The notes below the pieces were generated by a model that worked only from the letters and a program-made list of their open reading frames with translations, did not search any database and was not told where the DNA came from. A program made the position numbers and the translations under genes. From Candidatus Woesearchaeota archaeon (GTDB lineage: Archaea > Nanobdellota > Nanobdellia > SCGC-AAA011-G17 > PNOQ01): 46,943 nucleotides of DNA. The DNA is taken from positions 1-46,943 of the forward strand of contig JABJPM010000031.1 in the NCBI GenBank assembly GCA_018663865.1. The letters are read 5' to 3'. Below are positions 1 to 46,943 of the stretch, in pieces (the first letter of the stretch is position 1; the number at the start of each line of letters is the position of its first letter).

Positions 1-1213
<1,213 letters not shown>

Positions 1214-1272
1214 ATTTTTTATCAATAGTTATTGATCTGTGCTAACAAACTCAAATGCTCATACATTATACA

Positions 1273-1343
1273 GGGCCCATAGTCCAATGGTAGAACAGGG
1301 CGTTTGCAACGCCCAGATCCGGGTTCGATTCCCGGTGGGTCCA
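1273..1343 (+). tRNA. tRNA-Ala(UGC) in the 16S-23S spacer; CCA not encoded
   Basis: Acceptor stem GGGCCCA/TGGGTCC with G3:U70 Ala determinant; anticodon arm GGGCG-TTTGCAA-CGCCC; T arm with GTTCGATT. Confidence 0.98.
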
Positions 1344-1417
1344 TTTTCCAATAGGAATTTATGCAGCTCAGACAACGTAAAGTTTCTGGGTGAAGGATTT
1401 CATTTTCATGAAATCAT

Positions 1418-1438
1418 CATAGGCAAGATTATAACCTT
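1418..1438 (+). other. 5' arm of 23S pre-rRNA processing stem
   Basis: CATAGGCAAGAT and TATAACCTT are reverse complements of 4357-4368 and 4344-4352, leaving a 4-nt bulge (AAAT) on the 3' arm. Confidence 0.85.
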
Positions 1439-1444
1439 AAGTTT

Positions 1445-4337
<2,893 letters not shown>

Positions 4338-4343
4338 AATTTA

Positions 4344-4368
4344 AAGGTTATAAAATATCTTGCCTATG
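4344..4368 (+). other. 3' arm of 23S pre-rRNA processing stem
   Basis: Pairs with 1418-1438. Confidence 0.85.
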
Positions 4369-4370
4369 TT

Positions 4371-4409
4371 AATTTCCTTTTTGGAAATTTTTTTCTTTTT
4401 TTTTCTTTT
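4371..4409 (+). terminator. rRNA operon terminator (hairpin plus long T tract)
   Basis: AATTTCC-TTTTT-GGAAATT hairpin followed by about 20 nt of mostly T. Confidence 0.65.
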
Positions 4410-4418
4410 AACATTAAC

Positions 4419-4426
4419 TTTATAAA
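4419..4426 (+). promoter_or_regulatory. TATA box of RNase P RNA gene
   Basis: TTTATAAA 20 nt upstream of the P1 helix start. Confidence 0.65.
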
Positions 4427-4446
4427 GCATATACTACAAATATAAT

Positions 4447-4762
4447 TGTAGGTAAGTGCCTGACTATCCTGACAATGGGAGGAAAGTCCACACACTAAAT
4501 AATCGGTCGCTTAATAATATTAAGTCGGAGAAATCCGAGGCAACCGCTCAGAAACGGCACGTCCTTATATCGTTAAAACCCATGATGTTGCGAAGTTTTC
4601 GGTGACGAAAATGAGTTAACCAGCTGAGAAGATATGAGGGAACGATGAAACGGCGAGTCCCGACTTAGTGCAAGTCTTAGAGACGCTTAGTCGAATGTCA
4701 GAGGATCTGTTCGTGTTTTTCAAACGAAGGTCTTAACAGAAAGTGGCTTACACTTGCCTACA
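4447..4762 (+). ncRNA. rnpB: RNase P RNA
   Basis: GAGGAAAGTCC (CR-I), CAGAAAC, GATGAAACGG, GTGCAAG, GCTTAGTCGAATG, AACAGAAAGTGGCTTA (CR-V); P1 TGTAGGTAAGTG/CACTTGCCTACA. Confidence 0.96.
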
Positions 4763-4808
4763 CTTTATTTTTAGAAACATTTAAATTCTAAAGAAATAAA
4801 AATCAATT

Positions 4809-5117
4809 ATGAGATTTGACAAACATATAATATTTGCACTTCTATTGGCATTGACATTTTTATCAATAGGGACAGCATATTATAGTAATGCTGAAAGTTG
4901 GTCAAAAGTAGATTCATTTTATTTCTCGACTATGACATTAACAACGATCGGATATGGAGATTTAACTCCAACATTTGATGAATCAAAGATTTTCACGTCG
5001 ATATATGCTTTATTGGGAATAGGAATAATACTATATTTGATTGGTTCCATAATTGCAAAATTCTTTTTTCAAAAAGAAGTTTATTTTGACAAATTATTAA
5101 AAAAATTTGAGAAATAA
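4809..5117 (+). CDS. Minimal 2-TM potassium channel
   Basis: Selectivity filter TTIGYGD between two hydrophobic helices, 102 aa. Confidence 0.92.
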   Translation: MRFDKHIIFALLLALTFLSIGTAYYSNAESWSKVDSFYFSTMTLTTIGYGDLTPTFDESKIFTSIYALLGIGIILYLIGSIIAKFFFQKEVYFDKLLKKFEK

Positions 5118-5152
5118 TAACCTTTATAAATTAACTAAAATCTAATTTAACG

Positions 5153-5320
5153 ATGGCAGACAACAAAATACAATTACCTTCCGGAATGGGAGGCTTGATA
5201 AGATATTCAGAAAACTCAACGTCCAACATTCAATTCAAACCAGGGACGATTGTTTTATTCATAATATTAGTAATAATAATAGAAATTATGTTACATACAT
5301 GGGGCGGAAAATTAATATGA
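5153..5320 (+). CDS. secG: Preprotein translocase subunit Sec61beta/SecG (55 aa, not in ORF track)
   Basis: My translation: MADNKIQLPSGMGGLIRYSENSTSNIQFKPGTIVLFIILVIIIEIMLHTWGGKLI; GGLxRY motif, P before a single C-terminal TM; TATA at 5123-5130. Confidence 0.9.
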   Translation: MADNKIQLPSGMGGLIRYSENSTSNIQFKPGTIVLFIILVIIIEIMLHTWGGKLI

Positions 5321-5640
5321 TGCCCGGAATGAATCCTAGACAAATGAATAAAATGATGCAAAAAATGGGCATCAAACAAGATGAAATTGATGCATCTGAA
5401 GTAATAATAAAAACTCCTGGGAAAAATTTAGTTATAAAAAATCCATCTGTAACAAAAGTAGATATGATGGGACAAAAAACATTTCAGATTATAGGGGAGA
5501 TCACAGAAGAATCACCAATCTCTGAAGAAGATATCAATACTGTTGCGGAACAAGCAAATGTTTCTAAAGAAGATGCCAAAAACGAATTAGAAAAAACAAA
5601 TGGTGATTTAGCTGAAGCAATAGTGAATTTATCAGAATAA
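5317..5640 (+). CDS. nac: Nascent polypeptide-associated complex protein
   Basis: MPGMNPRQMNKMMQKMGI, NAC domain and C-terminal UBA (GDLAEAI); start placed at the ATGA overlap with secG rather than 5299. Confidence 0.95.
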   Translation: MMPGMNPRQMNKMMQKMGIKQDEIDASEVIIKTPGKNLVIKNPSVTKVDMMGQKTFQIIGEITEESPISEEDINTVAEQANVSKEDAKNELEKTNGDLAEAIVNLSE

Positions 5641-5675
5641 CTTACTTTTATATATTTTAATCAACTACCAATTGT

Positions 5676-6161
5676 ATGCAAAAATTTAGTAATCTTGTTT
5701 TAGAAGCAAATAAAAAATTAAAATTGGCAGATCATATTGCCTATGTCACTTATCCCTTATTAAAAGAAACAAAATTATTGTTGACTATTCTGGAGAATAC
5801 AAATAAATCTTTGATTCTTGCCTTAAACGCATATTTACATTATGATCATCTATACAAGAGGATCTCGCACATTCCAGAATCCTTGGGAGATAAATTAGAT
5901 ATTTTTGAAAGATCTTCAGCAAAAAGATATAATTTGGAAGGATATAAACAACTAATTTTAGAAATAAATGAAATTTTAAAAAAACATAAGGATGCACCAG
6001 TTGCATTTGTGAAAAAAGATAAACTAGTAATCTGTTCAAAAAATTATAAGATAAAAACATTAGAGATTGAAGATGCCAAAATGTACTTATCAAAAGCAAA
6101 ACCTTTTATATTAAGACTGCACAATATACTGAAACAAGAACATGCAAATAGACGACGCTAA
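5676..6161 (+). CDS. Hypothetical protein, possible HEPN-like helical fold
   Basis: 161 aa; shares ADHxxYV and C-terminal YxxKxKxFI pattern with the next gene. Confidence 0.6.
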   Translation: MQKFSNLVLEANKKLKLADHIAYVTYPLLKETKLLLTILENTNKSLILALNAYLHYDHLYKRISHIPESLGDKLDIFERSSAKRYNLEGYKQLILEINEILKKHKDAPVAFVKKDKLVICSKNYKIKTLEIEDAKMYLSKAKPFILRLHNILKQEHANRRR

Positions 6162-6579
6162 AGAAGAAATTAAAAGAGCTGACCACCTCATCTATGTAAG
6201 TTTAAAATATACTAGAACCTGCGATATTATGCAAAATATATTTAAGAGATTGGTCGCCGCATATGATCATGCTATTTTGGCATCGTTAGAAAAAGCAAAA
6301 GAGCAGGGAAAAACGGAGTTCATCCCGAATTCAAAAATGTTAAAGGCGGAAAGCCTATACCGATTAAAAAGAAAATTCAAAGAACATTTAGACTTATATT
6401 TTTTTATGAAAAAAGTTGGCGCTTCTGATTTTGGAAGAAGGGAAGAATATAGAAAACACGTAACAATGCTTTGTTACATCACAGAAGAAAAAATAGTAGA
6501 AATTAATGTTCCACAAGTAATGGAATATTTTGAAAAAACAAAATTATTTATAAATGATGTTGAGGAATATTTAGGATGA
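6142..6579 (+). CDS. Hypothetical protein, possible HEPN-like helical fold
   Basis: 145 aa; paralogous to 5676-6161; ATGA-coupled to minD. Confidence 0.6.
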   Translation: MQIDDAKEEIKRADHLIYVSLKYTRTCDIMQNIFKRLVAAYDHAILASLEKAKEQGKTEFIPNSKMLKAESLYRLKRKFKEHLDLYFFMKKVGASDFGRREEYRKHVTMLCYITEEKIVEINVPQVMEYFEKTKLFINDVEEYLG

Positions 6580-7340
6580 CTCATTATGTGGGGATTTTAT
6601 CCGGGAAAGGCGGTGTAGCAAAAACTACCACTGCTGTAAATTTGAGTGCAGCAATGAATCATTTCGGAAGAGACGTTGTATTGATGGATGCGAATTTATC
6701 CACTCCAAATGTGGGATTACATCTTGGTGCAGCAGTTGTTCCAATAAATTTACATCATGTTCTAAAAGGAAAAAATCACATTTCTGAATCAATTTATCTG
6801 CATCCTTCTGGAATAAAAATAATTCCTGCAGGATTATCAATCAAAGATTTGAAGGATGTTGTTCCTGAAAATTTAAAAAAAGTTTTGCCTTCATTAGATG
6901 GCCTAACTGATATTGTAGTAATTGATGGTGCGGCAGGACTTGGAAGAGAAGCTTTAGCATTAATGAACGCAGTAGACGATATAATCATAGTAACTAATCC
7001 AGAACTTCCAGCAGTTGCAGATGCAATGAAAACAATTAGAATTGCAGAAGATTTGGGAAAAAATGTGAGGGGAGTGGTAGTAACAAAGACTGGTGGAGAA
7101 GGAGATATTTCAGATTTAAATTTACAAACACTCTTGGAAAAACCAATTTTATCGACGATTCCTTACGACACAGCAATAAGATCGAGTTTGATAAAGAAAG
7201 ATCCAGTTATTTACACGCATCCCAAAAGTAAAAGTTCAATAGCATATAAAAAATTAGCTGCAGAATTAATTGGGATAGAATATGATGAAAAACCTGCAGG
7301 AAAATTCACAAGTTTCATGAATAGGTTAAGATCAAAGTAA
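6576..7340 (+). CDS. minD: MinD/ParA family ATPase
   Basis: Deviant Walker A SGKGGVAKTT, DANLSTPN, IDGAAG, VTNPELPAVADA. Confidence 0.92.
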   Translation: MTHYVGILSGKGGVAKTTTAVNLSAAMNHFGRDVVLMDANLSTPNVGLHLGAAVVPINLHHVLKGKNHISESIYLHPSGIKIIPAGLSIKDLKDVVPENLKKVLPSLDGLTDIVVIDGAAGLGREALALMNAVDDIIIVTNPELPAVADAMKTIRIAEDLGKNVRGVVVTKTGGEGDISDLNLQTLLEKPILSTIPYDTAIRSSLIKKDPVIYTHPKSKSSIAYKKLAAELIGIEYDEKPAGKFTSFMNRLRSK

Positions 7341-7388
7341 AACCAATAACTTTAAAAGTAAATTATTCATTTAATTCTTTATATAGTG

Positions 7389-7460
7389 GCGATAGTAGTT
7401 AAGTGGTTATAATACACGGTTGTGGTCCGTGTGTCCGGAGTTCGATTCTCCGCTATCGCA
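7389..7460 (+). tRNA. tRNA-His(GUG); genomic G at -1, A73 discriminator
   Basis: Acceptor GCGATAG/CTATCGC; anticodon arm CACGG-TTGTGGT-CCGTG; T arm CGGAG-TTCGATT-CTCCG. Confidence 0.97.
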
Positions 7461-7469
7461 TTATTTAAA

Positions 7470-9257
7470 ATGGCAAACTCAACTAAATGGGATTTAGAAA
7501 AACATTTCGATAAATCAAAATTTGAAGAACAGAGAAAACTTTGGAAAACAGAAGTAACAAAATTTGCAGAAAAATATAGAAAAGATAATTCTTATTTGAA
7601 AGATTCAAAAAAATTATTAATGGCCCTTGAAGAATTAGAGGAATTAGAAACAAATTACGGTTCAACCTCTGATGAAGTTTATTATTACTGGTTAAAGTCT
7701 CAAAAAGATCAAGACGATCCAAAAATAAAAGCAAAATTTAATCAAATAGAAAATTTTTCAATAGAGATCTCGAATCAATTAGAATTTTTCATGTTAGATT
7801 TAGCAAAAATATCTGAAGAGAAACAAAAAGAATTTTTATCAAATGAAGAATTAAAAAAATATAAGCATTTATTGAAAAAATTATTTGAGAATGCAAAATA
7901 TTTACTTTCAGAAAAGGAAGAAATAATTTTAAATTTAAAGTCCCAAAGTTCATATTCCCTTTGGGTATCAATGGTAGAAAGATTATTGTCCAAAGAACAA
8001 AGAGAAGTAAAAGGGGAATCTGGAGAATCAAAAAACAGAACCTATGAAGAACTATTGTCTTTACTAAAATCAAAAGATAAAGATATTAGGGATGGTGCCG
8101 CAAAAGCATTTAATGATATTTTGGAGAATAACGTTAATGTGGCCGAAGAGGAACTAAATGCCGTATTAAATAATAAACAAGTCAATGATTCATTAAGGGG
8201 ATTAGAACGTCCAGATGAGGCAAGACATGTGTCTGACGACATAGATACTAGTGTTGTAGACACATTAGTAAAAACAGTTGAAGAAAATTATGACATTTCT
8301 CAAAAATTTTACAAGTTGAAGGCAAAATTACTTGGTTTACAAAAATTAGAATATCATGAAAGGGCAGTAGAGTACGGGAATATAACCAAAGAATACTCTT
8401 ATGAAGATTCAATAGATTTAGTTAGTAAAACATTCAAAAATTTAGATGAAGATTTCACAAAGATAATAACTGGGTTTGTAGAAAATGGGCAAGTAGATGT
8501 TTTTCCAAAAAAAGGAAAATCTGGCGGAGCATTTTGCGTACACATGTTAAAAAAACAACCAACATTCATATTATTAAATCATAAAAATAAAATAAGTGAT
8601 GTTCGAACAATTGCTCATGAATTTGGGCACGGGATCAATAATGAGATGATGAAGAAAAAACAACCTTCGCTTTATTTCGATACTCCAACTTCTACGGCGG
8701 AAGTCGCAAGTACATTCATGGAAGATTTTGTAATGCAAGAATTACTTCGGGGTGCAGATGATGAAACAAGACTGGCACTACTGATGCAAAAGTTGAATGA
8801 AGAAATTTCAACAATCCATCGACAAATCGCATGTTATAAATTTGAACAAGAATTGCATGATGCATATAAAAATTCCGGACATTTATCCAAAGACGAAATT
8901 GGTAAATTATTCCAAAAAAATATGGCGGCATACATGGGTGACTTTGTAGAACAATCTGAAGGTTCGGAAAATTGGTGGGTATATTGGAGCCACATAAGGC
9001 GCTTTTTTTATGTATATTCTTATGCATCCGGATTACTGATCTCAAAAGCAATGCAATCGATGGTTAAAAAAGATCCAAAAAATATTGAAAAGGTAAAGGA
9101 ATTTTTATCTGCAGGATCCTCGGAATCTCCAAAAGATATTTTTTTGAAATTTGGAATAGATATCTCAAAAAAAAGCTTCTGGGAACAAGGATTAGCCGAA
9201 ATCAGAGATTTACTTTCAGAAACAGAAGATCTTGCAAAAAAATTGGGCAAAATTTAA
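7470..9257 (+). CDS. pepF: Oligoendopeptidase F (M3B)
   Basis: HEFGH zinc motif, AEVASTFME, HIRRFFYVYSYA; start moved to ATG 7470 because the 7422 start lies inside tRNA-His. Confidence 0.93.
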   Translation: MANSTKWDLEKHFDKSKFEEQRKLWKTEVTKFAEKYRKDNSYLKDSKKLLMALEELEELETNYGSTSDEVYYYWLKSQKDQDDPKIKAKFNQIENFSIEISNQLEFFMLDLAKISEEKQKEFLSNEELKKYKHLLKKLFENAKYLLSEKEEIILNLKSQSSYSLWVSMVERLLSKEQREVKGESGESKNRTYEELLSLLKSKDKDIRDGAAKAFNDILENNVNVAEEELNAVLNNKQVNDSLRGLERPDEARHVSDDIDTSVVDTLVKTVEENYDISQKFYKLKAKLLGLQKLEYHERAVEYGNITKEYSYEDSIDLVSKTFKNLDEDFTKIITGFVENGQVDVFPKKGKSGGAFCVHMLKKQPTFILLNHKNKISDVRTIAHEFGHGINNEMMKKKQPSLYFDTPTSTAEVASTFMEDFVMQELLRGADDETRLALLMQKLNEEISTIHRQIACYKFEQELHDAYKNSGHLSKDEIGKLFQKNMAAYMGDFVEQSEGSENWWVYWSHIRRFFYVYSYASGLLISKAMQSMVKKDPKNIEKVKEFLSAGSSESPKDIFLKFGIDISKKSFWEQGLAEIRDLLSETEDLAKKLGKI

Positions 9258-9281
9258 ATATAATCAACAATTAAGATAAAT

Positions 9282-9425
9282 ATGGATTCGAAAGCTAGGT
9301 GGAGATTATTCAAAAAAACAATAAAAATAGCTGTAGCAATTTTAATCACTATTTGGCAATACCATTTATGGCGAGAAAAAAAAGAATTAGAGCAAGATAA
9401 CGTACACTATCAAAAAGAATTCTAA
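9282..9425 (+). CDS. Small hypothetical protein, 47 aa, one hydrophobic segment
   Basis: MDSKARWRLFKKTIKIAVAILITIWQYHLWREKKELEQDNVHYQKEF; fills the intergenic gap. Confidence 0.5.
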   Translation: MDSKARWRLFKKTIKIAVAILITIWQYHLWREKKELEQDNVHYQKEF

Positions 9426-9464
9426 TCAAAACCTATTTAAACAAAAGAATAGGAGGTTTACATC

Positions 9465-10775
9465 ATGGAATTACAATTACCAAAGGGAATGAGGGACATT
9501 CACCCAGAAGATAAGATTCTTAGAGAAACAATTACAAAAGAATTAACAAAAATCTTCGAAGTATATGGTTTCAACCCTTTAGAAACCCCTATTGTAGAAA
9601 GATTTGATGTATTATCAAATAAATTCGGCGCAGGAGAAACTTCTGACGCTATGAGGGAAACATTCAAACTAGAGGATCAAGGAAGTAGAAAACTTGGTCT
9701 AAGATTCGATTTAACAGTACCATTGGCAAGATATATTGCGATGAACCCAAACATAAAATTACCTTTCAAACGTTATCAGATTGGAGAAGTATTCAGAGAT
9801 GGACCAATAAAACTTGGGAGATATAGGGAATTTTGGCAATGTGATGTGGACAGTGTTGGTTCAAGGAATATGTTAGCAGATGCAGAATTAGTAAAATTAG
9901 CATTGGATGTATTCAAAAAATTAAAGTTAAATGCCCATATTGAAATTAACAACAGGAAACTTTTGGAATCTTTGATGTTAAATGCTGGAGTAAAAAAATC
10001 AAAGATGCAAGACGCAGTAATAATAATTGATAAGTTACAAAAGATTGGATTAGAGGGTGTTACGGCAGAACTTTCAAAAATATTCGATGAATCCACAATT
10101 GAAGGAATAGTAACAATTTTAAAAATTGAGGGCACACCACAACAAATTTTCGATCAATTAGAACCTATGATCAAGGGTGCTGATGGAAGGGAAGGAATAG
10201 AAGAATTAAAAAAAATATTTACATATTTCAATAAAAAACAAAAAGAAATGATTAAATTAAATCTCTCTTTAGCAAGAGGTTTTAGATATTACACTGGTAC
10301 TATTTTTGAAGGATTTTTAAATGACTCTCAAGTTACCTCCTCTATTTGCGGTGGTGGAAGATATGATAATATGATTGCAGATTATGCAGGGTCAGGAGAG
10401 TATCCTTCCGTAGGAATATCATTTGGATTAGATGTTATTGCAGAAGCAATAAAAATTGAGAATCCAGATCAGATAAAAACAAAAGTAAAACTTTATGTTA
10501 TCCCAATTAAAACTACAAAAGAAGTAATACAAAAAGCTACGAGTGAATCAATAAAAATAATAGATAAACTAAGGAAAGAAAATCTTCCTGTTGATATGGA
10601 TATCACTTCTAGAGCAATTTCTAAAAATTTAGATTATGTTGACAAATTGAACATCCCATACGCTTTAATAATTGGTAAAAAAGAAATAAATCAACATAAA
10701 TATACCTTGAGAAACATGAAAACCGGGAAAGAAAAATTAGTTTCTTATGAGGATTTATTAAGAAAATTAAAATAA
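9465..10775 (+). CDS. hisS: Histidyl-tRNA synthetase
   Basis: LPKGMRD, LRFDLTVP, FRDGPIKLGRYREFWQCD, RGFRYYTG, GGGRYD; SD AGGAGG upstream. Confidence 0.97.
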   Translation: MELQLPKGMRDIHPEDKILRETITKELTKIFEVYGFNPLETPIVERFDVLSNKFGAGETSDAMRETFKLEDQGSRKLGLRFDLTVPLARYIAMNPNIKLPFKRYQIGEVFRDGPIKLGRYREFWQCDVDSVGSRNMLADAELVKLALDVFKKLKLNAHIEINNRKLLESLMLNAGVKKSKMQDAVIIIDKLQKIGLEGVTAELSKIFDESTIEGIVTILKIEGTPQQIFDQLEPMIKGADGREGIEELKKIFTYFNKKQKEMIKLNLSLARGFRYYTGTIFEGFLNDSQVTSSICGGGRYDNMIADYAGSGEYPSVGISFGLDVIAEAIKIENPDQIKTKVKLYVIPIKTTKEVIQKATSESIKIIDKLRKENLPVDMDITSRAISKNLDYVDKLNIPYALIIGKKEINQHKYTLRNMKTGKEKLVSYEDLLRKLK

Positions 10776-10782
10776 AAAAAAA

Positions 10783-11445
10783 TTAAAGTTTTTTATAAAT
10801 TGTTGCTAATGCAGTCATATATGTGACTCCATATAGGAATCTTTGAATTCCACCACCAATATCAAAAAATAATATTTTAGGTATTAGGGCTAGTACAATC
10901 GCAATTAAGAATCCATAACCTACTGCCAATATCCATGTTCCAATAAATTTGCCAGTAAATGCTTTTTTCCAGACTATCTTTTTGAAACCATCTTCAAATT
11001 TAAATTTATTTGAATAATTAATCAAAGCTGAATTACTCACAAGAATCGATAAAGCAAACAAAGTAATCGCTAGCATAAATAGTACAAAAACAGGGCCAGT
11101 AATGTTTTCTGCTAAGAGTGAAATAAAACCAGGATGTATAGCAAAAACCATCATATACTCAAATGGATTGTCAACAATCGTAGCAAGAGATAACGATAAT
11201 AAAATTAATGCAGGAAGCATATATGTGAATGATATTATGCTACCAAGTATTCCCGTAATAAATAAGTTACCAAAATTTTCCCATTTAGGCATTGCAAATT
11301 TTCCAGTCATCGCAGTTTTAGCACACCTAAACTGATATCCAATTGAAATAAAATTAACTATCGGAATTATACTAATAATAATTCCTATCAATAATTTGTT
11401 AAAATCCGTAAATGGTCGCCGCATGGCATCAATCAAATGTTTCAT
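10783..11445 (-). CDS. DUF4013-like membrane protein
   Basis: IIPIVNFISIGY...MPKWENFGNLFITG pattern with several TM helices; SD GGAGGT. Confidence 0.75.
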   Translation of the reverse strand: MKHLIDAMRRPFTDFNKLLIGIIISIIPIVNFISIGYQFRCAKTAMTGKFAMPKWENFGNLFITGILGSIISFTYMLPALILLSLSLATIVDNPFEYMMVFAIHPGFISLLAENITGPVFVLFMLAITLFALSILVSNSALINYSNKFKFEDGFKKIVWKKAFTGKFIGTWILAVGYGFLIAIVLALIPKILFFDIGGGIQRFLYGVTYMTALATIYKKL

Positions 11446-11458
11446 ATTTTAAACCTCC

Positions 11459-11551
11459 TCAAAATATCTTTTTAATTGGATGAATCAAAGTAGATAAAAA
11501 CAAAGAAATTAATCCTGCAACTTCTGAACTCTTTTCTTGTATTTTGTTCAT
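11459..11551 (-). CDS. Possible 30-aa peptide
   Basis: MNKIQEKSSEVAGLISLFLSTLIHPIKKIF; ATGA-coupled to the upstream gene. Confidence 0.3.
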   Translation of the reverse strand: MNKIQEKSSEVAGLISLFLSTLIHPIKKIF

Positions 11552-11799
11552 AGTTCTATTTTCACCCCACCGATCCAACGTGATAATGAGTTATATATAA
11601 AAATTAAAATCAATACTAAGATAAAAAAAGATATTGCCCCAACAAATGATGCAATAAGAATTGAATTCCATCCAATATTTTCTCCACTCCCATTAGGAAT
11701 TATTTTTGCAAAGAATATATCGATTAAAACACTTAAAAAACTAAATGCTGCTAGCATTTTCATACTAGATTTCATATCAATTCTTTTTATTTCTTTCAT
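11548..11799 (-). CDS. Small 2-TM protein, DUF3566-like
   Basis: IKRID..S at the N-terminus and YNSLSRWIGGVKIEL at the C-terminus resemble DUF3566; start uncertain (11808 or 11799). Confidence 0.55.
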   Translation of the reverse strand: MKEIKRIDMKSSMKMLAAFSFLSVLIDIFFAKIIPNGSGENIGWNSILIASFVGAISFFILVLILIFIYNSLSRWIGGVKIEL

Positions 11800-12529
11800 T
11801 ATTATCATTTTCTAAATTTAACTGTATATAAATCTTTTCAAAATGTGCAGACTGTTTCATATTAATTTTATCATGATTTTCTAAATGAAGCAAGGGCATG
11901 AATGTATAGACCTTGTCTGTTTTTTCCCCGCCATCCAATAAATGATTGAAAGTAATATCATCTTCATTTTTCTGAAACCAATCAATTATTGAACCATGGA
12001 TGCTCTTTATTTTTTCACCAAGGTTGATATTTCGTTCAGGGATTCTAATTGATTCTGGAATTCTGTCAAATCTTCTCTTCCTTATCTCCCTTCTTTCATC
12101 AACTTCCAATGCCTTTTCTAATGCCCCGACTAGATCATTAAGGGTAACCTTCCTTTTTCTTGTTTGGGGAGTTTTAATTGTCAATCTTACATTATGATCA
12201 TTGGTTCCTAGGTGGTAATTACTTGAATATCCATCCTCTTCATCATCCTCTTCATTCGAAAACAATAAACTATCAAAGTCAGCAAAATTATTATTCAGTA
12301 GATTATTAGTTTTTATTTTCAATAAAATGGATGCTGCTAAAACAACTTTTCCAGAAACAAAAAAATTAACCTCTTTCAACTGTTTCACAATATCCACGTA
12401 TTTTTTTGCTAACAAAGAAATATCTACATCCCATGGGTCAATCCCTTCCGATTTAACTAAATCCTTAATAAGATCTTGCCATGTAATCTCATCTCTTTTT
12501 AGCAGCATATCTAATATTTGATCCTGCAT
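11777..12529 (-). CDS. scpA: Segregation and condensation protein A (kleisin)
   Basis: IDPWDVDISLLAKKY, GKVVLAASILLKIK, VTLNDLVGAL, FMPLLHL...Q..HFEKI. Confidence 0.92.
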   Translation of the reverse strand: MQDQILDMLLKRDEITWQDLIKDLVKSEGIDPWDVDISLLAKKYVDIVKQLKEVNFFVSGKVVLAASILLKIKTNNLLNNNFADFDSLLFSNEEDDEEDGYSSNYHLGTNDHNVRLTIKTPQTRKRKVTLNDLVGALEKALEVDERREIRKRRFDRIPESIRIPERNINLGEKIKSIHGSIIDWFQKNEDDITFNHLLDGGEKTDKVYTFMPLLHLENHDKINMKQSAHFEKIYIQLNLENDNNERNKKN

Positions 12530-12607
12530 ATCCTAAAAAAACATCTCGAATTAATAAAGATTTCTAAGAATCAAAATTATTATAAAGGAAAATATATTCT
12601 CTAAACT

Positions 12608-13270
12608 ATGTATGAAAGTGCGCTATCCTTGGGCAGATTTGAAAAATACTTCAAAGAGAGAAGGTTAGGCGAGTTCTATTTTCCAAATGGCGAATGTTTA
12701 ATTGGACCAGCAGAAGGAAAGATTTCAGAGCGACACGGTCCATTCCACATAGAAATGGATGATCTATATCGTACAATAACTGGGTGGGATGAAAATGGTA
12801 ACAAAGAGTTGCCGTTGGAAGATATACTTGGGGTAATGATTTTTGGAGATGCAGTAAGATATCCAGGTTATAGGTCAAGGAAGAAATATTGGTTATTTGG
12901 CGAGAAAATAAATACTGAAAAACAAGAAAAGATTCAGCCATCCTATGCAGACATTTTAATAATTACAAAAAAAACAGAGGATTATTCGCCAAAAATTTTG
13001 GAACCTGAGATTTATTCAAGAGATGGTATCCAGATTACGGCAGGAGGAATAAGACCCCACATAATTGATTATACAAATTATTTTCACAGATTTTTTAAAA
13101 ATTCCATATCAGAATGTGGAAATTTAGATGATGGGATAATGATTCTAGAATGTAATAATGAATTAATAAGGGATCAATCAATATCAAATGAATTTATACC
13201 GCACACAATTGCTTGGAAAGAGGATAAAAATACAAAATTATATGCCGGAATAGACTTTATTTTCAATTAA
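12608..13270 (+). CDS. Hypothetical protein (weak nucleotidyltransferase-like pattern)
   Basis: 220 aa; VMIFGD...YADILII loosely resembles MNT motifs. Confidence 0.55.
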   Translation: MYESALSLGRFEKYFKERRLGEFYFPNGECLIGPAEGKISERHGPFHIEMDDLYRTITGWDENGNKELPLEDILGVMIFGDAVRYPGYRSRKKYWLFGEKINTEKQEKIQPSYADILIITKKTEDYSPKILEPEIYSRDGIQITAGGIRPHIIDYTNYFHRFFKNSISECGNLDDGIMILECNNELIRDQSISNEFIPHTIAWKEDKNTKLYAGIDFIFN

Positions 13271-13314
13271 TTCAATTTAGACACACTTATAAATGGTTTT
13301 TGATTCACCTTAAT

Positions 13315-14163
13315 ATGACAAGATTAAATAAGCAAGATATAAGAGATATCCGATTTCACAAAACTAAGGCTAAACTATTAGCAAAATTAGGTAATGAAGA
13401 AGAATTGAACAATTGTTACAATAATATATTGGAGATCAGTTACAAGGATGAAGATATAGAAAAACATGATAGGATAAGGGAATCTTTTTTCGAAATAAAT
13501 AATCATCACCATTATACGGGTGAATCAGACATCTATTCACAATTTAGTAAAAAAATTGAATCCTTAGAAACCGATGCAGAGAAATTAATAGATTTCTACA
13601 CAAAAATAATCAAAGATGCCCACAACACCCATCTGGAATTGCATAATCTAGATAGAAAATTTAAAAGAAGGGGAAGAGAAGGATATTATAAAACTCTTAG
13701 TGAGATTTGCGAAAATGAAATTGATGTTATAAGATCAATGTCGCCATCAATAAGATATGATAAGGCAAGCAAACTAGAAGAAATTGGAGAGCATGAGCAG
13801 GCATTAGATTGTTATAATAACATAATCCGATTATTCCATGGAGACAAAATTGCTGTTGAAAATAGGGCTAGACTTGAGGAAAAATTGGGAAGGGAAGATC
13901 TTGATAAATTTTTAGAGGGTTGCAAGCCAACTCAAATGACTAATCTTGGAACTCAGAGTATGTTACTGTTTGGAGGATCAATAGTCGGCGCAATTGCAGG
14001 CGGAGTTACAAGCTACCTTCTGTCGCAAGACATTGCATCAGTTGCCAATGATAATGGATTCTTATGGGATCAAGAAAATGTTAGCAAAGGATTAATTTAC
14101 GGCGGAGCATTAATTGGCGGATTCCTTAGTTCAATAGGATTATCAAAAAAATATAAAGAATAA
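13315..14163 (+). CDS. TPR-like protein with C-terminal glycine-zipper TM hairpin
   Basis: KAKLLAKLGNEEELNNCYNNIL and KASKLEEIGEHEQALDCYNNII TPR-like units; GGSIVGAIAGG and GGALIGG helices; TATA-like CTTATAAA at about 13287. Confidence 0.65.
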   Translation: MTRLNKQDIRDIRFHKTKAKLLAKLGNEEELNNCYNNILEISYKDEDIEKHDRIRESFFEINNHHHYTGESDIYSQFSKKIESLETDAEKLIDFYTKIIKDAHNTHLELHNLDRKFKRRGREGYYKTLSEICENEIDVIRSMSPSIRYDKASKLEEIGEHEQALDCYNNIIRLFHGDKIAVENRARLEEKLGREDLDKFLEGCKPTQMTNLGTQSMLLFGGSIVGAIAGGVTSYLLSQDIASVANDNGFLWDQENVSKGLIYGGALIGGFLSSIGLSKKYKE

Positions 14164-14166
14164 TTA

Positions 14167-14463
14167 TTATTTATAATCTATGCCTCGAACTTTAAGTTCG
14201 TTAATTAGAGAATCATATTTTATTTGATAATCTTTATCTTTTTTCATTCCAAAAAAGAACCTAGCATTATCATTATTTATTATTTTTTCTAGTAATGTTT
14301 TAACTTCTGAGTTCAGTATGTCATATACCCTATTTTCTTCAAAGAAAGCTTCTTTTGCTAAATAACAATCAGTTAAATAATTCTCTCTTCCAGAATTAAC
14401 ATTATATTCTATCCCATCCACATTCATTTCTCTAAATCTTTTTCTCATCTGGTCGATATCCAT
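14167..14463 (-). CDS. Hypothetical protein
   Basis: 98-aa ORF with normal composition. Confidence 0.6.
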   Translation of the reverse strand: MDIDQMRKRFREMNVDGIEYNVNSGRENYLTDCYLAKEAFFEENRVYDILNSEVKTLLEKIINNDNARFFFGMKKDKDYQIKYDSLINELKVRGIDYK

Positions 14464-14497
14464 ATTTAGGGTAGTTATGCATTCTTTAAAAAGATAA

Positions 14498-14935
14498 TTA
14501 TTTCCGTATTAGTATCTCTTCTAGGGCCCATTTTCTTTGGCCTTCTAAGTTATCAGCTGCCAAAGTTCCACAGATAGTATTTCCATCTTTATGTAAATCT
14601 GTTCGAATAGTATATGGGCCGGATTGAGTCATTTTATGAAAATAATTTTGATTATCGACTTCCCCTCCCTGGGCATACCATGGTTCTACGGAATATGTAG
14701 GATTTAAAGAAAATGTGATTCTTATATTGTTCTCTGATAGATCTTGTATTCTTAATTCAATTCCGCAATTAGTATCATCTCTATTTACAGAAGCAAAATG
14801 TGCATGTCCAGTATATGTTCCTGACCATTCAGGACCTATAATCTCACTCTCTTGAGTTGGACCCAGATAACCTTCACATCCGGATAAACTAGCTAACATT
14901 CCTAGTCCTACAATTGATTTTTTTATGAGATTCAT
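14498..14935 (-). CDS. Putative lipoprotein
   Basis: Signal MNLIKKSIVGLGMLASLSG-C (lipobox LSGC), then a beta-rich domain. Confidence 0.65.
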   Translation of the reverse strand: MNLIKKSIVGLGMLASLSGCEGYLGPTQESEIIGPEWSGTYTGHAHFASVNRDDTNCGIELRIQDLSENNIRITFSLNPTYSVEPWYAQGGEVDNQNYFHKMTQSGPYTIRTDLHKDGNTICGTLAADNLEGQRKWALEEILIRK

Positions 14936-14971
14936 ATAAATAAAGGAATGGAACTAAATATATAAATTTAA

Positions 14972-16180
14972 TTACATCCATTCAATTAATTTAATAAAAC
15001 TATTTGGATTTTCTCTTTTGGGTTCAATTCCAATGACCATATTTTCTGTTGCCCAATAATAACTAGTCTCAATTTCATCTAAAGAAAACCAATTATCATT
15101 TTCACCTGCCCAACCATAATTTATATGAATTTGATTTATACCATTATAATTTTTCCACCCATCAACAACCATGGCATGTATTAAACTAGAATATAGTACT
15201 GGGCGATTATTATTTATTTCTTCTTGGATAATGGAAAACCATTCTTCTTCGTTAGGATGATCAAAACGTCTTAATCCTTGAGAGGAGGATTTATATTTAA
15301 AATTGTTAATTAAAGCATATCTGGCACTGGAGATTGATGCACCCGATCCACATCTACTATAATCTGTGTGTAGTGCTGCACTAACTTCGAATGCCAATTC
15401 AGATACTGCATCTTTAACATTTTGATTAGAGTTACCATCAACATGGTCTTCCATGTATTCATAATTATATTTATCTCTAAAATTAGCTATAATCCAACTT
15501 CCTGGAGTGCTACTTCCGCAATTTGTATCTCCTTCCCACCACCATTCTTCCACACCTTCTCCAAAAATTGGCCATTCGTGGTAATTAATAATCTGGGCAG
15601 TTGCTAATGATGTACAACCAACAAATGTCCTTCCACCATCACCCATTGGTGCAAGGGTATTAAAAGGATAATCTTGGTGCCAAGTTGTAGTTAGTAATGG
15701 TCCAAAATGTTCATTTTTTTCTAATTCTAATTTCCCATATAGTAATTGAGAATGCAATAAATAATTTATATTTGCTTTAGGAAATGCTGCTAATTTTTGT
15801 TCTTTAGTAAGTTCTAATGACAAATTTACTCTCTGATATAAATTTTCAATTACATACTCTTCAATTTTTTGAAAAGATCCTGTTTCACTCCATGACTTTA
15901 TTGGAGATAATTCATTAATAGATGGAATTATGACATAGCCAGATGGATCAATATGGAATATATAACCCACTAATAGATTTTTATTATACAATTTTGTTGA
16001 AGATTTAATTGATGGATTTTCTTGTTCATTCCAATTTCCTTGTTGAGAGATTATTGTTTCTAGCCAAGATGTACATATAATTTCTGCATTATCAAAAGAA
16101 ATATTATCTGCAATAACTGAATTTGAAGAATTGAGAATAAAAAAAAGAATTACAAATCCCGCCATTAGTAGTTTTTTCAT
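14972..16180 (-). CDS. Secreted C10 (streptopain-like) cysteine protease with I69/Spi-like prodomain
   Basis: Signal peptide; WHQDYPFN, VGCTSLATAQI (Cys), HAMVVDG (His), HINYGWAG. Confidence 0.9.
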   Translation of the reverse strand: MKKLLMAGFVILFFILNSSNSVIADNISFDNAEIICTSWLETIISQQGNWNEQENPSIKSSTKLYNKNLLVGYIFHIDPSGYVIIPSINELSPIKSWSETGSFQKIEEYVIENLYQRVNLSLELTKEQKLAAFPKANINYLLHSQLLYGKLELEKNEHFGPLLTTTWHQDYPFNTLAPMGDGGRTFVGCTSLATAQIINYHEWPIFGEGVEEWWWEGDTNCGSSTPGSWIIANFRDKYNYEYMEDHVDGNSNQNVKDAVSELAFEVSAALHTDYSRCGSGASISSARYALINNFKYKSSSQGLRRFDHPNEEEWFSIIQEEINNNRPVLYSSLIHAMVVDGWKNYNGINQIHINYGWAGENDNWFSLDEIETSYYWATENMVIGIEPKRENPNSFIKLIEWM

Positions 16181-16328
16181 ATAAAGGGAAATTGATTAAG
16201 ACTTAAAAAATGATTTATTTTCTTGTTGGTGTGATCAATATTGGAATTATTTCAAACTTTAGAAAGAAATTCAGGAATAAATAGCACTAAAGCAAGGTTT
16301 ATATATATATTTTTAACCTCTAAATTAT

Positions 16329-17432
16329 ATGGGAAAAGAGATTAAAAAGGAAACTGATTTCTGGGGAAATAAGAAAGATGTCATCTATGAGGACGGAAAC
16401 AAGATAGGTGAAACCAAAAAGGAAACTAGTTTCTGGGGAAATGAAAAAGAAGTAACTTATGATAATGATGGAAATAAAGTTTCTACTACTACTCATGAAG
16501 ATTCTTTTTGGAATGGTCCTTCTTCAAAAACTTATGATAATGATGGAAATTTAATGTCTGAAACCAAACATGAACAAGGTTTTTTTGAAAATAGAAATGA
16601 TATTTATGAAGATGGGGAAAAAACTGGTAGTTTAGAAACAAAACATGGCTTTTTAGGGGGCAGAAAAGAAGTATTAACAGAAGATTGGGACAACACCAAT
16701 AGAAAAAGAAATGATATTGATTTAACAACAAGAACAATAAGAAAACAAGAAAAAGAAGAAAGTAGAGAATATTCATCTTCCGGAAGTTATTCAAGTACTT
16801 CAAAAAATAATTTAGAAAAAAGGTTGCGTGATCCTCAAAAAGGAATAATAACAAAAGCAGCTGGAACCTTGGGCGGAGGAGTTTTAGGGGCAGTAATTGG
16901 TACTGCTGCAGGATTAGCAACAGGATTTGCAGGTGCGTTGGCAGTAGGAATATCTTTATCGATTCCACATTCAATTTGTGAAATCTTAAGTGGAGAAGAA
17001 ATTACATGGTTTAATACTACCTTAGAATATATTTTTTATGGGGGGGGTGTTTTAGGTGCTGGAATTGGTGCAATTTCTGGTGCAAATAAAGCATACAATT
17101 CTATAAAATATGAAAAAATAGATAAAAATAATCCTAAAAAAACACCAAAAAATAATTTAGAAACCTTGGTAAAAGATACAAAAGTCAAAGATCCCGCATT
17201 AGAAACTATGATAGGTGGGATTGGGGGTGTATTCGGTGCAGCAGCAGGTTTTGGTTCAATTTCTGTGCCGTTATTGGGTCAAACTATTTTAAATAAAATT
17301 GGAGTGATGGATTCATATCCGCTATCTGCAGGTTATATGGATGAGCATTGGTACATACCTGTAATTGCTGGAGCAGTAATTGGTACTACTTATGGAATTA
17401 AATTAGCAATAAAAGATAGGAAAAAATCCTAA
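16329..17432 (+). CDS. Beta-hairpin repeat protein with duplicated glycine-rich TM module
   Basis: Five approx. 24-aa repeats (FWGN..YxDG), Ser-rich linker, two GxxxG-rich TM hairpins. Confidence 0.7.
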   Translation: MGKEIKKETDFWGNKKDVIYEDGNKIGETKKETSFWGNEKEVTYDNDGNKVSTTTHEDSFWNGPSSKTYDNDGNLMSETKHEQGFFENRNDIYEDGEKTGSLETKHGFLGGRKEVLTEDWDNTNRKRNDIDLTTRTIRKQEKEESREYSSSGSYSSTSKNNLEKRLRDPQKGIITKAAGTLGGGVLGAVIGTAAGLATGFAGALAVGISLSIPHSICEILSGEEITWFNTTLEYIFYGGGVLGAGIGAISGANKAYNSIKYEKIDKNNPKKTPKNNLETLVKDTKVKDPALETMIGGIGGVFGAAAGFGSISVPLLGQTILNKIGVMDSYPLSAGYMDEHWYIPVIAGAVIGTTYGIKLAIKDRKKS

Positions 17433-17722
17433 AAAGCTTCTAACAATTCTTTAATCAATTCAGGTTGATTATATTGATAAATATCTTGAATATCTAAATT
17501 AATAATCTTTTTCTTAATATACTGTTCTGGAAATCTGTTTCCAATTTCTTCTCTTTGGATTTCTTCAAAGACATAAACGACATCAGCTTCTTTTAATAAT
17601 TCTTCAGTTAACCTATTTTCATCATTATACAATGAAGTAAATTTTCCACCTAATAATTTTGCAGCAGTTGGACTTCTATTTTGTGATTGATTACAAATGA
17701 ATAGTTTATTCATGTTTTCCAA
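17429..17722 (-). CDS. Low-molecular-weight phosphotyrosine phosphatase-like protein
   Basis: CNQSQNRS (CX5R-S) P-loop, LLKEADVVYVFE, LDIQDIY; start may be 17713. Confidence 0.8.
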   Translation of the reverse strand: MENMNKLFICNQSQNRSPTAAKLLGGKFTSLYNDENRLTEELLKEADVVYVFEEIQREEIGNRFPEQYIKKKIINLDIQDIYQYNQPELIKELLEAF

Positions 17723-17801
17723 AACTTTTACCCAATAATTCTTCTATTTTATCAAATCTTTTTTTACATAAAATAATATTAATTAAGACTTATAAAATAA
17801 T

Positions 17802-17830
17802 TCATTTCTTCTCACCAATATAATAAAAAT
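17802..17830. repeat. 29-bp direct repeat, copy 1
   Basis: TCATTTCTTCTCACCAATATAATAAAAAT; one mismatch to 18948-18976. Confidence 0.85.
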
Positions 17831-17947
17831 AATCGTAAGTCCCATCTGGAGTTTCTAATAAATATTGCAAGCAGTGAATCAGGCATTCATACTGCAGAAT
17901 ATGCTTCGAACTTAATGAAATAACTTTCTTGTTTTTTATAATTCTAA

Positions 17948-18241
17948 TTAATGAAACTCGGATGATTTCAATTCTATTTTTAGCTGTTCAAGAAAATTCT
18001 CAATATCTTTTTCTGTCAAATCACAATATTTTGTTTCATCTTTCCAATGTTCCATCGGAAGACAAGAATTCTGAATTTTTTGAATAGTTTCATCATAATA
18101 CTTTTCTTCAACTACATCATTCACTTCATTTGAAAAATCTGCAATCCCTTCTGCAATTTTCTGTTGTTTTTCTACATCTTTTTCAGTCAATAATTTCTCA
18201 AATAATTCAATATATTTGTTGACAATGATTTTCTTTTCCAT
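17948..18241 (-). CDS. Hypothetical protein
   Basis: 97-aa acidic helical ORF. Confidence 0.6.
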   Translation of the reverse strand: MEKKIIVNKYIELFEKLLTEKDVEKQQKIAEGIADFSNEVNDVVEEKYYDETIQKIQNSCLPMEHWKDETKYCDLTEKDIENFLEQLKIELKSSEFH

Positions 18242-18399
18242 ATATTGGCTATATCTTTGCCCCTTTTATAATTTGCGAAATCGTCCCTCACTACGCCACT
18301 CTTGCGTTTCAGCAATTAAAAAAGGGAATGCAAGAAGAGATAAAACAGAATAGTTCAAATCTATAAATTCAAAGCAAAATAAAAATTTGTTCATGATAA

Positions 18400-18951
18400 T
18401 TAATTAATATACGCCCTAATCTCTTCAATTATCTCCTCGGGAGTTTTATTTTTTACATAAATTATTTTATTACATAATTCTTTTAAAGATCCAGGAAATT
18501 TTTTGTAATTTTGATCCACTTTTTTCATCAATTCTAATTTATCCATTTCCCTAAAATGCGCCCTTTTTGATTCCCGTTCAAATAAAAATTCAATTGAGTT
18601 TTCTATATCTTCGGTTGGAAGTAATCCAATTATGAATTTCGATTTTTCTTTTGCAATTTTTTTAACTTGGTTACTTGCCTCTTCAAATTTTGTAGACGAA
18701 ATTGATCCTCCTGAAAGATCAAAAACGAAATTATCCAACTCATACTCTTTCTTGATTAATGAATAAGCATCTTTTTTTATGAATTTATTTATGATGCCAG
18801 ATTTAATTGCCTTATCTAATCCTCCAAATTCTTTCATGGCTTTTTCTCCAATTTCATCAGAGGAAGTATATTTTAATTTTAATTTTTTAGCTAGAATTTT
18901 TGATACAGTGGATTTTCCTACTGATCTTGGTCCGGTTATTGTGATTATCAT
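18400..18951 (-). CDS. P-loop small-molecule kinase (shikimate/NMP kinase-like)
   Basis: GPRSVGKST Walker A, SSDEI, DLSGG, VKNKTPEEI tail. Confidence 0.75.
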   Translation of the reverse strand: MIITITGPRSVGKSTVSKILAKKLKLKYTSSDEIGEKAMKEFGGLDKAIKSGIINKFIKKDAYSLIKKEYELDNFVFDLSGGSISSTKFEEASNQVKKIAKEKSKFIIGLLPTEDIENSIEFLFERESKRAHFREMDKLELMKKVDQNYKKFPGSLKELCNKIIYVKNKTPEEIIEEIRAYIN

Positions 18952-18976
18952 TTCTTCTTACCAATATAATAAAAAT
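18948..18976. repeat. 29-bp direct repeat, copy 2 (leader and ATG of the kinase gene)
   Basis: TCATTTCTTCTTACCAATATAATAAAAAT. Confidence 0.85.
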
Positions 18977-19066
18977 GAGGAAACTTAAAAAGATTCTCAT
19001 TAACAAATGAATCCATTAAATAACAAAAAGTGAAAGTTTTAAATATTTGATAAATAAAAAATTATT

Positions 19067-19945
19067 ATGAAAGTAAGTATTATCTCTGAAGGGGAAGGTG
19101 CATGTGCCGCATACGCTTTAGGAGTACTTGATGCACTCTATTCCAATTTCGGATTAAAAAGAGTAGATTATGTTGCAGGTTCATCGGGCAGTTTACCAAT
19201 ATTGGCATATTATGTTTCTGGACAATTTTCATTAGCAAAAAGCAAATTCATAAAATATTTATCCAGCAGAAAAATATTAAGATTAGATCACATTTCAAAA
19301 AGAAAAAAAATAATCGATATTGATTACATAATAGATACAATATTTAAGAAAAAAATTCCCCTTAATATAAAAAATTTAAAAAATTCAAAAACAAAGTTTA
19401 TTGTTCCAGTTACAGATATAGAAACTGGAAATTTAAAATATTTCAATAATAGATCAAAATATGATTTTTTCGAAATTTTAAGAGCAGGAATGGCAGCACC
19501 ATTTTCATATAATAAATCTGTAACAATTGGAAAAAGATTGTACTTTGATGGCGCCTATGGGGATCCAATTCCAGTTTCTGTTAATGGCATAAAAGGTTCA
19601 AAAAAAATAATTATAATCACAAGGAATATGACTTTTTCAAATAAATTAGAACAATTCATATCAAAAATTTTCAAATCAAAATTTGAGAAAGGAAAATATA
19701 ATGCATTATCTCATAAAAGGGCAGTTTATAAAAGGAAAATAAGAGAAATAAAGAAATTAAATAAAGATAAAAATACCATTGTCATAGAGATTCAAAAAAA
19801 TTATTCATTATTTGATAATAGAAAATCTGCATTAGAGAAAATTAAGAAAATAGGATTCGAAGATACTATAAATAATAAAGAAGTAATAAATTTAATTAAA
19901 AGTATGAAGAAATCAAAGAAAAAAGAATTTTATTTTTCTGATTAA
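19067..19945 (+). CDS. Patatin-like phospholipase family protein (degenerate motifs)
   Basis: AYALGVL, AGSSGS nucleophile elbow, YFDGAYGDPIP. Confidence 0.8.
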   Translation: MKVSIISEGEGACAAYALGVLDALYSNFGLKRVDYVAGSSGSLPILAYYVSGQFSLAKSKFIKYLSSRKILRLDHISKRKKIIDIDYIIDTIFKKKIPLNIKNLKNSKTKFIVPVTDIETGNLKYFNNRSKYDFFEILRAGMAAPFSYNKSVTIGKRLYFDGAYGDPIPVSVNGIKGSKKIIIITRNMTFSNKLEQFISKIFKSKFEKGKYNALSHKRAVYKRKIREIKKLNKDKNTIVIEIQKNYSLFDNRKSALEKIKKIGFEDTINNKEVINLIKSMKKSKKKEFYFSD

Positions 19946-19986
19946 TAAAACATTAAATTTAAATAACAATAAAATAAAATAATCTT

Positions 19987-20979
19987 ATGAGGCCCATATT
20001 GAAAGATCGAAGGTTAATCTCTTTGGTTTTGATGATTGCATTATTTTCATTCCTATTTTATTCAAGTATCCCATTTCTAAATGCATTTTTCGGAGCATTA
20101 ATATTATTTGTTTTGTTCAAACCATTGAATAAAAAATTAAAAACCAAGTTAAATTTCTCAAAACATTTGGCAGCATGGTCCATTTTATTGATTTCTTCAT
20201 TAATTATAATTATTCCAATTTTTCTCCTAATTCAGGGACTAGTTTCCCAAATTTCAACATTGCCAGAAGTAATGGCCTCAATTGCAAAATTCGAAGATAT
20301 TGTTAATACATTTTCTTCATTAAATTTAGAAATAAAAACAGACACAATAATAAATCAAATAATTCCATTAATAGAAAAATCCGTTTCATCCATATTTGAA
20401 AATGCAATAATCTTGCTGACAAATATTGTATTATTCTATTTTTTACTGTACTACATGTTAATAAATGGGGATAATTTCATAAGTAAAGTAAAAAAATTAT
20501 TACCATTTAATAAAAAGAATAAACAGAGAATAATCGAGAAATTTGCAGACATGACCAAGGCAACAATAATTGGTTCATTGTTGATAGCAATTTTACAAGG
20601 TTTTTTATTATGGGCCGGATTCTATTTCTTGAATATCCCAGGGGCATTATTTTGGGGACTTGCGACCGCTTTAATATCTTTCATTCCAGTAGTTGGCTCT
20701 CCAGTAATTTGGGTTCCAGCAGCAATTATACTTTTATTTTCTGGAAGTCAGTGGCAGGCAATTTCATTGTTATTATGGGGAATAATAATCTCTAGCGTCG
20801 ATAATGTAATTCGTCCAATAACGAATAAGAAATTTGGAAAGATTCACCCATTGATATCAATAATTGGAGTTTTCATAGGAATTTATCAATTTGGAATTAT
20901 AGGAATTTTCATTGGACCATTATTAGTGGCTTATTTCGTATTAATTTGGGATATATACAAAGAAGAACATTTGGTTTGA
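19987..20979 (+). CDS. AI-2E family transporter
   Basis: FKPLNKKL, AILQG, SFIPVVGSPVIWVP, DNVIRP, HPLISIIGVFIG, GIFIGP. Confidence 0.92.
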   Translation: MRPILKDRRLISLVLMIALFSFLFYSSIPFLNAFFGALILFVLFKPLNKKLKTKLNFSKHLAAWSILLISSLIIIIPIFLLIQGLVSQISTLPEVMASIAKFEDIVNTFSSLNLEIKTDTIINQIIPLIEKSVSSIFENAIILLTNIVLFYFLLYYMLINGDNFISKVKKLLPFNKKNKQRIIEKFADMTKATIIGSLLIAILQGFLLWAGFYFLNIPGALFWGLATALISFIPVVGSPVIWVPAAIILLFSGSQWQAISLLLWGIIISSVDNVIRPITNKKFGKIHPLISIIGVFIGIYQFGIIGIFIGPLLVAYFVLIWDIYKEEHLV

Positions 20980-20985
20980 AAATAA

Positions 20986-21060
20986 CCCTGGGCTAATCCC
21001 TTTCGAAAAAGGCACGCGAAAGCGTCATTTAAGATCAGCCTGGGGAAAAAGAGGTGATAT
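20986..21060. ncRNA. Candidate structured ncRNA (three-way junction), unassigned
   Basis: GC-rich island between convergent genes; 13-bp outer stem plus two tetraloop hairpins; consensus promoter at 21082-21095 on the minus strand. Confidence 0.45.
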
Positions 21061-21081
21061 AAAAATAGTGGGCCCCGATCA

Positions 21082-21095
21082 TTTATAAAGCTTTC
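21082..21095 (-). promoter_or_regulatory. BRE-TATA (GAAAGCTTTATAAA) with no protein gene downstream
   Basis: Matches the motif upstream of rpoE' (22739-22752), S6e (about 31262-31277) and aIF5B (about 34276-34290). Confidence 0.55.
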
Positions 21096-21103
21096 GGTTG
21101 GTG

Positions 21104-21361
21104 CTACTCGCCAATAGTTACAATAAATGGGTGAGAGTCTGGAGATTTTATTCCAAAATATTCTTCTGGAGCATTACAAATTCTGATGTCTTTTCTAGCA
21201 TCATTTTCTTTAATGGACATATAAACTGCACCATCATATTCAAAACAAGATAACATGTTGGGGGGAAAATTCTCAAAATTATGCCTAACCTTGCATCTAA
21301 TCCAATTTTCAGGATGGTATAAAGCCATCTTTACTACATCCTCTAATTTTGGTGAATACAT
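21104..21361 (-). CDS. Hypothetical protein
   Basis: 85-aa ORF 9 nt after the rps27ae stop. Confidence 0.55.
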   Translation of the reverse strand: MYSPKLEDVVKMALYHPENWIRCKVRHNFENFPPNMLSCFEYDGAVYMSIKENDARKDIRICNAPEEYFGIKSPDSHPFIVTIGE

Positions 21362-21370
21362 AAAAAAGAA

Positions 21371-21556
21371 TTATTCTTTAGATTTGAATTCTACATAATG
21401 GCATTTGCCACAATAAAATCTATCTTTATGATCTCCAAGAAACATCCCTGGACCACATTTTGGACATGTTTTTTTAGAAGTAACTTTATCTCCTTCTATA
21501 CTATATTTTTCATACCTTTTACTAGGGATTTTATTCTTCGTCTGTTTTTTTGCCAT
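21371..21556 (-). CDS. rps27ae: 30S ribosomal protein S27ae
   Basis: CPKCGPGMFLGDHKDRFYCGKC. Confidence 0.97.
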   Translation of the reverse strand: MAKKQTKNKIPSKRYEKYSIEGDKVTSKKTCPKCGPGMFLGDHKDRFYCGKCHYVEFKSKE

Positions 21557-21971
21557 CTTCTTCCTCTACTTTCTCTTCAGCCACAGGTTCTTCTTTAACT
21601 TCTTCAACCTTAGCTTCTTCTTCAGCTTTCATCTTAGCTTCTTCTTCAGCTTTTTTCTTAGCCTCTTCTGCTGCTTTTTGTGCGTCTTCTATGGCCTTCG
21701 CTTCTTTCTCTTTCTCTTTCTTACCTTTTTTTGTTATAAGTGCCATATCTTCTTTAGAATCATATGCATATGCTTCAATATTTGAAACACCAGAACCATA
21801 TCCGTCATAAATATGTTTAATCAAAATTAATTCTTTATCAATTTTCATTAATTTACTTAATTCTTTTATAACTTCTTCATTTGAAGGAGTTCTTTTATTG
21901 ACATGTTCCATATTTGCAACTATGTCAATCCTTGGCAATAAACTTGATTTATCTTGTTTTATAATTTTCAT
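21531..21971 (-). CDS. rps24e: 30S ribosomal protein S24e with Glu/Lys/Ala-rich tail
   Basis: LLPR, TPSNEEV, IYDGYGSGVSNIEAYAYD; follows Spt4. Confidence 0.92.
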   Translation of the reverse strand: MKIIKQDKSSLLPRIDIVANMEHVNKRTPSNEEVIKELSKLMKIDKELILIKHIYDGYGSGVSNIEAYAYDSKEDMALITKKGKKEKEKEAKAIEDAQKAAEEAKKKAEEEAKMKAEEEAKVEEVKEEPVAEEKVEEEDGKKTDEE

Positions 21972-21973
21972 TT

Positions 21974-22159
21974 TTATACCTTTACTGCATATTCGCCCTT
22001 AACTTTCAAATCTGCTTTTTTAGCAATAATTGATTTTTCAGGATCCATGATTATAATTCTACCTTTTAAATTGTCTGAGAATTGGTTGCCCTTGCATATT
22101 GGACAATTACTACCATCTACTATGACTTTACATTTTTTACATGCTTTTCTACTTGCCAT
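21974..22159 (-). CDS. spt4: Transcription elongation factor Spt4 (RpoE'')
   Basis: ACKKCK...CPIC, GRIIIMDPEKSIIAK, GEYAVKV. Confidence 0.96.
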   Translation of the reverse strand: MASRKACKKCKVIVDGSNCPICKGNQFSDNLKGRIIIMDPEKSIIAKKADLKVKGEYAVKV

Positions 22160-22712
22160 CTTTTTTCTCCTGTAAATCCTTTAATTCCTCTTTAATCCAA
22201 TTAAGATTTCCCAACCATCCTTGTCTCATTGTAATTCCAATTTTAGGATTGGCAGGATCTTTGAAACTTATTGCAACGATTCTTCCCCTACATTGATCGT
22301 CAATTTTTAATGATCGTTTACTCTCTTTACCAGTTAATACTCCCTCTTTACTAAATGAAACATAATCATCCATTGTTTGAGAAACATGAATCATACCATC
22401 AATTGGGCCCATATCTAAAAATGCGCCAAAATCAGTAATATCAGAAATTTTACCAACAACTACTTCTTGTAATTCTGGTTTAAATACAAATAATTTAAAT
22501 GTAGTTTCATAAAAAGCCGCACCATCGCCAGGAATTATAGCTCCTTCGCCAATTTCGCTAACTTCTGAAACCCCTACTGAGAACCCCAATTCTTCGGAAA
22601 CATATCCTTCATATTGCTCATTTAGACTTTTTACAACAGATTCTCTAACGTCCGTTCCAAATTTAGTTGGAGGTACCCGTACATGATCTTTTATTGTTAA
22701 TTCGTAGAACAT
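22149..22712 (-). CDS. rpoE1: RNA polymerase subunit E' (Rpo7)
   Basis: VRVPP, GEGAIIPGDGAAF, FGAFLDMGPIDGMIHVSQ, IGITMRQGWLG. Confidence 0.97.
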   Translation of the reverse strand: MFYELTIKDHVRVPPTKFGTDVRESVVKSLNEQYEGYVSEELGFSVGVSEVSEIGEGAIIPGDGAAFYETTFKLFVFKPELQEVVVGKISDITDFGAFLDMGPIDGMIHVSQTMDDYVSFSKEGVLTGKESKRSLKIDDQCRGRIVAISFKDPANPKIGITMRQGWLGNLNWIKEELKDLQEKKDGK

Positions 22713-22791
22713 TTTCTATTTTCAGTGAATTTCAACTCTTTTTAAAGCTTTCCTTTATAATTATTTTTTATATGAATAATTGGCATAAAAA

Positions 22792-23139
22792 TCATTTAAC
22801 ATATTTTTTTTGCCTGATAGTTAAGACTTTTATATCTCTTTTTTTCAATCTTCTTTTTAATTGTTGGTCCTGTGTGGCTACCATATCACCTTCGGAAACA
22901 TTATCGAGAATTAATATGTCCACTATATTTAGTTTATCAGTTTCAATGACTTCCAAATTCTTCAATTTAACTAGGTGAATTGCCGCGCGAGAATTAGGAT
23001 TATTCACACTTCTAAGTTCATCAATAGTTTTATCAATTATTCCTATTTCGACCCCAGGATACTCATCATTCAATTGAGAAATTACATCAACCTTATACTT
23101 AATACTATTTACTAAAAAATCTGTGTCTAATATTATCAT
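22792..23139 (-). CDS. PIN-domain protein (Fcf1/Utp23-like)
   Basis: ILDTDFL, TIDEL, VDILI, VATQDQQLKRRLK, IRQKKY. Confidence 0.9.
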   Translation of the reverse strand: MIILDTDFLVNSIKYKVDVISQLNDEYPGVEIGIIDKTIDELRSVNNPNSRAAIHLVKLKNLEVIETDKLNIVDILILDNVSEGDMVATQDQQLKRRLKKRDIKVLTIRQKKYVK

Positions 23140-23169
23140 AGAAATATTCAGAATTGATAGTTTTTAAGA

Positions 23170-23475
23170 TTATTGTATCACTTTTTCAATCAATAATTCC
23201 AGTCTATTAATCTCTTTTTTGATTAATTGCTCTGGACCATCAAAATTGATGAATCTTGATTGTTGATCTGTTTGAACATCATAAAATTTACCCTGGGAGA
23301 AAACAATATCTATCCATTCATTTTTGATTTGTTTCACATATCTCACATCAGCTTTTTCATAATGATTATTTTCATGTGCGATATACCCATGATCATTTAA
23401 ATAATCACCAGGATTTTGTATGAACTCGCCTGGAGAAATGATTTTATTTTTCCAGTATCTTTCATTATTATTCAT
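23170..23475 (-). CDS. Hypothetical protein
   Basis: 101-aa ORF. Confidence 0.55.
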   Translation of the reverse strand: MNNNERYWKNKIISPGEFIQNPGDYLNDHGYIAHENNHYEKADVRYVKQIKNEWIDIVFSQGKFYDVQTDQQSRFINFDGPEQLIKKEINRLELLIEKVIQ

Positions 23476-23632
23476 ATTATCTTGAATCTGCAGGCATTTA
23501 TATATTTTATGAAAAAAACATAACCTTTTGTATGATTCATTTTCTTTTATAAATGAAAATCAAAAATGCGAATAATGGCAATACAAGGCTCTAAACCGCC
23601 AAATTTGAGCAGAAACATTTATAAAGGAATGA

Positions 23633-26101
<2,469 letters not shown>

Positions 26102-26105
<4 letters not shown>

Positions 26106-28495
26106 GTGATAACCTAAAACCAAGATTAATCTCTCAGGAAATGAAAGAGTCCTACATAAATTATGCGATGTCAGTAATCGTGGGTAGGGCACTTCCAAAT
26201 GTAAATGATGGATTGAAGCCAGTGCATAGAAGAATTTTATATGCAATGCATGATCTTGGAATGGTACATAATAAACCTTCAAAAAAATCCGCAAGAATTG
26301 TGGGAGAAGTAATTGGTAAATATCACCCTCATGGTGATTCAGCAGTTTATGATTCTTTAGTACGTATGGCGCAAGATTTCTCATTAAGATATCCATTAAT
26401 CAAAGGCCAAGGAAACTTTGGTTCGATTGACGGAGACTCGCCAGCAGCAATGCGTTATACTGAAGCAAAATTAGACAAAGTTGCAGAGGAATTATTGAAA
26501 GATATAGAAAAAGATACAGTAGATTTTGTACCAAATTTTGATGATCAATTAAAAGAACCTTCAGTCCTTCCAGCAAAATTACCAAATTTATTAATAAATG
26601 GTTCGTCTGGAATTGCAGTTGGAATGGCAACAAATATGCCTCCGCACAATATTTCAGAAACAATAAGTGCAATAATTTCACAAGTAGATAATCCAGAAAT
26701 TACCGATGAAGAATTAATGCAAAAGATTCCTGGGCCTGATTTTCCGACAGGTGGACAAATTCTTGGAAGAAATGGAATAATAAAAGCTTACAAAACTGGA
26801 AGGGGAATAGTAAAAGTAAGGGGAGTATGCGAAGTACAAGAAAATAAAATAATAATTTCTGAAATTCCTTATCAAGTAAATAAAACAACATTAATTGAGA
26901 CCATAGCAAATTTAGTAAGAAACAAAAAAGTAATGGGTATCTCGGATATCAGGGATGAATCAGATAGGAAGGGAATGAGGGTTGTTATCTTATTGAAACG
27001 AGATGCAAATGGAGAATTGATTCTAAATCAACTTTATAGGCACACGCAATTGGCTGGAACTTTCGGAATAAACAATTTAGCATTGGTAAATGATCAACCA
27101 AGAACATTATCACTAAAAGAAATAATTTTCAATTTTATAAAACATCGAAGAACAATAATTACTAGGCGGACACAATTCGATCTAAATAAGGCAGAAACAA
27201 GAGCACACATATTGATTGGCCTAAAAAAAGCATTAGAAAACATAGATCAAGTTGTAAAGACAATCAAACAAAGTGAGAATGTAGCCTTAGCAAAAGAAGG
27301 ATTAAAAACAAATTTCGAACTTTCAGAAGAACAATCGAAAGCAATTCTAGAGATGAAATTACAAAAATTAACCTCATTGGAAACAAACAAAATAACTGAG
27401 GAATATACTGGATTATTAAAATTAATTTCAGAGTTAAAAGAGATACTAGAAAACGAATCAAGAATTTCAGAGATAATCAAAACAGAATTAGAGGAGATGG
27501 ATAATAAATACGGCGGAGAAAGAAGAACAGAAATAATTGATATCGATGAAGCGATCGACGACGAAGATCTAATTGAAAAAGAAGATTGTGTTGTCACCGT
27601 TACCCACAAGGGATATGTAAACAGATTACCCACAGATACTTACCGGCAACAAGCAAGAGGCGGAAAGGGAGTTAGGGCGACAGGAACAAGAGAAGAAGAT
27701 TTCGTTGAAAATTTATTCACGACCAATACTCATGATTATTTGATGTTTTTTTCGAATACAGGAAAAGTATATTGGTCAAAGGCATATACCATCCCATCAG
27801 GATCAAGATATTCAAAAGGGATGCATCTTGTAAACTTATTAAATTTGCAAAAGGATGAAAGAATAAAATCAATCATCCCCATTGCAAAGTTCGAAGAGTC
27901 CTGGTACCTAAATATGGTTACAAAAAATGGACTAATAAAGAAAACTTCACTAAAAGAATATTCTAATCCTAGAAAAGGAGGAATAATTGCGATAAATCTC
28001 AAGGAAGGAGATTCATTAATTGAGGTAATTTTGACTCAAGATGGTGAAGAGTTAATTGTAGCTTCAAAGGGCGGAATGGCCGTCAAATTCAAAGGTGATC
28101 AAATACGTCCGGTTGGAAGGAATTCAATGGGAGTAAGGGCGATAAGGCTTGTTGACGATGAAGTAATAGGAGTCACAAGGGCAAATGATACCTTATTAAC
28201 AATAACTGAAAATGGATATGGTAAACGGACAAAAGTTGACGATTACCGATTAATAAACCGTGGAGGGAAAGGAGTTATCAATATAAAAACTTCAGAACGA
28301 AATGGAAAAGTAGCTGGTGTAAGGTCCGTAACCGACAAAGATGATTTGATTTTTGTGACACAAAATGGAATTTTAATAAGGACCTCAGCAAAAGATATAT
28401 CCACAATTGGTAGGAATACTCAGGGATTGAGAATAATGAAATTAAATGATGGCGATAAAGTAATTTCTGTTGCAAAAGTTATAGGCGAGGATTAA
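26102..28495 (+). CDS. gyrA: DNA gyrase subunit A
   Basis: [25 protein letters not shown] (catalytic Tyr), GyrA-box QARGGKG, C-terminal pinwheel repeats. Confidence 0.98.
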
Positions 28496-29270
28496 TTAGA
28501 TTAATATAAACATCACTAATATTAACTATCTGATCTGCATGTTTTACATCGGTAACTAATTTAGTAATATAATATCCTTCTTCACCATGAGTATAGATAT
28601 CGACTGGAACATTTAATTCATCTCTTATTCGTGTTACAACATCTTCAAACATATCTGTTGCTAAACAAATTTCCTCATTTTCGGAATATGCGCCATAAAT
28701 TTTTAATCCTTGTTTTTCGATTAAAGGAAAAATAATTTCTCCTTTTTTATCCAAGGCATCCTCTAAACTTTCTATTCTATCTTCACTAAGATTACAAATG
28801 CCCAATTCGTGTTTTTCTAATTCTAAAAAAGGTTCAAAACATTCATTCAAAAGAGAATAAAAAAACATTGGATATTTTTCTGGTCTTTTCAAAAAATTAG
28901 TATATGCATCAAATAATATCCGCGCATCTTTGACACCACCATCTTTAAAAATTAATGATGTGTGGTCACCATTATTGGAAATGTGCAAATCCAATTTATA
29001 TTTTGAACAAAAATATTCAGAGGCGGATTTTAAAATATCTGTGAACAATTGAAATCCCCTATGTTCAGGATCAAATTCAACAGATTGTAATTTGATGCCT
29101 TCATGAAGAAGTCTTTCAGATAATCTGTCTCCACTTTTGGAACTACCATATCTGTATTCCAATTCGCCAAGCCTTTTAACAGAAACAAATTTTTCTCCAG
29201 AAATGCCAGCATCATACTCTAAAATTCCATTCAAATATCTTTCCAAATAATTTCCGACATCTCCATCCAT
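28479..29270 (-). CDS. Hypothetical protein
   Basis: 263-aa ORF; convergent 17-nt overlap with gyrA. Confidence 0.6.
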
Positions 29271-29313
29271 AATGAATCACTATGAGATAGATAACTAAAC
29301 AAACTTTATAAAA

Positions 29314-30567
29314 TTAATCTAAATTTCCGTATCCTATCAATCTCCATCTTGCACCAATCATACGAGAGAGTGTAATTCGATCTCCCTTCGAAGCACAGAC
29401 AGGTTTTTTAAGATCTAAGGATATTAAATCTTTTTTTAAATCAGTGATAAATCCAACTGTCGCTGTAGCATTAACATTAAGCATCAAAGTTTCACCTTTT
29501 TTCACGGGTTCAACAACCAAATCATCTTTAGCACCAACAACCCTCTTCAATAATTCTGGTTTAAATTCGAGTTTTTCCAAAACTTCAGGCATAGTGCCTG
29601 GCAATCCAATAATATTTCCAACTAAACTATCTGTTTTAACAAGGGCAGGATCAAGTTTTGTTTGTATTGCTGCTGATCCCCCGGGAGTAATTTCTTTAAC
29701 ACTATTTTCACCAGTAATCATCCCAGAAATTTCTGTGATAATTGGTTCCCAAATTGTTTTACCGTGTTTCTCCTTTTTCAAACCTGGGCGAATCTCAATT
29801 GTTTCACCAACTTTCAAAATTCCTGCACTCATTGCTCCACCAAGTACGCCCCCAGATATATTTTTTATCAAAGTTCCAGGTTTATTTACATCAAAAGATC
29901 TAGCGATGTAAAATAATGGATCTGCATTAGAATTTCGTTTAGGAGTTTTGAATTGCTCTTGAATAGTCTGAATCAAAACATCTATGTTAATATTATGTTG
30001 TGCAGAAATAGGGATTATGGGTGCATTTTCTGCAATTGTTCCTTTCAGGAAGTTTTTTATTTGTTCATGATTTTTTATCAAATCTTCTTTTGCAACAATA
30101 TCTACTTTATTTTGTACAATAATAATATCCTTTACGCCCATAATCTCCAAGGCCATTAGGTGTTCTCTTGTTTGAGGCTGAGGACAATCTTCATTAGCAC
30201 TAACTAATAAAAGCGCTGCGTCAATAATTGCAGCACCAGAAAGCATCGTGGCCATAAGTGTTTCATGTCCAGGAGCATCAATGAATGAAACTTTTCTCAA
30301 AGGAATAGCTTCAGAATTACAATTTAAACATTTGGGTACCGGCGAATATGCATCCACACCTTTACATTTAGGACATTTATAAAAAACACTATCTGCATAT
30401 CCTAATCTGATCGTGATGCCCCTTTTCAATTCTTCAGAATGGACATCAGTCCATTTACCGGATAATGATTGAGTAAGAGTAGTTTTACCATGGTCGACGT
30501 GCCCCATTAATCCTATGCTGATTTCAGGGACCATTTCTTTTGTTGAATCTTTTTTAGTTTTTACCAT
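29314..30567 (-). CDS. eif2g: Translation initiation factor aIF2 gamma
   Basis: GHVDHGKT, RGITIRLGY, Zn knuckle CPKC..CLNC, DAPGH, QPQTREH, NKVD, SAQH. Confidence 0.98.
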   Translation of the reverse strand: MVKTKKDSTKEMVPEISIGLMGHVDHGKTTLTQSLSGKWTDVHSEELKRGITIRLGYADSVFYKCPKCKGVDAYSPVPKCLNCNSEAIPLRKVSFIDAPGHETLMATMLSGAAIIDAALLLVSANEDCPQPQTREHLMALEIMGVKDIIIVQNKVDIVAKEDLIKNHEQIKNFLKGTIAENAPIIPISAQHNINIDVLIQTIQEQFKTPKRNSNADPLFYIARSFDVNKPGTLIKNISGGVLGGAMSAGILKVGETIEIRPGLKKEKHGKTIWEPIITEISGMITGENSVKEITPGGSAAIQTKLDPALVKTDSLVGNIIGLPGTMPEVLEKLEFKPELLKRVVGAKDDLVVEPVKKGETLMLNVNATATVGFITDLKKDLISLDLKKPVCASKGDRITLSRMIGARWRLIGYGNLD

Positions 30568-30606
30568 GTAAATTTCCTTAAAAATAGTGCATTTATAACT
30601 GTTTCG

Positions 30607-30786
30607 TTACTTCTTAATCTTCTCAATTATTTTTTTATCTACTTCTGGAAAGAATTCTCCAGAAAAACCACAGTTATTACATTTATAAGAATTAAATATT
30701 TTGCCAGAACCATACGCTTCAGTTCCAATATCTGGACTGACATTGGTACTTTGACATTTTGGACATATCCTAATCATCTCGGCCAT
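30607..30786 (-). CDS. Small zinc-ribbon protein, 59 aa (not in ORF track)
   Basis: MAEMIRICPKCQSTNV...YKCNNCGFSGEFFPEV. Confidence 0.8.
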   Translation of the reverse strand: MAEMIRICPKCQSTNVSPDIGTEAYGSGKIFNSYKCNNCGFSGEFFPEVDKKIIEKIKK

Positions 30787-30817
30787 AAAATATAAAAAAA
30801 TTAAAAATATATAAAGT

Positions 30818-31228
30818 TTACTCTTCTTTTTGAGATTTTTCTTCAGTAGCAGGAGTTTCTTCTTCTTTAACTAATCCAAGTGCTTTCTCAAGATCCTCTG
30901 AACCAAATTTAATAATTTTAACATTAAGTTGATTTATAGTTTCATCTATAACATTACCATGAATAGTTTTTCTTTGTTTTATTCCAGGGGCTTTCTTTTT
31001 AGCTCCAACACCAGAAATAATAAGTGGTCTTTTTCTACCATGGACTTGCAAATCTCCCCTCATTGGGAAACCTTGAGCATCAGACCCTCCAGTTATTTCT
31101 AATTCATAACCTTTCAATCCAATTGAGTTGCCATCGACTTTATCTCTGATCTTTTTACCCATGAATATTTGGGCATCGCCTTCTTTCTTGTAACTTTTTC
31201 CTGTTTTTGGATTATTTATAACAAACAT
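30818..31228 (-). CDS. rps6e: 30S ribosomal protein S6e
   Basis: INNPKTGKSY, LEITGGSDAQGFPMR, RKTIHGN, QLNVKI. Confidence 0.97.
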   Translation of the reverse strand: MFVINNPKTGKSYKKEGDAQIFMGKKIRDKVDGNSIGLKGYELEITGGSDAQGFPMRGDLQVHGRKRPLIISGVGAKKKAPGIKQRKTIHGNVIDETINQLNVKIIKFGSEDLEKALGLVKEEETPATEEKSQKEE

Positions 31229-31312
31229 TTTAATTATACCTTTATCCTTGAAACAATATTTCTTTTAAAAAGCTTTCTATATTATAACTTCAAGATTTTC
31301 ATTTGGTGAAAA

Positions 31313-32477
31313 TTATTTAAAATCTTCAATAGAATAAGATTCCGGATAAAATGTTAATAACTCCTCAATATAGGTCATTTCAAGATTTTTATTCTCAGAT
31401 CGTTTAGCACTCCTTATGCCCCTTTCAAGGATCTGAGGGTAATCTCTTTCCAGAGAGATTTGAATTTTTAAATTCTTGCACAATTCTAAAAACATTTTGA
31501 TCATTTCCAGATTCGAAATATTCTCTACTGGCCCTTTCAAACCACATACTCTTCAACGGATCAATTTTTTCAAATTCAACAAGTTTTTCAAAATTCTTGC
31601 CAGCACTAAGGTGGTCACCCAATCTCGCACAATTATATGCTTTCGATAAAAATAGCGTTCGATTTTCGTCATCTTCATTATCTTCTGAAATCAATCCATC
31701 AATTATTTTATTAGATTGAGTATAATGTCTCAACTTATTCAAAACCAAAAATTCAAAATGATCCTGATTCACATGAAATTCACATGCATCAATTTCACCC
31801 ATGCTATCATAGAATGTTGGGTCGATTTGACTTATAGATAATTTGTTTGGAGATTCATTAATTGTGATTGACACCCATGCATGGGGCTGAGTGACATTAC
31901 CAAACTCCCTAGACAGGTAAACATTTCCAGTTTTAGGATTGGAATTAATACTTTTAAAAAGATTAAATGTTTCAATAGTCAAATAGGCATATTTATCACA
32001 ATCTCCCCCTCCCAGGTAAAAATATCCATCTATTGGAAGAAATTCTTCGCCATGTTCTTTTTTAAATTCAGGATCAGAATCTACATTAGAATAGGTTATC
32101 CTATCAGCAACAATCTTGTATGAGAGGCCTATCAATTCATTCGGATCAAGGCGAGATATGGATTCCTTATTGAATCCCATTTCATCGGCCAAGGAAAATA
32201 GCTCATTAGAGAATCTTTCAGGATTCGAGAGATTTGAAAATCCTCCCGAGGAGTCACTAAGTATATCTTCTAAACCTGCCACAGGTTCAACATATTTATT
32301 AGGAATATTTATTAAATCCATTTCAGAAAAATTGAAATAATCAATTTCAAGAGTAGTAGTGAGCTCTGGAACTAGTGCAAAATAGTCAACTGGTTCGCCA
32401 ACAACATAATTTAATACTGCTGTAGTAGAAAGATATGTTCCAGCAATTAGTAATCCAGCTTTAATTAAACTTTTCAT
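31313..32477 (-). pseudogene. Membrane-anchored transglutaminase-like (Cys-His-Asp) plus TPR protein with a frameshift near the 3' end
   Basis: GDCDKYA, HAWV, IDPT; ORFs 31425-32477 and 31313-31540 join if one CT unit is added at 31452-31458. Confidence 0.7.
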
Positions 32478-32537
32478 AAAAAATTAATATATTGGGCATT
32501 TATAAATCTTTCTAATGTAACTACTATGAAGTAAAAA

Positions 32538-34250
32538 TTAAATTCCCCAAGTGGGATTTTCCCTTCTTTTTAATTCGGCAATTTCTCGCAAAACATCTTT
32601 TTCTTTTGGACTTAGATATTTTTTTAAATTCTTCAATGCCACAAAATCTGTTTCAGGAATATCTGAAAATAAAATATCTCCCTCATAAACTTGGCGACCC
32701 ACTGTAACGCCAGTCAATGCAACTGCAACCTGTTTGCCCTCTACAGCCTCATTAACGTTATCTTTACCATCTTTAATTGATTTAAGTATACAAAGCTTGG
32801 ATCCATCTTTAGTAACCGGAGAATTGGCTTTTATGGTCCCGATCAATATTTCGACACCCACAATTGCCGGATCTTTTTGTCTAAAAACATGATCTTTCAG
32901 AATTTCAATTTTAAATGGTTTAACGAGATCTCCTAGTTCAGCAGATTCGAGTCTTTTTGCTTCATCTTCCAACCATTTTTCAGCATCTTCTATTATTTTA
33001 TAAATTACTTTATTTGAGATTACATGGACATTTTCCTCGCCCATATATTCCTTAACATTAAATCCTAGAACTAATCGGTTTAATGCATTTTCTTCAGAAG
33101 ATGCTTCCGACATATCGCCCTTGGTAATATTCCCAATTCCTGCTTTTTTAATTTTGATTCCCTTGCCATGAAGTAACCTAGTTAATGCTTCAAGTGAACC
33201 AAGGGTATCTGCTTTTATCACAATGCCCTCGTTATCTGTCTCAATCATCACTTCTTCCACTTCATGCATTATTTCTTCTTTTATTGAATCTGAGTTTTCA
33301 TTCGCAACGGCGATTGGCATACCAGGAATAACATCCTCCAATCCAGGGCCAGATATTTTGACGGCCGCTGAAGCATGAACCTCCCCTATTGCACAACATT
33401 TATTATTTTCTAAAGTAAACAAACATTTAGCCTTAGTTTCAATTGGTGCACCAACGGATCCAATTAATAATTTATCATTTTGTTTTAATGAGCCTGAATA
33501 AATAACGGTATCAAGAGTTTTCCCCATTCCTTTTTCTTCAGTAACTTCAAGGATTGTTCCCCTTGCTTGACCGCTTACATCAATATTTAATGAATCTTCT
33601 AAGAATTTTTGAGCTAATCCGGTTATCGTCATTAATAATTCTGGGAATCCTTCTCCAGTCATTGCAGAGATAGGGATTATTGCAATTTCTTTAGTGTGAT
33701 CTCGGACTCTATCAAATCTTTCAGAATTGATTCCCATCTCAGAAAGCTTACCAACAATTTCATAAAGTTTCATCTCCATAGCTTGTCTTATTTGATCGCT
33801 TTGTTCACTAAAACTCTGCAAAATGAGTTTATCTGGTTGAGACCTCCATCCACCCATAACATCAATTTTATTTGCTGCGACGACAAACGGAGTTTTATAT
33901 TGTTTGAGGATTTCAATTGCTTCAATTGTTTGAGGTTTTAGTCCTTCGTTAACATCAATAACTAAAATCGCAATGTCTGCAATATTCCCCCCTCTTTTTC
34001 TTAAAGTAGTAAATGCTTCATGCCCAGGACTATCTATAAACAGGATTCCTGGGATTGATAATTTGATATTATTTAATAAATCTCCACAAATTTTTTTTAT
34101 ATTTTCTAATTCAATAGTATATGCAGAAATAGCCTGTGTAATTCCCCCAGCCTCTTTAGCGGCCAATGAACTGCCACGTATTCTATCCAAAATAGAAGTT
34201 TTTCCATGATCCACATGAGCCAATAGCACACAGATTGGTTGCCTAATCAT
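32538..34250 (-). CDS. infB: Translation initiation factor aIF5B (IF-2)
   Basis: AHVDHGKT, GGITQ, DSPGHEAF, NKID, KADTLGSLEAL; start set at MIRQP. Confidence 0.97.
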   Translation of the reverse strand: MIRQPICVLLAHVDHGKTSILDRIRGSSLAAKEAGGITQAISAYTIELENIKKICGDLLNNIKLSIPGILFIDSPGHEAFTTLRKRGGNIADIAILVIDVNEGLKPQTIEAIEILKQYKTPFVVAANKIDVMGGWRSQPDKLILQSFSEQSDQIRQAMEMKLYEIVGKLSEMGINSERFDRVRDHTKEIAIIPISAMTGEGFPELLMTITGLAQKFLEDSLNIDVSGQARGTILEVTEEKGMGKTLDTVIYSGSLKQNDKLLIGSVGAPIETKAKCLFTLENNKCCAIGEVHASAAVKISGPGLEDVIPGMPIAVANENSDSIKEEIMHEVEEVMIETDNEGIVIKADTLGSLEALTRLLHGKGIKIKKAGIGNITKGDMSEASSEENALNRLVLGFNVKEYMGEENVHVISNKVIYKIIEDAEKWLEDEAKRLESAELGDLVKPFKIEILKDHVFRQKDPAIVGVEILIGTIKANSPVTKDGSKLCILKSIKDGKDNVNEAVEGKQVAVALTGVTVGRQVYEGDILFSDIPETDFVALKNLKKYLSPKEKDVLREIAELKRRENPTWGI

Positions 34251-34316
34251 TTTATTAATATATGTCAATTAAAATCTTTTAAAAAGCTTCTTCTTTAAAA
34301 AAAATAAAAAATAAAA

Positions 34317-34517
34317 TTATTTAATAATGAAAAATTTATATTTTTCAGTTTCTGTTTCGAAATAATCCATCAATTTCACACCATAATTTAAGGCTTCCCT
34401 ACGTGCAGCATGCACATCGCCCTGGCTCAATTTGAGATCAACGTATCTTGCAGATTCATCAAATTTGAATTGTTCAATTGAATCATTCATTTCTTTTATT
34501 TTATTACAAATTGACAT
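34317..34517 (-). CDS. Hypothetical protein
   Basis: 66 aa; coupled to the upstream gene. Confidence 0.5.
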   Translation of the reverse strand: MSICNKIKEMNDSIEQFKFDESARYVDLKLSQGDVHAARREALNYGVKLMDYFETETEKYKFFIIK

Positions 34518-34519
34518 TT

Positions 34520-34804
34520 TTATTCATCCTCGCTGAATGTGCCAATATACTCGTTAAGCACTTCAACAATTCTTGGACTAGTATATTCACAATTAAGGCA
34601 TTCAGTCAATGCAGCCGTGCAAGTATCAACGACACCAACAGGATCATAAGAAGAAATTCTAGAAAGTACTCCTTCCAGAGATTCCATTGCATTATTTCTC
34701 AATTCGTGAACATTGTCCGTGGGCTTCGATAACCCATATTTTACTCCGCCCGAAACAGTATCGTGACATCTTTGACAGTTTATTATTGCTCTTTGATATG
34801 ACAT
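34520..34804 (-). CDS. Hypothetical protein with two CxxC pairs
   Basis: CQRC and CLNC; SD GGAGG favours ATG 34804 (alternative 34816). Confidence 0.6.
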   Translation of the reverse strand: MSYQRAIINCQRCHDTVSGGVKYGLSKPTDNVHELRNNAMESLEGVLSRISSYDPVGVVDTCTAALTECLNCEYTSPRIVEVLNEYIGTFSEDE

Positions 34805-34815
34805 TTTGTCCTCCA

Positions 34816-36741
34816 TTAATATCTTTTAGGTAACCCTGTTACAGGTTTCATAATGTAGTCTCTTGGCATTTCCAAAATAGTCCCTTCTTCAAGAGTTTGG
34901 TAAGGATTATCTATCCCATTAAGATCTAGAATTTTAGCCGTGTATGATTCTACAGTCTTCAAATCTTCAGGTCTTAAATATTCAAGGCCATAATCTTGCC
35001 CTTCGAAATTTGGAATCATTGAAGGTATATACTTAACCTCTCCACTTCGAAGTATAATTTTTGCAGATTCTGCTTTTTCATATTTAGGCTCTTCAAGATT
35101 TAATTCTCTAACTTCCCTAAGTGCAACATATGTAGCTGCTAAATCGAAAACACTTTCGCCAACATTTGTTGAAACTCTAAATGATTCACCATTATCTTCG
35201 AATCTACTTTCGATTGCAAGGCTTTCATCAACAAGATTGCTCAAGTTATCGTATCTAACATTTGAAGCAAAATCTCTTGCAGCTGCTAATTCTTCTTCAG
35301 CAGCAGCAAATTCTCCCATGCTATAGAATGCATTCGCTTCATTGAAATGCCTATCTCCTATTTCTTCATATTTGGCATCAATTGCGCCCATCGCATCCGA
35401 ATAATCTAATCCAGTTTTTGAATTAGCTTCACCAATAAGGCTTAATGCCTCATTAAGATTTTCATTTTCAATCAAACTTTCAAGTTTAGTTTCATAATCT
35501 TTTACGATTGCAAAATTCAAATCATTTCTGAAATTTTGGTATGTAGTGCCAAATTTTTCTTCAGCAGATTCAATAGTTTTCAATGCTTCATCAAAATCTT
35601 TTTCTTCAATAAATAAAGAAACATCTTCAGTATAATTAGTCAAAATTGCACCACTAACTTTATCGGCAAGATCTTGATAATCTCTTCCAGTAATTTCTTG
35701 TGCAGATCTAACTACTTCTTCCGCATTTTCAAAAGATTTAGTTTCAATTGAATAATCAACTTCATTTCTATAAATAACATCTAAACTGTCCAATGCTTCA
35801 GTTTTGAATAATTCGAATTGATTAGCATTAAAATTTTCTTTATTTTCATCAATTAACTTTTCCAATACCGATTCATATTTGCTATCTTCCATCAAATTTT
35901 GAATGTCTGAAGTGAAAATACCAATTTTTGCTTCATTGATTTGATCAGGAATTGTATTTCCAAAATCATTATCAAACTCATTCAATTTTTTGAAAGCACC
36001 AGGATAATTTTTCTGGGAAACTAATCCATCAATTTCAGAAGTGTATCCATCAACAATAGTTTGCACTTTAGAAATTTCTTTATCATTTGCAGGTATTTTA
36101 ACAAATTGACCAATTTCCAGATTTTTTATTGATTTTCCTTCATCTCTTAATTCAGCAGCAATGCCTCTCCAAAGGACAACCATTTCTTGCCCATCTTTAG
36201 TAGTTGCATCGTGACTTGGAGTTCTACCATGTCTATACTCGAACACTTTTGAAGCTACATCCCATACATCATCTCCAAATTTAGCAGTATAACCAATTGT
36301 ATCATCCGCAAGGTTTGCATTCCCAAACTGAGAATTAAATGATTCTTTTTCAGCATTAACTTCATTTGCTTCCAATTTAGAATTTAATTTTCTTTCTAAG
36401 CTTCCACACTGTTTTCCACTTCTAACAGCTTCAGCTTCAGAAATAGTATCTGCCGCAATAGCCAAATCACCATCATTAAGATATTTTTCAGCGTCAGCTT
36501 TAAGTAATTCCTCATTCTCGATCAACATTTTTTTAGCATTAAGGTCATTTTGCATAATCTGCTCTTGTTGAATTTCAATATTTTTCTGTTCAAAATGATC
36601 TTTAGTTTCGATTCCGCCATATCCAAGGGATGCAGCCAATCCAAGTGCCAAGATTCCTCTCTTAATTGGTTTTCCATGTTTAGAAATAAGATTTATTCCC
36701 TTATTGATAACCGTTTCATGTTCATTTTTTGTATATTTCAT
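34816..36741 (-). CDS. Large acidic membrane-anchored protein with two LysM-like domains and helical repeats
   Basis: N-terminal TM; YTAKFGDDVWDVA...LEIGQFVKIP; GESVFDLA...ILDLNGIDNPYQTLEEGTILEMP; three 46-aa repeats; SD GGAGG. Confidence 0.7.
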   Translation of the reverse strand: MKYTKNEHETVINKGINLISKHGKPIKRGILALGLAASLGYGGIETKDHFEQKNIEIQQEQIMQNDLNAKKMLIENEELLKADAEKYLNDGDLAIAADTISEAEAVRSGKQCGSLERKLNSKLEANEVNAEKESFNSQFGNANLADDTIGYTAKFGDDVWDVASKVFEYRHGRTPSHDATTKDGQEMVVLWRGIAAELRDEGKSIKNLEIGQFVKIPANDKEISKVQTIVDGYTSEIDGLVSQKNYPGAFKKLNEFDNDFGNTIPDQINEAKIGIFTSDIQNLMEDSKYESVLEKLIDENKENFNANQFELFKTEALDSLDVIYRNEVDYSIETKSFENAEEVVRSAQEITGRDYQDLADKVSGAILTNYTEDVSLFIEEKDFDEALKTIESAEEKFGTTYQNFRNDLNFAIVKDYETKLESLIENENLNEALSLIGEANSKTGLDYSDAMGAIDAKYEEIGDRHFNEANAFYSMGEFAAAEEELAAARDFASNVRYDNLSNLVDESLAIESRFEDNGESFRVSTNVGESVFDLAATYVALREVRELNLEEPKYEKAESAKIILRSGEVKYIPSMIPNFEGQDYGLEYLRPEDLKTVESYTAKILDLNGIDNPYQTLEEGTILEMPRDYIMKPVTGLPKRY

Positions 36742-36943
36742 TTATTTTCCTCCAGTATAATCATTATAAGTTACTACTTCTAAATTATAACCAACTTATA
36801 AATGTTTCTATTGAAAAAAAGCATATTTATGGCAAATTCTTCAAAGAATACCACCCATACTATCAAAATTCATAAAATATGCAATTATCTAGTGGTAACA
36901 AATAGAAAGCTTTAAAAAGAATAAATATCAAATAAATACTAAA

Positions 36944-37408
36944 ATGGACGATTATAATTCAAGATTAGAAGAAATAACTTCATTATTGGACAAAAGGGTA
37001 GACGATGCGAATACTGATCCAACATACAATCACCCAATACTGAGTGAAGATGAAAATTATTTGCCAGTAAGGAAAAATAAATCTTGGCCATCTGAATTCG
37101 GAAGTGATAGTTATAGTTGGAGAATGATAATTGAACCTGGAACAATAAAATCCTCAGCAATGATAAATTTAAATTATTCTCCGAACCCCCTGAAATCAAT
37201 GGATGAAAATACCGAAAGCATGAATGAATATTGGGGATTTGATAATCCTGATTTGAATCTTAATAAAGGAGTATTCATGACAAAAATGGTCAAAGAGGGA
37301 GAATACCAAACAATAGTTACCAACAGTTTACAGGAGATATTAGAAAATATTGATTATTGTTTTGATAAATTAGCAAAATCAAGAACACAAGATTTTGAAG
37401 AATTTTAA
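36944..37408 (+). CDS. Hypothetical protein
   Basis: 154-aa acidic ORF with upstream GAAAGCTTTAAAAA promoter motif. Confidence 0.6.
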   Translation: MDDYNSRLEEITSLLDKRVDDANTDPTYNHPILSEDENYLPVRKNKSWPSEFGSDSYSWRMIIEPGTIKSSAMINLNYSPNPLKSMDENTESMNEYWGFDNPDLNLNKGVFMTKMVKEGEYQTIVTNSLQEILENIDYCFDKLAKSRTQDFEEF

Positions 37409-37460
37409 ACGAATTTAAAGTTAAAATAAACTTTATAAACAAATATTATTGACAAAAACT

Positions 37461-38048
37461 ATGGATGAAAATACATTTATGCTGGTCTCAATGAAGGATT
37501 CGAAATCTGTAGCTGATGCGCTATCTAACAAAACAGCTCAAAAAATACTGAAGTATTTAACAGAAAATAAAGAATCAACAGAATCAGAATTGGCAGAAAA
37601 ATTAGAAATCCCATTGCCAACAGTACATTATAATATAAAACAATTAAGAAATGCCAAATTAATAAAATCAAAAGAATTCTTTTGGAGTAAAAAGGGGAAA
37701 AAGATGAAGATATTCACCATAGCAAAAAAATTTATAATAATTTCTCCGGATTCTTCGGAAAGGACTCTATCGAAACTGAAAAATATTCTCCCAGTAACAT
37801 TATTGAGTTTCATTGGAGCAGGGGCAATACATTTTTATCAGACTTCAAAACAGGGAGCAATGGATATTATTGCAAGCGATATTCCTGCAATGAAGATAGT
37901 TCCAATGGCAGGCAAATCTGCAGCATCTGAATGCGTAGCCCCAATTACTCAAGAACCAAATTTAGCATTATGGTTTTTAGCGGGAGCTTTAATTGCAATA
38001 GGTGCTGGATCATTATTCGCCATAGCGAATAACTTTAAACAAAAATAA
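37461..38048 (+). CDS. ArsR-like wHTH regulator with two C-terminal TM segments
   Basis: ADALSNKTAQKIL, ELAEKLEIPLPTVHYNIKQLRNAKLI; TATA at about 37432. Confidence 0.85.
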   Translation: MDENTFMLVSMKDSKSVADALSNKTAQKILKYLTENKESTESELAEKLEIPLPTVHYNIKQLRNAKLIKSKEFFWSKKGKKMKIFTIAKKFIIISPDSSERTLSKLKNILPVTLLSFIGAGAIHFYQTSKQGAMDIIASDIPAMKIVPMAGKSAASECVAPITQEPNLALWFLAGALIAIGAGSLFAIANNFKQK

Positions 38049-38070
38049 AAAAAAGAAAATAATTATTTAT

Positions 38071-38550
38071 TTACATAACATGATCTTCATGTGAAGTTTT
38101 ATAATTAAATAATTCTTCAACAGAGAACCATAATGCTACCTCTTCTTTTGCTTCTTCCGAAGTTCCAGATGCATGGATTAAATTTTCAGTAGCTTTCCCC
38201 TTTTCATCAGAATAATCATTTGCCGTATGTGCGAAATCTCCCCTTATACTTCCAACTTCTGCATTTTTAGGTTCTGTACTTCCGACAATTTTCCTAACTA
38301 CTTCTACTGCATGTACACCCTCTACTGCCATAGCAACCACTGGGCCAGAAGTAATGAATGTTTCTAATCCAGAATAAAATCCTTTCTCCACATGGGCAGC
38401 ATAATGTTTTTTAGAAAAATCAGGGTCAACTTGAACCATTTTAATTCCAACAATTTTTAATCCACGTCTTTCGAATCGCGAAATAACTTCTCCAACCAAT
38501 CCCCTCTTAACGCCATCAGGCTTAACCAATATTAATGTTTTTTCTATCAT
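38071..38550 (-). CDS. ndk: Nucleoside diphosphate kinase
   Basis: VKPDGVKRGLVGEVI, SGPVVAM, RGDF, NLIHAS. Confidence 0.98.
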   Translation of the reverse strand: MIEKTLILVKPDGVKRGLVGEVISRFERRGLKIVGIKMVQVDPDFSKKHYAAHVEKGFYSGLETFITSGPVVAMAVEGVHAVEVVRKIVGSTEPKNAEVGSIRGDFAHTANDYSDEKGKATENLIHASGTSEEAKEEVALWFSVEELFNYKTSHEDHVM

Positions 38551-38615
38551 TTTAAAATTTAGTTCAATAAGGAATATATAAAATTATTTGTTTTAATAAA
38601 AAATAAAAAAAGAAA

Positions 38616-38786
38616 TTATTCTTCTTTTTGTTTAGTCCACTTGAATTTAATTGGATTTCTTTTCAATTTAAGCATATTTTTTTCACACTTCATAGTGCAA
38701 AAATTCAAAACTCTTCCAGTTTTTTGGACATACATTTTCCCTGTACCAGGTTCAATATCTTTTGTACAAAATGAACATTTAGCCAT
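38616..38786 (-). CDS. rpl24e: 50S ribosomal protein L24e (not in ORF track)
   Basis: [56 protein letters not shown]. Confidence 0.96.
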
Positions 38787-38787
38787 T

Positions 38788-39063
38788 TTATCCTCGTCCG
38801 CCCTTAGAAGATATCTTTCTAGCTTCTATTTCAGTTTCTCTAAGCATAAGCAAATCACCAATTTTTACGGGACCCTTCACATTCCTTCTAAGAATTTTAT
38901 TTTGATCTCTGCCTTCAAGGACCTTACACCTAACTTGTGTAGCTTCTCCCCTCATTCCAGTTTTACCAACTATCTCTTCAACAGATGCTGGAACAGCAAT
39001 AGTAAATAATGAAGCGGATTTCCCCTTCTTATTAACCTTAGAATTTTTTTTGATTGGTGCCAT
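38788..39063 (-). CDS. rps28e: 30S ribosomal protein S28e (basic N-terminal extension)
   Basis: [41 protein letters not shown]. Confidence 0.96.
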
Positions 39064-39067
39064 CTTT

Positions 39068-39394
39068 TTATGATAATTCCTTAATTATGTTTTTCGATTC
39101 TCCTTCCTTTACTACTGCAACAGAAGCTGTACCCACTCTCAAACCTGCCGCCGCACCCAAATCTTCTTTTACGGGAACTGCGATATAAGGTATATTTTTT
39201 TCCTTACATAATGGTTCTAAATGCATTACAATTTCTTTAGGAGAAACATCTTCAGCGATAACAACCAACTTTGCCGTGCCTTTCTCTATAACTTTAGTTA
39301 CTTCGTTAGCACCCTTCTTAATCTTACCAGTTTTTTTTGCTAATTCAATAGCTTCATAAGCTTTTGATATTTTTTCTTTTGATACTTCAGCCAT
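39068..39394 (-). CDS. rpl7ae: 50S ribosomal protein L7Ae
   Basis: [38 protein letters not shown]. Confidence 0.97.
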
Positions 39395-39523
39395 TTCTAA
39401 ACCCTCCTATAATTAGGTTACCATTTGTGAAAAACAACAGTTTATAAAACTTTCCCTAGAAATTGGATTATTCAATTATTTAAAAACAAAACGTTTAAAA
39501 ACTGAAAATTGAAACTAATTTTA

Positions 39524-41104
39524 ATGGCAAAAGATATCCACTGGGCTGACAAAGCCGCAGAAAACTTAATACATAGAAATCCAAAAAAGAAATTATTCAC
39601 TTTGGCAGCAGGAATTTCACCGAGCGGCACAATTCATATTGGCAATTTCAGAGATTTGATTACAGCAGAATCAGTATCAAGGGCATTAAAAGATAAAGGG
39701 AAAAAAGTAAGATTCATATTCTCGTGGGACGATTATGACAGATTAAGGAAAATTCCAAAAAATGTTTCAGATGATTTCGAAAAACATATGGGCATGCCAT
39801 ATTCAAAAATCCCGAACCCATTTGGCAAAACTGGGACTTATGCATCACATTTCGAAAAAGAATTAGAAAAGGATATACCGTCATTGGGCGTAAATCCAGA
39901 ATTTATATACCAAACGAAAATGTATTCTGCTGGAAAATATAAAGATGGAATTATTGAGGCAATGGGGAAAAGAAAAGAAATCGCATCAATTCTCGCAGAA
40001 TTTAGAACCCAAGGATTTACAGAGGAAGAGATCGAAAATTATTATCCATTGGAGATTTATTGCGAAAATTGCGGAAAAGATTTTACTAAAATAAAATCAT
40101 ATGATGAGGATACTACAGAAATAGAATACTCTTGTAAGTGTGGTCATGAAAATAAAGTAAATTTAAAAGAAAAAAATATCGGAAAACTCCAATGGAAAGT
40201 AGATTGGGCAATGAGGTGGAGATATGAAGATGTCTGTTATGAGCCAGGCGGGAAGGACCATTCTGCCCCTCAAGGAAGTTATCAAGTAGCTAGAAGAATA
40301 TCAAAAGATGTATTTGATTTTGAACCGCCAATGTATCAACCTTATGATTTTATTGGATTGAGGGGACTATCATCTAAAATATCTGGTTCAACTGGAACAA
40401 ATATTAGTCCAGGTAATTTATTGAAAATTTATGAGCCCGAACTATTGAGATGGTTATTTTTGAGAACCCTGCCAACAAAAAGTTTCGATTTCTGTTTTGA
40501 TTCAGAAATAATAAGGCAATATGATGAACTGGACCGGGCATCAAAAGATTACAAGAATGATAAAATAAAAGATAGTAAGAAAAGGGCACTAGATTTATCA
40601 AAGATTGATAAGGATTTCATAAATACAGACAACATCCCATTCAGATTAATAGCCAATATTGGACAGATTACACAGGGAAATCTGAATGAAGTGAAAAGAA
40701 TATTAAAAGAAACTGAAGATAATTCAAATGAAGAATCAATAAAAAGAAGATTAATATTATCTCAAAATTGGATAGATGAATTTTCACCAGAAAATAAGAT
40801 AGAATTAGTTGAATCTGGAAATAAGGAATTTTATAATGCTTTATCAAAACATGAGCAACAAGAATTAGTAAATTTCTTTTCAAATATAAAAGACAATTGG
40901 GATCTAGAAAAATTAACAAAATTGGCTTATGAAGTTCCAAAGCAAGAGGGATTAGATGAACAACAATTGAAGAAAAGGCAAAGAGAATTTTTCAAAAATA
41001 TTTACATGTATTTGATTGGCAAAGAGACTGGCCCAAGGTTGGCAACATTCATTATATCAATCGGAAAAACTAAAATAGAAAATATTTCAAAAAATATTAT
41101 TTAG
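39524..41104 (+). CDS. lysS: Lysyl-tRNA synthetase, class I
   Basis: HWAD, GISPSGTIHIGNFR, WDDYDRLRKIP, KLQWKVDWAMRW, GGKDH, KISGS, GPRLA. Confidence 0.97.
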   Translation: MAKDIHWADKAAENLIHRNPKKKLFTLAAGISPSGTIHIGNFRDLITAESVSRALKDKGKKVRFIFSWDDYDRLRKIPKNVSDDFEKHMGMPYSKIPNPFGKTGTYASHFEKELEKDIPSLGVNPEFIYQTKMYSAGKYKDGIIEAMGKRKEIASILAEFRTQGFTEEEIENYYPLEIYCENCGKDFTKIKSYDEDTTEIEYSCKCGHENKVNLKEKNIGKLQWKVDWAMRWRYEDVCYEPGGKDHSAPQGSYQVARRISKDVFDFEPPMYQPYDFIGLRGLSSKISGSTGTNISPGNLLKIYEPELLRWLFLRTLPTKSFDFCFDSEIIRQYDELDRASKDYKNDKIKDSKKRALDLSKIDKDFINTDNIPFRLIANIGQITQGNLNEVKRILKETEDNSNEESIKRRLILSQNWIDEFSPENKIELVESGNKEFYNALSKHEQQELVNFFSNIKDNWDLEKLTKLAYEVPKQEGLDEQQLKKRQREFFKNIYMYLIGKETGPRLATFIISIGKTKIENISKNII

Positions 41105-41303
41105 AAACAATCTGAAATCTCAAACCCTTCTTAACTTTTATAAGTTTAAAATCATTTATATCATTATTTGTCGCATATGCATTTGCACTCTCTTCACTTG
41201 GAAAAGTTTTAGCGCCTTTCTTTTTAACTGGTTTACTCATAGTACCACGCTTGTGCGTACTAATGCCCAATCTTCTTTTCATTCTAGTATGTACCTTAGC
41301 CAT
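41097..41303 (-). CDS. Small basic hypothetical protein
   Basis: 68 aa, Lys/Arg-rich N-terminus, KTFPSEESANAYA. Confidence 0.65.
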   Translation of the reverse strand: MAKVHTRMKRRLGISTHKRGTMSKPVKKKGAKTFPSEESANAYATNNDINDFKLIKVKKGLRFQIVSK

Positions 41304-41419
41304 ATTAAGATTTCATAAAATTAGTTTATTTATAAAGTTAACTGAAATCAAAAGAATGAATACCTTTTTATATCCAAAATTTAACCCAAACTAATAATTT
41401 TCAAGGAGGAAATATAAAA

Positions 41420-41611
41420 ATGGTAAATGCATATTGCGTAAAATGTAAAAAAAAGGGGCAAGAGATGAAAGACCCGGCAATTAATAAGACTGCTAAAGGT
41501 GGATTCATGGCGAAAGGGGCATGCCCAGATTGTGGAACAACAATGTGTGCTATGATGTCAAAAGACAACGCAGAAAAAGCAATTGAAGAGGGAGCCAAAA
41601 AGGCTTTCTAA
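41420..41611 (+). CDS. DUF5679-like small zinc-binding protein
   Basis: AYCVKCK...KGACPDCGTTM; SD AGGAGG. Confidence 0.85.
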   Translation: MVNAYCVKCKKKGQEMKDPAINKTAKGGFMAKGACPDCGTTMCAMMSKDNAEKAIEEGAKKAF

Positions 41612-41676
41612 TTTTTTTCTTTTAACAAACTATATATATCAATAATTCTAAAATAATTACAAAGGGAGGTACACAA

Positions 41677-42051
41677 ATGACTTATACACCAATAGAGATT
41701 ATAGCAATGATTTTTCTTGTATCCGGAGTAATAAAGATGATTTATTTAATTGTCAATCCAAATGCATGGATGAATTTTGCAAATAAAATATATTCAAAAC
41801 CTAAACCATTAAAATATATATCTCTTATTTTGGCGGCAATAATTTTCTATTATTTGATCCAAGTATTCACCATGGTTGAAATTTTTGCAGTGATGGCTTT
41901 CATGGCATTAATAATTGTATTTGGAATGGCAGATCATGTAGGAAAAATACTGAAAAGTTTCAAAATAAAAAACATGTGGAAAGAGTACTGGATTTACACA
42001 TTGATATGGATTGCATTAATGGCATGGGTAATCAAAGAACTTTTCTTTTAA
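41677..42051 (+). CDS. Small membrane protein
   Basis: 124 aa, about 4 TM helices; SD GGAGGT. Confidence 0.75.
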   Translation: MTYTPIEIIAMIFLVSGVIKMIYLIVNPNAWMNFANKIYSKPKPLKYISLILAAIIFYYLIQVFTMVEIFAVMAFMALIIVFGMADHVGKILKSFKIKNMWKEYWIYTLIWIALMAWVIKELFF

Positions 42052-42062
42052 TTTTCTTTTTT

Positions 42063-43694
42063 TTATTTATGTCCAAATACAAAAATCAATTTATTCTCAA
42101 ATTTTTGATCTAATCTAACAAACCCAAATCTTTCAAATTGGACGACCGATCCAACTTTAAGTTTCTTTAATGCACTTTCTCCAAGTCCTTTTTTGACACT
42201 TCCATCACTCATCAAAACTTCGACTTTGATATTTTCAGGACTAACTGGCAACCAATGTATTAATTTTGCTTTCAAGGATTTATCCATTTCTGCAGAGTGA
42301 TATTTACCATTAATGAAATTAAATAAGTGCATAAACCGGTACAATACTCCTTTCTCAATTTTATCAGAAACATAAAAATATTGATGTGTATCAAACTTAC
42401 GTACACCCATGTTTAATTCAGGATGGGACGGGGCCTCAATTTCAAGATCAGGACTATCTGCAATCATCATTTTTTGAGGGTTTTCTACAAAGAAATACCG
42501 TTTAGTTTTTCCATCAATAAACTCCCTATTAAATGATGCCAATGTTTCAAATGAAACATTTATATCAGTTTTTTTAATTCCGACATCATACATAAATTTA
42601 CGAATTGCTTCAGGACAAAAACCCCTTCTTCGCAAAGCACGGATTGTACCCAATGATGGATCATCCCATCCACTGACCTTCCCCTCATTAATCAATTTAA
42701 CCGTCTCAGAAGTACTCTTTATTCCAGAAACCAATAATTTACCATGATACATTGTTTCAGGATATTTCCAGCCGAAATAACTGTATAAATATTTTTGACG
42801 ATCATCCGAAACTTGTAAATCAATCCCCCTAACAATATGAGTAACTTTAAAATCATGATCATCAATTGCAGACGCAAAATTTAATAGTGGCCACACAACA
42901 GATTTAGAATCAAGTGGGTGTTTATTTTCGGAAACAATTCTAAATGCTGCCCAATCCCTAAGTGCAGGATTTGGTGCATTTATATCCGTTTTAATCCGGA
43001 GTACCGCCTCACCAGCTTTGTAGGTTCCATCAAACATCCATTTCCATCGATCCGTTTGATATTTATCTACACAAGGACACTTAATGCTTTTATGCAATAA
43101 CTCTCTTTTTTTCTCAGAATTGCAAGTACAAACATATGCACCGCCAATATTGATTAACTCTTGGGCATATTTATAATATTTTTTTAAACGTTTGGATTGT
43201 ATGATAATTTTACTTGGTTTTATTCCAAGCCATTTCAAATCATCCTTAAACCAACTGTAAGCCTCTTTTATTGGAGGTTTAACTTGCGGATCAGTATCAT
43301 CAAACCTCAATAGATATTTACCAGTATAATGGCCTTTAATGAACCAATTCCATAATGCCGGCCTGCAATGGCCAAATGAAATTGCACCATTTGGATTTGG
43401 TGCAAATCTAACAACAACATTTTTTGAATTTTTCAATTCGGGCATTTTATCCTTTTCAATCTTTTCAGGTTTTTCTATTGCCCCATATTCTCGTAATAAT
43501 TTTTTTTGTTCTTCAAGATCCATAGCATTTACCTTGTCAACAATTTTTTTTATTTCAGGAGTTAATTCTTTAGCTTTACTTCTAAGTTCTGGATGTAGGC
43601 CCATCAAAGCTCCAATAACGCTCCCAAGATTTGCTTTACCATTATAATTAACGGCATTGTCAATTACAAATCTTTCAATTTCATATATGTTCAT
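42063..43694 (-). CDS. gltX: Glutamyl-tRNA synthetase (archaeal type)
   Basis: RFAPNPNG, LRFDDTDP, LRDW, RGIDL, GTIRALRRRG, QFERFGF; start moved to ATG 43694. Confidence 0.96.
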   Translation of the reverse strand: MNIYEIERFVIDNAVNYNGKANLGSVIGALMGLHPELRSKAKELTPEIKKIVDKVNAMDLEEQKKLLREYGAIEKPEKIEKDKMPELKNSKNVVVRFAPNPNGAISFGHCRPALWNWFIKGHYTGKYLLRFDDTDPQVKPPIKEAYSWFKDDLKWLGIKPSKIIIQSKRLKKYYKYAQELINIGGAYVCTCNSEKKRELLHKSIKCPCVDKYQTDRWKWMFDGTYKAGEAVLRIKTDINAPNPALRDWAAFRIVSENKHPLDSKSVVWPLLNFASAIDDHDFKVTHIVRGIDLQVSDDRQKYLYSYFGWKYPETMYHGKLLVSGIKSTSETVKLINEGKVSGWDDPSLGTIRALRRRGFCPEAIRKFMYDVGIKKTDINVSFETLASFNREFIDGKTKRYFFVENPQKMMIADSPDLEIEAPSHPELNMGVRKFDTHQYFYVSDKIEKGVLYRFMHLFNFINGKYHSAEMDKSLKAKLIHWLPVSPENIKVEVLMSDGSVKKGLGESALKKLKVGSVVQFERFGFVRLDQKFENKLIFVFGHK

Positions 43695-43773
43695 AAGAAA
43701 TCTAATCAAGTAATAATTTATAAACTTTATCCAAATACAAAACATTTAAAAGAAGATTACAATCAAAAATAAT

Positions 43774-44022
43774 ATGGTAAAATTTAAATTTATTTATGAT
43801 ATGGAAAATTGTATAGGGTGCAGTTCTTGTGCAGCATTAGATTCAAAAAATTGGAAAATGCAGCCAAATGGAAAATCAAGTTTGAAAGATTCTAAGGAAA
43901 TAGATGCAGAATTATTTGAAAAAGAGTTTCCAGAAGAAAATTTAGATAAAAATTTAGAAACTGCAAGATCTTGCCCAGTAAATGTTATCCACATTCATAA
44001 AGATAAAAATAAAATAATATGA
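43774..44022 (+). CDS. Monocluster ferredoxin
   Basis: CIGCSSC...CPVNVI. Confidence 0.9.
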   Translation: MVKFKFIYDMENCIGCSSCAALDSKNWKMQPNGKSSLKDSKEIDAELFEKEFPEENLDKNLETARSCPVNVIHIHKDKNKII

Positions 44023-45320
44023 TGAAACCGGAAATTCTATCTCCAGTTGGAGATTGGGAAACATTACACGCGGCAATAAAGGCTGGGGCTGACGCAGTAT
44101 ATTTTGGAATAGAGCAAATAAATATGCGGAGCGCATCTGCAAGGAATTTTAAACAAAAAGAACTTTCAAAAATAATGGAAACACTTCATAAGTCAAACAT
44201 GAAGGGATATCTAACACTGAACACACTAATTTATGAACATGAACTTGATCGAGTAAAATCAATTTTAGATGAAGTAAAAAAATCAAAAGTCGATGCAGTA
44301 ATTGCAACCGACGCAGCAATACTTCAATTATGTAATGAAAAAGAAATAGAGGTGCATGTTTCCACTCAGCTATCAATTTCAAACTATGAATCATTGAAAT
44401 TTTATGCTAAATTCTCACCAAGAATCGTTTTAGCAAGAGAATGTACGTTAGAACAAATAAAAGAAATAAAAAAGAAAATAAAAAAAGAAAATTTGAGTTA
44501 TGATGGAAGACAGATAGAGTTAGAAACTTTTGTTCACGGATCATTATGTGTAGCATATTCTGGAAGGTGTTTTATGAGTCAGTTCCACAATAGAATTTCT
44601 GCAAATCGTGGTCAATGTTTGCAAGAATGTAGAAGAAAATATAAAATAATAGATGAAGAAGATCCAAGAAGAGAATTTATTTTAGAAGGTGAACAAGTTA
44701 TGTCGCCAAAAGATCTTTGTACTTTACCAATATTAGATAAACTGGTTGAAGCAGGAATAAATGTTTTCAAAATAGAAGGCAGAGCAAAAGGGCCAGAGTA
44801 TGTCTATACCGTAACAAAAGCATATAGAGATGCAATTGATTTAATTGCAGAAAATAAATTTACAGAAAAAAATATTTTAAAATTATTAAATGAATTAGAA
44901 AAAGTATACAACAGGGGATTTTCAACAAATTTCTTTTTAGGTACGCCAACAAATGATTCATGGACAAAATTTTATGGTTCAATAGCAACAGAAACAAAAA
45001 TAAAAATTGGAACAGTAAATAGATATTACCCAAAACTTAATGTTGCAGAAATAATTATAGAACAAAATGAATTGGAAGAGAACGAAACAATTGCGTTTAC
45101 AGGAAAATTAACCGGATTTTATAAAACAGATATAAAGGAAATTTGGGTAAATGAGAAACCTGCAAAAAAAGCTAAAAAAGGTGACGATGTTACAGTAAAA
45201 GTTGAAGAAAGAGTAAGAAAAGGAGATCAAGTATTCAAAATAAAAGAACAAAAAAAAGAATTCTCAAAATTTGAAATCCACAAACCTTTCAAACAATCAA
45301 AGAAGAAAGGAATGATTTAA
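44019..45320 (+). CDS. U32 family (Fe-S hydroxylase, TrhP/RlhA-like) protein
   Basis: ADAVYFG, HVSTQ, VLARE, CVAYSGRC...NRGQCLQECR, SPKDLC, KIEGRAK; ATGA overlap with ferredoxin. Confidence 0.93.
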   Translation: MMKPEILSPVGDWETLHAAIKAGADAVYFGIEQINMRSASARNFKQKELSKIMETLHKSNMKGYLTLNTLIYEHELDRVKSILDEVKKSKVDAVIATDAAILQLCNEKEIEVHVSTQLSISNYESLKFYAKFSPRIVLARECTLEQIKEIKKKIKKENLSYDGRQIELETFVHGSLCVAYSGRCFMSQFHNRISANRGQCLQECRRKYKIIDEEDPRREFILEGEQVMSPKDLCTLPILDKLVEAGINVFKIEGRAKGPEYVYTVTKAYRDAIDLIAENKFTEKNILKLLNELEKVYNRGFSTNFFLGTPTNDSWTKFYGSIATETKIKIGTVNRYYPKLNVAEIIIEQNELEENETIAFTGKLTGFYKTDIKEIWVNEKPAKKAKKGDDVTVKVEERVRKGDQVFKIKEQKKEFSKFEIHKPFKQSKKKGMI

Positions 45321-45323
45321 AAA
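45279..45323. repeat. 45-bp perfect direct repeat, copy 1 (3' end of the U32 gene)
   Basis: CACAAACCTTTCAAACAATCAAAGAAGAAAGGAATGATTTAAAAA. Confidence 0.95.
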
Positions 45324-45380
45324 TAATAGTTATATGAGGGATCAAAATTAAATATGAATATAATTAAAAAGGAGGTGAAA

Positions 45381-45851
45381 ATGAGAAATAAGAAAATAAT
45401 ATTAAGTATGATTTTGATTACGTTAGTAGTTATTTCCGGGTGCGCAGTACAAAAATCACCAAAACAAGAATCCTTAAATCCAAATATAAATAAAATGACA
45501 AAAGTCGATTTTATTGATTCTGTAACTGACAAAAGTTATCCTGCATATGATATTAGTACATCGATTCAAAGATATATAGAAATTCCTTTATATTTTATGA
45601 CTGAAGAGGATTGTGCAGATATTGGAGGTAGCGTATCTTCTTGTTCGGCGCATGCAGGTTTCGATTGTTGTTATTATTTGGATGATGATGGTGAATGGGA
45701 ATCTGGCCCATTATGGATATCTGAAGAAGACTGTGTGAATTCAGGTTATAGTGTAGGGACATGTTCAGGATATGGATCGGGAGGCATGTACAGTTATAAA
45801 TGTTGTATCAGGGAGATTCGCGGCGAGAGGTTTACACAAGAGATAAACTAA
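45381..45851 (+). CDS. Cys-rich putative lipoprotein
   Basis: SD GGAGGTGA, lipobox ISGC, two EEDC...C...CC repeats. Confidence 0.8.
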   Translation: MRNKKIILSMILITLVVISGCAVQKSPKQESLNPNINKMTKVDFIDSVTDKSYPAYDISTSIQRYIEIPLYFMTEEDCADIGGSVSSCSAHAGFDCCYYLDDDGEWESGPLWISEEDCVNSGYSVGTCSGYGSGGMYSYKCCIREIRGERFTQEIN

Positions 45852-45862
45852 TTTTTTTTTTT
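45852..45862 (+). terminator. Oligo-T terminator
   Basis: Run of 11 T immediately after the lipoprotein stop codon. Confidence 0.55.
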
Positions 45863-45907
45863 CACAAACCTTTCAAACAATCAAAGAAGAAAGGAATGAT
45901 TTAAAAA
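45863..45907. repeat. 45-bp perfect direct repeat, copy 2
   Basis: Identical to 45279-45323. Confidence 0.95.
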
Positions 45908-45941
45908 CAATATTTATAAACTCATCATATCAACGAATATT

Positions 45942-46391
45942 ATGTTAACAATAATGAGGAACAAAGAAATAAAAAAGATTTTATCCGAAATTAAAGATCA
46001 ATTTGATTGTGGAATAAAGGGGGAGCATTTATTTCTAATTTCCAAAAATGATAAAGTGTATATCACAAATCCAGAACTTCAAGAAATAAACACTGAAAAT
46101 TTGAAAATAAATAATACTGGATCATATTTTGGGAAAATAGAAAGGGCCGGATTCAGATTATCAATTGAAGGATCAGAAATTTTAGACAACCCAAAGAAAA
46201 ATATTTTGGAGTTAACAGATGAAGAATTTCAGGCATACATGGCTGGGGAAAATTTAATGCTAGATGAAAAACAAGAAAATGCTTACAAAATAATAAAATA
46301 TAAAAAACATTTTATTGGGTGTGGAAGAGTATCAAATAATGTTCTATTGAATTACATTCCAAAAGCTAGAAGAGCAAAAGAAAATAATTAA
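45942..46391 (+). CDS. RsmF/YebU-type pre-PUA/PUA-like protein
   Basis: GSYFGKIERAGFRLSIEG, ILELTDEEFQAYMAGENL, IGCG...LLNYIPKAR. Confidence 0.7.
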   Translation: MLTIMRNKEIKKILSEIKDQFDCGIKGEHLFLISKNDKVYITNPELQEINTENLKINNTGSYFGKIERAGFRLSIEGSEILDNPKKNILELTDEEFQAYMAGENLMLDEKQENAYKIIKYKKHFIGCGRVSNNVLLNYIPKARRAKENN

Positions 46392-46393
46392 TT

Positions 46394-46462
46394 ATGTGCG
46401 GCATTGCGAGGTTATTTGAAAAATGTTTAATAGTGAATATTAAGCTAAGAATAAAAAGTTAA
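46394..46462 (+). pseudogene. Possible remnant of an Ntn glutamine amidotransferase (AsnB/GlmS-like) N-terminus
   Basis: Starts MCGIA; deleting one A gives MCGIAGY; stops after 22 codons. Confidence 0.4.
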
Positions 46463-46536
46463 CGCGTTGATTTAAGAGACTACTGGGAAGTGACTAAATT
46501 AGAAAAACTTATAAAGGGTAATACTTCCTTATTCCT

Positions 46537-46943
46537 ATGTCAAAATTAGAACAAATCTGTAAATTTTATGATATCTCAGTAGAAGTTGGTAAAGGGATTA
46601 TAGGTAAATTTCCGCCATTTGCTGGTTATAATCATTCTAAAGTTGTTAATGAAGCTATTGAAGTGTATGGAATAAATAATGAAGTTAAAATCAAAGAATC
46701 AATAATGAAATTCCCGCGTTTTGCAGGTTATAATCATTCTAAAGTTGTTAATGAAGCTATTGAAGTGTATGGAATAAATAATGAAGTTAAAATCAAAGAA
46801 TCAATATTAAAATTCCCTCCATTTGCTGGCTTAAATCATTCTAAAGTTGTTAATGAAGCTATTGAAGTGTATGGAATAAATAATGAAGTTAAAATCAAAG
46901 AATCAATATTAAAATTCCCTCCATTTGCTGGCTTAAATCATTC
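46537..46943 (+). CDS. 34-aa tandem-repeat protein (3'-truncated; not in ORF track)
   Basis: Open from ATG 46537 to the window end; unit KFPPFAGYNHSKVVNEAIEVYGINNEVKIKESIL; TATA-like CTTATAAA at about 46508. Confidence 0.85.
   Translation, partial: MSKLEQICKFYDISVEVGKGIIGKFPPFAGYNHSKVVNEAIEVYGINNEVKIKESIMKFPRFAGYNHSKVVNEAIEVYGINNEVKIKESILKFPPFAGLNHSKVVNEAIEVYGINNEVKIKESILKFPPFAGLNH
46606..46943 (+). repeat. 102-bp coding tandem repeat, 3 full units plus a partial
   Basis: Units start at 46606, 46708, 46810 and 46912. Confidence 0.97.

What the first reader, a model, noticed from the sequence alone, without database searches (positions are those of the whole stretch)
20986..21095. Orphan promoter and GC-rich three-way-junction RNA carrying a 16S-like anti-SD sequence
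Seen, between convergent genes: P1 CCCTGGGCTAATC (20986-20998) / GATCAGCCTGGGG (21033-21045), 12 of 13 pairs with tandem GU; P2 CCTTT-CGAA-AAAGG (UUCG loop on the minus strand); P3 ACGC-GAAA-GCGT (GNRA on the plus strand); then GAGGTGAT (21051-21058). A promoter identical in form to those of translation genes points into it from the right (minus strand, 21095-21082). With the 20-22 nt spacing seen elsewhere, the transcript would begin near 21058-21060 with AUCACCUC, matching the 16S anti-SD tail. No plausible ORF follows. I do not recognise it as 5S, SRP, tRNA or a riboswitch. Inference: an undescribed sRNA, possibly an SD-masking regulator (minus strand) or ribosome decoy (plus strand).
Basis: partly seen in the sequence, partly recalled or inferred. 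Interest (0 to 1): 0.75.

Follow-up and report, generated by a model that had tools for sequence, protein, structure and literature searches.

The report
Conserved archaeal small RNA, anti-SD tail
The flagged stretch is a real gene for an undescribed ~85-base small RNA found about once per genome across most Woesearchaeota/Pacearchaeota-type archaea; its almost unchanging free 5' end copies the ribosome's anti-Shine-Dalgarno sequence, so it most likely binds the ribosome-binding sites of messenger RNAs.

Summary
At 20975-21060 on the minus strand there is a consensus archaeal BRE/TATA promoter. It is followed by a 21-nt non-conserved spacer, then the RNA: a 15-nt unpaired tail AUAUCACCUCUUUUU, a covarying stem with a branched top, and a U-rich end.

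No Rfam 15 family matches it. A covariance model built from relatives finds it in 213 of 240 genomes of the order. It also finds it in 332 of 401 high-quality genomes of the phylum, mostly as a single copy.

The core AUCACCUCUUUUUCCC is almost invariant. The top of the hairpin is free to vary, from a plain 32-nt hairpin to the three-way junction seen here. The junction is therefore lineage-specific and not the defining feature.

The promoter orientation and the asymmetry in folding stability between the two strands both place the RNA on the minus strand.

The function is inferred, not shown. The tail can pair with A-rich SD sites (AAAAAGGAGGUGA) as strongly as the 16S tail does. In this genome those sites precede pilin-like and other surface-protein genes. 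I found no extended unique target and no rRNA target.

Genomes with almost no full-length SD sites still keep the RNA. A role in binding a protein or a ribosome factor therefore remains a serious rival.

The parts
21102..21121 (-). Upstream promoter element GTAACTATTGGCGAGTAGCA. It is an imperfect palindrome of the type TGTnAC...GTnACA and lies directly upstream of the BRE. It overlaps the last codons of the 85-aa ORF.
   Evidence: It is conserved upstream of this RNA gene in most lineages, also where no ORF lies there. Similar motifs precede four other promoters in this genome. That it is a transcription-factor site is inferred.
21082..21097 (-). Archaeal promoter: BRE (CCGAAAGC) plus TATA box (TTTATAAA).
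   Evidence: It matches the GAAAnnTTTAWAWA consensus found at 45 sites in this genome, mostly 21-24 nt before leaderless ATGs. It is conserved at the same distance in relatives.
21061..21081 (-). A 21-nt spacer between the TATA box and the transcript start. It is not conserved.
   Evidence: The alignments of relatives show no conservation here, in contrast to the flanks.
20975..21060 (-). The small RNA gene, about 82-86 nt. The start is predicted at 21060 (+/-2) and the end in the U-rich run 20985-20975.
   Evidence: Covariance model R1 scores it 86.3 bits, E about 1e-16. The extent follows from the conservation boundaries. The ends are inferred, not mapped.
21046..21060 (-). Single-stranded 5' tail AUAUCACCUCUUUUU. 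AUCACCUC (21058-21051) is identical to the 16S anti-SD core, and a U5 run follows.
   Evidence: It is unpaired in the MFE and centroid folds. It is almost invariant across the class. The 16S 3' end in this window reads GGAUCACCUCCU.
21033..21045 (-). 5' strand of the basal stem, CCCCAGGCUGAUC. It includes the conserved CCC and the C.A / A.C mismatch positions.
   Evidence: Pair counts are. CCC/GGG is invariant, C.A is present in 88 of 97 sequences, and the pairs above it covary.
20986..20998 (-). 3' strand of the basal stem, GAUUAGCCCAGGG.
20999..21032 (-). Variable apical part. Here it is a junction of two hairpins: ACGC-UUUC-GCGU (21025-21014) and CCUUU-UUCG-AAAGG (21012-20999), after the linker UUAAAUG.
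   Evidence: Fold. This form is shared only with the closest relatives (L002-L008) and is replaced by plain or differently branched hairpins elsewhere.
20975..20985 (-). U-rich 3' tail UUAUUUUCAAA, the likely termination site.
   Evidence: Relatives carry GGGUUUAUAAUCA or a U-run at this place. Its role as a terminator is inferred.
21104..21361 (-). Upstream 85-aa ORF of unknown function. It lies between the S27ae gene and the RNA gene.
   Evidence: There is no Pfam hit. It was found in only 3 of 158 related loci, so it is not part of the conserved unit.
21371..21556 (-). Ribosomal protein S27ae gene. It is the last conserved gene of the rpoE'-spt4-S24e-S27ae cluster and the usual neighbour of the RNA gene.
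   Evidence: Pfam PF01599, E=1e-16. S27ae lies within 1.5 kb of the RNA gene in 81 of 158 loci, in two arrangements.

Best explanation
SHOWN BY COMPARISON. This is an independently transcribed, non-coding small RNA gene on the minus strand. It is conserved, usually as a single copy, throughout the Woesearchaeota/Pacearchaeota-type class of DPANN archaea. The RNA has a free 5' tail, (N)UAUCACCUCUUUUU, followed by a stem that opens with CCC and a C.A mismatch. A freely variable hairpin top and a U-rich end follow.

INFERRED. The tail is the working part. It copies the 16S anti-Shine-Dalgarno sequence and extends it with U5. It can therefore pair in trans with A-rich Shine-Dalgarno sites (AAAAAGGAGGUGA / AAAAAGAGGUGAU) about as stably as the ribosome does. 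That pairing would mask those sites and lower or delay translation of the minority of SD-led mRNAs. In this genome those mRNAs encode type IV pilin-like proteins, a FlaJ/TadC-like platform protein and small surface or basic proteins. The hairpin would serve stability and termination. The U5 run beside the hairpin could also seat the Sm-like protein these genomes encode. A conserved palindromic element upstream of the BRE suggests that the RNA's own synthesis is regulated.
For: Promoter and start:
- The BRE/TATA box is identical in form to 45 other promoters in this genome.
- Conservation begins 21 nt after the TATA box, where leaderless ATGs lie in other genes.

Not a known family:
- There is no Rfam match at gathering score in the window.
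- The only match at E<=10 in the 300 nt around the finding is sR35 (12 bits, E=1.1).
- ARAGORN finds no tRNA here, and the 5S gene lies elsewhere.

Distribution:
- 213 of 240 genomes of the order carry it, and 100 of 107 high-quality ones.
- 332 of 401 genomes and 238 of 281 genera of the phylum carry it.
- Names in the public records: Woesearchaeota, Pacearchaeota, Nanoarchaeota.

Structure: the stem covaries.

Strand: the inner hairpin is more stable on the minus strand in 84 of 98 homologues, by 4.3 kcal/mol on average.

Tail: it is unpaired in every fold and almost invariant.

Pairing with ribosome-binding sites:
- Duplex energies of the tail with true SD-led start regions equal those of the 16S tail, for example -16.3 against -15.9 kcal/mol.
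- The weak 'hits' of the model in genomes lacking the RNA are real ribosome-binding sites read backwards, such as AAAAAGAGGTGATAnnATG.
- Genes with this extended site are repeatedly pilin-like, FlaJ/TadC-like, or small membrane or basic proteins.

Possible protein partner: an Sm-like protein gene is present in 24 of 26 relatives.

Precedent: M. mazei sRNA41 represses targets by masking ribosome-binding sites (PMC5867862, reviewing Buddeweg et al. 2017).
Against: - There is no expression, 5'-end or target data.
- Full-length SD sites are few per genome (0-40). One family (f50) has almost none and still keeps the RNA.
- Among extended sites, GGAGG (the 16S match) is as common as AGAGG (the perfect sRNA match). 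This gives no sign that the sites evolved to fit the sRNA.
- A seed of 6-8 nt would be enough for masking. That does not by itself explain the invariance of about 16-20 nt, including U5 and CCC.
- No extended complementary target exists in this genome. The best site lies inside a coding region.
- Any RNA carrying AUCACCUC will score well against SD sites by construction.
Confidence: 0.5

Rival explanations
1. Protein or ribosome-factor ligand. The RNA mimics the 16S 3' end. Its invariant tail and the C.A-containing stem base would be recognised by a conserved protein: a 16S 3'-end maturation or binding factor such as Nob1 or Dim2/Pno1, an initiation factor, or the Sm-like protein as its main partner. 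The RNA would then titrate, deliver or regulate that factor rather than pair with mRNAs.
For: - About 16-20 nt are almost invariant across a whole class, including positions not needed for SD pairing: U5, CCC and the conserved C.A mismatch.
- The RNA persists in genomes with hardly any full SD sites.
- It is linked to the S27ae / S24e / spt4 / rpoE' cluster in at least 51% of loci.
- A near-universal single copy suggests a housekeeping role.
- An Sm-like protein is present.
Against: - No partner has been identified.
- The order of the parts (tail, then hairpin) is the reverse of the 16S 3' end (helix 45, then tail).
- The 16S trailers of four relatives share nothing with the RNA beyond the anti-SD and AT-richness.
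- About 17% of high-quality genomes lack a detectable copy.
Confidence: 0.22
2. A guide or scaffold RNA of another kind. It would be an Sm-class particle built like U7 snRNA: a 5' antisense element containing CUCUUU, a U-rich Sm site and a 3' hairpin. It would direct RNA processing or 3'-end formation at purine-rich sites, or play some other still unknown RNP role.
For: - The architecture (5' single strand, U5, hairpin, 47-90 nt) resembles Sm-class RNAs; this comparison rests on my own knowledge of U7.
- An Sm-like protein is encoded.
- Tandem, co-transcribed copies and copies with 25-40-nt leaders in some lineages imply that the RNA is processed.
Against: - This is pure analogy. No archaeal precedent is known.
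- No conserved extended target was found in this genome or in rRNA operons. The rRNA duplexes are no better than those of shuffled tails.
Confidence: 0.12
3. The functional strand is the plus strand. Either it is an SD-carrying decoy RNA (hairpin followed by AAAAAGAGGUGAUA) that titrates 30S subunits, or it is the leader of a tiny ORF.
For: - The plus strand reads as a perfect consensus ribosome-binding site.
- In one lineage an ATG follows 2 nt later.
- The two basal mismatches become G.U pairs on the plus strand.
Against: - No promoter lies at a fixed distance on that side, because the hairpin length varies from 32 to 65 nt.
- The conserved BRE-then-TATA order points the other way.
- The inner hairpin folds better on the minus strand in 84 of 98 cases.
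- The 'ORFs' are 6-22 codons long, are not conserved, and are absent in the window.
Confidence: 0.04
4. It has no function as an RNA. It would be a bidirectional terminator hairpin between convergent genes, or a DNA-level element.
For: - It lies between convergent genes in the window, and the stop codon of the AI-2E transporter gene is 7 nt from the stem.
- A U/T-rich run follows the hairpin on both strands.
Against: - The flanking genes differ among lineages, while the element, its promoter and its invariant single-stranded tail persist.
- A terminator does not need a dedicated BRE/TATA box or a 15-nt invariant leader.
- The difference in stability between strands points to selection at the RNA level.
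Confidence: 0.03

Closest known systems
Methanosarcina mazei sRNA41, and the RBS-masking loop of sRNA154 (archaeal intergenic sRNAs)
   Same: Both are independently transcribed archaeal sRNAs. sRNA41's proposed mode of action is to repress translation by pairing with ribosome-binding sites within mRNAs (PMC5867862).
   Different: - sRNA41 is genus-specific and has a defined small regulon (the ACDS operons). It has been tested experimentally.
- This RNA is conserved across a whole class.
- Its seed is a literal copy of the 16S anti-SD plus U5.
- It has no experimental data and no sequence similarity to sRNA41.
C/U-rich SD-masking sRNAs of Firmicutes: RsaE/RoxS, the S. aureus RNAIII loops, Listeria LhrC
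   Same: They have exposed pyrimidine-rich motifs that pair with SD sequences of several mRNAs. Some occur as sibling copies, as this RNA does in a few lineages. The comparison rests on my own knowledge.
   Different: - Those RNAs are bacterial. Their motifs (UCCC/CCCC) sit in loops, not in a 5' tail.
- None copies the full anti-SD.
- Rfam models of these families do not match here.
The 16S rRNA 3' tail (anti-Shine-Dalgarno)
   Same: It shares 8 identical nucleotides, AUCACCUC. The predicted duplex stability with SD sites is the same.
   Different: - The RNA is a separate 50-90-nt transcript.
- It diverges from the 16S tail after CCUC (CUUUUU against CUAUUU).
- Its hairpin follows the tail, whereas in 16S the hairpin precedes it.
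U7 snRNA / Sm-class small RNAs
   Same: They are similar in size and layout: a 5' antisense tract containing CUCUUU, a U-rich tract and a terminal hairpin. An Sm-like protein gene is present in these genomes.
   Different: - U7 is eukaryotic and belongs to the histone 3'-end machinery.
- Nothing here shows homology, Sm binding or a processing role.
Archaeal C/D box sRNA sR35 (RF01123), the only Rfam match at E<=10 in the 300 nt around the finding
   Same: A CUGA and an AUGAU string occur at suitable distances in the window.
   Different: - The score is 12 bits against a gathering score of 60.
- The 'C box' lies in the non-conserved spacer upstream of the start.
- The 'D box' lies in a covarying stem and is lost in relatives.

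Membership tests
Any Rfam 15 family | A score at or above the family's gathering threshold. | tested here: not met
   The window scan at gathering score finds only rRNA, RNase P and 2 tRNAs. A permissive scan of 20900-21200 at E<=10 finds only sR35, at 12.3 bits against a threshold of 60.
C/D box sRNA | Conserved C (RUGAUGA) and D (CUGA) boxes flanking guide regions. | tested here: not met
   The candidate boxes are not conserved in homologues. One lies upstream of the predicted start and the other in a covarying stem.
H/ACA sRNA | A hairpin with a pseudouridylation pocket and K-turn, and an ACA box just 3' of the stem. | tested here: not met
   Many homologues are plain, uninterrupted hairpins of 32 nt, and no ACA follows the stem.
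tRNA / 5S rRNA / SRP RNA | A match to the family model. | tested here: not met
   ARAGORN finds no tRNA here. The genome's 5S gene is on another contig. No SRP match appears in the scans.
Trans-acting RBS-masking sRNA (a functional class, e.g. sRNA41) | Its own transcription unit, not a UTR. | tested here: inconclusive
   A conserved BRE/TATA box lies at the correct distance, and conservation starts at the predicted +1. No transcript data could be obtained.
Trans-acting RBS-masking sRNA (a functional class, e.g. sRNA41) | An accessible seed complementary to ribosome-binding sites. | tested here: met
   The tail is unpaired in all folds. Its duplex energies with SD-led start regions equal those of the 16S tail.
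Trans-acting RBS-masking sRNA (a functional class, e.g. sRNA41) | Demonstrated repression of target translation. | not testable with these tools
   This needs reporter, toeprint or interactome experiments.
Intrinsic / bidirectional terminator | A hairpin plus U-run whose sequence is free and whose position is tied to gene ends only. | tested here: not met
   It has an invariant 15-20-nt single-stranded leader and a dedicated promoter. It is conserved independently of the neighbouring genes.
Sm-class RNA | A U-rich Sm site next to a hairpin, bound by an Sm/Lsm ring. | tested here: inconclusive
   An invariant U5 adjoins the stem, and an LSM-domain gene is present in 24 of 26 relatives. Binding cannot be tested here.

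The most novel reading that the evidence does not exclude
The RNA is a previously unrecognised housekeeping RNA of Nanoarchaeia. It would be a free-standing copy of the ribosome's anti-SD tail that works with the translation apparatus itself. For example, it might act as a trans-acting partner or decoy in 30S maturation, in hibernation, or in the choice between SD-led and leaderless mRNAs. It would be bound by a conserved protein through the U5/CCC/C.A module. On this reading it is not an ordinary gene-specific regulator.
Probability: 0.15. Interest if true: 0.9.

Novelty: new variant of a known kind. Interest (0 to 1): 0.72.

Why it matters
New non-coding RNAs that are nearly universal within a major lineage are rare. 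They usually point to core biology.

This one is single-copy and linked to a ribosomal-protein/RNA-polymerase gene cluster. It is driven by a strong, apparently regulated promoter. Its conservation is at the level of rRNA in organisms (DPANN archaea) with minimal genomes and no genetic system.

If it masks SD sites, it would be the first lineage-wide archaeal riboregulator. It would also offer a handle on how these episymbionts control pilus and surface genes. If instead it binds ribosome factors, it would reveal a new component of archaeal translation.

In either case it gives a ready covariance model for annotation and a compact, testable object: a 47-90-nt RNA with a 16-nt invariant tail.

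Tried and rejected
1. Known families. The Rfam gathering and permissive scans, ARAGORN, and inspection for C/D and H/ACA features gave no membership.

2. An extended unique mRNA target.
- Mismatch scans and RNAduplex over both strands of the whole genome found only the gene itself.
- The next best site is a 13-nt match inside the coding region of a large surface protein.

3. An rRNA or pre-rRNA target, or a role as a processing chaperone.
- The leaders and trailers of four relatives and two whole rRNA operons gave duplexes no better than shuffled tails. The null mean was -19.5 kcal/mol, against -19.6 and -17.3 observed.
- The 16S 3' ends are intact, so the RNA does not replace a missing anti-SD.

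4. Coding on either strand. No conserved ORF exists, and the hairpin length is not held in frame.

5. A link between the number of full SD sites and presence of the RNA across 401 genomes. I saw none by inspecting the two genome tables; I did not compute a statistic. The SD-poor family f50 keeps the RNA.

6. A large RNA structure enclosing the promoter (inverted repeats around the TATA box). The downstream half is missing in several lineages, so this is more likely protein-binding DNA.

7. A downstream tRNA suggested by GGGCU strings. ARAGORN and Rfam found none; the strings belong to a second small hairpin element.

9. Literature. Four full-text searches found no description of this RNA.

Full report
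WHAT IS THERE

The window comes from a 594-kb archaeal assembly with 31% G+C. It carries an archaeal rRNA operon and RNase P RNA.

On the minus strand the region reads as follows:
- CCGAAAGC-TTTATAAA (BRE/TATA, 21097-21082).
- A 21-nt spacer.
- AUAUCACCUCUUUUU (21060-21046).
- A stem, CCCCAGGCUGAUC (21045-21033) pairing with GAUUAGCCCAGGG (20998-20986).
- Inside the stem, two small hairpins.
- UUAUUUUC at the end.

ViennaRNA returns this fold with the first 17 nt unpaired. The energy is -22.9 kcal/mol and the z-score about -2.4 to -2.7.

The element lies between the stop codon of an AI-2E transporter gene (plus strand) and an 85-aa ORF. That ORF ends the rpoE'-spt4-S24e-S27ae cluster on the minus strand.

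IT IS NOT A KNOWN RNA

- Rfam 15 at gathering score finds only rRNA, RNase P and two tRNAs in the window.
- A permissive scan of 20900-21200 gives one match, the C/D sRNA sR35, at 12 bits against a gathering score of 60 (E=1.1).
- The putative boxes of that match are not conserved in relatives.
- ARAGORN finds no tRNA here, and the genome's 5S rRNA is on another contig.

IT IS CONSERVED, AND THE CONSERVATION DEFINES THE GENE

A BLAST search of 126 nt against 60 relatives found full-length matches in the genus and family. In more distant genomes it found matches to the promoter plus tail only.

When aligned, every homologue has the same plan:
- A BRE/TATA box.
- A non-conserved spacer, usually 21-28 nt.
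- Then (N)UAUCACCUCUUUUUCCCCAG.
- A stem of variable length and shape.
- C(Y)AGGG followed by a U-rich stretch, often UUUAUAAUCA.

In this genome, leaderless genes have their ATG 21-24 nt after the same TATA consensus. Conservation therefore begins where transcription should begin.

A covariance model built from 19 sequences scores the window copy at 86 bits. Its hits:
- 213 of 240 genomes of the order, and 100 of 107 high-quality ones.
- 332 of 401 high-quality genomes and 238 of 281 genera of the phylum, mostly one copy per genome.

An exact 20-mer scan of one genome per prokaryotic species returned MAGs labelled Woesearchaeota, Pacearchaeota or Nanoarchaeota.
- Seven bins labelled 'Methanosarcinales' also carry the RNA. 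They are only 1.0-1.5 Mb and are probably mislabelled.
- Three other sites were chance matches of the 20-mer: one in an Atribacteria genome, one in a Pelotomaculum genome, and one at a second place in a Woesearchaeota genome whose true copy lies elsewhere. All three fail the model.

STRUCTURE AND STRAND

The stem covaries.
- In 97 distinct sequences, 81% of cells pair, against 66% in shuffles.
- 183 cells change on both sides, against 60 in shuffles. None of 500 shuffles reaches the observed values.
- Sliding the partner by one column halves the signal (the seed alignment gives the same picture).

The three CCC/GGG pairs are invariant. The next position is a conserved C.A mismatch (88 of 97 sequences). 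The one after it is A.C or A-U.

On the plus strand these two positions would be G.U pairs.

Above them the asymmetry reverses. With the five basal pairs removed, the hairpin is more stable on the minus strand in 84 of 98 homologues, by 4.3 kcal/mol on average.

Together with the BRE-then-TATA orientation, this places the RNA on the minus strand.

The three-way junction of the window is shared only with its nearest relatives. Other lineages have a plain 32-nt hairpin with a UUCG-type loop, or longer tops that often carry a second CUUUUUG motif in the loop. The junction is therefore not the defining feature.

CONTEXT

- S27ae lies within 1.5 kb in 81 of 158 distinct loci. It is either upstream on the same strand, as here, or downstream and convergent.
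- Directly upstream of the BRE, most lineages keep an imperfect palindrome (TGTnAC...GTnACA). Here it is GTAACTATTGGCGAGTAGCA, 21121-21102. Four other promoters in this genome carry similar motifs. I read this as a transcription-factor site; that is an inference.
- Some lineages have tandem copies without a promoter between them, or a promoter 45-60 nt upstream with a G/U-rich leader. In those lineages the tail is not always at the primary 5' end, which implies processing.

FUNCTION: WHAT WAS TESTED

The tail shares AUCACCUC with the 16S 3' end, which reads GGAUCACCUCCU in this window.

Evidence that bears on SD masking:
- In genomes that lack the RNA, the model's best weak hits are real ribosome-binding sites read backwards (AAAAAGAGGTGATAnnATG). 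The tail is thus the complement of an idealised A-rich SD site.
- In this genome the tail pairs with true SD-led start regions as strongly as the 16S tail does, for example -16.3 against -15.9 kcal/mol at AAAAAGGAGGUGA sites.
- The genes behind such sites, here and in relatives, are repeatedly type IV pilin-like proteins (class III signal peptides), a FlaJ/TadC-like membrane protein, and small membrane or very basic proteins. The FlaJ/TadC assignment is my own reading of the sequence, not a Pfam result.

Evidence against a simple 'global masker':
- Full SD sites are few per genome.
- One family has almost none and still keeps the RNA.
- GGAGG is as frequent as AGAGG among extended sites.
- No unique extended target exists.
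- Pairing with rRNA or pre-rRNA flanks is no better than for shuffled tails.

An Sm-like protein gene is present in 24 of 26 relatives. This fits U5 serving as an Sm site but does not test it.

VERDICT

That this is a real, widely conserved and so far undescribed small RNA gene on the minus strand is, in my judgement, close to certain.

That it works by masking SD sites is the best-supported mechanism, at about 0.5. It rests on sequence logic and on an archaeal precedent, sRNA41 (PMC5867862).

The depth of conservation, which includes U5, CCC and the C.A mismatch, keeps a role as a ligand for a protein or ribosome factor alive, at about 0.2. More exotic RNP roles remain possible.

Two earlier notes of this scan from other genomes describe the same family and reach the same reading. 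I treated them as leads. The distribution, strand and tail conservation reported here were established independently.

Four full-text searches found no published description.

Noticed in passing
window 21102-21121 (minus strand); also G000 C1:239-264, C16:~4950, C23:~32523, C30:~5443: An imperfect palindrome (GTAACTA...TAGTAGCA / TAGTTACA) lies directly upstream of the BRE of the sRNA gene and of four other promoters in this genome. One of those drives a transglutaminase-like surface protein gene. Variants such as TGTCATTTTTAAAGAGTAACA precede the sRNA gene in other lineages. It looks like the operator of a small regulon.
   Followed up: partly
L058, L069, L089, L104, L139, L159, L162 and others, about 20-30 nt downstream of the sRNA: A second small conserved hairpin element, GGGCUUAUUAAGA...UCUUGCCC, follows the sRNA in roughly 15-17 of the 158 related loci. 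It begins about 22 nt after the UUAUAAUCA that ends the sRNA, which may serve as its TATA box. It has no Rfam match and is not found in this genome.
   Followed up: partly
L055, L068, L100, L250, L259, L264: Some lineages carry two or three tandem copies of the sRNA with no promoter between them. Some also have a 25-40-nt G/U-rich leader (GGGGUUGGUUUGGAG). The later copies have slightly altered tails (UUCACCUC, ACACCUCUUUUCCC). This suggests a processed multi-copy transcript.
   Followed up: no
window 21104-21361 (minus strand): An 85-aa ORF lies between the S27ae gene and the sRNA gene. It has no Pfam match and was found in only 3 of 158 related loci. Its last codons overlap the conserved upstream promoter element.
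   Followed up: partly
G000 C21:41645, C11:14960, C6:11763, C6:15688, C28:5451, C17:4819, C10:351: The few genes with long A-rich SD sites encode pilin-like proteins with class III signal peptides, a 714-aa FlaJ/TadC-like membrane protein, small Cys-rich secreted proteins, and a lysine-rich 61-aa protein. Most other genes look leaderless.
   Followed up: partly
L190/L192/L194 (relatives G144, G030, G025), upstream of the 16S gene: A tiny, very basic ORF (MKRSSRRWKKKGQMRWKWQRKR...) sits just upstream of the rRNA operon promoter in three of the four relatives examined. From my own knowledge it resembles ribosomal protein L41e.
   Followed up: no
L189, L191, L193 (16S-23S spacers of relatives): The spacer tRNA-Ala genes of three relatives appear to be interrupted by inserts: after the anticodon region in G058 and G030, and inside the T-arm in G144 and G030. 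They look like intron-containing tRNAs.
   Followed up: no
L068, L094, L108, L113, L120, L125, L127: Public bins titled 'uncultured Methanosarcinales archaeon' carry this sRNA and are only 1.0-1.5 Mb. Their taxonomic labels are probably wrong, and they are more likely DPANN genomes.
   Followed up: partly

What the first reader, a model, noticed from the sequence alone, without database searches (positions are those of the whole stretch)
45279..45907. Single-gene cassette flanked by a perfect 45-bp att-like duplication of the U32 3' end
Seen: identical 45-mers at 45279-45323 (last codons and stop of U32) and 45863-45907, extending a few more bases with two mismatches. Between them, 539 bp hold an SD, one lipoprotein gene and a T11 terminator; excision would restore a seamless site and release a 584-bp circle. 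There is no integrase or transposase in the window. Established: duplication of a gene's 3' end is the hallmark of site-specific integration. Inference: a minimal cassette mobilised in trans, or the remnant of a larger element; possibly a swappable surface-protein locus.
Basis: partly seen in the sequence, partly recalled or inferred. Interest (0 to 1): 0.7.

Follow-up and report, generated by a model that had tools for sequence, protein, structure and literature searches.

The report
One-gene insert with 56-bp target duplication
A 528-base piece of DNA carrying one orphan surface-lipoprotein gene was pasted between two housekeeping genes of a tiny marine Woesearchaeota archaeon, copying 56 bases of the target on both sides; this is a scar type already known from bacteria, and here it also copies a promoter and may still be gained or lost in the wild population.

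Summary
Window 45279-45323 and 45863-45907 are identical 45-mers. The repeat extends to 56 nt with two mismatches, occurs nowhere else in the 594-kb genome, and has sharp ends. About 30 independent assemblies show the same structure.

Sister-species contigs (L047, L091-L093, G005) carry one copy of the 56-mer between U32 and the NIP7/PUA gene. So this is a 528-bp insertion with a 56-bp target duplication. Two contigs of the same near-clonal population (L118, L095) also show the exact empty site.

The cargo is a Cys-rich lipoprotein with no homolog among 1.84 billion representative proteins. It has its own SD and a T11 terminator but no TATA box of its own. The duplicated 56-mer carries most of the NIP7 TATA box, so both genes keep a promoter.

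The att/integrase reading is not supported:
- The genome holds only a XerA-like recombinase, a fragment, and a large serine recombinase, which makes no long repeats.
- No attP-like copy was found anywhere.
- Other loci in the genome carry inserts with different long duplications (C27 about 89 bp, verified).

Best fit: "insertion with long target duplication" (Nobusato 2000; Furuta 2010).

The parts
44019..45320 (+). U32-family gene (433 aa). Its start overlaps the stop of a small ferredoxin gene. It remains intact after the insertion.
   Evidence: Pfam PF01136, E = 3e-75. It is 86% identical to the G003 and G005 orthologues over the full length.
45279..45334 (+). Direct repeat copy 1. It comprises the last 13 codons plus stop of U32 and 14 nt of spacer. 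45 nt are exact and 11 nt carry 2 mismatches.
   Evidence: One 56-bp stretch of the empty-site relative L047 aligns to both copies.
45317..45336 (+). TATA-like elements lying in or at the end of repeat copy 1 (TTTAAAAA at 45317; GTTATATG at 45329, which reads GTTATATA in some strains). They are the inferred promoter of the cargo gene.
   Evidence: This is the copy of the NIP7 TATA region. Genome-wide, TATA-like 8-mers peak at -29/-30 from the ATG. The two polymorphic sites 45324 and 45336 lie here. The promoter role is inferred; there are no transcript data.
45335..45862 (+). Unique inserted segment, 528 bp, 33% GC.
   Evidence: It is absent from L047, L091-L093, G005, L095 and L118. Its composition sits at the 72nd percentile of genome windows. 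It has no terminal inverted repeats and no other copy in the genome.
45372..45378 (+). Shine-Dalgarno sequence GGAGGTG of the cargo gene.
   Evidence: Read from the sequence. SD-like motifs precede 55 of 467 long ORFs in this genome.
45381..45851 (+). Cargo gene: a 156-aa predicted lipoprotein (signal peptide with lipobox I-S-G-C). It carries two copies of an EEDC...C...CC module, with 8 Cys in the two modules and 9 in the whole protein including the lipobox Cys. It is an ORFan. An alternative in-frame ATG lies at 45354.
   Evidence: No Pfam hit. No homolog in 25 genomes of the family, in the 5.8-billion protein set, or among 1.84 billion representatives apart from its own cluster and a spurious repeat-protein hit. 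The AF2 model is unreliable, pLDDT 46.
45852..45862 (+). T11 run directly after the stop codon, a likely archaeal oligo-T terminator. It reads T10 in one strain.
   Evidence: L041 has a 1-nt deletion. The terminator role rests on general knowledge of archaeal termination.
45863..45918 (+). Direct repeat copy 2, a non-coding relic of the U32 3' end. Its right end and flank are of the ancestral type.
   Evidence: Its downstream flank AACTC... matches the empty site of L047.
45913..45920 (+). TATA box TTTATAAA of the NIP7/PUA gene, at -29 from the ATG. It straddles the right end of the repeat.
   Evidence: The box and its 21-nt spacing are conserved in L047 and G003; G005 (L004) instead has TTTAATAA 22 nt upstream of the ATG. 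-29 is the genome-wide modal position.
45942..46391 (+). NIP7/PUA-domain gene (149 aa). It is the ancestral downstream neighbour of U32.
   Evidence: Pfam PF13636 and PF17833. It lies directly next to U32 in G005, L047, L091-L093, L095 and L118.

Best explanation
A 528-bp segment was inserted into the short spacer between U32 and the NIP7/PUA gene of a marine Candidatus Woesearchaeota archaeon. It carries a single ORFan lipoprotein gene with its own SD and oligo-T terminator but no TATA box of its own. The insertion duplicated 56 bp of the target, namely the U32 tail plus most of the NIP7 TATA box. This is an 'insertion with long target duplication', not the product of an att-specific integrase.

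Shown here:
- The insertion.
- The extent of the duplication.
- The empty sites.
- The uniqueness of the repeat.
- Further cases at other loci of the same genome.

Inferred:
(a) The joining step was a sequence-independent repair or replication event. Either foreign DNA was captured at a break with about 56-nt staggered ends that were then filled in, or a template switch returned 56 nt upstream. The TTATA at the left junction may be microhomology.
(b) The duplication survived because it leaves U32 intact, leaves NIP7 its promoter, and hands a second copy of that promoter to the cargo.
(c) The perfect 45-bp repeats allow precise loss by homologous recombination or slippage. That would explain the two empty-site contigs in the same near-clonal population. 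Alternatively, those contigs are the surviving ancestral allele.
For: - Repeat and anatomy.
- The repeat is unique in the genome.
- Sharp repeat ends.
- One 56-bp target stretch in L047 aligns to both copies. The same holds for L091-L093, and for G005 with 45 bp.
- Same-population empty sites. L118's right flank matches at 1081/1081, and its left-flank alignment, which runs through the 56-mer, at 1170/1172. The only two differences are the repeat mismatch positions. L095 is 99.4-99.8% identical.
- There is no integrase in or near the insert. The genome's recombinases are a XerA-like gene, a fragment and a large serine recombinase. No TnpB was found.
- There are no inverted termini and no attC-like fold, z = -1.5.
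- The 45-mer is absent from viral contigs and from other metagenome contexts.
- Second verified case: C27:2042-2616 was inserted with about 89 bp of duplication and is empty in G003 and G005.
- Further repeat-bounded mini-inserts have unrelated repeat sequences of 31-90 bp.
- Promoter logic: the TATA peak at -29/-30, with the NIP7 box at -29 straddling the repeat end.
- Definition of the known kind: PMC2853133. That paper includes 46-bp repeats overlapping gene 3' ends in H. influenzae and remarks that repeats spanning start or stop sites keep the target gene intact.
Against: - The enzymology of 'insertion with long target duplication' is unknown, so the name describes a scar rather than a mechanism.
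- A 45-56 bp duplication of a conserved gene's 3' end, with mismatches confined to one end, is also what attL/attR of a tyrosine-integrase element look like.
- The genome is 93% complete and split into 31 contigs, so an integrase could be missing.
- The same spacer holds another lineage-specific gene in G003.
I could not confirm that here.
- The donor of the cargo is unknown.
- Both same-population empty-site contigs are short (2.8 and 3.6 kb) and could be repeat collapses made by multi-k assemblers.
Confidence: 0.58

Rival explanations
1. Site-specific integration. The 45-56-mer is an att core. The cassette is then a minimal element mobilised in trans, or the eroded remnant (CIME-like) of a larger integrative element that targeted the U32 3' end and carried a copy of it.
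For: - The target is the 3' end of a conserved gene, and the gene is restored by the repeat.
- The repeat length and the mismatches at one end only fit attL/attR.
- Precise empty sites exist.
- Another gene sits in the same spacer in G003.
- Tyrosine recombinases are frequent in genus relatives; G001 and G005 have 6 hits each.
Against: - No integrase lies in the window.
- The genome has only a XerA-like gene, a fragment and a large serine recombinase.
- No second copy of the core exists in the genome, in viral contigs or in other metagenome contigs.
- A degenerate scan for U32 tails in GTDB representatives found single copies only.
- G003's cargo has no repeat.
- Other inserts in the same genome have different long duplications, including one at a gene start. 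One integrase cannot explain these.
Confidence: 0.2
2. Spread by homologous recombination. The repeat-flanked cassette arose once, by whatever mechanism. It now moves between cells of the population as linear or circular DNA that recombines through the flanking homology, or through the 45-bp repeat (Campbell-type). Presence or absence would then reflect recombination rather than new insertion events.
For: - The population is near-clonal yet shows all four combinations of the 45324/45336 and 46065 variants within 740 bp. This indicates recombination.
- Empty and occupied alleles sit on identical flanks.
Against: It does not explain how the duplication first arose, so it complements the main explanation rather than replacing it. 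No circle junction was seen.
Confidence: 0.12
3. Assembly artefact. Either the occupied structure or the empty-site contigs were produced by the assembler at the 45-bp repeat.
For: Multi-k de Bruijn assemblers start at k of 21-43, which is shorter than the repeat. The two same-population empty contigs are short, and coverage is unknown.
Against: - The occupied form was recovered by at least three assemblers, in more than 20 samples, on contigs up to 47 kb.
- k=141 spans the repeat.
- Sister species have unambiguous empty sites with diverged sequence.

For the occupied form the artefact reading is therefore practically excluded. Only L095 and L118 remain open.
Confidence: 0.05

Closest known systems
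Insertion with long target duplication (Nobusato et al. 2000, Gene 259:99; Furuta et al. 2010, NAR, PMC2853133)
   Same: - A small insert without mobility genes.
- Flanking direct repeats longer than 30 bp that are unique in the genome and that both align to a single copy at the empty site of a related genome.
- The repeat overlaps the 3' end of a gene, so the gene stays intact.
- The length is close to the 46-47 bp cases in H. influenzae and T. thermophilus.
   Different: - The cargo is not a restriction-modification or other selfish gene. It is an ORFan lipoprotein.
- The host is a DPANN archaeon. Furuta 2010 state that no archaeal case passed their screen.
- The duplication copies a promoter, which then appears to drive the cargo.
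- Several such inserts occur in one 0.6-Mb genome.
Integrase-less att-flanked elements (CIMEs, or satellites mobilised in trans) at tRNA or gene 3' ends
   Same: Direct repeats duplicate a gene's 3' end, the cargo is small, and there is no recombinase in cis.
   Different: No cognate integrase or attP was found. The repeat sequence is used only once. Other inserts in the genome use unrelated repeats, one of them at a gene start.
Integron gene cassettes (including those reported in Archaea)
   Same: One promoterless ORF of about 0.5 kb, expressed from an external promoter, at a site that holds different cargo in a relative.
   Different: There is no attC-like imperfect palindrome, no IntI/attI platform and no array. 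The flanks are a duplication of the target and not a cassette-borne site.
Transposon or MITE target-site duplication
   Same: The insert is bracketed by a duplicated target.
   Different: The duplication is 56 bp, against the usual 2-15 bp. There are no terminal inverted repeats and the insert is single-copy.

Membership tests
Insertion with long target duplication (criteria of Furuta 2010, PMC2853133) | Direct repeats longer than 30 bp flank the insert | tested here: met
   45 bp exact, and 56 bp with 2 mismatches.
Insertion with long target duplication (criteria of Furuta 2010, PMC2853133) | Both repeats align to one copy at an empty site in a related genome | tested here: met
   L047 bases 2803-2858 align to both window copies. 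The same is seen for L091-L093, G005, L095 and L118.
Insertion with long target duplication (criteria of Furuta 2010, PMC2853133) | Insert shorter than 20 kb, with no mobility gene in or beside it | tested here: met
   The insert is 528 bp with one ORF and no Pfam hit. Its neighbours are GluRS, ferredoxin, U32, NIP7/PUA and a repeat protein. No PF00589 or PF00239 hit lies on this contig.
Insertion with long target duplication (criteria of Furuta 2010, PMC2853133) | The repeat is not a multi-copy element of the genome | tested here: met
   Only the two copies exist in the 594-kb genome, allowing up to 3 mismatches.
Insertion with long target duplication (criteria of Furuta 2010, PMC2853133) | The cargo is a restriction-modification gene complex (the scope of the original surveys, not a mechanistic requirement) | tested here: not met
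   The cargo is a Cys-rich ORFan lipoprotein.
Site-specific integrative element (tyrosine integrase, attL/attR) | A cognate integrase in the element, next to it, or elsewhere in the genome | tested here: not met
   Only a XerA-like gene (C15:74188-75051) and a truncated fragment (C13:1-702) were found. The genome is 93% complete, so absence is not proven.
Site-specific integrative element (tyrosine integrase, attL/attR) | attP or a free or other integrated copy carrying the same core | tested here: not met
   Viral contigs gave 0 hits. Metagenome contigs gave 1 hit, and it is occupied. The genome holds only the 2 copies.
Site-specific integrative element (tyrosine integrase, attL/attR) | The same core is reused by other elements at the same target in other genomes | tested here: not met
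   The degenerate U32-tail pattern is single-copy in G003 and G005. G003's different cargo lacks a flanking repeat.
Large serine recombinase integration | attL and attR share only a 2-bp crossover and no long direct repeat (established property of the family) | tested here: not met
   The repeat is 56 bp. The genome's large serine recombinase at C6:41595-42347 therefore cannot account for it.
Integron cassette | An attC imperfect palindrome at the cassette end, and an IntI/attI platform | tested here: not met
   The repeat folds no better than shuffles (z = -1.5 and -1.4; only a 6-bp stem). No integron integrase was found.
DNA transposon / MITE | Terminal inverted repeats, a short TSD and multiple copies | tested here: not met
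   The alignment of the insert termini is at chance level. The TSD is 56 bp. No other copy exists.

The most novel reading that the evidence does not exclude
Marine Woesearchaeota (DPANN) may routinely acquire and shed single, often promoterless, ORFan surface or accessory genes. The process would need no dedicated recombinase and would duplicate 30-90 bp of AT-rich promoter or terminator DNA at the target.

Each duplication would hand the newcomer a copy of a resident promoter. It would also create the direct repeats that later allow precise pop-out. Functionally this would be an 'integron without an integrase', and it would generate presence/absence polymorphism in otherwise clonal populations.

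The U32 cassette, the C27 Trm5 cassette, the C17 mini-gene array and the ftsY cassette of this 0.6-Mb genome would then all be products of one such process.
Probability: 0.15. Interest if true: 0.7.

Novelty: new member of a known kind. Interest (0 to 1): 0.4.

Why it matters
DPANN archaea have tiny genomes, few recognisable mobile elements and many lineage-specific surface proteins. How they gain genes is poorly understood. This locus is a clean, datable example:
- The empty site is known in sister species and probably in the same population.
- The insert boundaries are known to the base.
- The duplication explains how a promoterless foreign gene becomes expressed without harming either neighbour.

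Together with the other repeat-bounded inserts in the same genome, it suggests that long-target-duplication insertion contributes to gene flux in these archaea. So far this scar has been described mainly for bacterial restriction-modification genes. On its own, the locus is an ordinary scar of a known type.

Tried and rejected
- Extended homology beyond the 56-mer. Both downstream ORFs begin MRNK, which suggested it. Local alignment of the 126-nt flanks was no better than against random genome segments, so I rejected it as chance in AT-rich DNA.
- Paralogy of the cassette with the pilin locus on C21 (blastn 76-87% over 40-84 nt). This is only the shared A/T-rich promoter plus GGAGGTG region of highly expressed genes.
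- Cargo homologs. Pfam, family genomes, the word-indexed 5.8-billion set and full HMMER against 1.84 billion representatives gave nothing real. The one hit, P0020, is a DUF11-like repeat protein that matches the non-Cys linker.
- Structure prediction of the cargo gave pLDDT 46, too poor for a fold search.
- Circle or attP junction in assemblies. None was seen in any contig fetched.
- Clean genus-level empty site for the ftsY cassette. The left neighbour is not syntenic in relatives, so my search was inconclusive.
A crude search for an exact 16-nt copy of the tRNA tail within 3 kb found nothing. I did not pursue it.
- Selection analysis on the cargo. The population is too clonal, with 0-2 differences.
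Full report
**Observation**

The window carries the exact 45-mer CACAAACCTTTCAAACAATCAAAGAAGAAAGGAATGATTTAAAAA at 45279-45323 and 45863-45907. None of 100 dinucleotide-preserving shuffles gave a match.

- Allowing mismatches, the repeat is 56 nt long (to 45334 and 45918), with two differences, at 45324 (T/C) and 45329 (G/T).
- Copy 1 starts on a codon boundary of the U32-family gene (44019-45320; Pfam PF01136, E = 3e-75). It covers the last 13 codons, the stop and 14 nt of spacer.
- The 126 nt on either side of the two copies are no more alike than random genome segments, so the repeat has sharp ends.
- With up to three mismatches, these are the only two copies in the whole assembly (594,504 bp, 31 contigs, 31% GC, 93% complete).

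Between the repeats lie:
- an SD (GGAGGTG, 45372-45378);
- one ORF (45381-45851, 156 aa, with signal peptide and lipobox I-S-G-C);
- a T11 run (45852-45862) directly after the stop codon.

**The occupied form is not an artefact**

- Contig ends of this assembly overlap by exactly 141 nt. The final k-mer (141) is therefore far longer than the repeat.
- About 30 contigs from more than 20 samples show the same U32 - cargo - NIP7 arrangement. Wherever I checked the DNA, both repeat copies were present 583-584 bp apart.
- These contigs were produced by SPAdes (NODE_...), MEGAHIT (k141_...), JGI pipelines and NCBI MAG assemblies.

**It is an insertion: empty sites**

The genome is a Candidatus Woesearchaeota (DPANN) MAG, according to the record titles of its genus relatives.

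- In the same-genus genome G005, the U32 stop is followed after 27 nt by the NIP7/PUA-domain gene.
- Four contigs of a closer sister lineage (86-89% DNA identity: L047, L091, L092, L093) show the same adjacency.
- In a BLAST against the window, a single 56-bp stretch of each of these four contigs aligns to both 45279-45334 and 45863-45918. This delimits the target duplication independently at 56 bp.
- The sequence after the stop codon in L047 (AAACAATATTTATAAACTC) matches the flank of copy 2. Copy 2 and its flank are therefore ancestral, and 45335-45862 (528 bp) is the foreign segment.
- Against the L047 target, copy 1 is 51/56 identical and copy 2 is 53/56.

**Presence/absence in the same population**

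The population is nearly clonal. U32 is identical in nine contigs, and the cargo shows 0-2 differences.

Two contigs of this population carry the exact empty site:
- L118 (JGI 3300005838, 3554 bp). Its right flank matches the window at 1081/1081. Its left-flank alignment, which runs through the 56-mer, matches at 1170/1172, and the only two differences are the repeat mismatch positions.
- L095 (ENA ERZ27237643, MEGAHIT, 2834 bp), 99.4-99.8% identical.

Both have a single 56-mer whose right end is of the copy-2 type. That is what the ancestral allele would look like, and equally what a crossover inside the perfect 45-bp block would leave.

Caveat: both contigs are short. A multi-k assembler can in principle collapse a 45-bp exact repeat when the junction k-mers fall below the count threshold.

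Among occupied alleles, the variants at 45324/45336 (T/G or C/A) and at 46065 occur in all four combinations. This points to recombination within the population.

**The cargo**

- No Pfam family matches it.
- It has no relative in 25 genomes of the family (only signal-peptide matches).
- In the 5.8-billion protein set it matches nothing beyond its own 7-member cluster.
- Among 1.84 billion representatives scanned with HMMER it matches nothing real. The only other hit is a bacterial DUF11-like repeat protein that matches the linker.
- The mature part contains two copies of an EEDC-x(9)-C-x(7-12)-CC module. The two modules hold 8 Cys; the whole protein has 9 Cys including the lipobox Cys.
- The AF2 model is unreliable (pLDDT 46).
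- Composition (33% GC) is ordinary for this genome (72nd percentile).
- The insert has no terminal inverted repeats and no other copy in the genome.

**Promoter logic**

In 467 long ORFs of this genome, TATA-like 8-mers (TTTWWAWA) peak sharply at -29/-30 from the ATG: 97 ORFs, against a background of 0-6 per position. This is the signature of leaderless transcripts. Fifty-five ORFs have an SD instead.

- The NIP7 gene has TTTATAAA at 45913-45920, exactly -29 from its ATG (45942).
- The box and its 21-nt spacing are conserved in L047 and G003. G005 (L004) instead has TTTAATAA 22 nt upstream of the ATG.
- The right end of the duplication (45918) cuts through this box.
- Copy 1 therefore places TTTAAAAA (45317) and GTTATAT[G/A] (45329) 45-64 nt upstream of the cargo ATG.
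- The cargo brings its own SD but has no TATA-like box of its own at a usable distance.

I infer, without transcript data, that the duplication gives the cargo a copy of the NIP7 promoter while NIP7 keeps its own. The T11 run then insulates NIP7 from read-through. The G at 45329 followed by TTATA may mark a microhomology junction rather than part of the duplication.

**Why not an att site**

Recombinases found in the genome:
- One XerA-like tyrosine recombinase (C15:74188-75051).
- One truncated fragment at a contig start (C13:1-702).
- One large serine recombinase that runs off the end of contig C6 (41595-42347), next to wHTH genes. This is probably an integrated element. By established knowledge, large serine recombinases exchange strands at a 2-bp core and leave no long direct repeats.
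- No TnpB.

Other evidence against an att site:
- The 45-mer is absent from IMG/VR viral contigs.
- It occurs in only one further metagenome contig, which is occupied.
- A degenerate pattern for the encoded U32 tail finds single copies only, in G003 and G005.
- The repeat has no attC-like structure (z = -1.5).
- In G003 the same spacer holds a different lineage-specific gene (414 aa, PPDK_N-like, absent from this genome). No flanking repeat beyond chance level is present there.

**The same scar at other loci of this genome**

- **C27.** C27:2042-2616 carries a 157-aa ORFan on the minus strand and is absent from G003 and G005. An 89-bp stretch of each relative aligns to both sides of the insert. 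This is a duplication of about 89 bp covering the promoter and first codons of a Trm5/TYW2 methyltransferase gene.
- **C17.** C17:4562-5123 carries two mini-genes and is absent from G003 and G005. It is bounded by three copies of a terminator/promoter segment.
- **C21.** A perfect 66-bp repeat duplicates the ftsY 3' end around a two-gene cassette. A 90-bp repeat with 8 mismatches brackets a 128-aa ORF. For these two I did not obtain clean empty sites.

The repeat sequences at these loci are unrelated to one another. They lie at gene ends, at gene starts and in promoters. This favours a sequence-independent process over several dedicated integrases.

**Comparison with what is known**

The features match the operational definition of 'insertion with long target duplication' (Nobusato et al. 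2000; Furuta et al. 2010, PMC2853133):
- an insert under 20 kb without mobility genes;
- direct repeats longer than 30 bp that are unique in the genome;
- both repeats aligning to a single copy in an empty-site genome.

Furuta et al. describe 46-47-bp cases overlapping gene 3' ends. They note that repeats spanning start or stop sites keep the target gene intact, and that no archaeal case passed their screen.

The differences here are:
- a non-selfish ORFan cargo;
- an archaeal (DPANN) host;
- the apparent promoter copy;
- several cases in a single 0.6-Mb genome.

The enzymology of this scar type is unknown, so the joining step I propose (staggered break and fill-in, or template switch) is inference.

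**Verdict**

- The cassette is a real insertion, and it is probably still polymorphic.
- The att/integrase reading is not supported.
- It is a new member of a known kind.
- Interest is moderate: the locus itself is an ordinary scar, but it is unusually well resolved and it adds to a recurring pattern in DPANN genomes.

Noticed in passing
L061:1953-2705 (G000 contig C27, same coordinates): C27:2042-2616 holds a 157-aa ORFan on the minus strand. It is an insertion relative to G003 and G005, with about 89 bp of target duplication covering the promoter and first codons of a Trm5/TYW2 methyltransferase gene. The left copy retains a dead mini-start (ATGTTTTTTAAAAAG...TAA). A second 41-bp repeat pair (1541/2537) interleaves with it.
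   Followed up: partly
L062:1522-2166 (G000 C17:4521-5165): Three copies of a T-run/TATA segment bound two mini-genes (62 aa and 95 aa) that G003 and G005 lack, between rpoK and a 360-aa lipoprotein gene. This looks like serial cassette accretion. The 5' 110-137 bp of the 95-aa gene (promoter plus signal peptide) recur at 88-91% DNA identity at six other loci (C11:2101, C11:3065, C31:13508, C16:6299, C28:4451, C28:5363).
   Followed up: partly
L060:1774-3054 and L060:5699-6630 (G000 C21:27773-29053 and 31698-32629): A 90-bp repeat with 8 mismatches (28289/28838) brackets a 128-aa membrane ORF and is nested inside a perfect 31-bp promoter-like repeat (27773/29023). A perfect 66-bp repeat duplicates the ftsY 3' end around a two-gene cassette. 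My genus-level search found no clean empty site for either.
   Followed up: partly
L089 (G000 C6:41595-42347): A large serine recombinase gene (Resolvase domain, E = 2e-42) runs off the contig end. It lies next to several wHTH-like and small genes and is probably the edge of an integrated element or provirus.
   Followed up: no
window 46537-46943 and loci L037-L045, L109-L118: The gene downstream of NIP7 is built from 102-bp tandem repeats. Its called length varies between strains of the otherwise clonal population (200, 226, 234, 242, 276, 302, 310 and 344 aa). This is either real copy-number variation or assembly collapse. The end of contig C13 carries the reverse complement of the same repeats, so C23 and C13 are probably neighbours.
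   Followed up: no
L005:2840-4084 (G003 C2:27589-28833): In the genus relative G003, the U32-NIP7 spacer holds a different lineage-specific gene (414 aa, PPDK_N-like ATP-binding domain). That gene has no homolog in this genome. Only a weak 23-nt, 78% repeat flanks it.
   Followed up: partly
whole genome G000: TATA-like 8-mers (TTTWWAWA) peak very sharply at -29/-30 from the ATG in 97 of 467 long ORFs, and only 55 ORFs have an SD-like motif. The transcriptome therefore looks mostly leaderless, with a rigid TATA-to-start spacing.
   Followed up: partly
window 45324, 45336, 46065: The few SNPs of the near-clonal population occur in all four combinations within 740 bp. This violates the four-gamete test and indicates homologous recombination between strains. 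Two of the three variable sites lie in the putative cargo promoter.
   Followed up: partly
window 43774-44022 / 44019: A small 4Fe-4S ferredoxin gene overlaps the U32 start by 4 nt (ATGA). The pairing is conserved in all relatives fetched, which is consistent with an Fe-S hydroxylase-type U32 enzyme that has a dedicated electron carrier.
   Followed up: no
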